Source of the DNA: Octopus sinensis
Taxonomy: Eukaryota
Assembly (NCBI RefSeq): GCF_006345805.1
Contig: NC_043002.1
Coordinates: forward strand, 56,482,001 to 56,546,000
Length of the DNA stretch: 64,000 bases
Reading direction: 5' to 3'
In this document: piece after piece, positions 1-64,000 of the stretch
How the letters are laid out: each line of letters opens with the position of its first letter
Position numbering within the stretch: position 1 is the stretch's first letter
Translations under genes and position numbers: made by a program
Notes under the pieces: model-generated
Told to the model about the DNA's origin: nothing
The model's input: only the letters and a program-made list of their open reading frames with translations
Database searches by the model: none

Positions 1-83
1 CAATGTGTTGGGGAGTAAGACAAACTGGCAGAATCTCCCTAGATTATTGATTGTGGTTGGATATTAAAGGTCAGATAATAATA

Positions 84-368
84 GTGTGTGGCTTAGCAGT
101 TAAGAGTTTTGGCTCACAGTCATAAGGTCTTCAGTTCAATTCCCAGTGGCACACATTGTGTCCTTGAGCAAAACACTTTATTTCACATTGCTCCAGTCCA
201 CTCAGCTGGTAAAAATGAATTGTACCTGTGCCTAAATCTCCTTGGGAACTATGTTAAGGGCACGTCTGTCCATAGAATACTCAACTACTTGTATGTTAAT
301 TTCATGAGTGGGTGGTTCTATTCATTGAATCAACTGGAACCTCCATCTTTGTAATCAATGAAGCGCCA
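84..368 (+). mobile_element. tRNA-derived SINE, family C (core TGTGTCCTTGAGCAA...CAGTCCACTCAGCT)
   Basis: Degenerate A-box (tggcttagcagtt) and B-box (agttcaattcc) head. The body recurs at 1385-1508 (tail only), 46490-46750 (minus) and 52880-53000 (head and core). Confidence 0.65.
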
Positions 369-576
369 GTTTAAAAGGACATAAGACTAATGATACAATG
401 ATTCAACAAGGAATCAAATGGATATCGCACATGATTCTCCAAGAGTCTACAACCAATCAACAAAGGCTGAATGATAATCCATACTTCATCATGTGAGAGG
501 GCCATTTATTTTGGATTGGCAAATAAATTTGTTTGTTTCTTCCCAATGTTTTACTTTTTTTGTGCTTTTGCTTCTT

Positions 577-766
577 ACTTGACTGGGGCCATGCAAGGGA
601 CCGTTACCCTCAAGGGATTAGTCAAATATGAAGCCTGGTACTTACTCTATTGAACTTTTAAGTTATAGGAACATAAACACACCAACACCGGTTGTCGAGC
701 AGTGGGGTGAGGTGGAGGTGACAAAAACAGATAAAAAGACACATACACACACACAGACACACACAG

Positions 767-797
<31 letters not shown>

Positions 798-980
798 TAC
801 ACTTTCAAACACATACATGATGGGCTTCTTTCAGTTTCCATCTACTAAATTCACTCACAAGGCTTTGGGCAGCCTGAGGCTATAGTGGAAGGCACTTGCT
901 CAACGTGTGAGGTAGTGGGATTGAACCTGGAACCACGTGGTCGGGAAGCAAGTTTCTTACCACACAGCCACGCTTATGCC
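577..980 (-). mobile_element. tRNA-derived SINE, family A (CORE-like, central CA/TA microsatellite)
   Basis: Reverse complement of the head GGCTGTGTGGTAAG...GGTTCAATCCC and the CCTTGGGCAAGT-like core. About 20 related copies in the window. Confidence 0.8.
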
Positions 981-1194
981 TATGAAAAAAAAAATGAATG
1001 AATTCATCAGATAATTCATTAGATAAGGGATTCTACTTCAGATAAGAGGCTCCAAATTTAGAGGAGAGGTTCAAAATATTGACAAGGGGATGTCATGAAA
1101 GCCTGCAGAATAAAATGTCATTCTGTAGAGAAAAGTTTGTAAGAGTTCATTCAATATCAGACAATTTAGAAATTTCATGAGATTCTACAAATAT

Positions 1195-1385
1195 GTATGT
1201 GTATGTATGTATGTATGTGTGTGTGATTGCATGAATGTATGTGTGTATGTGTGGTTGTATGTATGTGTATGTATGTATGCTTGTATGTATGTGTGTGCAT
1301 CTATGTATGTTTGTATGTATGGGTGTATATATGTATGTATGTATGTATGTATACATGCATTTATGTACGTATGTAGCTATGTGCA
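1195..1385. repeat. Compound (TGTA)n/(TG)n microsatellite
   Basis: Directly visible; explains the low-complexity ORFs at 1147-1464. Confidence 0.95.
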
Positions 1386-1514
1386 TGTGTATGTTAAGGG
1401 TACACGTGTCTGTGGAGTGCTCAGCCACTTGCATGTTAATTTCATGAGCAAGCTGTTCCATTGATCATATCAGCTAGGACCCTCGTCATCATAACCGATG
1501 AAGTGCCACAATGA

Positions 1515-1557
<43 letters not shown>

Positions 1558-1705
1558 ATAATATTATAATTAAAGAGAGAAATATACTATGATGAAATTT
1601 ATTTTAGCATTGGGTAAATTGTTTTGTCGCATAATAAAGGTGTATAAATAATTTATTTGATCATATATGATAATAATCAATAGATTACTTATATGTCTGT
1701 ATTAA

Positions 1706-2565
1706 TATACTGGGTGCAATGGGCAAATTGTTGCCATTTTATATTTTTAATTTCACACATGTGCATTGTTTGTTTTTGATTTTGTTGACTACACAGTATA
1801 GTCGGGGCAGTTGGGCACCATGATGCAATTCACTCTGACAGAAATTTGGAAACAACATGCTGTGCTGCTTGGCATTTGTGCTGGAAGCTCCAATATGAAC
1901 AGATGGTGAACATACTGAACAACCATTGGCTTGCTGTGTCCCCAAAACACGTACTGAGAGTAATAAAAATCAAACCTCCAGTCAACATCATGGTGTTTAG
2001 AGTGAACACTAGTGATGGTGACGTTATGCTTCCATTCATCTTCCCACATGGCCTCAGATTCAACACAGAGGCCTACATTAAATGCCTGGAGGAGGTAGTG
2101 CTGCCCTGGGTCAAGGGGATGTCTACTGGAAGACCCTATGTCTGGCAACAGGACTCTGCACCATGCCACACAAGCAGGAGAACCCAGTCATGGCTGTCAG
2201 ACAATTTCTGTGCCTACATTACACCTAACTGCCTTGACTACAACCCCCTTGATTATTATGCATGGGGCGCTGTTGAGTGAGAGACCAACAAAACTCCTTG
2301 TAACAACACAGATGAACCGAAGGCAAGGATTATGGCAGCATTCACCAACTTAAACAAGGAGACCATCCAGAAGAGTTGCAGGAGATTCTGCAGACGTCTG
2401 GAGGCTGTGGTTGAAGCCAATGGTGATTTTATTGAATAAAATTACTCTTTTGTATTTCAAGATATTTTTATGTAGTTTTGGTAAATATATCTGTTAAAAT
2501 GAGATGTCAGTGTTATTTTCATTTTGCATAATTTAGATGACAATTCATTCACCGCATCCTGTATA
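1706..2565 (+). mobile_element. Internally deleted Tc1/mariner transposon (DD37D/maT-like)
   Basis: ORF 1846-2280 encodes VMVF..GDVMLPFIF...WQQDSAPCHTSRRTQSWL...NPLDYYAWGAVE. Imperfect TIRs tatactgggtgc.. and ..gcatcctgtata with TA ends. Confidence 0.85.
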
Positions 2566-2772
2566 TGCAATTTAAAAATTAATGCAGATATTAAGCTTGC
2601 TTGTCATGTTTAAAATGATATTTCAACATAATGTCTTGTGAAACAATTGTTGTTAAATACAAATATCCAATGGTAAAAAATTTTTCTCTTTATTTATAAA
2701 TTGACACACTCCTTATATTTTACTTAAGTAATATCTGACCCATTTAAGAGTACCCTTGATGCGTCAAGCGAT

Positions 2773-3246
2773 ATGTTATGCTTGAGAAGACCTGTTGAAT
2801 TAAGTAAAACCAAAATCGTAGCCATGGTCAGTGCCCCCTGACTAGCTCCCATTCCAGTGGCACATAAAATGTGTCATCCAAACATGGCTACCCTGCTGGT
2901 GGCATGTAAAAAGCACCATCTGAACATGGTCAATGCCAGGTCCGTCCGACTGGCACATGAAAAACATCATCTGAATGTGGCCGATACCAGTACCCACTGA
3001 CTGGCTCCCAAGCTGGTGGCACATAAAAAGCACTATTTGAACGTGATTGATGCCAGGCCTGCCTGACTGGCTCCTGTGTTGATAGCATGTAAAAAACACC
3101 CACCACACTCTTGGAGTGGTTGGTGTTAGAAAGGGCATCCAGCTATAAAAACATTGCCAGATCAAGTTGGAGCCTGGTGCAGCTGCTGGCTCTCCAGACC
3201 TCAATCAAATTGTCCAACCCAAGCCAGCATGGAAAACAGACGTTAA

Positions 3247-3278
<32 letters not shown>
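2773..3278 (+). mobile_element. RTE LINE 3' tail (5'-truncated) with tandem hairpin units and (GAT)n end
   Basis: Ends with ccaacccaagccagcatggaaaacagacgttaaat(gat)n, the same tail as the RT-bearing copies at 34047 and 56652. Confidence 0.85.
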
Positions 3279-3279
<1 letters not shown>

Positions 3280-3519
3280 GTACTATATATACTGTGTGTT
3301 TTGTAGAATGATCAGTTAAGGAGCTTTTTTTATGAGTACCACTGGATTAGTTGTATCCATATGTTCATTTTTTTCTACTCTTGGCACGAGGCCCGAAATT
3401 TTTGGGGAGGAGCCATGGAAGTTTATACCATACTTTCACAATTCTGAGCATGGAGAAAAAAAAATGTTTCTGAAAGTCATGGGTGCGGCACTGCTTTGTA
3501 ATTTTGTAAACGTCTAAGA

Positions 3520-4130
3520 ATGATAAAGATATTGAATTCAAGACGGCGAATAAAGCTGTTGTTGGAACGTGGACGTTATCAAACTGGTTACTGGATCCTT
3601 GGCGAAGTACAAAGAAGAAGAACAAAAGCAATTTTCCAAGGAGAGATTAGAAATAAGTGAATTTAATAATTGAAGTTTAGTGTTGTTAATAGTGTGAATA
3701 TGTGCATAATGGCAGCGAGATCCCTTATCGCGAAGTAATTTCACGGGCCTTTACATTTGTCATATTTTTTTATATGGCTATCAATATCGGATTTTGGACG
3801 ATATTCTTCGGTAGAAAAAATAGAAAAGGGTGGGGGGAAATTTGCTTTACGATTATGTCCCTTGGAATGAAAGCAGGGAGTTATTTCCCCTTCGTCGATA
3901 ACGACTTCAGAGAAATTTACTTTTAACAAGGGAAAATACTTCGCAAAAATTTGTGACACGCTTATCGCGTACGAAGCAATATTGAGGTTTAACAATATGT
4001 CACACATTTTAGGAGACGGTTCACATGAATAAATCAATCCTTTGCTGGTAATTACTTTAACGATCTCGGTAGATAACTCCTGCAGAAATTGAACTCGGAA
4101 CAAAGCGTGTGATAAGATGTTGCGCACCAA
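3520..4130. promoter_or_regulatory. CpG-rich island, candidate promoter or first exon
   Basis: About 28 CpG in ~600 bp of AT-rich DNA against CpG-poor flanks. ataATGG at 3709 is followed by a possible donor aa|gtaatt at 3735. Confidence 0.4.
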
Positions 4131-4134
4131 GATA

Positions 4135-6730
4135 TTAAAATAATATATAATAATGAAATTATTGTATACAATGCTCAGGTGCACCACAACTTGTCAAAAG
4201 TGCGTATAAAGCATATGCAGTAATGTAGAAATGTTTGGAAAATGAACAGTCTATGAGTCAGATACATGCTTGCGTGTGTAAGAAGGGGAGAAAATCAGGT
4301 GTAGTGTTGGTGAATCTCAGGTAGCATGGAAGTTTTGATGGATGCAGTGCTCTGGCAACTAACAACTGATGCCAGCAGTTTGTTCCGTGTTTTAGCAACT
4401 CTTAGCATTAAAAAATTGTTTCCAAAAGTCATGGGAGCTGTGCTGCTTTCTGACTTTGTAAACATGCCCACAGGTGTTAGACAGGTGGTGTTTGAAAAGG
4501 TGCTCAGATGGTTAATAATTTTATGGGTGTCTGCCAAGTCAGCTACCAGACGTTGGAGTTTCAATGTATCAATGCCCAGGGAAGTAAGGCGTTCAGAATA
4601 TGGCAAATGCCTGATGGAGGGTATTCTCTTGGTTGCATGTCACTGCATGGTTTCCAGAGGATTAATATCCTGGGCAAGATAGTGGTTCCAGACCGGTGAG
4701 GCCACACCATAGCTATATAAAGCCTCAGATAGATAGCCGGAGAGCAGCTCACAAAGGACTTGGTTAGTGATGCCAAGATCCTCAGCAGCCTTTTTGGGAA
4801 TTTTTGCAATGTGTTTTGTCCAACGCAAATTGCTGTTGACAATAATGCCCAGGTCATGTTCACAAGAAGACTTTTTGAGATTAATGTTGTGGAGGGAGTA
4901 AGTAGAGGGATTAGTGTTGTGGAGGGAGTAAGTAGATGCTGGGTTTTTCCTCCCAAAATGCATGGTGGTACATTTGTCCACAGCCAGCTTGAGTTGCCAA
5001 TCCATGATCCACTGCTGCATTGTGTCCAGGTCTGATTGCAATAAAGATCTATAGTGTACAGGATCTGTCCTCTTTATTTTGAGGTACAGCTTGATGTCAT
5101 CTGCATATTTCATCACTGTGGCATTCTTTAAGTTGGCATCTATGTCATTAACATATGCAACAAATAAGAGGGAGCCAAGAACAGATCCCTGTGGTACACC
5201 AGATGTCATCTCATAGAGTGAAGATGCTGTCTTAGAACTGTGACAACCTCTTTTCGGCCGATAATGAAGGCCTTCAACCAGTTATAGAGATCATCTCTTA
5301 CACCCATTGCAGAGAGTTTCACCATAAGTCTTTTGTGTGGCACAGAATTAAAAGCCTTAGCAAAGTCCAGGTAAACAACATCCACCCAGGAGCTGCCATT
5401 AGTGATTCGGGTAATGTCCTCAAGAAACTCGATAAGTTGATTACAGCAGCTGGCGTTAGGAATAAATCCAAATTGTGATGGCTGGATGAGGCTGTGAGAC
5501 TTCCAGAAGTTCCAGAGGGTTTCTCTGACACAGGATTCCATCAGTTTGGTGATGCAGCTAGTAAGACTGACGGGGCAATAGTTGACAGGCAATGAGCGGT
5601 CACTTTTTTTGAACAGAGGGATAATACTGGCAGTTTTACACTGCTCTGGAGTAACACCATTGTCAAGAGAGAATTGAAAGAATAGTGAAAGTTGGTTGAG
5701 AAGAAAGTACCCACCGCATTTGAGAAGTAGGTATGTAACACCATCGAGACCAGGATATTTATTCTTAAGGTGGGATTGTAGCATTGCTGGCGTAACATTT
5801 TGATGGAACATTTTGATCTTCGATAGTAAAGATACCTGCATAGCATCCAGCAATGATTTCTGCACATTCTTTGGGATTGTCAGTAATCTGTCCTGTGTGG
5901 GGATTACGAAGGGGGCCAACTGGAGAGTGAGGTCTCTGTTTTGAATGTACATACTTCCAGAAAACTTTGCTGTCAGGGTTGGTTGCTATGTGCTGTTCAA
6001 ATTCAAGCACTGCCTTTTTTGTCACCTGCTTGAGATGGTTGGATGAGCTATTGCGCTTTTTCCTGTCGATCTCTGATTTGTGCATTTTGTATTCCTGTTC
6101 AGCATTACAGCGTTCTTTCCTGGCAAGTCGGACTGCTGCAGTCTCCCAAATTGCACTATTGGGTGTTTTTTTGTGTTTGCGTGGTACCGATGCTGCACAT
6201 GCCATCCATAATGAATTCAGAATGTTCTGTAGTATAGTGTTCACATCTCCAGAGGCATGAAATTCAAACCAGTTTGGGCGCCGCAGCTCGGTACAATAAG
6301 AGTTCCAGTCTGCTTTATTCCAGTCAAAGCAGGCAGTTTGAAGATGGTTGTGGTTTTTGTTACAACCAATCAGAGACAAGTTGGCCATGATCATTCCATG
6401 ATCAGAATCACCTAAAGGTTCTTCAGTAGTGACACTAATAATTGTTTCAGGAGAAGCGGTAAATAGCAGATCCAAAGTGTTGTTACCCCTTGGGGGAGGT
6501 AACAACTTGGAACCAGTTTGAATTCAGCACCAGTTCAAGGAAATCGTCTGCACTTTGCAGTCAACAGAAGGCCTCTCAGTCAATCTCAGGGAAATTGAAG
6601 TCTCCTGCAATATAAACATAAGTTGCTGTTTTCATGGCTGCAACTCTGAGGATATCAAAAAGTTGTGTGTCTTGACGATAATTTGGTGGGCGGTAAACAG
6701 CTCCAAGTAGAAGTGTTGACATGGTCATGT
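4135..6730 (-). mobile_element. CR1/L2-group LINE, 5'-truncated ORF2 (APE endonuclease end + RT), frameshifted
   Basis: GAVYRPP and IAGDFN near 6600-6720; NTLDLLFT..GDSDH (ORF 5765-6505); QFGF..YLDFAKAF (5206-5952); GVPQGSVLG..YADD (4640-5209); C-terminus at 4295; (ATT)-rich tail near 4140. Confidence 0.92.
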
Positions 6731-6784
6731 GTATATATTGCTAGCAGTCACTCAACCGATTCTGTCATCATCAACACCACAGAA

Positions 6785-6960
6785 TGCAGTTCATCCAACG
6801 GGCTCAAGATATCATCGATGATGTTCTTGGAAAATTAACGAGGGCCATGATATAAGAACTTCGGGTGTCTGAGTGGACTATTAGAACCATGGTGCACTCA
6901 GACATTCGATACAAGTCGTATGTAATGAGGAGAGGCCCACTCGTATCTGCAAAAACACAG
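6785..6960 (+). mobile_element. Mariner (DD37D-like) transposase N-terminal fragment
   Basis: Translates to VSEWTIRTMVHSDIRYKSYVMRRG. Confidence 0.6.
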
Positions 6961-7849
6961 AAAGGTGGTTATTTAGCATAGTTAAAAATACCTCGTCAAT
7001 TATATGCTTATACTTCCCTCTTATTATCAATATTAAACACAAACAAAATTTAAAGAACTGTTTATTGAAATAGTAACAATAAATGCTGTTATCGTTGTGT
7101 GCATGTGTGTGTGCACTTACACACACACACACATGTATTGTGTAATGAACTTATTGTCTAAATTGCTCAGATACCGTACAACTCTGTGTGATTCTTGTTT
7201 CTTGCAATACCACACATACAACAGATTGGTGACCTCACTGCGTTTTGTTTCCTCACAGCTCTTCTGAAGAATGCACTTTTGGATGAAATTTTGCAGAGTA
7301 CATTTTTGAGAGAGTAGATTACAATTATGGAGATAACTGGGGGAAAAAAATTGTGGGTTCATCTCCTAACTTCATTTCCTCATAACTCTCTTTGAAATGC
7401 AACAGAGATAGTTTTACAAGAGTGCGGATTACGTAGTGTTGATGTTCCAAACATATAAATCAGACCTCCCGCCCCGCCCAATAAGCAGGGGTGGGGTGAA
7501 GAAAAGAAAATGGAAAATGCTAATTGCCCTGAAATTTATTTTTTCATTAATTTTATCAACATAATTGTTCTCTACACCCTCGAAAACACATTGCTGCAAA
7601 ATTATATTTCAACATTTGCAGTTTTCAGAAGTAAAATCTGTGAAGTACAGTCCATGTCGGGTGTATGAAAAAACTGAAACTTACTTGTAGTCAATTCTAA
7701 TACCACATATTTAGCTTTTGTTTTCATTTTGATGGAAAAGAAACAGCAATGGCATTATCTAGAGCTTTTGTCTAAGTTCAATATTTCTGAAGTAGAAGTG
7801 ATGGAAGGTTGTATTCCTTGTGCATTTTCTCAAGTGATTCTGCATTGCA

Positions 7850-8225
7850 AATCGAGGGAATAACTTCAATTGGGCACCAAAACTATTCTTTGCCTTAGCA
7901 TCAGTACGACCCTCATCAGCTAATCACCAGTTTTCTATTCAAAGCTGAATATGGCTATGGTACAGTCACACTTCATCTTCAGTCTGGAGGCTTAATCTTC
8001 TCCAGAATATCGATCTATTGGAAGCTATCCGGAGACATGTAACCAGATGAATCAGTCACCCTGTCTTGAACATCTTGCTTCTCTGAGCTTTGACATTCTG
8101 AATTTTCCACATCTATCAGATGACATGGTAGAATTCCACAAGGTTATCCACCATCTTTCCAACAACAACAACTTTTGCCACCTTTTCCCATTCAATACCT
8201 CTGCTAATCCTAGGCATGCTTATAA
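7850..8225 (+). mobile_element. Old CR1/L2-group LINE 3' fragment
   Basis: KLNMAMVQSH..IDLLEAIRRHVTR..LSFDIL..HKVIHH..RHAYK matches the C-terminus of the 4135-6730 element. Confidence 0.7.
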
Positions 8226-8233
8226 AAAAAGTG

Positions 8234-8660
8234 GGATCTTTTCGGTTTGAATAGCAGTTTTTCTAGCAGTGTCATATGAAATTGTCACCCATAATTCTGA
8301 CCCTAGTATCGATCTATTGCATTTCAATCTGTTTTAGGGTTAGGGTTAGTTAGGGTTAGGGGTGGGGGAAAGGGTATATTTTTTTCTTCACAAATGTAAA
8401 TAAACCCAATCTGTTTCTTAAACGAGGGACATATTCATACGGCACTGAATGTTTTTTTACCTCAATGGACGTCATTGATTGGTTGAAATTGCAGAAATTG
8501 AAGAAAAAAAACAACAAATATCTTACAAAGTATAGAATTTTCTCAATAAAGCCAAGAGAAAAAGATGTTTTATAAACACATTCTACCAGTATACGAAGTT
8601 TAAAAAGTTTTAGTTACCTAGAACTTTTGTTAAAAACTGCCGTTCAAGCTGAAAAGATCC
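8234..8660. mobile_element. MITE with ~29-bp TIRs and an internal (TTAGGG)-like tract
   Basis: ggatcttttcggtttgaatagcagttttt at the left end versus aaaaactgccgttcaagctgaaaagatcc at the right end. ttagggttagggttagttagggttagggg at ~8334-8362. Confidence 0.75.
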
Positions 8661-10496
8661 AAAAAGTACAGCACGCATGACTTACCCTAAGTGCAGGAAT
8701 GAAATTTGTTTGGGGGTGGGGAGATGCAAACACAGTTTTTCAAAATGTTCAAAGCGTTTTCAATGTCCCTTCCCAATGTTAGGAGGTATGCACCCCTCTG
8801 TTCCCGAGCCTACACGAATTTTTGAAGCATTTTTCACATTCAAAATTGTCGAAGGATAGAATAAACTATCCACATCAAATTTTAGCTGTCAGATCATTAC
8901 ATCTTTCTGATATTCCATCCTTCCCTCATCACTTTTCTCTCTTTTTCTGTTTTATTCTATGTACTGTGCATGTACTTCTAGCTTTCAATATTGTCTTTCT
9001 TTACTTGACGTATATATGGCTGCTTTCTGTCTCCTCTTTTCCGATCAGTTGTAGTGTACCAGATCTTTGTACGCAATATGCTTGTTATTATCATAAAATC
9101 AAATACGTATTAACAAATGCTAGATAAAAACGATCCAAGTTACATAACCTTGAATAAAAAAGTTTCGAATTATCTCCCTTGGAACGCCTTTGCACTTATA
9201 ACTCTATTCATTTTTTTTATTGGGTTCGCCGCATTACAGTTTTAATTTAATTTTCAAAATAATCAAAATTTGTTCAGTTAGCCTTCTTTGATCACATTTG
9301 TTGAAATAAAACTGTCTTCCTTTGCTTTAATCTTCAGAATATTTTTGTAATCATACGCCGTGTCCTCCCAATTTTAATTTTCGAAATCAAAAATAAGTAC
9401 TTTTGTGAGTGTATTTTGACTAGAATATCTTCTTGCTTTGTGCTTTAATTTAAAAAAAAAACTTACAAGAATAAATTTTCAAGAATCATAATTCTTCAGG
9501 ATTTTTGACAAAAGTCAGTTATAGGAAATTTTACAACTATGGCGACAGAAAAAAAAACGATTGAAGTAAATAATGTCATTAATAATGTCATTAAAACAAA
9601 TATTAATGTGAACGCAACTGAAACAGCATTAAATTCAAAATTGCTCTTTGCACCAGTGAAAGGCATGATGCTGTGGCTTTTGTGTCTGAGAAAATCTCTT
9701 CATGGACCTGTTATAGTTTTTGAGAGAATACCTCTTCATAGGCACAGCGTGTTAAAAGCACAATGTGTATATTGGAGTGAAACAAATATTGTCTTAACAA
9801 TGACTCACCAGATGCGTTTTGGCTTACTTGGACCTTGTGAATGCCATGTTCCTGTTTGTCATTTGTTTAACAACGCTATCATGCTTTCAATGGTGTATTT
9901 ACATTTACTATGATACATTGATGGCGATGAATTTATCAATTGCGTTCACTGAGTTTATTACAGCCTGGCAAGCTTTCTGCAATATCAGTGAATATATATT
10001 ATTCATTGTTTCCTATATAACGAAGCAAACATTTCATCTAAGCAAATGATACAACATGTCTATGGAAAGTTTTCCTATCAGGGAAGTACCATTAGAATAA
10101 TGCCTTTCAATGGAAACACACAGGCGGCAATCTCAATTCCTTTAGCATTTCCTTCATATGTAGATTTCTAAAGAGTCATGAAGTATAGGATGGTGAGTCC
10201 TAATATCTTCAAAGTTATTTTTCATTCTGCTTCTTAACATGTATATCATTATTTTTGTGGTTTGTGCCAGCTACATACAACTTGTAGAGGGTGCCACAGA
10301 AAAACCTCCCATAGCCATTAATGCAACATTACTAAAGTTATATGAGTAATAATTGTATCTTCATAAAGATAATGTTTATCGTTTGACTTGATGCACACTC
10401 TGTTTTGCTATTCAAGCATTAATTAAGAATGGTGAATCTGATGTGGGGTTCTGTCTCATCCAGTTTACATCACTAATCTCAATACAGCTGTAATGG

Positions 10497-10528
<32 letters not shown>

Positions 10529-10544
10529 TTATGTTTCAAATTTT

Positions 10545-10745
10545 GGCACAAGGCCAGCAATTTCGGGTTGGGGTCAGTCAATTACATCAACTCCATTGCT
10601 CGACTGGTGTTTATTTTATTGACTCCAATGGGAGGAATGGCTAAGTTGATCTTGGCAGAATTTGAAGTCTGAACATAAAGACAGGCAAAATGCTTCTAAG
10701 CAGTTTGCCTAGCATGCTTACAATTCTGCCAACTCACCACTTTAC
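10545..10745 (-). mobile_element. tRNA-derived SINE, family B (Nin/Deu-like domain)
   Basis: Reverse complement of the family B head and 3' end; compare the intact copy at 35352. Confidence 0.7.
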
Positions 10746-10861
10746 ACACACACACACACACACATACACACACACGCACACACACACACACATACTTGGA
10801 AATGGATGCGTGGTGTTCAATCTAATAATAACATAATATATATATGCATACACACACACAC

Positions 10862-11340
10862 AGAGTAAATCCTCCCCCAAAAAGATGAACAAACACAGAA
10901 AAACAAGAACGTGAGGACGTGGTACATGTAAAGTATTAGCAGATGCTCAAGGAAGGAAAGAAAGATGGTTTAACATTTCGAGCAACACGTTTTTTCAGAA
11001 ACAGAGGAAAGTCCAATAGAAAAGGAAGACGGAGGACGAAAAATCGCCAACGATTCACATGTGGTTACATTTTGAAGAATATATTTACACACACACACAA
11101 AGTTAGTCTTACAGCTGTTTCTGGGGATTTCCCTTCATCAGAGAGAATGTGAGATGGTTACATAGAGGGAAATATTAGAGTTCAACATAAGGAGTTATTT
11201 TGGAAAAGGATGGAAATAAGGAAATAGGAGAATGAATGTAGAAATAAAAATAAAAATGTATAAAGATGTTATAGTTGCAGTTCCATTATCCAGGGAAAGT
11301 GGTGTGTAGAAGTGGTAGAAATGCTTCCTGTCTGTGCTAT
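10862..11340 (-). mobile_element. Penelope-like terminal-repeat relic
   Basis: The minus strand reads ctgaaaaaa..gctcgaaatgtt, a decayed CTGANGA..GAAACG terminus of the kind seen in PLE pLTRs. Family assignment is inferred. Confidence 0.4.
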
Positions 11341-11399
11341 GTAAATTCCAATAGGAGTCACCTGCTACCTTGGGTCTTCTGGATACCAATAACTCTCAA

Positions 11400-11688
<289 letters not shown>

Positions 11689-11690
<2 letters not shown>

Positions 11691-11869
11691 CATAGGAGTG
11701 GCTGTGTGGTAAGTAGATTGCTTATGAACCACATGGTTCCAGGTTCAGTCCCACTGTGTGGCACCTTGGGCAAGTGTCTTCTACAATAGCCTTGGGCTGA
11801 CCAAAGCCTTGTGAGTGGATTTGGTAGACAGAAACTGAAAGAAGTCTGTTGTATATATGTATATATGTG

Positions 11870-11931
<62 letters not shown>

Positions 11932-12140
11932 ATATATGTTTGTGTGTCTGTGTTTGTCCTCCCCAACATCGCTTGACAACCGATGATGGTGTGTTTATGT
12001 CCCCGTAACTTAGCGGTTCAACAAAAGGAACCGATAAAATAAGTACTAGGCTTACAAAGAATAAGTCCTGGGGTTGATTTGCTCGACTAAATGTGGTGCT
12101 CCAGCAGGCCACATTTAAATGACTGAAAAGAGTAAGAATA
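11689..12140 (+). mobile_element. SINE family A, full length
   Basis: Head ggagtggctgtgtggtaag..ggttcagtccc, core gcaccttgggcaagtg, central (TA)n, tail ..ccagcaggcc..aaatgactgaaa. Confidence 0.9.
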
Positions 12141-12224
12141 TATATATATATATAGGTGGAGATGAGTTGATTACATTGACCCTAGTGTTCAACTGGTAAT
12201 TAATTAATTTTTTTAATTATTTCT

Positions 12225-12440
12225 TTTTCACTCTAGGCACAAGGCCCGAAATTTTAGGGGGAAGGGGCCAGTTGAATAGATCAACACCAGCATTTGACTG
12301 GTACTTAATTTATTGACCCCGAAAGGATGAAAGGTAAAGTCAACCTTGGTGGAATTTGAACTCAGAACATAGTGACAAGCAAAATACTGCTAAGCATTTC
12401 ATCCAGCGTGCTAACAATTCTGCCAGGTCACTGCTTTAGG
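12225..12440 (-). mobile_element. SINE family B
   Basis: Contains gaccccgaaaggatgaaaggtaaagtcaacc..ggaatttgaactcag. Confidence 0.85.
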
Positions 12441-12960
12441 GGCAACTATAATAACGATGTTGTTGATGATGATAAGAGTTGACCTCACTGAGATTTGAAC
12501 TCAGACTTCAAAGGGATGTAATTAAATACAATAAAAACATTTAATTCACCCCTCTATCGTTTCTTACTCATTCATCTTTCCACTAATTTTATAACCAGTT
12601 GAATTTGAGTATTATTTTATGCGATGACCACCATACATATATTTTACTCTCTGCTGTGGTCATTGAAAATGTCATAAATATAAAATGTGTAGTGGTGTAG
12701 TGATGTGAATGAATTCGCAGGTTTTATTTTTCAGATTATGATAATTATATTTGTCAACATCTATCACCCTTAGTTCAGCAAGCACAGTGAAGTATATGCT
12801 TAGCTGAGGAGGTCTCATAAAAGTGAAACATGTTCATAGTTATCTCCTTTACTTTCTGAAATTATAAAAATAATAATATTCATTGACTTCCTTTTATTGT
12901 ATCAGCATTTCTAATTAAATTTGTGATGCTCGGTTCATTAATTCTGTTAACACTTTGTTA

Positions 12961-13170
12961 AAGATGGTGAACAGGTAGAACTGCTGCTACACCTGACAAA
13001 ATGCTCGGTGATACTTCTTGCTCTTCACATTCTAAGTTCAAGTACTTTGCTTTTTGCTTGTATCCTTTCAGGGTTATTAAAATAAGTACCAGTTATGCAC
13101 TGGGATCAATGTAATCACCTTGCCCCACCCGCCCTTCAAAACTGCTGGCCTTGTGCTAAAATTTGAAAAG
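12961..13170 (+). mobile_element. SINE family B (diverged)
   Basis: Contains tttgcttgtatcctttcagggttattaaaataagtaccag. Confidence 0.75.
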
Positions 13171-15019
13171 AATGTGATGAGAATACTTACTTAACATTAA
13201 ATCGTGTGGCTAAAAAGTTTGCTTTGTAAGCATCACTTCCTGTTTCCAAATGCCTCCAGTCTGTCAAGCAATGAACAGCTTGGACATGGTTATGTGGAGA
13301 ATTGGAAATGAATGACATTGTTTGAACAATGAACCTTTGTTTACCAAAGTCTGTGCAACATGTCAAATCATTTCAAGAAGCCTGGATATGCTCTTATGAA
13401 GGATTGCAAGGAAATCACACCACCTGTACAAACAGTGAGGCATTTGATTTCAGCCAGGGAACACATGTGAAGATGAGGTGAGATACAGAGTCTCCCACAT
13501 GAAGTTGCACACACACACGCACTCACACACACACACATAAAGAAACAAACTCACAAACACACATATACACACAAATTCACAAACACACATACACACAGAC
13601 TTAATAAGTGAATCCAGTTTCAATGCTGTTTTTAGGACAGATTCTTGGAAGTTTGGCAAGTGGTACCAGTGTCTTCATGTAGCTAAACTTTTGCTTTTTT
13701 TGTTCCAGTTACCATTATGGTTGGCTAATGCACATTGCATGTTCACTGCTGAAACATTTATCAGGAATGGTGAAACCTCCACTACTCCTGTCTTTGTAAC
13801 TTAAAAAAATTATTTTTGAAAATTACTTTTAAACATCAGTGATTAAGGTTTAATAAAAGTGAATCCAATGGGTTTAGTCCCATTGCATGGCACCATGGAC
13901 AAGTGTCTTTTGCAATAGCACTGGGCCAACCAAAACTTTGTGAGTGGATTTGGTAGACGGAAACTGAAAGAAGCCCTTCACGTGTGTGTGTGTGTATTGC
14001 AGCCTTAGCAGTGCTCTACCATCCAATTTAGATTCTCATCCCCTTACCTTGAGAGTATGCCCTGGTGCATAGCCATCGTCTTTCCCTCTCTCTTGTTCTC
14101 TCTCATTCTTGAGCACTCTCTCTCTCCCTCCGACTGTGGTAACCATGTATTGTCCTCTACAGCAAGACATCTGCCTCTAACCCTCTCTCATTGCCTGGCA
14201 CAAATCCACCTCCTCGAGTACTCCTCAGTTTAAAAGGATCTTTGTCTTGCAAGTTATTTGGTGATCTTGCCAGTGCTGGTGCCATGTGAAAAGCACCGAG
14301 CCTAAACTGTAAAGTGGTTGGCATTCGGAAGAGCATTCAGCTGTAAAAACCATACCAAAACAGACCTTGCCAGTGCGGGTGCCAGGTAAAAAGCAGCCAG
14401 TACACTTTGTAAAGTAGTTTTCATTAAGAAGGGCATTGAGCAATAAAAACAGACAAAGGAAAACAACATGCTAAAATAGACAATGGAAGCCTGGTGTAGC
14501 TGTCTGGTTTGCCAGCTCTGGTCAAGCCATCCACTCCATGCCAGCATTGTAACCCATCACTGTTTGACAAGTGTTGGTTTGTTTACATGCCTGTGACTTA
14601 ACATTTTGGCATAAGTGTTTGATAGAAGCACCAGACTTAACAAAAAAAAAAAAAAGTACAGGAGTCAGTTTGTTTGATGAAACTCTTCAAGGTGTTGCAC
14701 CAGCATGGCTGTAGTTCTCAAAGAAGTAAAAGATAAAAGATTATTTTAATTTTTTACAATTTTTTACAATCCCTTCTTTTCTATTTCCCGTTTATAAAAC
14801 TTGTTATACATTTTCCTCTTTAACTTTTTTGAAATATTTTTTTCTGAATTTCATGTTTGAAACTTAAGAGCTTACGACAATAACATAAAAAAACCAAAAA
14901 AATACACTTTTTAGGAAGAAAAAAAGTTATGGGTGTTCTTATTATGAAACTCCACTGTCTTCAGAATATTTTGCATTTAATGTGTCCAGTTGTTAGTTTT
15001 ACATGTCTTTTATCTTTTT

Positions 15020-15340
15020 TAGACTGCAGCCATGCTGGAGCACTGCCTTGAAGAATGAGTTGACTACATTACTGTTTATTAAAGCCAGGTACTTATTTTA
15101 TTGGTCTCTCTTGTCAAACTTCTAAGTTAGGGGGACGTAAACACACCAACACCGGTTTTTAAGTGGTGATGGAAGATAAATGCAGAAGTAAAGACACATA
15201 CACACACACACAGCTTTTTTCAGTTTCTGTCTACCAAATCCACTCGCAAGACACTTGTCCAAGGAGCCACACAGCAGGACTGAACCTGGAACCATGTGGT
15301 TGAAACAGAAGCTTATAACCATACAGCCATGTCTGTGCCA
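15020..15340 (-). mobile_element. SINE family A
   Basis: Reverse-complement head at 15290-15335 and tail at 15020-15120. Confidence 0.8.
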
Positions 15341-15461
15341 TAAAATGTATATATAAAAAATAAGAATATCAAAAATTTTAGTTGTATATTGACTTGATTA
15401 TTTATAAGTTAATGTTTAAATATATCTTGTAAATTAAGATTGAAAGTCACATGTCATTTTA

Positions 15462-15790
15462 AAGAGAGGGAGAGGAGGTAGAGGAAGGAGAGAGAGAGAG
15501 GAAGAGAGAGGGAGAAAACTGGGAAGGACAGGGAGGGAGAGAGAGAGGAATAGAGACAAGGAGGTGAGAGTGAAGGGAGAGAGGGGAAAAGGGGAGTGGG
15601 GAGGAAGGACAGGGAGGGAGAGAGGAAAGGAGAAAGAGAGCAGGAAGGAGGGAGAAATAGGAAAGGAGAGGAAAGAGAGAGGAATAAAGAGAGGGAGGAG
15701 AAAGTGAAGGTAGGACAGAGTTGAAAGAGGGGGTGGAGAGGGAGAGAAGAGAAGAGAGAAGTAGAGAGGAAGGGAGAGAGAGAATTGAAA
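15462..15790. repeat. Polypurine (GA-rich) low-complexity tract
   Basis: About 330 bp of nearly pure G/A. Confidence 0.9.
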
Positions 15791-17202
15791 AGAATGACGA
15801 TCCCAATCCTATTGGATGACTTTATAGCTTTAAAAGAATGAAACTAAAATTTTCATTTCTAAGAATTATTCCTCTCAATAGACCCAGATTCCATTTTCTG
15901 TTTTGTGTCTTTTTTCTTTTCGTTTTTTTCTTTCTCTGAATGTGTCCATATCTTTTGTTAATATTAGTAAACCACTCTTCTATCTCTTAACATTTCTCTT
16001 GCTCTCTCCACTTGCCCTTTCTTCACAGACACAGAACTGAGATTAGTTTGGTGCTGTAGTAACAAATCAACTACTAAAACAAATTGTCCACAGATCGAAT
16101 CCTCCTCTAGCAATAAAATAAGATACACGTTTTCCTTTACAATTTTCCCTCATCCCTTTCTTGGCCTGGCAGGCCTACTTTTCCTGAACTCAATCTCTGC
16201 CTTTATTTCTTGCCTTAACAGCTCTCTCTTATATACCTATATAGACATTTTTACAAACAACGTTTTTCCAACAGACACTTTCTCCAAATAAAAATCCTTT
16301 TACTTCTTCTTCTTTTTATTAATCTCCATCTATCTATCTATCTATCTATCTATCTAATCTATCTATCTATTTTTCAGTCTCCTATACTTCCATCTTGCTT
16401 TGTCTTTCCTCCCGTCGCCTCTCTCTGCCATTATCTCTCTATCGTATATATTTCTATTACGTGCTTTCATTTCCATAATCCAATCCATCTCTTTCACGTC
16501 GACTCTCTCCCTCTCTCATTGAACTAGTTCCTCTCTCTCTCTCTCTCTTTAATATCCTTCTTCCAGGCGTTTATATCAAGTTTTCTAATTTGTTCCTCCC
16601 TTCACTCTCCCATTCTTTCACTACTCATCTTTTAACTCTTTCTCTCATCCTTTCCTTTCCTCTTCTTTCGATTATTAGCATTCTCTTTCTCTATTTCCCC
16701 ACGTCTTTCTATCTATCTATCTATCTATACATACATACGTATTTCTATCTATCCATTTACCCATCACCATATCTCTGTCTCTCTTCTGTGACTCAAATCC
16801 CTTTACTTCTCTATTTTCTTTTCTATTTTGTGGGTTCACCCTTCCCCTTCTCCACCTGTCTGTCTCTCTACATATGTATGTATGTATGCATGTATATTTC
16901 GTTAACTCTCCCGCTGTGTGATCAAGGGCAGAGAACTTTTACACACACACACCACACACACAAATAGAGAGATAGAGAGGTAGATAGACAGATAAATAGA
17001 TAGATAGATGGTATTTCCCTTCTATACTAAACTCTTTCTCAACTGTCCATCAAATACCAGGTGATTTTATAAAAACAAACCATTTTTTAACATATCTCCA
17101 CAAATATCCTTAACAATATGTCTATATATATATTTTATATTACTCTCAGCTTTAGCTCTCCCTCACTCTAGATAGCTATCTAATATATATATATATATAC
17201 AT

Positions 17203-17247
<45 letters not shown>

Positions 17248-17363
17248 CATACACAGATATATATATACACACACACATATCTATCTGTCTTATATATATA
17301 TAGATATATTATATATATCATTTCTGAGCCATTGAACGACGAACAGAGGGGAGACTATCTCTT

Positions 17364-17443
17364 CTCTCCAGATGGCGCTCGCTCTTGTTCCCTCCCTCTT
17401 TACCTCTGCCTTTCTTTGTCGTCCTCTCTCTCTAGATGGCGCT
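17364..17443 (+). promoter_or_regulatory. Two co-oriented CTCF/YY1-like motifs (CTCCAGATGGCGCT and CTCTAGATGGCGCT)
   Basis: Motifs at 17364-17377 and 17430-17443 in a CpG-retaining region. Motif resemblance only. Confidence 0.4.
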
Positions 17444-17894
17444 CTCCCTTTCTCCCTCTCTTTTCTCCCTCCTTTTTTCTTCTTCTCCCTCTCTATCACA
17501 TTTCCCTCCTCACTCATTTACCTCCCTCTCTGTTTGTCTCTCTTTCTACTATTCTCTCTCTCTCTCTTTCCCTCTCTCTTTCTACCATTGAACTCTTTTA
17601 TTCGTCTTGCAGCAACATTTCCAGTTCACCCTTCATGGAAGGGACTGAACGACGAAGAAGAATAAAGGAAAATATATCCTCATAAACATCCGTATTCAAA
17701 ACAAATACGACGACCGGAGCGAAAAAGGAAGGTGAGACCAAGCACCAGATACAATGTGAGACACAATAACATTTACATGTTGAAACAGTTTCTTTTTCTG
17801 TCATTGCTTGGTCATGTAAAACAGACATGAGTCGGAAAGCTCTACCAATATTATTAGACAGTCTATGCACACACACAACCCCCCCCCCACACAC

Positions 17895-17905
17895 ACATGT
17901 ATGTA

Positions 17906-17958
<53 letters not shown>

Positions 17959-18274
17959 ACATATGTATGACAGCAGTGTTGTGTGATATATGTATTGTAT
18001 ATAATGTGTTATATATATATTGTACGTTGTAATGTGTGATATGCTGTGTATATATGATGATGAATGTGTCTATTGTATGTTTGTTGTGTGTGTGTGTATT
18101 TATGTATATATATATATATATCGTACATATGTCTGTTGTATATATTGTATGTTGTGTATATTGTATATATGAATATCTATATATATGTGTATGTATATAT
18201 ATATATATATATGTATATATATCTATATGTGTATGTATATCTGTATATATATATGTGTGTATATATACATATAC

Positions 18275-18328
<54 letters not shown>

Positions 18329-18350
18329 TATATATATATACACATACGTA
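17895..18350. repeat. Compound (TA)n/(TG)n/(TGTA)n microsatellite
   Basis: Directly visible. Confidence 0.95.
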
Positions 18351-18626
18351 CACACACATCATGATTTTGTCATTTGTATAATAATTTCAACTAAACTTTG
18401 TCGGTAAATCTAGGGAGGCTGACTTGGGACACAAGTTGCCATAACGTTTAGAAACATTGTACTTGCAAATATAATCACCATGTTTATTATGATTATTATT
18501 ATATTTTGATTACACTGGGAAATAGTTATATCCCATGAAACATGGCCAAACCTAATGTTTATAACGTATTTTGAAATCAGACAAAACACTCTGATCGTCG
18601 GTCTTTCAACTGCACCCAATTTTCAT

Positions 18627-18683
<57 letters not shown>

Positions 18684-19371
18684 ATCTTGTTTTTGTTATT
18701 TATATGCATTTCTTAGATATCAGGGTCAGTTTTAAATTTCTGTTGGGAGTAAAAAGTGAGATCGAACTAGCATTTAGCTTCGTCCTGGAATCGAAACCGG
18801 GTCGCGGTCTCGTTTAAACCCACTTGTATAAATCTTGTAAATTTCGTTCCCTTGTTTTACATTTGAAGTCTTGTTACTTTTACTTTCACAGTAAAAGCTA
18901 GTTAGTAAACAGTAATAATAGTAGTAATAATAATAATAATAATAATAATTTGTTTTATCACCACCTTGGCGAGTTTGGAAGGGACAATGCGAGGATCGGT
19001 TAGAAAAGTGTGTGTGGTGGGTCTTACACAAGAATCACATGAAGGAAACTAGGAATGATAGAATGTACAGCATAGGAATGTAGTGTGATAACGACCCTTG
19101 AGAAAAAAACCACCTTGGGTTAAGTAGCAAACCCTGCAGATCTAGGATTTACCCGATCGATGATGAATATATTCCTTTCACCGGAGACGATCCTTGTGGC
19201 CTGAAGCTAATTTTGTGGAGATGGCCACCACTTCAAAATTTGCAATATGAAGATGAGTTGGGTAATGGAACCAGAACTAGTGAAGTGTTAAATGACTTCG
19301 AAGTCTGAGACAGGCGGCATATACAGGAAACAATTATTCCAAACAAAAATACACACACGTCTGTGTGTATG

Positions 19372-19412
<41 letters not shown>

Positions 19413-20769
19413 TATACATATATATCGTGGCTGCGTATTCTACACCTCCGCCCTTTATAATTTGTAAATAGAAAATTCTGATAAATTAATATGGTGGATA
19501 TTAAAATAGATATCCTCCAGATGTCATGAGAAAATACATTAATTAATAAGTTATAGACGTAGGGGAAAACACACACACACAAGCTTGTCCCGTCATCGTC
19601 AGTATGGAGAAACCGTTTCACATTCCAAGAACGTCGCCTTTCCCTTCCTGGAGAAAGTTTTGTTTTTATATTTTTGTTCCTTTCCAATTCTTCTGTATTC
19701 AATGTGTGTACTAAAGTGTCACTTGTCAAAACATAATCCAAGAACTCTTCGACTCTTTGTTTTCATCTGTAAAACCCAAGAAACCATTTATTTACTTCTA
19801 GGAACATCTTTTGTTGGATTTGCTGTAAATTACCAATATCCTTCTCGCTTCTTTGATATCAAAATCTCCTTCCTGTTTTGTTTGAAAATTTCATTGTCGT
19901 TTGATCTGTCAACTAATCTGTTCTTTAAATGTCAAAATTGTTGTTTATAAGATTATAGTCTTTTTCGAAATATTAACTAGATCTTCCAGAATTTAATTTA
20001 ATTAACTTTTCAGTTTATTGGTAATAAATGGAAAAAAAAACATAAACAAAACAAACAATATGCTAAATATTAGAATATCGATTGTGGAATGTTTTAAATA
20101 TAGGTGTGTTGCTAACACATTTCAGGACATTTTAATGTTAATTAACCCTTTTTCTGCCCCAAGCATTTTCATAAGTTTGTCCTGAGTGTTTTTGCTTGCT
20201 TTCAGGCTTTTAGTTACTCTGTGTTTCATACGCTCTGAGTGATATAAAGCTTTCCTTTCATAAGTCTCTAAGTTATTCTGGTGGTCAAAGATCGGGAATG
20301 TGTACCATACACGAGGCATGGAAACCAGGGTTCCTTGCAACAAATGAATTTGATTAGTTTTTAAATGTAAAATTCAATTCAGAATGTTAATTCATATTTA
20401 CTATAAAGGTCCTCATTTCATATGAAGTTGGCACATTCAGAAAAACTTCCTTGTGTAGCAATTTGTGTGTCTGAATTATATATGCATAGTATTTAATTAA
20501 TTTATTTGGTTAAGAGTCTTGCTTTGCAACCATGTTGTTTTAAGTAGAGTTCCACTGTGTAAGAATTTGAACGAGTGTCTCCCTCTCCTATAACCCTGGG
20601 CTGGCCAATGCCTTCTGTGTAAATTCGGTGGACAGAAACTGTGTTGAGGCCCATTGAGTATATATGTGCGTTTGTCTCCTCATTATTTGACAACTAGTGT
20701 TGGTTTGTTTGCATCCCTGTAACTTAGTAGTTCAGCAAAATAGACCGATAGAATAAGCACTGGGCTTGA

Positions 20770-20967
20770 TTCATCATCATCATCATCATCATCGTTTAAC
20801 GTCCGTTCTCCATGCTAGCATGGGTTGGACGGTTCGACCGGGGATCTGGGAAGCCAGAAGGCTGCACCAGGCTCCAGTCTTATCTGGCAATGTTTCTACA
20901 GCTGGATGCCCTTCCTAATGCCAACCACTCCGTGAGTGTAGTGGGTGCTTTTTACGTGCCACCTGCA
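20770..20967 (-). mobile_element. RTE 3' tail, short young copy
   Basis: (CAT)n-cgtttaacgtccgttctccatgctagcatgggttggacg. Confidence 0.85.
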
Positions 20968-22269
20968 CAGTATTCATTTGACTATAACCTTCGGGGCAGT
21001 GCTCCAGCATGGCCACTATCCCATGACCTTGTTTGATTCCTATTTTATAAAAACCACAAAGCAAATTCCATGATTGTGGGATTTGAACCCTAATGTTCTG
21101 CCTACTGTACCACCCACTGCCACACTGTTAATGTTTGCTTATGGTGTTCTTCACTCGTTGTTTATGAATCCAACAGAATAACTAGCAAGGTCAGTTTCAG
21201 CATCATTTTTTGAACTGAAGGCCAAAGGGATGTAACTAAATACCTAAAATCACTAGACGTTCTGTCACTCCTTCCTTCTCTTATCAAATACATTACACAG
21301 ATTGTTCAGACAATTCTTGTAGAGTCGTTTTTCAATCTATATTTTATCATCATTGGTTTCATTTTTAGAAATTTTTATTTGGGATTTTATGCAGAGGCAT
21401 TTTAGGGTTAGCTGTGTTTCTTCAAGTCAATTTGTCTCACAAAAGGAATCAAGCTTGTTTTTTGCCTCGTGTTACCACCAATAAATTGGTCCACAAATAT
21501 TTGGTCTTCTCTGAAATAAGTTGCAAAAGAAAACGGCTGCCATCATCATCTTTATAATGTCCACTTTTCCATGTTTGCACGAGTTGGATGGAATTTATTG
21601 AGGCAGATTTTCTATAAATGGATGTTTTTTCTGTTGCCAACCTTCTCCACATGGCCAAGCATGGTCTTGCAGAATATTGGCAATGGATGACACCACTTGC
21701 ATGGCAGTGACACTTGTTTACAACTATCATAAGGAGACACAAACATACACACAAATCCACTCTCAAGACTTTGCTCAGTCTGAGGCTCTTGTAAAAGACA
21801 TTTTCCCCCAAGGTGCTATGCAGTGGGACTGAACCCAGAACCATATGGTTTGTAAGCAAACTTCTTACTACACAGCCACATCTGCATGATAGCAAATAGC
21901 ATTGGTCCTTGATAGAGTCCCATTTGTTTGAGGTTCTATATAAACTTAGGAAAATAACTCATTGATATATTGGTGAATTATTATCATTATCATGGGTTGA
22001 ACAAGTCTACTCTGTAACATTCTACCATTGCAACTGATCCCTGTGAGGATGGCCATTTTGAGTTCTTACCTCACCCACTTCTTCCAATGGCTTCCTTGAA
22101 ATGTTTCCCCTCAGCCATCAGTGTCCTGTACATTTGGTAATTCTTTGCCCAACAAGTATCGACCAATTGTATAATGTTCATTTTAATGCAGTCATCATTT
22201 CTGCTTGCCCATCATTTGATTTCTTTCACACGAGGCCATTTTCTCAACTCCTTTGTGTACAGAAACAGG

Positions 22270-22826
22270 AATAAAATAAAAATAATGAGAATATTAAAAG
22301 ACCGAGACCTCTGGAAGTGTGCTGTGCGCGAGAAGACCCGGCAGGACAAGTGAGTCCATAAACCGTTTCCTTCTACATGGGATGGAGCCAGCCTACGTAT
22401 GCATACCTTCCCTTCTTGGGACACAAAACTCTACTTGTGAAGACCTGTTGAGGCAAGTGAGGATCAGGATCAGAATCGAAATCGATCAATGGAAATTGCA
22501 GATGTGTTACCAGTGCCGGTAGCATGTAAGAGAACCTTCCGTTTCGCGACCGTTGCCAGCGCCGCCCCGACTGGCCTCGTGCCGGTGGCACGTAAAAAGC
22601 ACCATCCGTTCGTGGCCGTTTGTCAGCTCTGTCTGGCACCTGTGCGGGTGGCACGTAAAAAGCACCCACTTCACTCACGGAGTGGTTGGCGTTAGGAAGG
22701 GCATCCAGCCGTAGAAACACTGCCAGATTTAACTGGGCCTGATGAAGCCTTCTGGCTTCACAGACCCCAGTAGAACCGTCCAACCCATGCTAGCATGGAA
22801 AACGGATGCTAAACGATGATGATGAT
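22270..22826 (+). mobile_element. RTE LINE 3' end (last codons + 3' UTR)
   Basis: KDRDLWKCAVREKTRQDK* followed by the hairpin units and the (GAT)n tail. Confidence 0.85.
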
Positions 22827-22829
22827 TAA

Positions 22830-23065
22830 AAATGAACCTGACTGCTCTCAAAAATTAAGTAAAAAAAAAAACAGGAAAATTAATCCAGGATCCTTGCCTG
22901 GTACTGGATCAATTCCCAAATCTAATCAGTCTGTACCAATCATGAGGCCAACCATCTCTGAAAGTTTCATTTGAATCCATCCAGTGGTTCTTGAGACATC
23001 TTGTCCACAGACAAACAAACACAACTGAAAACAATACCTCTGCCTTCGCTAAGGTGGCGGTAATC
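22830..23065 (+). mobile_element. 5'-truncated Helentron/HINE-like element
   Basis: Homologous to 62100-62326; ends in a degenerate stem-loop acctctgcc..ggtggcggt. Confidence 0.55.
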
Positions 23066-23840
23066 ATCTCATAACTCGTGAAATTGATGGGTTATTAACT
23101 AAGGAATCAATCTACTCTGGTTATGGCATTCAGTTTTTGCTAGTCTGTATCTGCTTGATTGTAAAATAGTAACTCGTGAAGAATTCTTAACAACTGCAAG
23201 CAGCAGGTATGGCTATGTGGTTAGGAAGCTTACTTGCCAGCCATTTGGTTTTGGGTTCTGACCTGAAGAAATAAAAAATCTCCTGTCTGAATGTTAACAA
23301 AGGACATTAAATACAAAACCTAAACAATCAACGGTCACTTGCAATCTTGTTTAGATTTGATTCTCATTAAAGTGATACTGAAGACCTAATTATTTATTAG
23401 ATTCATTAATTCATATGTTTTGTTAGCTTCTTCATACTGGCATGAGTTGAATGAAGACTTGTCAAAGCAGTAGATTCCGGCTGGATGCTCCTCCTGTCAC
23501 AAATGGTGCAGAGTCACACAGTGTATTATTTATAAAGTGTGTAAACAGGTCATCACCATTTTGCACAGATATTTGGAATGTAAATATTCACATACATACA
23601 TATATATATATTTTGTAGTTTCAGCTCAGAGCTGTGGTACTGCTGTTTTGCTACACTGTTATTACTGAGAGCCTCCTCTAATATGTGGCACTTGGTGAAG
23701 AATGGAGTTTGATGTCACTACCCTCATTTGCACCTCTTGCTATGAGGTAGGTTCATCTGGGACTCTCGACAGGAAGAGGTCCAGTTTTGATTTGAAAACA
23801 CCTACAACAATTTGAGAGGCTGTAGTAGATGCTTGCCCAA

Positions 23841-24053
23841 GATACCTATTTCTTTACTACCTACAAGGGGCTAAACACAGAGGAGACAAACAAGGACAGA
23901 CAGGCGGATTAAGTCGATTATATTGACCCCAGTGCATAACTGGGCAAAGTCGACCTCGGTGGAATTTGAACTCAGAACGTAACAGCAGACGAAATACGGC
24001 TACACATTTTGCCCGGCGTGCTAACATTTCTGCCAGCTCGCCGCCTCGATACC
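23841..24053 (-). mobile_element. Young long-form SINE family B inserted into a family A SINE, TSD GATACC
   Basis: CpGs retained; gatacc at 23841-23846 and 24048-24053. Confidence 0.85.
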
Positions 24054-24387
24054 ATGCAATGGGATAGAGACTGAAACCATGTGGTTACAGGATGAACTCC
24101 ATATCCACACAACCATAACTGCACCTATTTTAAATTAATTTTTGGTATATGGAAACTGTGTGGGAGTCTGTATGAGGAATGATTCCTGTTGTTGGGTGCT
24201 AGACTTGATTGACCCTTTGCCAGGATGAATACCACCTCCTGGTACTTGGGTGCCTTTGGTAGTTTCCGTCCAATTTTAAGAATTTAGAACAGGTCTCTGG
24301 CCTCAGGGCAACTGCTTACCTTCCATCCAGATAACCCTAAACTTAAGTTACTTTAAAATTAATACTATTTTGTCTTTTCATTTGTAG

Positions 24388-24547
24388 ATTCTTACCTAAA
24401 TTGATACACAACTGTCCGAGGAGAAGTTACCATTTAAGGAATTCAGTGCAAGGCTACAGTTTTGTTGTTTTCACAAAATCCTTCCTATATTAATGTTGTA
24501 GATGGACCAACTTGACTTCTGAGAGCAGTATCTCTAGAATGTTCTTG
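24388..24547 (+). other. Candidate 5' UTR exon of the zinc finger gene
   Basis: Acceptor tcttttcatttgtag| and donor |gtaagt flank non-repetitive sequence. No expression evidence. Confidence 0.3.
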
Positions 24548-24714
24548 GTAAGTGTAAAAACAATAACTTGATTAAGTTTCATATTCCAGTCAGGTAGGTT
24601 TGAGACCAAATCATTTAACCTTCAATGAATGGCAGTTTATTTAGGTGTGAATAACTAAGCCATAGTGAAATAATTTATTGTAACCAGAATGATTGCTGTT
24701 CAATGGATTTTTGA

Positions 24715-25355
24715 GCCACTCCCAAACAGTTGAAAGTATTCGGGGAGAGGTAGACCCAGGAAGACATGGGATGAGGTAGTCAAGCATGACCATCGAATGT
24801 TGGGCCTCACAGAGGCAATAACGAAAGACCGAGATCTCTGGAGATATGCTGTGACTGCAAAGACCCGACAAATAATGTGAGTATGGCTGCTTCCTGCACC
24901 AGTTTCGCATAGCCCCAACCCATCCAAAGTATCTTGGATTGCAGAACGACTTGCTGTGCTTGAGGAGACCTATTGAGTCAAGTACATCAACATCAAAATA
25001 AATATCAAATGGAAATAGTAGTTGTGATACCTGTGCCGGTGGCACGCAAAAAGCACATCAGAACGTGGCCAATGCCAGCACTGCCTTGACTGGCTTCTGT
25101 GCCGGTGGCACATAAAAAGCACCAACCGAACGTGGCCGCTGCCAGCCTCTCCTGGCACCTGTGCTGGTGGCATGTAAAAAGCACCCACTACACTCACGGA
25201 GTGGTTGGCGTTAGGAAGGGCATCCAGCTGTAGAAACACTGCCAGATCAGACTGGAGCCTGGTGCAGCCTCCTGGCTTCCCAGACCCCGGTCGAACCATC
25301 CAACCCATGCTAGCACGGAAAACGGATGTTAAACAACAACAATGATGATGATGCT
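24715..25355 (+). mobile_element. RTE LINE 3' end
   Basis: GRGRPRKTWDEVVKHDHRMLGLTEAITKDRDLWRYAVTAKTRQ followed by the 3' UTR and tail. Confidence 0.9.
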
Positions 25356-26587
25356 AGTTTCAAGTTCAATTCCTTTTGTGTTTATCACTTGGAGAACAGA
25401 CTCTTATTAGACTTACCCTAGCTATACTGAATAAATAATCTCTGCATCACTTGTATACAATGACACACACAGTTATAGAATCTGCTGACATCACCACTGC
25501 TTGTAGAAACATTTTAGGATTTTGCATCTTTTACTATTTTCTGTGGTTTGTGTTTAATTCATTTCTACCTCAATTGTCAAAAGATATCTTTGTGGTCACT
25601 GTGATGAAATAATTCTGTTAGGAGACTAGACAGCCATTCATCATTGAATGTCTGTGTTTCATGCTGGCATGGGTTGGCTGGTTTGAGAGGACCTGATGGG
25701 CCCAAGGACTGCGTCATGCTCCAATTGTCTTATTTTGGCATGGCTTCTATGGCCAGATACCCTTCTTAATGTCAAACACTTTACAGCAAACACTAGGTGC
25801 TTGTGCTAGTTTTGTACCACAAACACTAGTGAGGTCTCCATGCAGCTTGTAAGACCACAGACCTTGAGAGAGGTCATTTTATGCTAGGGTACAAGGAGTT
25901 AAAATTTGAGTGAAGGTTCCAGAATAGCTGTAGAGAAGGTACATGATTATTCACATGTAAGAAGAGGGTGGTGGGGTTGTTCAGGGTTGACCTGGCAAGA
26001 GAAGGGCTTGGGGTGTTTTCTTCTTCATACTGGTATTGTTTGAGTGAGCAGCCATCCACAGATCTCGGTTCTATATCAGTTTGTGGGTTTTTTTTTTGGT
26101 TCTGCTGATCTACTTGGGAATGGCAGTATTTCCAGCAGTATGGTTTTTCAGAATTGACTCGCCTTCCCATCATTAACTACAGGTTCCTTGGTTCAGTGAC
26201 ACCAGCTCCAAACAAGTTAAATTGAGCCAGACGACATTTAAGAAGGCCTAGAGAAATTGAATAGGCATTGTTGTCAGCAATGGTAGCATTAACCAACCTT
26301 AAGACCCCTATAGCATTTCACTGAGGCTCAACACAAGGATTTATTTAAAAAGAAAAAATTTGCAACATTTTGTTTGCTTTAATAAGTAAATGTTTTTGTT
26401 TATTTTGCAAAACAATTTTGTTTTTTATTTCTCTCTTTCTCTCTACATAGGTTTGAAATTTTTATTTTTCTCTTCATATGTGCAATACTTAATTTTTGAA
26501 ACTAATTTATTTTGAAGGGAGAAAGAAGACTGGCTGTGAAAAGAAGCAGCTGTATTCAAGTGTGTTGTGTTAGAAATCTCTGCACCA

Positions 26588-28402
26588 ATGCCAACTAAAA
26601 AATCTCAGAAATCTAAAAAAAGGAAGAAAACTCCTCATTGCAAAAATGAGGCTGATTCCAGTGATGTAGGGGCCAAAATTGAGCATAATCAAGAGACTGA
26701 AGGTGCAATGAAAGAGTCTGACCAAAAACTAGAGAAGACTATCAGATGTGATTTTTGTCACGAAGAGTTTAACCTGAAGAGTCAGTTGCGATCACATCAC
26801 CTGCTTCATGTTAGTTGCAGACCTTACCGATGCAATTACTGTTCAAAAGGATTTCTTAAGTTAGGGGACCTAACTAAACATGAACGGTCTCATACAGGGG
26901 TTAAACCTTTTAAGTGCACCTTCTGTGACAAAGCATTTACAGAATCTGGGACTCTTACTGTGCACACACGCACTCATACCGGAGACAGGCCATTTAAATG
27001 TACATACTGCACAAAAGCTTTCATTCAGTCGAGTGACTTGAAGAAGCACACTCGTATTCATACAGGTGAGAAGCCATACAAGTGCTGCTACTGTGATAGG
27101 GACTTCTCTGAGTCCAGTTCATTATCGCATCATTCTAAATTACATTTAAATGAACCAACATTTCAATGTATATACTGCAACCAAAAGTTTAAAACATTGA
27201 CACAGCTTGATGCACACAGTCATACTCACAGTGAAAATAGAATACACAAATGTGGTTATTGTGACAAGTCCTTTGCTCATCTTGGTAACCTTGCAGTGCA
27301 TACAAAGACTCACATAGAAAAGAAGCCGTTTACATGTGACTTCTGTCCTAAAACATTCTTTAGGACTGGGGATCTCCTAAAACACATCCGTACACATACA
27401 GGAGAGAAACCATTTGCATGCAGTTATTGTGATAGAAAGTTTACTGAATCTGGAACATTAAATGTACATTTACGCCGTCATACTGGTGAGAGGCCTTATG
27501 TGTGTCCTATCTGTACAAGGGCTTTTATTCAATCAAGTGATCTTAACAAGCACAAAAAGACACACAGAATTAATGACCAATATACACTCAACGAATATTT
27601 AGGTTTGCAACAGGTGCAAAATTCAATGCCAGTCAATGAGTCTTCTTATATTGAACACACTAAGATTATTTCAAGGACTTCTTTAACAGAAACCACAGGT
27701 TTGCCTCAGTTTAACGAGTCAGAGACACGAATCTATTCGTGTAAGATGTGTGATGAGAAGTTCCCTACAGAAAACGATCTGTCTGCACATATTGTGTATC
27801 ACCAAGAAGTTGCTTGCAACTCTGTTAATTCTGATTACACTCAACCATATTCCTGTGAATACTGTGAAAAAACGTTTTCACAACTGTCTAATCTTGCTGT
27901 TCATACAAAGACCCATCTTGGAGGTAAACCGTATAACTGTGATTTTTGTGATAAAGTCTATATGCGTCCCAGCGACTTGAACAAGCATATGAGATATCAC
28001 ACTGGCGACCGCCCCTATAAATGTGAGATTTGCCAAAAAGCTTTTACTGAGTCTGGTTCATTGAAGATCCACCAGCGAAGCCATACTGGGGAAAGACCTT
28101 ACAAATGTAGCCTGTGCCCCAAGGCATTTGTACAGTCGAGCGACTTGAAAAAACATATGAGAATTCATACAGGGGAAAAACCTTACAACTGCAAATTTTG
28201 CTTGAAGACATTTTCTGAATCTAGCTCTTTAACCGTCCATATGAGAAGTCATACGAAATACCGACCGTATAAGTGTAATGCGTGTGATAGAGCTTTTATA
28301 CAGTCTGGGGATTTAAAGAAACATCTGAGAACCCACACTGAAGAAGCTACAAGCTATTGCGACGGATATAGGGCTGACACTTCTTTAAGCATGCCAGTTT
28401 AA
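26588..28402 (+). CDS. C2H2 zinc finger protein, 604 aa, 17 fingers, single coding exon
   Basis: Uninterrupted ORF; 17 C-x2-C-x12-H-x3-H fingers, many with TGE(K/R)P-type linkers; basic N-terminal KKSQKSKKRKK. Likely acceptor ctctacatag| at 26450; AATAAA at 28495 and 28560. No KRAB, BTB or ZAD domain visible. Confidence 0.95.
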   Translation: MPTKKSQKSKKRKKTPHCKNEADSSDVGAKIEHNQETEGAMKESDQKLEKTIRCDFCHEEFNLKSQLRSHHLLHVSCRPYRCNYCSKGFLKLGDLTKHERSHTGVKPFKCTFCDKAFTESGTLTVHTRTHTGDRPFKCTYCTKAFIQSSDLKKHTRIHTGEKPYKCCYCDRDFSESSSLSHHSKLHLNEPTFQCIYCNQKFKTLTQLDAHSHTHSENRIHKCGYCDKSFAHLGNLAVHTKTHIEKKPFTCDFCPKTFFRTGDLLKHIRTHTGEKPFACSYCDRKFTESGTLNVHLRRHTGERPYVCPICTRAFIQSSDLNKHKKTHRINDQYTLNEYLGLQQVQNSMPVNESSYIEHTKIISRTSLTETTGLPQFNESETRIYSCKMCDEKFPTENDLSAHIVYHQEVACNSVNSDYTQPYSCEYCEKTFSQLSNLAVHTKTHLGGKPYNCDFCDKVYMRPSDLNKHMRYHTGDRPYKCEICQKAFTESGSLKIHQRSHTGERPYKCSLCPKAFVQSSDLKKHMRIHTGEKPYNCKFCLKTFSESSSLTVHMRSHTKYRPYKCNACDRAFIQSGDLKKHLRTHTEEATSYCDGYRADTSLSMPV

Positions 28403-29085
28403 ATGTTTACTACAAATTAACTGACCCCAAAATGCTTGGATAACATAAAAAAAGAATATCTTGCAGTGTTATTGTCAAGCAAATTAAATTAAAAAATAAA
28501 AGAAATTAAAGACTTTTTCCGGCACAATATTTGGGATCCTACTCTTGAACAATAATTTCAATAAATAATCCATTTGCTAAAAGTCAAAGCCCCAAAGAAA
28601 AGAAAAACCCAAACCTTGACCTTTTTGCATGTCAAACTGTGATAGGACTTTTCTAATTCAGTTCTGATCAAAAAACAAATTCAACAGGACTATTTTCATC
28701 TCACTGTCTAATTATTCCACTTAAATAAAAAACAAAATTATATTTATTTTGTTTAATTTATATTAATTCTAATTCTTTTGCTGGACAGCAACACTTACGT
28801 TTTTGTCCAGTTGAATAGTTGCCTACCCTTTTTTAAAAATAATTATTTAAAATAAAAAGTCGCAGTGAGTTGACCAAAAAATGGTAGAATCTTGAGATTT
28901 AATGTCTTATTTTGTTTGATCTTTCTTAAATACAGAGACACAACACAGCAGAAATTTGATTTAATGAAAAACAAACAAATGAAGAACTATTTGTACTTCA
29001 TTTGGCTACTATGAGGTACTTTGTTTTAATGTACAGGGTTACTATAGCAACTTGGTCATGTCACAAAACTATTTTCTCCCTAATA

Positions 29086-29254
29086 GGCATGGCTTTGTGG
29101 TAAGAAGTTTGCTTCCCAACCACATGGTTCCAGGTTCAGTCACACTGTGTGACACCTTGAGCAAGCATCTTCTACTATAGCCTCAGGCCAACCAAAGTTT
29201 TGTGAGTGGATTTGGTAAATGGAAACTGAAAGAAGCCCAGCATCTGTATGTGTG

Positions 29255-29285
<31 letters not shown>

Positions 29286-29467
29286 GTCTGTCTGTCCCCT
29301 ATCACTACTTGACAACCGGTGTTGGTGCAGTTATGTTCCTGTAACTGAGTGGTTTGGCAAAAGGACCCAAAGAACAAGTACCAGGATTGATTCATCTGGC
29401 TAAAAATTCTTCAAGGTGGTGCCCCAGCATGGCCACAGTCTAATGACTGAAACAAATAAAAGATAAC
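29086..29467 (+). mobile_element. SINE family A
   Basis: Full head, core, (TA)n and tail. Confidence 0.85.
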
Positions 29468-29699
29468 ACTTTTGTGCTGTACTTCTTGGCAACACATATT
29501 ACTCTACTTTGCCCTCGTCTACTAAGCTAACAAGGAAAACCTTCGTTGTGGTTGTTGAATATTTAATTATCAGCATTAGCCAGTTGTGTCAACAGTGTAT
29601 GTGTTTGGGGTGGAATGGAGATCTAAACCATGCTGCCAACAGACGGGGGGAATGGAAAAACTGACAAAAGCCAAAATTAAAAAAAAAAAAAATCATTCT

Positions 29700-30085
29700 T
29701 TACCTTTTATTTGATTCAGTTAGGAAACGGTGGGCCATGCTGGAACAAGTGCCTTGAAAAATTTTTTGTTGAATAAATTGATACCGAGTACTTGCTCTCA
29801 TTTTTAAAGCTTGGTACTTACTCTCTCAGTTTTTTTGTTGAACCGCTAAGTTACGGGGGAAATAAACACAACACTAGTTGTCAGGTGGTGGTGGAGGACA
29901 AAGACACACACACTCACACACATATATATATATATACAATGAGTTTCTTTCAGTTTCCATCTACCAGTTCCACTCACAAGGTTTTTGTTGACCCAAGGCT
30001 TGCCTAAGATGTCATGCAGTAGGACTGAACCCAGAACTATGTGATTGGGAAGCAAGCTTCTTACTACACAACCACATCTGTGCCT
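29700..30085 (-). mobile_element. SINE family A
   Basis: Reverse-complement full copy, arranged tail-to-tail with the 29086 copy. Confidence 0.8.
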
Positions 30086-30619
30086 ATTTTATATAAATAT
30101 TTTTCAGTATTTAGGCATTTGCATATATACTGGCAGTACCACATGAACATTCCATGGTCCATTGTCAGCCATAAAACATCTCTTTACTCATTAATAATAT
30201 CCTGTCATTTCTTTCAGAATTCTTTGATTAATTTCCAGGAAATCCTGTCTATTCTCTCCGGTCATGTTTTTTCTTCTAACCTGTTTTCTAATTCTGGCTT
30301 GTGTGATATATTCTTAGCATATTTTGTCTTGATTAACAATTCTCATTCTCTCTAAATTAGCTTCAGCTTTGTCGTTTGTCACACAACTATCGTACAGACA
30401 CTTTCCCTTTTCAATAGCATGACAAATTTTTTTTATACCACAGGAGTTTATCATTAATACTTGAATATGAGAGAAAATGCTGTGAATTTAAAGCATAAAG
30501 CACCAGTTCTATAATCTTTCATTTCCACTTTTGGTGAAAGGTGTTTGGGCTAAATTTAACCTTTTTTTTTTTAATGTCTCCTTATTTTTCAGGAAGAGTC
30601 AACAGTGTTGGAGAGCATT

Positions 30620-31430
30620 AAGGTTAAAGTTGTAAATGAAAAAAGTTAGTTGACATGGTAGACTGGAAGCCATCTGAATATTGGACAAGAGTTATTTGTA
30701 TCATGATAATTCATGCAGGGTGTCAAAATGCTGATATTATGGCTGTTGCTCAATGCTCTGTGAATACTGCAAAGACTGTAAAACACGACATAGAAATTAT
30801 GAAGACCAAGTCCCCCCAGACTGTGATGGTCTTTGGGTGTGTTTCCAGTGAAGGATGACATGCTACCTCAAGATTTTTGAGCAAGGCCTTAGGCTCAGTT
30901 CAGATGGCTATGTGAAGCTGCTGGACACTGGTCAAACCCTGGTTGGAGAGGGTTGCTGCTGGAAGTTCATATATGTGGTAGCAAGGTTTGGTTCCTTGCC
31001 ATAACTCCAGAAAAAAGTCAGAAGTGATGGAGAATTTCTACAACTTCACCAGACCCAATTTCTGCCCCCCCCCCCGATCGTAATCCCGTATGTGGGGTAC
31101 AGTTGAGAAAGACACTAATCGCTAAGCTGGTGGCCAAGATCAAGGAGGGCTTTGAAGATCTTCCCAGGGACACAATGAAGAATGCATGCACCACATTCCA
31201 GAGCCATCTTGAGGCCATGGTGTAAGCTGTGAGCAGCTACTTGGAGTAAACCGTTCTCTTCCAGCTGTACTCTAGTTTTATTTTTGGATGGGATATTGTG
31301 TTTTGTTTTGCCAAATTTAGTCGGAATGCCCTGTAGATCTGTTACACCAGTCGGGTGCTGTAATGTGGAAAATTCTAACCTGGAGGGAATAAACACTAAA
31401 ACTACAACTGTAAGTCATTAACAGTTTTAT
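30620..31430 (+). mobile_element. Decayed, internally deleted mariner (DD37D-like)
   Basis: MKTKSPQTVMVFGCVSSEG..GYVKLL..VKPWLERVAAG..VWGTVEKDTN, with stops and frameshifts. Confidence 0.8.
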
Positions 31431-31497
31431 ATTCTGGTGCCTGATCAGACATTTCAATGCAACAAAGTAGAATGTATAATAAAAATTTCATTTAATG

Positions 31498-31503
31498 TTT
31501 ATT
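31498..31503 (-). terminator. THOC7: Candidate THOC7 polyadenylation signal (AATAAA)
   Basis: tttatt on +, 63 nt past the stop codon. Confidence 0.45.
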
Positions 31504-31565
31504 TCAATATAAAAACAGACATAAAAAAAAAAGGCTTGAACAAGTAACAGGACATCTTTAAAGAA

Positions 31566-31600
31566 TTAATTAGTCTCCATGTCTTCTTTCTTTTCATCAT
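31566..31600 (-). CDS. THOC7: THO complex subunit 7, last coding exon ((D)DEKKEDMETN*)
   Basis: Acceptor tttttctttttcag|; phase 1 continues from the previous exon; acidic tail with MET(D/N) resembles the vertebrate C-terminus. Confidence 0.8.
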
Positions 31601-31877
31601 CTGAAAAAGAAAAATTACACGTGTGTGTGTGTTAATTTTAAATTAAACAGTCGCCTTTTTAATATAAATAATATCAAACATAGATTTGAGATAAAAAAAT
31701 AAACCTTCCTACAGTCAATGCAAAACAACAGTACATGAACACCCATCCATCCATCCTTCTTTCCTCTTCTGTGTGTGTGTCTAAAATTATTGGAGAGCTG
31801 ACTGACATAAGTGTAGGATAGATAAGAACTGAATTGGTCAGACAGGTCAGATACTTAAAATCCAACTTCCCAAGACC

Positions 31878-32371
31878 TCAGTTGATGAAAACCAGAGAAA
31901 AGGAAGATTAGGTATATTATAAGGGCAAGTGAAAACATGGCAGTTTGTCTTGCAGGGAAGATTTTAGGTAATGAGAAAAGGTCCTTGTAGAACCTATGAA
32001 AATTATGTCAGAGAAACGAATTAGGGGAAGAGCTTGTTGTGGTGTAATATAGCAACTCACAGCAACACAATCTACAAGCTTACCTATTTACAATGTAGGG
32101 CTGTCCACCACAAACCACTCTATAATCTGTCCTGATCCCCAGTTTATAGTGGAACTCCCTACATAGCTTGTGTTACTGAGAGTTGATATATTACACCAGA
32201 ACAAGCTCTTCCCATTAATTCACTTCTCTAAAGTAATTTTCATGTAACAGCACAAGTTCTACAAGGACCTTTTCTCATTACCACTTACTGCTTCCCTGCA
32301 AAGTAGACCACCTTGTTTTCACCTGCCTTTATATGCCTAATCTTCCTCTTCTCTGCTTTTCATAGTACTGA
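31878..32371. repeat. Old foldback element, ~200-bp inverted arms at roughly 80% identity by eye
   Basis: 31878-32075 is the reverse complement of 32164-32371, e.g. ggtaatgagaaaaggtccttgtagaac versus gttctacaaggaccttttctcattacc. Confidence 0.8.
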
Positions 32372-32449
32372 TTCCTCTTTAGTTACCCTACCTCTTTCCT
32401 AAGGATTCCCTTCTTTCCCCTCTACTTTTGTCCTTACCACCACTACTCT

Positions 32450-32715
32450 ATCGTTGTCGTTTAATGTCCGCTTTCCATGCTGGCATGAATTGACTGGTGA
32501 GTCAGAAGGCTACACCAGGCTCAATCTGATCTGGCAAAGTTTCTACAGCTGGATGCGCTTCCTAATGCCAACCACTTCGAGAGTAGTGGGTGCTTTTGCA
32601 TGCCATCAGTACGAGAGCCAGTCAGGCGGTTCTGGCAATGACCATGCTCAAAAGGTTTTTTACATGCTACCTGCACTGGAGCCAGTCCGGTGGCACTGGC
32701 AACGACCACACTCGA
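32450..32715 (-). mobile_element. RTE 3' tail
   Basis: cgtttaatgtccgctttccatgctggcatg tail plus hairpin units. Confidence 0.75.
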
Positions 32716-33263
32716 ATGTTGTTGTTTTTTTTAATATTTGTAAACACTGCAATGAAATGCATCTTTAGCCATATACTTTGGATGAGGGTGAGCTGGCTTC
32801 ACCCAATGGAATTCTTAGAACTTGTCTTACTTCAGGACATCATGGCTTTTTATTATGTATAAACATAGTTACAGCATAAGTCGGGATTCTCTTGAAACAG
32901 CTGTTAGCATAAGACATAAGTCTCTTCTTTATTCGGTATCTTGTGAATATAAGCGATAAGCCTACTTAGGTTTATCTGTCTTTTTACTTCTATAGAGGCA
33001 GAAGGGGTGTGATTTGAAGGAGATTTGGTTGCTATTTCTGTTCTGACAGTGGAAGTTGGCTGTGTTTAAAGTTAGATGTTGGGATGTAAGGCTTCCCAGA
33101 TGAAACAGGATTAAGATAACTGGCAACCCACCATACTCTACACTTGTTTGACTCATGCCAACATATAAAACTGGTTTGAAATGGTAAGACGCAGGATTAC
33201 ACACAGACACGTGGAGAATCAATTTGATCATTAAAAGTTGAGAAAAGGCATAATTATTATTAT

Positions 33264-33705
33264 GGAGATGGTGTCCTGGCAGAATCATTAGCATACTGGG
33301 CAAAAATGCTTAGAGACATTTCATATGTTCTGGGTTCAAATCTCACAAATGTCTACTTTGCCTTTCATCCTTTTGAGGGTTGATGAAATAAGTACTAGTT
33401 ATGCACTGGAGTCAATGTAATTAACTAGCCCCTTCACCCCAAATTTCTGACCTTGTGCCGACAGAAGAAAGGACTATTATTAATATTATGAAGGTGGTGA
33501 GCTGGCGACCAATTATTAGCATGTTGGATAAAATACTCAGCAGCATGTCTTCAGGTTATGTTTTGAGCTCAAATACAGACATGGTTGGCTTTGCCTTTCA
33601 TTCATTTAGGGGCCGATAAATAAAGTACGAATTGAACACTGGAGTCAATATAATCGACTTAGCCAGGCACCTGAAATTGCCGGCCTTGTGCCAAAATGCG
33701 AAATC
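33264..33705 (+). mobile_element. Two tandem SINE family B copies
   Basis: Heads at ~33264 and ~33491; each has ttgcctttcat..gat(g)aaataagtac. Confidence 0.8.
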
Positions 33706-34046
33706 ATCATCATTATTATTAGCAGCAGCAGCACTTTTATGCAAATGAAGACAGGGTTATCATTTCTGATAACAATATCTGTTAAATTTCTCTAGGTCTT
33801 TCAACTGCAATCTGACCTCGTCAGATAAAAGTATCTCAATCTTTATTGAAAAAAATATATATATAGACACATATCAAGAAGGGCTTTTTTTAAAACTCTT
33901 TCAAACAAACAATTAAGGTTTATTAATATGTTTGTGCATGTTTAATCTGACCTTTGACCTGCTTGCTGAGCTATTTTGATTTAGGTGAATAAATGGTTAT
34001 CTTTGCATTTCAATCTAAGCTCTAACACAATTGTGTGTGTATATAT

Positions 34047-36897
34047 ATCATCATCATCGTTTAACGTCTGCTTTCCATGCTAGCATGGGTTGGACGATTT
34101 TGACTGAGGGCTGGCGAACCAGATAGCTGCACCAAGCTCCAATCTTGATCTGGCAGAGTTTCTACAGCTGGATGCCCTTCTTAACGCCAAGAGTGTAGTT
34201 GGTGCTTTTACGTGCCACTGGCATGGGGCCAGTAAGGCGGTACTGGCAATGACCTCACTCGAATCTTTTTACACATGCCACCTGCACAGGTGCCAGTAAG
34301 GCGACATTGGTAATGATCACGCTCGAATGGTGCCGGCACAGAGCAAGTTGGCTGCTCTGGCAACGATCATGTTCGGATGGTGCTCTTGGCACCCTACAAG
34401 CACAGGTACAAGTGCCAGTAAGGCGATGCTGGTAACGATCACACTCGAATGGTGCCCTTTTATGTACCACTAGCACGGAAGCTGGTTAGCCGCTTTGTCA
34501 ATGATCACCCTTGTATGGTGCTCTTTGCATCCTGCTAGCACAGATGCTAGTCATTGAATTTGATTTTGTTTTCACTTGCCTCAACAGGTCTTCACAAGAA
34601 GAGTTTAGTGACCAAAGAAGGAAAAGGTACGCATAAGTGGGCTGGTTACGCTCCTGGCATAGGCCACAGGTTATGGTCTCATTTGGCTTGCTGGGTCTTC
34701 TCAAGCACAGCATATTTCCAAAAGTCTCGGTCACTAGTCATTTCCTTGGTGAGGCCTAATGTTCAAAGGTTGTGCTTTACCACTTCGTCCCAGGTCTTCT
34801 TATGTGTCCATAGCTTACACTGGGTACATCTTATAGAGTTTCTACCAATGCCTCTACTACAGATTGAGCAGGGCCATCTACCTGAAGGGATTTGTGGTTT
34901 GCCTGCCTTCCTACTTATTAGGACTTTGGTTTTAGCAAGGTTGATTCTAAGGCCCTTTGATTCTAATCCTTGTTTCCACACTTGAAACTTCTCCTCTAGT
35001 TCTGATAGTGACTCAGCAATTAGAGCAAGATCATCAGCATAGAGGAGCTCCCAGGGGCATCCTGTCTTCAATTCCTCTGTTATTGCTTGGAAGGCTATGA
35101 TAAATAGGAGGGGGCTGAGGACTGAAACTTGGTGGACCCCTACCTCTACCCTGAATTCTTCAGTGTATTTGTTGCCAACCCTCACCTTACAGCGTCCCTG
35201 TACATGGCTTGCACAGCTCTCACTAACCATTCATCTATCCCTAGTTTCCTCATTGACCACCAGATAAGGGATCAGGGGACCCTGTCAAAGGCTTTTTCCA
35301 TGTCAACAAAAGCCAGGTACAGGGGCTTATCTTTGGCTAGCTATTTCTCCCGAAGGCGGCGAGCTGGCAGAACCATTAGCATGCCGGGCGAAATGCATGG
35401 CCGTATTTCGTCTGCCGTAACGTTCTGAGTTCAAATTCCACTGAGGTCGACTTTGCCTTTCATCCTTTTGGGATCGATTAAATAAGTACCAGTTACACAC
35501 TGGGGTCGATGTAATCGACTTAATCTGTGTGTCTGTCCTTATTTGTCCCCTCTGTGTTTAGCCCCTTGTGGGTAGTAAAGAAATAGGTATTTCTCCTGCA
35601 GCTGTCTTACTGCTACACCAGTCATTGGGTATGACTCCTTCGTGTATTACCTGGTTAACTATACAGGTGACTAGGCTATAGCTGACACTGCCAGATATTT
35701 TGAGCATCTCTGGTAATTCCAGATCGGCCTGGGGCTTTCCCTGTCTTCATACTTCTAATTGCCTTATCTACCAAGGTACCTCTGTTGGGTTGACATTCGG
35801 CAGACTCTCTTTCTCCCATTCATTTTCTTTATTCAGCAACCGTTCATAATGGCGTCTCCAAACCTCTCTCTTTGCATCCTCATTTAGCACAAGTGAACCA
35901 TCATCCATGCGAACACATTTCTCTCCTACTACATCATGATTCTCTCTCACACACCGTCTTGCAATATGAAATACCTCAAGTCTTTGGTCCTCATGGCGCA
36001 GAACATTGGCAAATTTTTTCTTATCTGTTTCCCCTCTGGCTAAATAAACCTGCCTCCTAGCTTCCCTTCTGGCAGTCTGATATACTTCCCTGCTACCACT
36101 GCTCTCCCAGTCCTTCCAAGCCTGTTTCTTTTGTCTAATAGCCTTGTCAACAACATTGTTCTACCACCACGTTATTTTGGGTAGAGAGGGGACTTTGCAC
36201 CATCCACAGATCTGGTTGGTGGCCCTTAGCAGGTTGTCCCGTAGGAACCTCCAGTTGTCTTCTATACCATGTGAAGCTATATCCCCTTCTATTTTGTCAA
36301 AGGCTTCGAGTAATATGTCTCTAAATATCTGTTCATTTGCAGGATCTTTAAGTCTCTAGATCCTTCTTGTTGCTGGGCATCCATTTAGCCCTGATCCTGA
36401 AGTCACTAACTACCAGTCTATGTTGTGGGATACATTCTTCGCCTGGGAAGGTTTTGGCATTTATAAGCAGCCATCTTTCCTTTTTTTTTGGTGAGGATGT
36501 AGTCAATCTGACTAGTGTGTCTGCCTGAGTGGTAGGTGGCTAGCAGATTTTCTGAAGTTAGTATTGCAAACCATAAGACCATTTGTATCACAGAACTCCA
36601 GCAGCCTGGTTCCCTCCTCATTGCGAGAGCCAATACCGTAGCCTCCATGTATGCCATGGAAGCCCTCGACATGTTGTCCAACATGTCCATTGAAGTCACC
36701 AGCCACAAAGAGAAGGTCTCTGTCATTTGTCAATGCGGTAGTCTGCAAGAGGGTGTCATAGAATTAGTCTTTCTGTCTATCAGGTAGCCCTGGCTGAGGG
36801 GCATAGGCCGAGATAATGGTTGCTAACCCATGATGGAGCACTAATCTAATCTTAAGTATTCTGACTACCTCAATTACCTTATCTACCCATTTCTCCA
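34047..36897 (-). mobile_element. RTE-clade LINE (EN-RT), 5'-truncated, internally deleted, split by a SINE
   Basis: EN: ISAYAPQ, VAGDFNGHVG, QIDYIL. RT: FVDMEKAFD, VGVHQVSVLSP, LYADD. (CAT)n tail at 34047. Confidence 0.93.
35352..35596 (+). mobile_element. Young long-form SINE family B nested in the RTE RT domain, 13-bp TSD
   Basis: A-box-like gctggcagaacc and B-box gagttcaaattcc. TSD tag(c/g)tatttctcc at 35338-35350 and 35584-35596. Confidence 0.92.
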
Positions 36898-37649
36898 CAC
36901 ACACACACACACACACAAATATTTGGTTCAAAATGATACACAAAAGACAGTGACAGGTGAGAGATTATCAAACAGGATGCACAGGAAAAAATAGAAGTTT
37001 TTGATGTTCTGAACCTATGCTCTCCTACAGAAAGGAATGAGGTATAATATACCATGTCCGGATTAAACACAAATTACATCTATACATGAGGAGGTACAGA
37101 AGGTAATGGTGGGAGTTGCATTATACGAGATCGTTTGGAACAGGAGTCGTTGGACTAAACATTTGAGTCAGACAAAGTTATCTCCCTGTCACTAAAAATA
37201 CAATCAAGCCTCACTGAGCCGCAGCTTTTTGTAGCTTGGTGCCTCATGGTAATTATCCATATTTTCGTATTTTATCTTATGCAGCATCTGCCCCTTTTTT
37301 ACATCTTTGTGTGAATTAGTGCCCTTTCTTATTTTAAATTTTTCAAGAAATTATGGGAGTGAAGACTTCATCAACATTGCTTTTAACACCCATTTTTCCA
37401 TGCTTGTTTGGGTTGCTTGAAATTTGCAGAGGTAGATATTCTACAGCCAGATCCTCACCTGTTTCCGTTTGAGATAATATTTTCTCTGCAGGAAGACATA
37501 TTTTTATGCCAGATAGGAAACAAATGACACTACTTGTATGATTGTGACACTCGTTTATAACTCACGTGACAAGGGCACACGTAAACACACACACATCTGA
37601 CCCACGAGAGCATAGAAAAGTGGTTGTTGAAACGACAACGATTCTATAC

Positions 37650-37830
37650 ATACACATAAAATGCACTCAGTCCACTCTGTGTAGTGGTTGGTGTTAGGAA
37701 GGGCATCCAGCCGTAAAAACCCTGCCAAAACAGACACAGAAGTCTGGTGCATCTCTCTGGCATACCAGTTCCAGTCAAACTGCCCAACCCATGCTAGCAT
37801 GGAAAGCGGACGTTAAATGACGATGATGAC
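37650..37830 (+). mobile_element. RTE 3' tail
   Basis: Ends ccaacccatgctagcatggaaagcggacgttaaatgacgatgatg. Confidence 0.8.
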
Positions 37831-38171
37831 ATGCACGTGTACAGGCTTCTTTCAGCTTCTGTCCCCTGGCTCCACTCACAAGGCTTTCTATGTCAGGGCC
37901 CATAGTTGAGGAGACTTGCCCAAGGTGCTGCACAGTGGGATTGAACTCTAGATCTCATGTTTGAGAAGCAAACTTCTAAACCATACAACCATGTCTGCAC
38001 CGAAAATGCAACAACATCACATCGGATCTTGGCATGGCTTCCTTTAGGTTTCAGTCCCTCTCTTAACACAATGTTTAACTTATATTTTAATTCCAACAAA
38101 GAGTTTTTTTTTTTTTTTAAAACTGTGTTGAGATTTCCTGCTTTTTGTGAGCTGACAATGCCACCAAAAGG

Positions 38172-38399
38172 TTAACCCTTTCGTTGCCAACCCGGCTGAA
38201 ACCGGTTCTGGCTCTGAGTACAAATGTCTTGTTTTCCTAAGTTTTGAATTAAAATCTTCCACCAAACCTTAGAAACAATTTATGTTCCTAACACTAGCTT
38301 AATGATAACAAAGTTATTTTACTAAATTCTTTGTTATACTTTAGATTGATTGAAAGAAACACAGAGCATCTCAAAATAAATACAGAATGAAAGAGTTAA
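38172..38399 (+). mobile_element. piggyBac-like MITE (TTAA-flanked)
   Basis: ttaa|ccctttcgtt ... gaatgaaagag|ttaa; a second copy lies in opposite orientation at 51134. Confidence 0.75.
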
Positions 38400-38984
38400 G
38401 GGCCACTGGTCAAACCAAAATAATATAGTCCCCCCCCTCCTCAAAAAAAAAATGGCTCTCAGTGAGTTACAATGAGAGTTATAGTTGATTTGGTCAACTG
38501 AACATATTGCCTGTGAAATCAACGTGGTTCTCATGGAGATTCAGCATGACAGAATATAACAAGGCCGGGCCCTTTGAAATACTTAATCTGGTGGTTGTGG
38601 ACGTGGATATACTCAGAATATGGAGAAGAAAATTGGTTTGTTGAAGTGGCTGACATCTCATCATTGCAATATTTGTTTTCCTTCATTCCAGCATTATACT
38701 TCTAAAGAACAAAGCACTTTGCTGCTTCTTTACTCTAGATTAAGGAGGATTACATTATTCAATATATCTCTCCTTAAGGGAGACTTAACTGCCATTTCTA
38801 GCTGGTTGTGAGACCATGCAGAGGCTAGATCCTGGGTTTATTCTGGTTGCATTCAAAGACATGAAATTGCAAGGAAATGCCTTGAGATTAGATATTATAA
38901 ACTAGGTGTACAACTGAAACTAAGACCCAGTTACCAATGAGACCATACCATCACCACCAATAATAATAATAATAATCCTTTCTA

Positions 38985-39195
38985 CTAAAGACACAAGGCC
39001 TGAATTTTTTTTTTTTGGCAAGGGCACTAGTCAATTACATTAACCCCAAGCGTTTCACTGGTACATATCTTATTGACCCCAAAAGGATGAAAGGCAAAGT
39101 TGATCTTGGCAAAATTTGAACTCTTAAGACAGATGGAATGTCACGAACCATTTTGCCTGGCATGCTAATGATTCTGCTAGTTCGCTGCCTTACTG
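38985..39195 (-). mobile_element. SINE family B
   Basis: Contains gaccccaaaaggatgaaaggcaaagttgatc. Confidence 0.8.
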
Positions 39196-39904
39196 ATAAT
39201 AATAATGATGATTTCAATTGACCTTGAACTTACTGATCTTCGAAGAATAAGGGGTTAATTTTGTGTCAACAAGATTTTGAATTGAGAACATAAATAGCTG
39301 AAGTTAATCTGGCCATTCCCTCTATTTGCTATAATAAAGAAAGCAGCTTATTAATTTGTATGGAATAACTTTTACTAAAAGTAAGCAATTGTTAAAGTCT
39401 ACATTGTCTAGAAAATTCTTATAAATTCCAATTATAACATACTTTATCACACTTGGTTTTCAAATTTTTATTATTGAAGATTTCAACTTCATGATTCAAT
39501 TACAAAACTAATTTTTATTTACTGCGACATAGTCATCTTATACTGTGAGACAGTGTTCTTAATGTCTCTGTTTTATTTCTTCTGGAAGTATAAAGGTTGC
39601 CCAAATATTTTCAACTCTACTTTCTACAGACATATCATTAAAAACATTTTTCCAGCATCAGCTGAAGGATGTTGACTCCAGTATCCTTTCATATTTGTTG
39701 GATGCTTTTAAAGAAATAGAAAGCAGAAAAAGAAATGCTAATTGTACCAAATATAAATTTGTCTATTTGATGGAGAACAACTACACTGAATCCTTCTACC
39801 ATTCTGCATAGTTTAGTCAATCCTTAGGCATTAGAGCTATTCATTATTAAGAAGAATTTTAAGAAGCCAATACCCTCAATTGGTGAATGGCAGCAGATAT
39901 TTAC

Positions 39905-39974
39905 CTTCAAGAATGCCCTCCAGGTCATGAATAGCAGAAATTAAAACATGGAACTGTTTGCGTCTTAAGTCCAA
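39905..39974 (-). CDS. THOC7: THOC7 exon, 70 nt (LDLRRKQFHVLISAIHDLEGILE)
   Basis: ag/gt boundaries; matches the THOC7 motif LELRRKQFHVLLSTIHELQQTLE; phase 0 to 1. Confidence 0.95.
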
Positions 39975-40529
39975 CTGAAAGCAGATAAAAGTAAAAAGTG
40001 AAATGTAATAAAGAAAATAAATCATGAAGAGTCGTTATCTTCTTTCCTTTTAAATGGTTCTTGAGTTGAGTATCATCTCTGTTGAGATTACATCAATGTT
40101 GTTTGCTGCTGTCTCCTCTATGCACAGAGGATGACAACTTGGATTCAACACTGAAACTTAATTAACATATGTTAATTCTTTTCTACTCTAGGCACAAGGC
40201 CTGAAATTTTGGGTGGTGGTGGGAGGCAGTAGATTAGATTGACCCCAGTACACAATTGTTACTTAATTTATCGACCCCGAAAAGATGAAAGGCAAAGCTG
40301 ACCTCGGCAGAATTAACATATGTTAATTCTACAATGTCTTGGCCACAAAGATTGCAAGAATACAACTATTGACAACTCTGCTGATTTTTGTATCTGTTTT
40401 ATTAACTACACAAGGTCTAATAAAAAAAAAGTATTGGAATTGTTACTATGGTAACAGAGCTCAAATAAGCAGTGAGGGCACTTGGCACAGATGGATCTTA
40501 GACTCTGTTGTGCATGCACACTAAGTTAT

Positions 40530-40932
40530 ATTGTTCTCACTCACTTTTATTGTTTGTAGCAGTACTTAGCAGTAAAGTGTGTAGAGTGTGGTCATCTCAA
40601 AAAGAAGATGGAAACTCTTTGAAAATGGTCATAGCAGGTGATGAATTGTGGGTCTATGGCTAGGATCCTGAAAGCAAGGCTCAGTCTTTGCAGTAGAAGA
40701 CCCTAACTAGATTTTAAGACATCAAGGGAACACAAGGGAATGTGATAAGGCAGCTGCTCACTATCCCTTAAAAGGAGTTCCAAGAATGCTTCCATCAATG
40801 GAAATGATCACTGGATAAAATGTGTGGCTTCAGAAGGGGTCTACTTTGAAGGAGATTAAATGTCAAATTGCTATGCATTTTAGCTTTCTTTTTATAACTC
40901 CAGTCCTGATACTTTTCGATCAGGCCCTGTAT
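40530..40932 (+). mobile_element. Internally deleted mariner (DD34D-type) relic
   Basis: VIAGDELWVYG*DPESKAQS (GDETW motif) and C-terminal FQECFHQW..KCVASEGVYFEGD*. Confidence 0.75.
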
Positions 40933-41642
40933 AATAAATCTCCTGTGTACAGGTGATTCATTATTCATTAAGACTAATAGAGCATTCCAGCTGAAAGGGA
41001 ACCAAGCTTGAAAAATGGAGCCTTTCAGATTGCCTGAAAACTTTTCTAACAGAAATCGTCCTTGTATGTGGATTTCAATCTTGGGTCTTAATAATTAATT
41101 CTAGATTTAAGTATTTTCAATGTCTGAAGTTTGGTAGTACAGTACATGTATGCATCAACATTTGGAATGTTATTCTCTGAAATATCTGAACCTTACATTT
41201 TGAAATTATTTTTCTCACTTTTCGAACTCCTTCTCCTGGAAAACAAATTTAACATCCAGAATCTTTCCCTATTATTTGATTGTAATGTGTTCTTGGAGTA
41301 GATTGCAGGAATGACGTTTCAAAAGTAGAAAATGTCTCAATCTTGAGACATTAGAGGTTAAATATGGTGCCAAATTTAGTGAAATCTTCCAATTCAGCTC
41401 AGGCCCCTAATTTGAATGCCCATAAAATCAGAATTGTACATAGTTGTAGAATTTACAAATCAAAGTGTTTTGTGTCATAAAAGATCCAACCAATATATTT
41501 TTCTTTTTCTTTTTGCATACTAAATAGAACTGAAGAAGATAATTTACAGAATTAAAATGTAATTTTATAGATTACACACTGGTTTGCAACATGGAATCAA
41601 AATGGTAAATAACTTACTAATGGAAAAGATAGCTTTACTTAC

Positions 41643-41709
41643 TTTCTCTTGTATTTGATTCTTGTGATTTTTCAATTTCACCAGCTCTTTATCCAGCTCT
41701 TGTAGCTGT
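41643..41709 (-). CDS. THOC7: THOC7 exon, 67 nt ((K)QLQELDKELVKLKNHKNQIQEK)
   Basis: ttttacag| acceptor and |gtaagt donor; phase 2 to 0; aligns to KELEALGKELEHLSHIKESVEDK. Confidence 0.93.
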
Positions 41710-41759
41710 CTGTAAAATAAAAAATTATATATCATCATTACATACATATATATATATAT

Positions 41760-42955
41760 CATCATCATCATTGTTTAACGTCCACTTTCCATGCTAGCAT
41801 GGGTTGGACGATTTTGACTGAGGGCTGGCGAACCAGATGGCAGCACCAGGCTCCAAGTGGGCGCTTTCTACATGCCACCGGCACAGGGGCCAGTAAGGTG
41901 GTACTGGCAATGACCTTGCTCGAATCTTTTTACACATGCCACTGGCACAGGTACCAGTAAGGCGATGTTGGTAACAATCATGCTCAAATGGTGCCCTTTT
42001 ACGTGCCACTGGTACGGAAGCCAGTTGGCTGCTTTGGCAATGATCACGCTATGATAGTGCTCTTGGCACCCTACAAGCACAGGTACAAGTGCCAGTAAGG
42101 TGACTCTGGTAACAATCACACTCAAATGGCACCCTTTTATGTGCCACTGGCACGGAAGCCGGTTAGCCACTCTGTCAAACGATCACACTCGTATGGTGCT
42201 CTTTGCACCCCGCTAGCACGGATGCCAGTCGAATTTGATTTTGATTTCACTTGCCTCAACAGGTCTTCGCAAGCAGAGTTTAGTGATCAAAGAAGGAAAA
42301 GGTATGCATAAACGGGCTGGTTACGCTCCTGGCATAGGCCACAGGTTATGGTCTCATTTGGCTTGCTGGGTCTTCTCAAGCACAGCATATTTCCAAAAGT
42401 CTCTGTCATTAGTCATTTCCTTGGTGAGGCCTAATGTTCAAAGGTCATGCTTCATCATCCCAGGTATACCTCTTCCACAGGTTCCCTCAACCGCTAGGGT
42501 GTGGCACTTTTTCACACAGTTATTCTCATCCATTCTTGCCACATGACCATACCAGCGCAGTCGTCTCTCTTGCACACCACATCTAATGCTTCTTAGGTCC
42601 AACTTTTCTCTCAAGGTACTTACACTCTGTCGAGTATGCACACTGACATTACACATCCATTGGATCATAATGGCTTCATTCCTTGTGAGCTTATGCATGT
42701 CCTCAGCAGTCACAGCCCATGTTTCACTGCCATGTAGCATGGCTGTTCATACACAAACATCATACAGTAACCTTTTACTTTGAGTGAGAGGCCCTTTGTC
42801 ACCAGCAGAGGTAAGAGCTCTCTGAGCTTTGCCCAATCTATTCTTATTCTAGCAGCTACACTTTCAGCGCACCCTCCTCCGCTACTGACTTGGTCAACTA
42901 AGTAACGGAAGCTATCAACTACTTCTAGTTTTTCTCCCTGGAATGTGGCGGAAGT
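41760..42955 (-). mobile_element. RTE LINE, 5'-truncated 3' portion
   Basis: VDSFRYL..RELLPLLVTKG..HGSETWAV..RLRWYGHVARM followed by the 3' UTR and (CAT)n. Confidence 0.92.
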
Positions 42956-43547
42956 TGGTCTCTCTCTATATATATATGTATAGATACTGTTGTATCTTGA
43001 GAGGGTCATTATACTAATAATAAATACATGCACTGGTTCTATTTCACTTCTTTATTTGTCAATTGGTTAACCATTTAACCAATTAATTAATCATGTGTTT
43101 GATTAATTGTTCAATCAATCATTCAATCAGTTAGATTGCCAAAGTCCTTTTCTTGTCATCTGCAACCTCATCAATGACTGTGTGGTCCAGAAGTTTGATT
43201 ACCAATCATGTGGTTTGGGGTTCAGTTCCACTGCATACCACCTTGGGCAAGTGTCTTCTATTTTAATCCAGAGTCAACCAAAGTCTTCTGTAGACAGAAA
43301 CTGAAGAATCTATGTATGTTTGTATTTATTAAGTATGTGTATTTATAATGCATGTGTGCTGGCACCACGTAAAAAGCACCCATGTTGGCATCACCTAAAG
43401 GGCATCCAGTACACCCTGTAAAGTGGTTGGCATTAGGAAGATCATTCAGCTGTAAAAACAGACAATTGGAGCCTAGTGTAGATCTTTGGCTTTACAGCAT
43501 GGAAAATGGACAAAATATTAATGATGATGATAATGTGTATGTATGAA

Positions 43548-43583
<36 letters not shown>

Positions 43584-43683
43584 AGTTCATATCACTTTGG
43601 GTTGACATCAAGCATTAATTGTAAACATTAGCAAATTACTATTTGTAAATCTTACTATGAGAGATATTCAGCAACAGTACTTT

Positions 43684-43996
43684 GGAGTAAAGATTGTTTG
43701 CCAACATAACATGGCAGTCCTAGTTTAGGACGAATGTTACTGTAATTTAGCCCCAGGAGACATCGTCTCTAGCTGGCTATATGACACGATCTATGTCCTT
43801 ATATTTTTGAACAAGGAACCCCCACTCAGATATTGTTTTGAGCTGAGCGGGGGTGCTAGATTCCCTTGTTTGAAAATATAAGGACACAGATCATGTCGTA
43901 TAGCCAGCTGGAGATGAGGTCTCCTGGGGCTAAATTACAGCAACATTCGTCCTAAACCAGGACTGCCATGTTATGTTGGCAAATAATCTTTACTTC
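43684..43996. mobile_element. Foldback MITE, ~135-bp TIRs
   Basis: ccaacataacatggcagtcct...ccccaggaga versus tctcctgggg...aggactgccatgttatgttgg. Confidence 0.88.
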
Positions 43997-45489
43997 AATT
44001 GTAAACATGTGTGATACTTTGTGATGTTTGTGTGTGAGGCATTATTACTTTATAATAAGTGAAGGTTGGCAGCAGGAAAAGCATCCAGTCATAGAATATC
44101 AAATCAGCTTCAACAAATGTTGTCTGACCCATGCAAGCCAGGAAAAGTGAATGCTAAAGCAATGATCTTAGAAGAGGATTTTATGAAAGCATATTGCCAG
44201 GATGCTGGTAAATGTAATGTAGGTGAGCCACTTTTTAGTCCAGTAGAGGGGGAGTGATGAGGGTAACAGTAAGACAGAGAGAGGTGTCATGACCTGTTTC
44301 TTCATGCAAACACACATACATGCAAGAGTAAGATGGTTAAATATATAAAAAAAAGTCATGGGCAACTGATGGCCTGTGGGACTTCCTGAAAGGTATCTCC
44401 ATATGAATAATTCCTTGAAATTTTTTAGTAGTTCAGCCTGCCTGATGTTAAACCATGTCTCAGGTGTCACACTTCTTAAAAAAAAGTTGCTCATATACTT
44501 ATAGTATTGATATTAGGTCCAAGAGATGATGTGTCTTTATACGTGTAACTATTAGGTGCAAGAGATGAGGTTTTAATTGCAGTTGAGTTATCCCCCTTAT
44601 CTAAATCTCCCTAGCTACAAACTCTAGCTTGTATGGTTTAATAGCCAGGAGAGGGATGCAATTTGCCAGACAGACTTGCTCTTAGTATATATTAAGATAA
44701 ATCTTTTGATGGTGACACACCAAACACAAAAAGATTACAGGGATCATTTGGTAGTGAACAGACATCAGGTGGCTATTTTGTATTTCATCAACAGCAGTGC
44801 AATGTCTCTGAATGAGTCTAACTAGATGGGAAAAATATGTACAACAGATGAACGAGTTTCAGTATACTGTTACTTAGAAGCATAGACCAGCATCACCACA
44901 AGTGTTGTCTAGATCCAAATCCTTCTGCAGCTATTTAAGAGGAGATAGCTTAACACTAAACGAACAAAATAAAAATTACTTGCCTTATGAGTGGATTTGC
45001 TAGACGGAAACTGAAAGAAGCCTGTCGTATATATATGTGTGTGTGTGTATGTGTTTGTGTTGACAACTGATGTTGGTGTGTTTATGTTCCCGTGACTTAG
45101 CAGTTCAGCAAAAGATACCAATAGGATAAGTACTAGGCTAACAAAAAGAATAAGTCCTGATTTGTTCGACTAAAGGTGGTGCTCCAGTATGGCTGCAGTC
45201 AAAACGACTGAAATAAATAAAAGAATAATGCCATAATTCTGTACAAGATCTGAGGTCATATGTACAGTGAAGAGTCATACTTCCCTGTGAATGGATTTGG
45301 TAGAGAAACTGCAAAAAGTCTGTTGGATGTGTGTGTGTGAAAATTCAGAAGAAAATTGAAATTTTAAAAGTTATAGGAAAATTCACCTAAAGAATCTGAA
45401 AATGCAACCAGCTAAGGGATTTGAACATGGAAACGGTGTCACTTTTACAGGTGAAGCAACAGGACTCTACATGCATACATGCAACTCTT

Positions 45490-45830
45490 TCACTCTTTTA
45501 TTCGTTTCAGTCATTTGACCGTGGCCATGCTGGAGCACTGTATTTAGTCGAACAAACCGACCCTTGTACTTATTCTATCAGTTTCTTTTGCCAAACCACT
45601 AAGTTACAGGGACGTAAACACACTAGCATTGGTTGTCAAATGATGGTGGTGGTGGTGGTGGTGGGAGAGACAAAAACAGACACACAAACACACACACATA
45701 TATACAACGAGCTTCTTTCAGTTTCCATCTACCAGATCCCCTCACAAAGCTTTGGTTGGCCCAAGGCTATGGTAGAAGACACTTGCCCTAAGGTGCCATG
45801 CAGTGGGACTGAACCAGGAACCATTGTATA
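45490..45830 (-). mobile_element. SINE family A (head missing)
   Basis: Tail and core in reverse complement. Confidence 0.75.
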
Positions 45831-47162
45831 TAATTTCATCATCATTTTAACCACCACTTTTCTATGGCTGGGATGTCACCAACCATCAGCCAGTCCCAAG
45901 TAAGATAACGTTTCCCTGCAACAGATTGGAAACAAAAGACACTGTCTCTCATGTTACAACTACCACATAATGTCAAGACACACACACACACGACTAATGG
46001 GCTACTTCCAGCTTCTTTTTACGAATCCACTGATAAGGCTTTGGTCGACCCGAGGTTATAGCAGAAGACATTTGCCCAAGGTGCCATACAGTGGGACTGA
46101 ACCCAGAACCACATGGCTGTGATGTGAAGTTCACAACCATACAATCATAAATATAATTATGTAATAACAACAACAACAAGTACATGGATCAAATAGGGGC
46201 TGCAATAAGGGTAGAGCACTTGCAGAAAACAGCATTGCTTGGAACCGCTTGAATACTCTGGAAGGTGCTCGAAAAATAAGAGGTGTTACTTTAGTTCACT
46301 GGTAGTGAACAGCTGACACTGTAGTACATCTCCAGTGTTAGAAGCTGTGCAAAGGCAATAATAATAACAATAACAATAATAACACACACACGATAGCTGT
46401 CACTGTGTTGGTTGACGTATGTGAATGGTTAACTTCATCATTCATCAATTTGGTGTTGATAGAATAACTGGCACGATAATGATGGTTCCAGTTGATCCGA
46501 TCAACAGAACAGCCTGCTCATGAAATTAATGGGCAAGTGGCTGAGCACTCCACAGACATGCATATCCTTAACATAGTTCTCAGGAAGATTCAGCATGACA
46601 AAGGAATACAGGTTCAACTTATTTTTGCCAGCTGAATGAACTGGAATATGGTAAAATAAAGTGTCTTGCTCAAGGACAAAATGTGCAGTCAGGAATCAAA
46701 CTCACAACCTTATGATTGTGAGCTGAATACTCTAACCGCTGGGGTACACACCTTCATGTATTTAATGATACACACACACACAAATGTATATCTGCAATAA
46801 TAAATGTATGTTGCTTTGGCTTTCTAAAAATCAACATATTTTCAATTAATTTTTACTGATTCATAGAAACACTTTCTAACCTTCATACCGTTAATGGCAA
46901 TTTTCCAACAATGTTTTTTTCTTTGTGTATTTTTTCTTGCCTTTTACCAAAAGACATTGATTTCTGAAAGCCTTTCCATTACTTTATTTAAAAAGGTAAC
47001 GATTGGTTTAAAAACAGCAAAGTCCTTCACTAAAACAATTTATGGTGTTTTCTGTACTTTTAGATGCCTTCACTATCAATAAACAAAGAATCAGTAATGT
47101 ATTATGGTTGCCTCAATGAAAATATATTAAGACCTTCTATATTTAAGAGATGAGGAATTATG

Positions 47163-47428
47163 TACATTATTTTCATTTGATGGATATTTGACTTCATCTT
47201 GTTTGTTGTTAACACGTTTCGGTTGATATACCCTCCAGCCTTTATTAGGTGTCTTGGGGAAATTTCGAACCTGGGTTCTCATTCTTAAGGTATTTTTTGA
47301 TATTATTGTTATTATTATTATTATTATTATTAAGGTCCCTGCCTGGAATCAAACTCGGAATATTGGGGTTAGTAGCCCGCGTTCTTCCCCACTATGCCAT
47401 ATGCCCATGGGCATATGGCAGTGACCTC

Positions 47429-47487
<59 letters not shown>

Positions 47488-47654
47488 TAATAATAATAAC
47501 AACAACAACAACATTGAAAAATACCCTAGGAATGAGAACCCAGGTTCGAAATTTCCCCAAGACACCTGATGAAGGCTGGAGGGTATATCAGCCGAAATGT
47601 TGTGTTAACAACAAACAAGATGAGGACAAATATCCGTCAAATGTAAATAATGTA
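47163..47654. mobile_element. Palindromic (head-to-head) tRNA-headed element with Penelope-like hammerhead ends
   Basis: Inverted outer arms of ~130 bp; perfect 26-bp central palindrome at 47395-47420; A-box 47389-47399 and B-box 47345-47356 on the minus strand; (AAT)n spacers. Confidence 0.85.
47561..47606 (+). ncRNA. Minimal type I hammerhead ribozyme motif
   Basis: gacac (I) CUGAUGA a ggcug (II) 10-nt loop cagcc (II') GAAA ug U U^ guguu (I'). Helix III has no loop. Activity untested. Confidence 0.6.
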
Positions 47655-47669
47655 TATTAAGCCCTTTTC

Positions 47670-48040
47670 AGAAACTGGCCTTGTGCCCAGCAAAATTAAA
47701 ATAATTTTCTTTTTTATTTTGCAAGTACTTGGTGACCCTGTCAGTGCAGGTGCCACTTAAAGGCACCCAGTCCACTGTAAAGTTGCTGGTGTTTGAAAAG
47801 GCACCCAGCTGTAAAAACCTTGCCAAAACTGACCTCGCCTGTGCTTGTGCCACGTAAAAAGCACTGAGTCAACTCTGCTGAGTGGTTGGTGTTAGGAAGG
47901 GCATCCAGCTGTAAACATCCTTCCAGAACAGTCATAGAAGTCTGGTGCAGGCTTCTGCCTGGCTGGCTCTTGTGAAACTGTCCCACTCATGCTAGCATGA
48001 AAGGCAGGCATTAAACGATGATGATGATGATAATGATGTA
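47670..48040 (+). mobile_element. RTE 3' tail
   Basis: Hairpin units plus cccactcatgctagcatg..ttaaac(gat)n. Confidence 0.75.
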
Positions 48041-48639
48041 TGACAATACAAATCAAATTAAATTTTTAAACATCATCATAAATATATTGTACAGCCATTG
48101 GTGCAGATATGGCAGGGTGGTTAAGGAAGTTCACACCCTAACCACATGGTTTTGGGTTCAGTCCCACAAAGCCTTCTGAGTGGGTTTGGAAGACAAACAC
48201 ACACACACGATTATTGATGCCAAAATGACCTAGATCAGTGCCACACCAAAAGCACTCTGCTGCTGCTACATAAAAAGGTACCCAATACACTTTAAGTGGT
48301 TGGCATTAGTAAGGGCATCAAGCTGTCCAACCCATGCCAGCAAGGAAAACAAATGTTAAAAAATGATGATTACACATATATATATAGTTACTTTTATGCA
48401 AAAGTGTTTAAGTCTCAAAGCATTGTTTTTTCAGAAAGCGAAAAAATAGTTTCACCATTCCATAGCAAAACTGTAGTACTACATTGTCACAATTTTTGAT
48501 ATTTTGGCATCAGAAGTGGCTGGAGAGAGAGGATAGTTTGACCAAAAGAACTGGCTATTGCAAGGAAAAATAAATATTGAAAAAAAAATGCATTTGGCCA
48601 AATTTGGACATACAGCAGTTCAACATAATAGCAACTATG

Positions 48640-48671
<32 letters not shown>

Positions 48672-49779
48672 AACGCTTAGCTGGGAAAACTGATATCCTT
48701 TCATTTCAGGTTGAATAGCTCAAGCCAGATCATATAAACGTAATGGCCAATCAAGTAACTGTCATTTTGGTATTTACTTTTGTGTGTGTGTGTGTGTGTG
48801 CATGAGAGACAGAGAGAGAAAGAGTGAGAGAGTGTGTGCTTTAATGTTTGCATGGGTCTGAGGGAACTCAGTCGGGCAAATTTTCTACGGCAAGATGCCC
48901 TTTGTGTCACCAACCCGTACCTGCTTCCAAGCAAACTAATATTTCGCCACAGCCAGACATGTCTCTCATGGAAGGATGTAAAAGAATGACACTGCTTGGA
49001 TGACAGTGTCTCATGTGAAAGCAAGGCAAGAACACACACAGAATGAAAAATGAAGAGCCACCAATATCCAGGCTGTAAGATAATTTAAGAATTAAGATAC
49101 TCCAAAGTATTGGTCAGACTGACATGACAAGTTTCTTTCTGTTTCTCACAAGGCTTTGTTTGCCGCAAGGCTATATAGTAGAAGACATTCGCATGAGTTA
49201 CCATGCAGTGGGACCGAACCCAGAACCATGTGGTTAGGCGGCAAACTTCTTAACCATTCAACCACACTTGTGTTGAGATTTGAATGTTGGGAAGCAAGCT
49301 CTGCCAATGAAAAATATCCGTAATTGAGGAAGGATGAAGAAGGAATAGAAGGAAGAGACTGCATGTGAGAAAAATCGTAACTGAAGAGAGAAGAACTAAA
49401 ATTAGATTGAGACAAGTTGTCACATGATGTACAGCAGCTCTATCAAACCCATATCAGAAGGGAAAAGCAGATGTTCCAATAACGGTGAAAAAGGTGATAT
49501 TCTTCAATATTTTGCGAATCTAGGAAAAAAATACTGCCATAGCAAATTATGTAGTTACTTCATTATCTGTTTTAATTACTGCTAAAATCAAAGTATTTTA
49601 CAATATCAACATGACCTGTTCACTTAGCATTATATCCGCAGTAACTAATTAAAGCACAGCACAGAAGAATAAATAATAAATGGTGTGTATACTCAATATG
49701 TGGCAATGTATCAAGCTTGGTTCTAACGAAATAAAGACATTGTTTCAGACGACATCAGGTTAAATCTCTTCTGTTAAAA

Positions 49780-49935
49780 ATATGCATGGCTGCTTGGTAA
49801 GCAGTTTGCTTCCCAATCACATGGTTCTTGGTTCAGTCCCAATGCGCGGTATCTTGGGCAAGTGCCTTCTACTATAGCCCTGAGCTGACTAAAACCTTGT
49901 GAGCGAATTTAGTAGATAGAAACTGAAATAGCCCA

Positions 49936-49980
<45 letters not shown>

Positions 49981-50335
49981 TAAATAGTGCCAGACAGTAG
50001 TATTGCTTCTTAGTAAAACAAAGCATCATCAGGTTAAAGTATAAATATAGGATAGTGGTACTTATTCTATCGGTCTCTTTTGCCAAAGTGCTAAGTTACA
50101 GGAATGTAAACACACCAGCATCGGTTGTCAAGCGATGGTGGGGATACACACAAACATAGATACATATATATGACGGGCTTCTTTCAGTTTCCATCTACCA
50201 AATCCACTCAAAAGGCTTTGGTTGGTCCAAGGCTATAGTAGAAGACGCTTTGCCAAAGGTGCCATGCAGTGGGACTGAACTTGGAACCATGTGGTTGGTA
50301 AGCAAGCTACTTACCACACAGCCACTCCTGCGTCT
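49780..50335. mobile_element. Two SINE family A copies in opposite orientation (+ 49780-49950, - 50045-50335)
   Basis: Head, core and gtgagtggatttggtagat segments appear on both strands. Confidence 0.8.
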
Positions 50336-50945
50336 ACATTGTAAATTTCATATTGCAGAGTAACTTTTCCTGTTCTCTTACCTCTTCTATTTGTTTCCCT
50401 TGCAAAGGGCATAACCTGAAATGTCAGGTTCTCTTCTGATTCCTTCAATGGTAGTTTTCATTGTACAGATTCTTCTAGTGTTGTTTTCTTTCATTTTACC
50501 AGCCAAAGGCTTTGCTTGTCAATCTCCTCTTCACATCATAATGCTTACTAGTTTTACTTGTGTCATCTTTGTCTGTCTGTGTGTCTATGTGTTGTGTGTG
50601 TGGGGGTTTCTATTGATCTATTTATTAATCTATCTATCAATCTATTTATGTATTAATCTCACTCTCTCCCTATACTATGTAATCTCAAGTTTTAAAGCAA
50701 ACACAATTTTCTTATGGTTTCTTAAACATTCTCTAGAACAATACTATGTACAAAACCAAATATATGGCACCCTAGGCATAACACCAACATGAACTTCCAA
50801 CTTGTTGTCTCTTGAGGTTTCTGGGTGAGACTTGGAGCCAACTTGTACAAATGTAAAGCAAAAGTCAAACATAAAATAATAATAATAATAATAATAATGA
50901 TGAAGAAAAAATGCAAGACAATAGTAAATCAAAAGCCTTTCTTAC

Positions 50946-51003
50946 TTGGTAGTTTCAAGCCTGTCTGGATGTCTTTGGATCACTTTGGCCAATGCATCAT
51001 ATT
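50946..51003 (-). CDS. THOC7: THOC7 exon, 58 nt ((E)YDALAKVIQRHPDRLETT(K))
   Basis: ttgtttcag| acceptor and |gtaag donor; matches EYDALAKVIQHHPDRHETLK; phase 1 to 2. Confidence 0.96.
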
Positions 51004-51133
51004 CTGAAACAAAGCAGAAAACCTTATTGATAGTAATTAGAAAATGACCAACTATTGTAAATGAAGGCCCATTCTTACCATACTCGCACAAAGTACAACA
51101 GTTTAATCATCATTTTATTCAATCCCTCATAAA

Positions 51134-51362
51134 TTAACCCTTTTGTTTCTGTACTTATTTTGAGATGCTCTGGATTTCTTTCAATTAATTTTAAATATAA
51201 CAAAGAATTTAGTAAAATAACTTAGTTATCATGAAGCTAGTGTTAGGAACATAAATTGTGACTAAGGTTTGGTGAAAGATTTTAATTCAAAACTTATGAA
51301 AACAAGACATTTGTACTACAGAGCCAGAGCCATTTTCAGCTGGGTTGGTAATGAAAGGGTTA
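51134..51362 (-). mobile_element. piggyBac-like MITE, second copy
   Basis: Reverse complement of 38172-38399. Confidence 0.75.
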
Positions 51363-52229
51363 TGAGAGAGAGTTTGATATGTTGAATTGGTCTTATGATA
51401 CACTTGCCCCAACACTAAACTAATATCCTCTGTATCCAACTCATTCCCCATCTTTAATCATCTGTCACACTATCTTCACTCACTTTACTTCCTATTCTGT
51501 CTCATATCCATGTTGGATCTGGACCTCACATCTCTTTCTTTTCTCTCTCACTCTCCAAGTGGTTAAAGCATGTATTCACCTCTTCAGCAAGACACTTTGC
51601 TCCTCTCCCTCTATCATAGTTTCTTATTTATCCAGTCTATACCCCACTCAGTCAAGGGGTCTTATCTTGTGGGTACTTGGCAACCTCACTGGTGCTGGTG
51701 CCAAAGCAGACATAGAACCTGATGGAGCTCTCTGGCTCATAAGTTCTTGTCCAACCATCCAACCCATGGTAGCATGGATAAGGGGACGTTAAATGATTAT
51801 GATGGTGGTGAGCGTATTGTCATAATTATTTCTTCCTCCTCCTCCTCTGCTTATTTGTAAAAGTTTATGTTCCTGAGAAAATAAGCTCGAGAAAATTATC
51901 TTTTGCCGATAAGGCCTAAATAAATATGAAACATGCTTATAGCCACCAACTTTCTTAAGACAAACCAGATTATTTGAAATTACCACTTAAGGAAAAGTGA
52001 AATAACACCATAGTCAACTCAAAGCATTCTCTATTGGACTGATTGATGCATTTGAACTTGTTAGTTCTCTTCAGTACCAGATACCAAGAGACGTGACTCT
52101 GAACTGTGCTAAGTGAGAATTTTTTCTCCATGATAAACTGTATTGGCAAGTCTCTAAAAGTCCAAATGTCTCTCAAACATATTTGAACTGATGTTAAGTT
52201 TGTTTACACTATCACTTCTTCATTCATGT

Positions 52230-52559
52230 TATATATATATATAAGAGGAAAAAGAACATGGAGATTGGGGTATATATATAATTTCAATAATAATAAATGG
52301 GTAAAATTTAATTAATTAATAATTAATGATTTTACCAAGTAGTTTGGTACATTAAAATAATCTTTTTAGATAAAATTATACATCATCATCATCATCGTTT
52401 AGCGTCCGTTTTCCGATGATGATGTATAATTTTATCTAAAAAGATTATTTTAACGTACCAAACTACTTGGTAAAATAATTAATTATTAATTAATTAATTT
52501 TTACCCATTTATTATTATTGAAATTATATATATACCCCAATCTCCATGTTCTTTTTCCT

Positions 52560-52574
<15 letters not shown>
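52230..52574. repeat. Near-perfect palindrome, ~160-bp arms, ~24-nt loop derived from the RTE tail
   Basis: Arms 52230-52390 and 52415-52574 differ at about 3 sites; loop atcatcgtttagcgtccgttttcc. Confidence 0.95.
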
Positions 52575-52602
<28 letters not shown>

Positions 52603-52799
52603 CTATAATTAGAAACATAATTATAATCAGGGGTCAGTTAATTGCTTTGTCATGTGTGTTACTGTCTGGGAGATCTTTATGGCAGTAGAAAAGGCATTTA
52701 ACTCCTATTTCTAAATTCGGTGCATGGCAAAGCAATTAGCTGGCACCTGAATTATAATTATGTTTATAATTGTAGAATATTTGTGTGTGTGTGTGTATG

Positions 52800-52843
<44 letters not shown>

Positions 52844-54421
52844 TACTGATGATACAGAGGTTTGAGAATGTGTGCTCAGTGATGAAGGCATTAGGTTCAC
52901 AATCTTCATGCTGTGGGCTCAATTTCTGGGCCACACAACATATTGTGTCCTTGAGCAATGCTCTTTATTTCATGTTGCTCCTGTCTACCGAACTAGAAGC
53001 AAGTCCCAGGTAACTTTCGGTACAGACCACTCCCCACTCCAGCTGTGAGTGTTTTGCCGGCCAAGAGGATGTTTGTGCCTGCTCACAACTACATCACAGA
53101 TACCCAAAACAATGAGCAAAAGTGTGGTACATGTTACCACATCATATTTGCTAATGAGAAATGGCTTTGGATCTAGGATAGGCTAAAACAAACAAGAGGA
53201 AAAAGACCTTAATAAATGCACTCACACACCCCTCAATACAATGCTCTTTCAGTTCAGGTCTGTCTGCATACCTATTTATCTATCTCTCTGAGGCTGTTGG
53301 AACACTCGTCTGTTTTATGGGCCCAGTAAAATGGATGAATTTTCTGTAGGTCCTTTTGCTACTAATAAACACATACATACACCATGTGTGTATTGAGTCC
53401 TCACTCTAGCCATTGCCTTCTCAATTCCATACTGGGGATATCCCTCTCCTACACACACACACATTTACTACAAATATATGTTTTAGTCTAACACAAAATG
53501 TTCAATTAGAAAGCAATGTCTGCACATGTAAACTGCCTGTCTGCCAGCCTGACAACACAGGCTTCAACTGTGACAACACAGACAGAAGCTGTCATTACTT
53601 TATTAGTATACAAACTAATAGCTTGGTAGCTAGACACTTCTTCTACTCAGTATCATAAAGGCAGCCTTCTTCCCAACCACTTGCCTCACTCTACCAATGT
53701 AAAGTCCAGTAAGGTCGTCTTCCCTCCCATATCACACACAGTCTTAGACCTATTGGCATTTAGACTGCAAGTAATGTCATTGGTAATCTGTGAGTGTTCT
53801 TGTTGTGATGGTGACCAGAGGCAGTTTAATACATCATGGTGAGATGCAGCTGCTCAGTGGGTGGTGCTGTCTGCGAAGTTGGATACCCTGAACAAACCCA
53901 ACTGATTATAGAAAATATTCTGTCTTAATAGCAAGGAAGATGTGACAACCCACAAGTCAGAGCAAATCCCCCAACCCACTCAAAAGTTATCAAAGGACCT
54001 CTCTAATTCTCTTCTTTTCAGATGGAGAAGCACATGAAGCAATCCATCTACCATCACTGAAATAAATCTCCTTTCCTTACTAGGTACAAAACTTTAAAGC
54101 TGCCATCATACAGTAATCCAATTGTCACTGGATTTACCCTATACAGTATAATCTTGCCATCACTGGATTAAACCCCATACAGTTTAATCCAGCTATCACT
54201 TGATCCAAATCCAGTAGTCCCCACCATTTTTAGTACACACACATAGAGTCAGACCAAAGTAATTTGGTTCCAGGTACTAGTTTGGCATGGGTTACTATGC
54301 AGCACAATACTATCCCGCTATCAGTGAATTTTATAAACATAGGTGGTTTATACACACATGTGCACACACATGCACTAAGTACATACACACGCACACCCAT
54401 GCTTTTGTTTATTTGAATGAC

Positions 54422-54452
<31 letters not shown>

Positions 54453-55494
54453 GATGTAGTTGTTGCAGCTTTAATAATATTACTTTAAAAAATGAAGTCT
54501 AAAAGTTCATATTTAAATAAAGACGACTAAAACAAAAACAAAAACAACAAACTGTACAGATGTATCTATGTCACCCCCTATCTTCATATTTGTTCCCTGC
54601 ACCCATATAAAAGTTTTCACTGTTCTCCCCCACTGCTGCCCTGCAGGGAGTGGTACCATCCACATTTAGAAGCAGTGTTCTAGACTAATGTAACATAAGC
54701 AGGAAGTAAATGTATAACTGCTACACAGTTTAACTATTGTTGCTGAAAATCAACTGGTTGCCAGAAAAGATTTGTTTTCAAGTCTACACAGCAGATGGTA
54801 CCAAGACAAGTTGAAGTATTCCAGCAGTAAATTAGGTTGATCAGGAAGCTTAGCTGACTAGAATCATCATCACTTCTGCCACCACCACCACGACCACATT
54901 CATCCTCATCAATGTCCAGTTTCCCATGCTTGCAAAAGTTGTGTAAAATTCATGGAGGCAGATTTTCTATGCTTGAATGCCTTCCTTGTCACCAACCCTC
55001 ATCTGTTCTCAAGTACAGCAACATTTTTTCCCATGGCCAGACATGATTTTACAGAAGATTGGAAATGAATGACACTGCTTGTTTATGGTGATGTTCATTT
55101 GCAACTATCACATGACTGATATACACAACAGGCTTCTTTCAGTTTCTATCTAATAAATTCAATCACAACACTTTGACCCAAGGCTAAAGTAGAAAATACT
55201 TGTGCACGGGAACACAGTGGAACCGAACTTGAACTCATGAGGCTGGGAAGCAAGCTTCTTAACCACATCCACACCTAAGTCTATTAGAATATTTGGTTTG
55301 CAAGACAGTTACCATGCAATTTCTTCCTACATTTTCTTATAAAGAAGGTTAACAAAACAACCCTTTATACACATCTTAATACTTCAATGTTCCCTTTATG
55401 TTAAATTTATTTCAATTTCCAGTCCTCCAGTGTAACAAAAAAGAGAAAAGCAGTTCTCCAGTAACATCAGATTTTTACATATTATAGACATGCC

Positions 55495-55701
55495 AAGGCG
55501 GCAAGCTGGCAGAACCGTTAACAAGTCAGACAAAATGCTTAGCTGGGAGTGGCTGTGTGGTAAGTAGCTTGCTTACCAACCACATGGTTCCAGGTTCAGT
55601 CCTACTACGTGGCACCTTGGGCAAGTGTCTTCTACAATAGCCTCGGGCCAACCAAAGCTATGTGAGTGGATTTGGTAGACGGAAACTGAAAGAAGTCTGT
55701 C

Positions 55702-55734
<33 letters not shown>

Positions 55735-56040
55735 CATGTATTTACATTCCTGTAACTTAGCCGTTCAGCAAAAGAGACCGAGAGAAATAAGTACTAGGTT
55801 TACAAAGAATAAGTCCTGGCATTGATTTGCCTGACTAAAACGGCGATGCTCCAGCATGGCTGCAGTCAAATGACTGCAACAAGTAAAACAAAAACTCCTT
55901 ATGTTCTGGGTTCAAATTCCATCAAAGTTGACTTTGCCTATCATTCTTTCCGGGTTGGTGAAATAAGCACCAGAAACGATGTAATCAACTTAGCCCCACC
56001 CACCAAAACTGCAGGCCTTGTGTTAAAATTTGAAACTATG
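55495..56040 (+). mobile_element. SINE family B interrupted by a family A SINE (55545-55890)
   Basis: Family B head ggcggcaagctggcagaacc at 55497; its body resumes at ~55905 with gttctgggttcaaattcc. Confidence 0.8.
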
Positions 56041-56651
56041 TAAGAGAAACACCCAACAACTGCATCATATTTCTTATTCCATATTTCTGTTTTTTTTTTC
56101 AAAAGAGAAACTATCTCCACATATTCTTTAATCCAACCAACATCCCCACCCCACATCACTCTTTCTTCATTTCTCAAGTGACCCTATTAATTTTTGGATT
56201 ATTTATTTTTTCTCAGACTCACAGAAAGAAAATTAAGGCAAGAACTTTCCCACTCTCTCTCTCTCCCCCACTTCATTCTTCCATTTTAAAGTAAATAGAT
56301 GTGGGTGGCTGAAATTTGAATTTTGACAAATATATCGGCCAGGCTGTGGAGGTAGGTATAAGACAGACATATAATACAACAGTCAAAGTTCATGTTAGTA
56401 GTTTTGCTAGTGGTACCATGTACTTAGAACCAGCAGGGACGGCTTTTAATTCACCACAGGGAATTCATATGCTGTAACTTAACTATAATAATTTCAGAAA
56501 TAACAAGAAATTTTTGGTTCTCAGAGGTATTAAAAACCTCACAAGAACTTACATACAGGAGTTAAAATTTAAGATGTAATGAAATTAATCATTCTACTTT
56601 ACTCAACTAATCTGGAAGTGAAATAAGAAAAGGCATTGTGAATCATCTTTA

Positions 56652-59600
56652 TCATCATCATTTAATGTCTGCTTTCCATGCTGGCATGGGTTGGGCAGTT
56701 TGGAATTGGCAAGCTGTAGAGCTGCCCCATACTCAAGTCTGTTTTGGCATGGTTTCTATGGCTAGATGCCCTTCTTAACACCAACCACTCAGAAAGTGTA
56801 GCGGGTGCCTTTTACACGTCAATGGTACAGGTGCTTTTACATATCACCAACACTGGCCACAATTATGCTTTCACTTGGCTTGACATGTCTTCTCAAGCAC
56901 AGCAAATAGCCAAAGATTTCGATCACTTCATCGCCTCTGTGAAATTCCACATTCAAAGATCATGCTTCACCACCTTGTCCCATGTCTTCCTGGCTCAGCT
57001 TCTTCCACAGGTTCTCTCCACATTTAGAGATCAGCACTTCTTTACGCAAATGTCCTCATCCACACACATCACATGACCATACCAATTCAGATGCCTTTCT
57101 TGCACACCATATCTGATGCCTCTTATGCCCAGTTTTTCTCTCATTGCACATCCGGTGAAGCATACTAGATTCATTTCTTTCAAGCCTTCACATATTCTCT
57201 GCAACCACAGCCCATGTTTTACTGCTGTGTAGTATGGCAGTTCGCACACAGGCATCATACAATCTGAGGAAGAGGCCCTTTGTTACCAACAAAGGTAGCA
57301 GCTCTCTGAACTTTGCTCAGCTTATTCTTATTCTAGCAGCTACGCTTTTGGAGCATCCACCTCTGCTACTGACTTGGTCACCTGGATAATGAATGCTATC
57401 AACTATTTCTAGGTATTCCCCCTGGCATTTGATGGAGTCTATTTTCTGTACATTTCTAGTGTTTATTATACCTGTACATCTACCACACACAAAGACTATT
57501 TTCCCTATTAACCTTCATCTGATATTGCTGCACTTCTTATGTGTCCATAGCTTACACCAGGTACACCTTATGGAGTTTCTACCTGTGTCTTTTCTAAATA
57601 TCGAGCAGGGTCACTTACCTGGAGGGATTTGTGATTTGTGTGCTTTTCCACTTACTAAGACATTGGTGTTTGCTAAATTAACTCTAAGGCCCTTTGATTC
57701 TAGACCTTGCTTCCACTTCTGAAATTTTTTTCTCCAGTTCTGGTAGTAATTCAGCTTTAAGAACATATTCAGCAGCATAGAGGAGCTTCCAGGGACAGTC
57801 CAACTTAAATTCTTCTGGAAGACTATGATGAACAAGTGGGGCCCAAGGACTGATCCTTGGTGAACTCCTACTTGTACACTGAATTCATTGCTATACTCAT
57901 TGCTAACCATTACTTTACTGACAGCGTTCCTGTACATGGCTTGTACAGTTCTCACCAGCCACTCCTCTATCCCTAGTTTCTGCAATGACCACCAGATAAA
58001 GGAGTGGGGGACCTTATTGAAGGCATTCTCCATGTCAACAAAAGCCAAGTACAGAGGTTTATTTTTGGCTAGGTACTTCTGCAGCTGCCTTGCTAGAAAT
58101 ATAGCATCAGTGGTGCTTCTCTCTGGCACAAAACTAAACTGCATCTAGACTAACTTTCTTCCTAATTAGTCAGGCTAAGACCCTCTCCTTAACTTCCATC
58201 ACCTGATCCTGCAATTTGATACCACTGTAATTATTTCTAAGGCATCACCATTACCTTTGTAGCAGTTAACTATGGTGCTTCTAAATCAGCCATTGGGTAC
58301 AACTCCCTTGTGTACAACCTGACTGACTATATGCGTGATGAGACCATAACCCACACTGCCAGATATTTTCAGCATCTCAGCAGTGATTCCTGATGGGCCA
58401 GGAGCTTTCCTGGTCTTCACATCTTTCATGGCTTTATCTACCATGCCACAGTCTATTCAGATAGCTGGTTCCTCTGTTGGACCCACTTTAGGCAGAGTCT
58501 CCTTCTCCCATGAGTTCTTTACATTTAGCAACCTTCCGTAGTGGTACTTCCAAGCCTCTTGGCAGAGTGAACCATTATCCATGCAAATGCACTTCTCTAC
58601 AACAGCATCACAATTTTCCCTGGTACACTGTCTTGCAAGCTAGAACACCTCAAGCTGCTGGTCTTCACATCGCAGATCATTGGCAAACTTCTTTCTTTCT
58701 GCTTTTCGCCCTGGCTAGGTATATCTACCTCTTAGATTCCCCTCTAGCTACCTGATATAGTTCTTTGCTATTGTCACTCTTCCAGTCCTGCTTCTTTGCT
58801 CTAATTAACAGCCCTGTTAACTACACTGCTCCACCACCATGTCACTCTAGGTGGTCTGGTTGGGACTTTGCATAAGCCACAAATTTGGTCTATGGCTCTC
58901 AGTAAGTTGTCTCATAGGAATTTCCAGTTATTCTTCTTGTTACATATCTGTAACTCCTCCTTCTCCTCCTCATTTTCATGAAATGCTTCAGTTAGGGACA
59001 TCTTTACATCTCTGACTATTCAGAGGATCCTTAAGCTTCCAGGTCCTTCTTTTCCAGATTGATTTGTTTCTTGGAACCTTCTGGCCTGTAGTCTGAAATC
59101 AATAATGAGTAATGTATGCTGAGAGGTACATTCTTCACCAGGGAAGGTCTTTATCTTTATGAGCAACCATGAATCACACTTCCTGGTGAGAATGTAGTCA
59201 ATCTGGCTAACATGGTCACTGGATTTATAAGTTATCAGGTAATTGGCTGGTTTCTTAAAGTTGATGTTGCAGATTATTAGGTCATTTGCATCACAGAATT
59301 TCAGCAGCCTTGTTCCCTCCTCAATTCCATGCCCCCTCCCCATGTAATCCATAGAAGACACCTGGGTGCTACCTGACATGTCCATTGAAATCACCAGCCA
59401 TAAAGATAAGGTTACTGTCATTTGTTTTTGAGCTACCCTGCAGAAGAATGTCATAGGAGTGATCCTTTTGTTCATTTGGTAGACCTGGTTGGGGGGTGGG
59501 GGCATAGGCAGAGATGATTGTTGCTGTGCAATTCTGCAAAACTAGTCAAAGCTTAAGTACCCTATCACATACTCTGATTACTTCAATCACCTTATTGGCC

Positions 59601-59830
59601 CATTTCTCTGCTAGAAGTATGCCCACACCTTTTACCCTGTCACTGTTGCCCACTCAGAAGAAATTATACCTATGCTTCTTACCTGTGTTGAACTTGGCTG
59701 AAGCTTCCCTCCACCAAATTTCTTGGATGTAACACACATCAACATGTCTCCTTTCAAGCAATCTCACCAGACCTACCCTCCAAAGCACCTACACTAACAG
59801 TGCCAACTCTGAGGGAATGTATAGGGTAGC
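56652..59830 (-). mobile_element. Older, near full-length RTE LINE ORF2 (EN-RT-PHD), many stops and frameshifts
   Basis: LRVGTVSVG at ~59800, VAGDFNGH-like motif, QIDYIL, FVDMENAF, VGVHQGSVLGP, C4HC3 segment at 57470-57615, tail at 56652. Confidence 0.92.
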
Positions 59831-59939
59831 CAGAAGTTACATGAGGAGCGGGGAACTGCAGCTTCCTTGGTTAGAGATTGAAGTTAATTAGGACCAACTG
59901 AAGAGCTGGGAAGAGTCAGGAACTAAGAAACTAACTTTT

Positions 59940-60320
59940 CATCTTTTATTCTTTTACTTATTTCAGTCATTGAACTGTAGCCATGCTGGGGCACCATCTG
60001 GAAGGGTTTAGTCAAATAAATCAATTCAAGTACTTATCTTTTTAAATCTGGTACTCATTCATTTTATCAGTGTCTGTTGCTGAACCTTCAAGTTACTGGG
60101 ATGTAAACAAACCACCACCAGGTATCAAGCAGTGTGGGTGGAGTATATACAAACACACTTTACAGGCAGTTTCTACACAGTTTCCATTTACTGAATTCAT
60201 TCACAAGGCTAGATGGTGCTATAGTAGAAGACACTTGCTCAAGGTACTGTAAAGTGGGACTGAACCATAAACCATGTGATTACAAAGTGAGCCTCTTAAC
60301 TATAAAGCCATGCCTACACC
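59940..60320 (-). mobile_element. SINE family A (diverged)
   Basis: Reverse-complement tail, core and head. Confidence 0.7.
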
Positions 60321-60729
60321 TATGATAACACGCACACACACAACATGCATCATAACAAGAAGAAGGTATTTCAAAGAGATGCAATGCTGCCATTGCCACT
60401 GCTTTGTTTATTTATCCTTTCTTTTATTCTCTTTGATTCATCCTGTTTCTTATTTTGAGTTTGTAGTTAATAATATATTTATTTTTTTGCTTTAACTATG
60501 ACATGCGAGAGAAATGTTAAGAGCACATTGGATAAAGAGTATATATTGTTGAAAATACAAGTTCATCCAGCAAATGGATTTTATACATGACCCCGAGGAG
60601 TTGATGTTTTTGTGATATTAGTATTATTACCACAATACTGATGCAATGTATTATTACACATGTTATATAATAATAATATACCAAGTTTTTCCAGAAAAAT
60701 ATTGATAAAACAAATGTAAACCAAAATTG

Positions 60730-61085
60730 TAACTGTGGCTAGTGCCCCTTGACTGGCTCCCATTCCAGTGGCATGTAAAATGCATCATCTGAATGTGGTT
60801 GATGTCAGTGCCCCTTGACTGGATCCCGTGCTGGTGGCATGTAAAAAGCATTATCCAAATGCCATCTATGCTAGGCCTGCCTGCCTGGCTCTTGTGCTGG
60901 TGGCATGTGAAAAGCACCCATGACACTCTTGGAGTGGTTGGCATTAGGAAGGGCATCCAGCGGTAGAAACATTGCCAGACCAGATTGGAGCTTGGTGCAG
61001 CCGCTGGCTCTCCAGACCTCAGTCAAACCATCCAACCCATGTCAGCATGGAAAATGGACATTAAACAATGATGATGATGATGATG
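60730..61085 (+). mobile_element. RTE 3' tail
   Basis: Three hairpin units and a (GAT)n end. Confidence 0.8.
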
Positions 61086-61494
61086 AATTGTGTAAAATTA
61101 TGTAATAAAATGAACTGTTCACTGCATTATCGTTAATAATTATATAAAAATCAATGGATATTTATGGATTTTCAGCTATATCATCAGTAAAATTATTGAT
61201 TCCTTTATGCAAGTTACTTGGTGGGCTTGCTGGTGCCATGTAAAAACCACTCAGTTCATTCAGTAAAGTGGCTGGTGTTAGGAAGTTCATCCAGTCATAA
61301 AAACCACGCCAAAGGAGACAGTGGATACTCTGGTTTACTAGCATGAAAGGACATTAAACAAAGACGATGGCCTGATAGCCAGTACCTGTGGATGAGCTTA
61401 TTAGCAAACTCCAACATTAAAACTGAAATGAAATTGATGTATAAGAATACACAGTGACAATACCAGTGATACTAACAACAATGATTTTATTTAC

Positions 61495-61581
61495 CTTGTC
61501 TGTTTTTCCTGATTCTTTTAGCTTCTTGTAATTCCTGTTTACAATCAATGATTTTTGATGTGGCTTCAGAGATTTTCTCTT
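61495..61581 (-). CDS. THOC7: THOC7 exon, 87 nt (xEKISEATSKIIDCKQELQEAKRIRKNRQ)
   Basis: tcatctaacag| acceptor and |gtaa donor; AKRIRKNRQE is diagnostic of THOC7; phase 1 to 1. Upstream exons lie outside the window. Confidence 0.96.
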
Positions 61582-61619
61582 CTGTTAGATGAAAAAAAAA
61601 AGACAAAATAATAATAATT

Positions 61620-61960
61620 CTTGCTATTATAGGCACAAGGTCAGAAATTTTGTGAGAAGGAGGATGTTGGGTGATTACAGCAATCCCTAGCATGCAACTG
61701 GTACTTATGTTATTGACCTCAAAATGCTGAAAGGCAAAGTCAACCATGACACCTTGGCAGAATTTGAACTGAGAGCATCAAGATGGAAGAAATGCTGTTA
61801 AGCATTCCAGGTGCTCAATTGGTGCTTATTTTAATCAACCCCTGAAACAATGAAAGGTGAAGTCAACTGTGGAGAAATTTGAACTCAGAATGAAAAGGTA
61901 GACAAAACACTGCAAAAGCATTTTACCTAGAGTGCTAATGATTCTGCCAATTCACTACCT
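61620..61960 (-). mobile_element. SINE family B, partly duplicated
   Basis: Two gaaagg(c/t)(a/g)aagtcaac..atttgaact segments. Confidence 0.7.
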
Positions 61961-61979
61961 TAGCAACAACAACAACAAC

Positions 61980-62326
61980 TACAAGAGCACTCAGAGAGTG
62001 CAAACCTCTGCCAAGGCAACACCAACGTAATCTCAACGAATAGCCAGAGATGATTTTTAAAATGAGAATATCTGAAATAAACACGACTGCTCTCACAAAT
62101 GAAACTACTAAAAATTAACCCGACCGCTCTCAAAAATTAAATAAACAGGAGAAATAATCCAGTACTGGATCAATCGCAAAATCTAATCAGTTCGTGCCAG
62201 TCATGTAGCCAAACATCCCTAAAAGTTTCATCCAAATCCATCCAGTAGTTCTCGAGATATCTTGTCCACAGACAAACAAACAAACATGACTGAAAACAAT
62301 ACCTCTGCATTCACTAAGGCAGAGGT
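61980..62326 (+). mobile_element. Helentron/HINE (DINE-1-like) non-autonomous element
   Basis: 5' subterminal acctctgcc at 62004, (AAAC)n core, 3' stem-loop acctctgc-attcactaag-gcagaggt. Classification inferred. Confidence 0.55.
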
Positions 62327-62355
62327 GGTAGTAGTAGTAGTAATAATAATAATAA

Positions 62356-62810
62356 TGGGATTTCCCACTTCAAACAGATCAGGTGTTAGAGCATAACAGA
62401 TCAGACTGAGTGGTGGTGGACAAGGTGCACCACACATGCTATATAGCTGATGTTGCATGCTCCTTTGACTCACAAATAGTCAAGAAGGAAGGCGTAAAGA
62501 TAGATAAATACAACCCTCTTAAGTACGAAATAGCCTGGCTATGGAAAATGAAGAAGGTGAAGACAGTGTCAATTATTGTTGGGTTCACGGGGACAGTATC
62601 AGAAGGCATCAAGGGGAATATAAGGGAAATTGGAATAGAGTGCCTGGTAGAACTGCTACAAAAGGTTTGCCTCCTTGGCATGGCCAGAATAATCTGGAAA
62701 GTATTTGATAACTGAAGATAACGGATAGCATGGTACCGTAGGCTGCAGGTAGTAAGCCTGCTATGCAAGGCTCCAAGAGCACCAACAAAACCTGTGATAA
62801 AGAGAAATTT
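62356..62810 (+). mobile_element. R4/Dong-clade non-LTR retrotransposon 3' fragment (restriction-like endonuclease)
   Basis: WDFPLQTDQVLEHNRSD*VVVDK..YIADVACSFD..KEGVKIDKY..IIVGFTG; begins directly after (TAA)5. Confidence 0.85.
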
Positions 62811-62811
62811 T

Positions 62812-63050
62812 GAATGAAGTGACCCCACTACTTCAAGCAGTGGTTTGGGACAAACACGAAGACAAATGCACACACACACACATACGAAGGGCTTCTTTCA
62901 CTTTCCATCTACCAAATCCCTTCACAAGGTTTTGGTCAGCCCAAGTCTATAGTAGAAGATACTTGTTCAAAGTGCCATGCAGTGGGACTGAACCTGGAAC
63001 CATGTGATTGGGAAATAAACTTTTTATAATAAAGTCATGCCTGCGACTAT
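62812..63050 (-). mobile_element. SINE family A
   Basis: Reverse-complement core and head. Confidence 0.75.
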
Positions 63051-63789
63051 ATAGTGACTATCACAAGTTCTGCTTAGCCAAAAATTAGGGATTAAAAAAA
63101 AAGTTTAAAAAGACCAAAAAAAAAAAACCCCTTCAATTTTATTTCTTCTTATCTTTCAAACTGCAGTAAACTCAGCTTTATATATAAATAGATTGTGATT
63201 ATCTATAACAATCTTCTCAAAAATTGCTGCAGTTTATTGTTCATCTCTCAGGTCAACCTGACCACATAAGATATCAAAGATATTCTAGCCATGACCATCT
63301 TGCCTGTTTTCAGGCATAATATACACAGAGCCACATTATCCCATGAGTACTCTGAATCTTGAAGACAATAGGGTGATTTGGCTGCTATTTCTAGCAGTTA
63401 GTGGTCAGATAATGACACTCCTTAGTTGGCTCACGTAGGAAAAAATTAATGGTAGTAGTAGTGATTATGGTAATAGTTAAATGTAGTTATTTAACCCTAG
63501 GTCAGCGGTTTATCCAACAGGCCTATGATCAAAGAGGTCCCACTTACACAAAATTCAGTCTTTTTCTTAAAATCACACACACACATGCACACAACTGACA
63601 CAAAGAAAGGAAGAGAGACTTCAGAGAGTACAATCTTAATTACACTTCAAAAAAAAAAAAGACTGGATTGTCGTGGTTGGAATGCTTTTGAGCATAGGTC
63701 TACCAGATCAAGGATGATCAGGGCTAAACAACAAAAGCTATATCAGCCACCACCACCATCACCACTGCTACCACCATGTGACAGAATTC

Positions 63790-64000
63790 TTTTATTATTT
63801 TACTTGTTTGTTGTTTGACTGTGGCCATGCTGGAGAACCAACTTAAATCAACCTCAGGACTTATACTTTGGTAAGCCTAGTACTTATTGTATTGGTATCT
63901 CTTGCTGAACCGCTAAGTCACATGGACATAAACACACCAGCATTGGTTGTCAAGTGATGGTGGTGGTGGTTGGGGGGGGGGGACAAACACAAACATATAT
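63790..64000 (-). mobile_element. SINE family A tail (runs off the window)
   Basis: tttgactgtggccatgctggag..aaccgctaagt.. Confidence 0.75.

What the first reader, a model, noticed from the sequence alone, without database searches (positions are those of the whole stretch)
26588..28402. 17-finger protein with an alternating two-finger code: a candidate microsatellite reader
Seen: helix positions (-1,+3,+6) alternate between (Q/R/K,D,K) fingers (2,4,8,10,13,15,17) and (E,T/S,V/I/H) fingers (3,5,9,14,16), in three blocks. Two of the blocks are led by an (H/Q)L(G/S)NLAVH finger (7, 12). Helices are near-identical (QSSDL x3, ESG(T/S)L x3, ESSSL x2) while codons and finger backbones have diverged, which implies selection on specificity rather than recent duplication. 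Established: each finger reads about 3 bp; Asp+3 favours C and Gln-1 favours A; coleoids have a large C2H2 expansion. Inference: an ABAB code reads a 6-bp period. That fits a dinucleotide repeat such as (CA)n (ACA/CAC) or a hexamer. Three spaced arrays could bridge several tracts in a microsatellite-rich genome.
Basis: partly seen in the sequence, partly recalled or inferred. Interest (0 to 1): 0.7.

Follow-up and report, generated by a model that had tools for sequence, protein, structure and literature searches.

The report
Octopus zinc-finger protein, three repeated modules
An intact octopus gene encodes a 17-zinc-finger DNA-binding protein whose DNA-contacting residues alternate between two types and have been kept by selection, but the standard recognition code predicts three copies of a GC-rich ~9-bp site, not a CA microsatellite.

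Summary
Window 26588-28402 (+) is an intact 604-codon single-exon CDS, called identically on Octopus sinensis chromosome CM016864.1. The alternation is not chance: permutation p about 4e-4, and 0 of 346 comparison poly-ZNF proteins show more than one such adjacency, against 9 here. It is not recent duplication either. Same-class fingers are 39-69% identical in DNA, and codon sharing at identical residues is at the random level.

The class signal sits only at helix -2, -1, +3 and +6, the DNA-facing positions, so long-term selection on specificity is well supported.

The pattern is not plain ABAB. The first A finger in each block has Arg/Lys at -1 and the later ones have Gln, so the protein is three copies of a 3-5 finger module. 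The published recognition code gives about 5'-GCA-nnC-GCG(-nAA)-3' per module, containing CpG. (CA)n fits poorly because Lys+6 is invariant.

No ortholog could be retrieved and nothing was tested experimentally. It is an unusual but ordinary-class C2H2 protein with no effector domain.

The parts
26588..28402 (+). Complete CDS: 604 codons plus stop, a single coding exon encoding a 17-finger C2H2 protein
   Evidence: identical gene call on O. sinensis CM016864.1; Pfam matches are zinc-finger families, with zf-C2H2 and zf-H2C2_2 far above their cut-offs
26420..26450 (+). Putative 3' splice acceptor: polypyrimidine tract then AG at 26449-26450. This implies a 5'UTR intron. An in-frame TGA at 26537-26539 rules out an N-terminal extension within this exon
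   Evidence: read directly from the sequence; inference only, no transcript data
26588..26740 (+). N-terminal 51 aa with a basic KKSQKSKKRKK stretch (NLS-like); no recognisable effector domain
   Evidence: 13 K+R in 51 aa
26747..26809 (+). Finger 1 (helix LKSQLRS), outside the A/B scheme, followed by a non-canonical linker
26831..27145 (+). Module 1, fingers 2-5: A2 (KLGDLTK), B (ESGTLTV), A1 (QSSDLKK), B (ESSSLSH), joined by TGxKP/TGxRP linkers
27167..27229 (+). Finger 6 (TLTQLDA), with non-canonical linkers on both sides
27251..27565 (+). Module 2, fingers 7-10: N-type (HLGNLAV), A2 (RTGDLLK), B (ESGTLNV), A1 (QSSDLNK)
27566..27733 (+). 56-aa finger-free spacer (58 aa between the ligand-to-ligand bounds of F10 and F11); no detectable decayed fingers
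   Evidence: 169 of 500 shuffles score at least as high
27740..27802 (+). Finger 11 (TENDLSA), isolated, followed by a 17-aa spacer
27854..28336 (+). Module 3, fingers 12-17: N-type (QLSNLAV), A2 (RPSDLNK), B (ESGSLKI), A1 (QSSDLKK), B (ESSSLTV), A1 (QSGDLKK)
28495..28565 (+). Two AATAAA hexamers (28495-28500 and 28560-28565) 90-160 nt after the stop; candidate polyadenylation signals in an A-rich stretch
   Evidence: read from the sequence; weak evidence

Best explanation
This is a functional single-coding-exon gene of Octopus sinensis. It encodes a nuclear, sequence-specific double-stranded-DNA-binding C2H2 poly-zinc-finger protein with no known effector domain.

Its DNA-reading surface is three anciently duplicated copies of one module: [N-type finger: H/Q..N..V] - [A2: R/K..D..K] - [B: E..T/S..V/I] - [A1: Q..D..K] (- B - A1). 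The fingers of each module are joined mostly by TGEKP-type linkers (TG-type between the A and B fingers). The modules are separated by atypical fingers and linkers and by a 56-aa spacer.

Each module is predicted to wrap the major groove and read about 9-12 bp, roughly 5'-GCA-nnC-GCG(-nAA)-3'. The A fingers give the specific contacts: Lys+6 to G, Asp+3 to C, Gln-1 to A or Arg/Lys-1 to G. The B fingers give one specific contact, Glu-1 to C or T/5mC, plus 'versatile' small or hydrophobic contacts.

The protein would therefore recognise a reiterated or clustered GC-rich, CpG-containing site. Either one module acts as the core and the others add affinity and dwell time, or all three engage neighbouring copies.

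Shown: gene integrity, architecture, non-random alternation, and selection on the contact positions.
Inferred: DNA binding, the motif, and the multi-site mode.
For: - Intact ORF with all 68 zinc ligands and the Phe/Tyr and Leu core residues present in all 17 fingers, even though the internal repeats are saturated at synonymous sites. This indicates long purifying selection.
- Pfam zf-C2H2 at 271 bits and zf-H2C2_2 at 329 bits.
- The closest solved structures are DNA-bound arrays: ZFP568, Aart, CTCF and PRDM9.
- TG-type linkers lie within the A/B blocks: all of F2-F5, F8-F10 and F13-F16, with LGGKP at F12-F13 and TKYRP at F16-F17. The F1-F2 and F5-F8 junctions are non-canonical.
- The class signal is limited to helix -2, -1, +3 and +6. 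These are among the base-contacting positions listed in PMC12264921.
- Code assignments: G is read by Arg/Lys/His, A by Asn/Gln, C by Asp/Glu, and small or hydrophobic residues are versatile. Designed modules QSGDLRR = GCA and RSDDLVR = GCG.
- All three modules give the same predicted core.
- Basic N-terminal stretch.
Against: - There are no binding data, no trained predictor and no orthologs (all failed to return any close relative).
- The PWM uses weights I chose from the qualitative code. Simple codes are known to be context-dependent (PMC4330361), and long arrays often use only a subset of their fingers, non-additively (PMC10287918).
- Glu at -1 is a weak and uncommon determinant. It occurs in 4.7% of background fingers.
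- The module register is resolved only weakly by the backbone. Offsets 5, 6 and 11 are not clearly better than 12 or 13.
- No good match to the predicted site occurs in the 64-kb window, though none is expected by chance either.
Confidence: 0.55

Rival explanations
1. One reading: the alternating fingers read a dinucleotide microsatellite such as (CA)n as ACA/CAC triplets, and the three arrays bridge several tracts.
For: - Asp+3 reading C and Gln-1 reading A fit xCA, and Glu-1 reading C fits the 3' C of CAC.
- (CA)n scores above random under the heuristic model: 3.6 bits against a random mean of -9.3, sd 4.7.
- (CA)n tracts are common in the window: 739-802, 10744-10792, 13508-13597 and 18630-18683.
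- Precedent from my own knowledge: ZSCAN4 binds CA/TG repeats. ZBTB43 acts on purine/pyrimidine dinucleotide repeats that form Z-DNA (abstract listed).
Against: - Lys+6 is invariant in all seven A fingers and predicts a 5' G, not A.
- Three A fingers have Arg/Lys at -1, predicting G, not A.
- Class B has Thr/Ser at +3, not the Asn/Gln expected for the central A of CAC.
- (CA)n is about 19 bits below the model optimum.
- The N-type fingers, with Asn+3 reading A, do not fit the repeat register.
Confidence: 0.07
2. It reads a true 6-bp-period tandem repeat (a hexamer satellite of the type (nnCGCR)n, for example GCATTC-like). Module 3 (five alternating fingers) covers about 2.5 repeat units. Modules 1 and 2 engage further units.
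For: - The A/B alternation gives a 6-bp predicted period, and hexamer arrays score 12-13 bits.
- Linker position 4 also alternates, K after A and R after B. This suggests an old two-finger unit.
Against: - A1 and A2 differ (GCA against GCG), so the period is not uniform.
- The N-type and atypical fingers interrupt the arrays.
- TRF finds no period-6 array in the window.
- GCANNCGCR occurs once, against 2.07 expected.
Confidence: 0.15
3. The class B fingers act as low-specificity spacer or bridging fingers, as TFIIIA ZF4/ZF6 and CTCF ZF8 do. Only the A fingers then read bases, giving GCR triplets spaced 6 bp apart.
For: - B fingers carry small or hydrophobic residues at +3 and +6, which give 'versatile' contacts. 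Spacer fingers exist, and their features are not yet predictable.
Against: - B fingers have standard C-x2-C and H-x3-H spacing, and four of the five are followed by a TG-type or TKYRP linker (F5 is followed by LNEPT). Known spacer fingers have expanded ligand spacing.
- Glu-1 and Thr/Ser-2 are strictly conserved in all five B fingers, which argues that they have a specific role.
Confidence: 0.15
4. The conserved helix surfaces serve RNA or protein binding, not dsDNA recognition.
For: - There is no effector domain, and some poly-ZNFs bind RNA or protein (my own knowledge).
- zf-C2H2_jaz scores 97 bits overall, but no single stretch passes.
Against: - The class-specific positions are the canonical base-contact positions.
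- TGEKP-type linkers are typical of DNA-wrapping arrays (my own knowledge).
- The best structural relatives are DNA complexes.
Confidence: 0.08

Closest known systems
ZFX / ZFY / ZNF711 'two-finger repeat' proteins
   Same: A long C2H2 array in which odd and even fingers form two alternating sequence classes. These were proposed long ago to be distinct DNA-recognition motifs (PMC11030341). In ZFY the extra fingers add affinity only when the core site is intact (PMC10287918).
   Different: - In ZFX/ZFY the alternation lies in the scaffold: H-x3-H against H-x4-H spacing, plus backbone signatures. Here all 17 fingers are H-x3-H, and the alternation is confined to the base-contact positions -2, -1, +3 and +6.
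- There is no acidic N-terminal activation domain.
- No sequence relationship beyond the generic C2H2 fold was seen.
Generic polydactyl C2H2 proteins of lineage-specific expansions (vertebrate KZFPs; coleoid C2H2 expansion, PMC12513265)
   Same: - A single large exon encoding many tandem fingers with TGEKP linkers.
- Octopus origin.
- Best database matches are such proteins, at 29-44% identity.
   Different: - No KRAB, SCAN, BTB or ZAD domain.
- Not in a tandem ZNF cluster within 64 kb.
- In typical expanding ZNFs the helix contact residues are the most variable positions (my own knowledge). Here they are the only positions that define the repeat classes.
- 0 of 346 such proteins show the alternation.
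PRDM9-type arrays encoded by a coding minisatellite
   Same: Repeated fingers with recurring helices. A PRDM9 homolog had the only comparable period-2 score in the background set (P0003).
   Different: PRDM9 finger repeats are near-identical in DNA and evolve by concerted evolution (my own knowledge). Here nucleotide identity between same-class fingers is 39-69%, synonymous sites are saturated, and TRF detects no repeat in the CDS.
Simple-repeat-binding zinc-finger proteins: ZSCAN4 on CA/TG microsatellites, ZBTB43 on purine-pyrimidine repeats, ZBTB48/ZBTB10/ZNF524 on TTAGGG, and GAGA factor and CLAMP on GA repeats
   Same: ZBTB10 and ZNF524 are discussed in the review for their cross-strand contacts, and ZBTB43 appears. 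The repeat targets of ZBTB48, ZBTB10 and ZNF524 are from my own knowledge.
   Different: - These proteins use a few fingers, not a long alternating array (my own knowledge).
- No homology or shared domain was found.
- The predicted triplets here (GCA, GCG, nnC) do not match CA, GA, TA or TTAGGG repeats.
Designed modular zinc fingers (Barbas modules, Zinc Finger Tools)
   Same: The A1 helix QSGDLKK/QSSDLKK is nearly the GCA module QSGDLRR. The A2 helices (R..D..K) parallel the GCG module RSDDLVR.
   Different: Lys replaces Arg at +6. A2 lacks Asp+2. The fingers are natural and their context is untested.

Membership tests
Classical (Krueppel-type) C2H2 zinc finger array | Ligand spacing C-x2-4-C-x12-H-x3-5-H | tested here: met
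   All 17 fingers are C-x2-C-x12-H-x3-H
Classical (Krueppel-type) C2H2 zinc finger array | Conserved hydrophobic core: an aromatic residue before the helix and Leu at +4 | tested here: met
   F/Y and L are present in all 12 A/B fingers and in the other five
Classical (Krueppel-type) C2H2 zinc finger array | Pfam PF00096 / PF13465 above the gathering score | tested here: met
   271 bits against a cut-off of 25.2, and 329 bits against a cut-off of 40
Classical (Krueppel-type) C2H2 zinc finger array | TGEKP-type inter-finger linkers | tested here: met
   8 of 16 junctions are TG-type and 10 of 16 end in K/R-P. They lie within F2-F5, F8-F10 and F12-F17
KRAB-, SCAN-, BTB- or ZAD-zinc finger families | N-terminal effector or oligomerisation domain | tested here: not met
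   Pfam finds zinc-finger families plus two sub-threshold chance hits, and no effector domain. The N-terminus is 51 aa, and an in-frame stop lies 49 nt upstream of the ATG
ZFX/ZFY/ZNF711 two-finger-repeat family | Alternating H-x3-H and H-x4-H spacing in odd and even fingers | tested here: not met
   All fingers are H-x3-H. The defining feature is taken from PMC11030341
ZFX/ZFY/ZNF711 two-finger-repeat family | Large acidic N-terminal activation domain | tested here: not met
   The N-terminus is 51 aa and net basic
Coleoid-specific C2H2 expansion (PMC12513265) | Phylogenetic placement inside a cephalopod-specific clade of paralogs | not testable with these tools
   No cephalopod protein was returned by any search
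Coleoid-specific C2H2 expansion (PMC12513265) | Location in a tandem cluster of ZNF paralogs | tested here: inconclusive
   There is no other C2H2 unit in any frame of the 64-kb window, and the neighbour is THOC7. Not all expansion members are clustered, so this does not settle membership
Minisatellite-encoded (PRDM9-like) finger arrays | Near-identical DNA repeats of 84 bp | tested here: not met
   Nucleotide identity is 39-69%, and TRF finds no array in 26588-28402
Microsatellite- or simple-repeat-binding zinc finger proteins | Demonstrated preferential binding to a simple repeat | not testable with these tools
   Only a heuristic code model was possible. It disfavours (CA)n, (TA)n, (GA)n and TTAGGG

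The most novel reading that the evidence does not exclude
The protein is a natural 'repeat reader'. Three conserved copies of one finger module, with an internal two-finger (6-bp) sub-period, evolved to bind a reiterated CpG-containing element: either a hexamer-period array (nnCGCR)n or three closely spaced GCAnnCGCG cores. Its Asp-on-cytosine contacts would make binding sensitive to CpG methylation. That would make it a cephalopod example of a zinc-finger array whose internal periodicity mirrors the periodicity of its DNA target.
Probability: 0.2. Interest if true: 0.55.

Novelty: new member of a known kind. Interest (0 to 1): 0.3.

Why it matters
The DNA targets of cephalopod C2H2 proteins are essentially unknown. 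The 2025 survey of the expansion names the identification of their binding sites as the next step.

This gene is a clean test case. The contact residues of 12 fingers have been held in a repeating pattern long after all neutral similarity was lost, so the specificity must matter. The protein also divides naturally into three similar modules that can be assayed separately.

If the three modules bind the same core, it would show how internal duplication of a finger module builds avidity for reiterated sites. If not, it would be a useful counter-example to recognition-code predictions. Either way it is an incremental advance, not a new principle.

Tried and rejected
(1) Ortholog and paralog retrieval failed five ways.
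- The whole-protein word search was swamped by generic ZNFs at 44% identity or less, with no cephalopod entries.
- The linker plus F11 query shared no words with anything.
- The exact sequence is absent from the 15-billion-protein set.
- The exhaustive representative search with F10-linker-F12 was swamped by giant ZNFs whose scores sum over up to 61 stretches.
- A crafted helix-only query gave a best hit of 44 bits, and none of the 81 hits has the signature.

(2) Recent tandem duplication or concerted evolution as the source of the pattern: rejected.

(3) Chance arrangement of the classes: rejected.

(4) The 58-aa F10-F11 gap as two decayed fingers: no support, since 169 of 500 shuffles score as high.

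(5) N-terminal extension or a hidden effector domain: an in-frame TGA lies at 26537-26539, and no credible acceptor lies between it and the ATG.

(6) Solved structures with the same helices: none, only generic arrays.

(7) Predicted sites in the window: GCANNCGCR occurs once against 2.07 expected, and the best PWM hits score 11 bits or less of 15-23 possible. This is uninformative.

(8) Block register from the backbone alone: weak. Offsets 5, 6 and 11 are not clearly better than 12 and 13. The module model therefore rests mainly on the A1/A2 distinction and on the F4-F15 (79%), F3-F9 (68%) and F7-F12 (61%) similarities.
Full report
WHAT IS THERE.
Window 26567-28402 (+) is the only long ORF in its neighbourhood. 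From the first ATG (26588) it encodes 604 aa. The same 604-aa product is called as a single gene on chromosome CM016864.1 of assembly GCA_006345805.1. That assembly is Octopus sinensis.

An in-frame TGA lies at 26537-26539. A polypyrimidine tract followed by AG lies at 26420-26450. Together they suggest a 5'UTR intron and a single coding exon, but this is inference without transcript data.

Pfam reports zinc-finger families plus two sub-threshold chance hits. There is no KRAB, SCAN, BTB or ZAD domain. The flanks are rich in transposable elements and microsatellites. THOC7 lies downstream on the opposite strand. No other C2H2 unit exists in any frame of the window.

CHECKING THE OBSERVATION.
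Regex parsing gives 17 fingers, all C-x2-C-x12-H-x3-H.
- F1-F10 are contiguous, with 7-aa linkers.
- A 58-aa gap follows, then F11 alone, then a 17-aa gap, then F12-F17.

- Class A (Q/R/K, D, K): F2, 4, 8, 10, 13, 15, 17.
- Class B (E, T/S, V/I/H): F3, 5, 9, 14, 16.
- (H/Q)L(G/S)NLAV fingers: F7 and F12.

The order is non-random.
- There are 9 A/B adjacencies and no A/A or B/B adjacency, reached by 379 of 10^6 label shuffles.
- The period-2 helix score exceeds all 117 scorable background poly-ZNFs, z = 3.0.
- None of 346 retrieved poly-ZNF proteins (6,029 fingers) has more than one A/B adjacency.

IS IT SELECTION OR RECENT DUPLICATION?
- Same-class fingers are 39-69% identical in DNA.
- TRF sees no repeat in the CDS.
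- Where two same-class fingers share an amino acid, they share the codon 188 times out of 456. Codon usage alone predicts 200. Synonymous sites are therefore fully randomised.
- Backbone identity is the same within classes (27%) and between them (28%).

I therefore scored all 28 positions.
- Class-discriminating signal exists only at helix -2, -1, +3 and +6, plus weakly at linker position 4 (K after A, R after B).
- Position -2 was not used to define the classes. It is hydrophobic in all 7 A fingers and Thr/Ser in all 5 B fingers, exact p = 1/792.
- Positions +1, +2, +5 and the rest of the backbone carry no class signal.
- The four discriminating positions are among the base-contacting positions listed in the current structural review (-8, -7, -4 and -1 in its numbering).

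Together with 68 intact zinc ligands, this is good evidence for long-term purifying selection on binding specificity.

FINER ANATOMY.
The alternation is not a plain ABAB.
- The first A finger of each block (F2, F8, F13) has Lys/Arg at -1, L/F/M at -2 and a non-Ser residue at +1. I call this subclass A2.
- The later A fingers (F4, F10, F15, F17) have Gln at -1, I/V at -2 and Ser at +1. I call this subclass A1.
- Blocks 2 and 3 both begin with the NLAV finger, and each is preceded by an atypical T..Q/D..A finger (F6, F11).

The best inter-finger similarities follow this register: F4-F15 79%, F3-F9 68%, F3-F14 64%, F7-F12 61%. The backbone alone resolves the register only weakly.

TG-type linkers lie within the A/B blocks. 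The junctions F1-F2, F5-F6, F6-F7 and F7-F8 are non-canonical.

The protein is best described as three paralogous copies of a 3-5 finger module with an internal two-finger sub-period.

LIKELY MECHANISM.
The scaffold is that of DNA-wrapping arrays. The closest solved structures are ZFP568, Aart, CTCF and PRDM9 bound to DNA.

I applied the published qualitative code: Arg/Lys/His read G, Asn/Gln read A, Asp/Glu read C, Glu also reads T/5mC, and small or hydrophobic residues are 'versatile'. I also used the designed-module assignments QSGDLRR = GCA and RSDDLVR = GCG. This gives:
- A1 = GCA
- A2 = GCG
- B = nnC
- N-type = nAA or nAG

Reading from the C-terminal finger to the N-terminal finger:
- Module 1: 5'-nnC GCA nnC GCG
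- Module 2: 5'-GCA nnC GCG nAg
- Module 3: 5'-GCA nnC GCA nnC GCG nAA

All three share the core GCA-nnC-GCG, with a CpG at each B-to-A junction.

Under a PWM whose weights I chose myself from that code (a heuristic, not a trained predictor), the scores for module 3 out of 22.8 possible bits are:
- (CA)n 3.6, (TA)n -10.6, (GA)n -2.7, TTAGGG 1.4
- GCAnnC-type hexamers 12-13
- random 18-mers -9.3 +/- 4.7

So (CA)n is a partial match through the xCA of the A1 fingers only. The invariant Lys+6 and the Arg/Lys-1 fingers argue against it.

Long arrays commonly use a core subset of fingers, with the others adding affinity only on an intact core. Simple codes are context-dependent. The motif is therefore a low-confidence prediction. 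The three-similar-modules statement is more robust, because it rests on the residues themselves.

COMPARISON WITH KNOWN SYSTEMS.
- The nearest conceptual relative is the ZFX/ZFY/ZNF711 two-finger repeat. There the alternation is in the scaffold (H-x3-H against H-x4-H) and comes with an acidic activation domain. Both features were tested here and are absent.
- PRDM9-like coding minisatellites are excluded by the DNA divergence.
- It is a classical C2H2 poly-zinc-finger protein on every defining feature.
- Whether it belongs to the coleoid-specific expansion (PMC12513265) could not be tested, because no cephalopod protein was returned by any search.
- The idea that repetitive finger arrays arise to read repetitive DNA is already in the literature.

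VERDICT.
- The inference of selection on specificity is supported.
- The microsatellite reading, (CA)n in particular, is not supported by the recognition code.
- The pattern is better explained as a triplicated module predicted to read a reiterated GC-rich, CpG-containing core.

This is a new member of a known kind with an unusually tidy internal organisation. Interest is moderate to low until binding data or ortholog comparisons exist.

Noticed in passing
window 4640-5952 (-), 34763-35230 (-), 57611-58144 (-): Fragmented reverse-transcriptase ORFs (Pfam RVT_1, E 2e-14 to 3e-12), i.e. decayed non-LTR retrotransposon copies flanking the gene.
   Followed up: partly
window 14266-14450, 25029-25185, 41870-41989: TRF units of 62-100 bp share a 'GCCGGTGGCACGTAAAAAGCACC'-like core in both orientations. 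This is probably a dispersed SINE-like family. A similar-looking element lies at about 29060-29230, just downstream of the gene.
   Followed up: no
window 11404-11947, 17183-18340, 739-802, 10744-10792, 13508-13597, 18630-18683: Very dense (TA)n, (TATG)n and (CA)n microsatellites. The 16-18 kb bin has GC skew -0.45.
   Followed up: no
window ~31566 onward (-); L001 14979-21815: The downstream neighbour on the opposite strand is a THOC7-domain gene (PF05615). It is a useful synteny anchor for finding orthologs.
   Followed up: no
window 27566-27733 (+): The spacer between F10 and F11 is almost exactly two finger lengths, but it shows no residual finger similarity: 169 of 500 shuffles score as high.
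   Followed up: yes
linker position 4 of fingers 2-16 (within 26831-28336): Linkers after A fingers are mostly TGxKP, and those after B fingers TGxRP (same-class identity 0.39 against 0.11 between classes). This is the only backbone trace of a two-finger unit.
   Followed up: partly
protein databases (not the window): No octopus or other cephalopod protein, not even this protein itself, was returned by any of five protein look-ups. Yet the gene is on record in the contig index. The protein databases searched may not hold cephalopod proteins, so the absence of relatives says little.
   Followed up: partly
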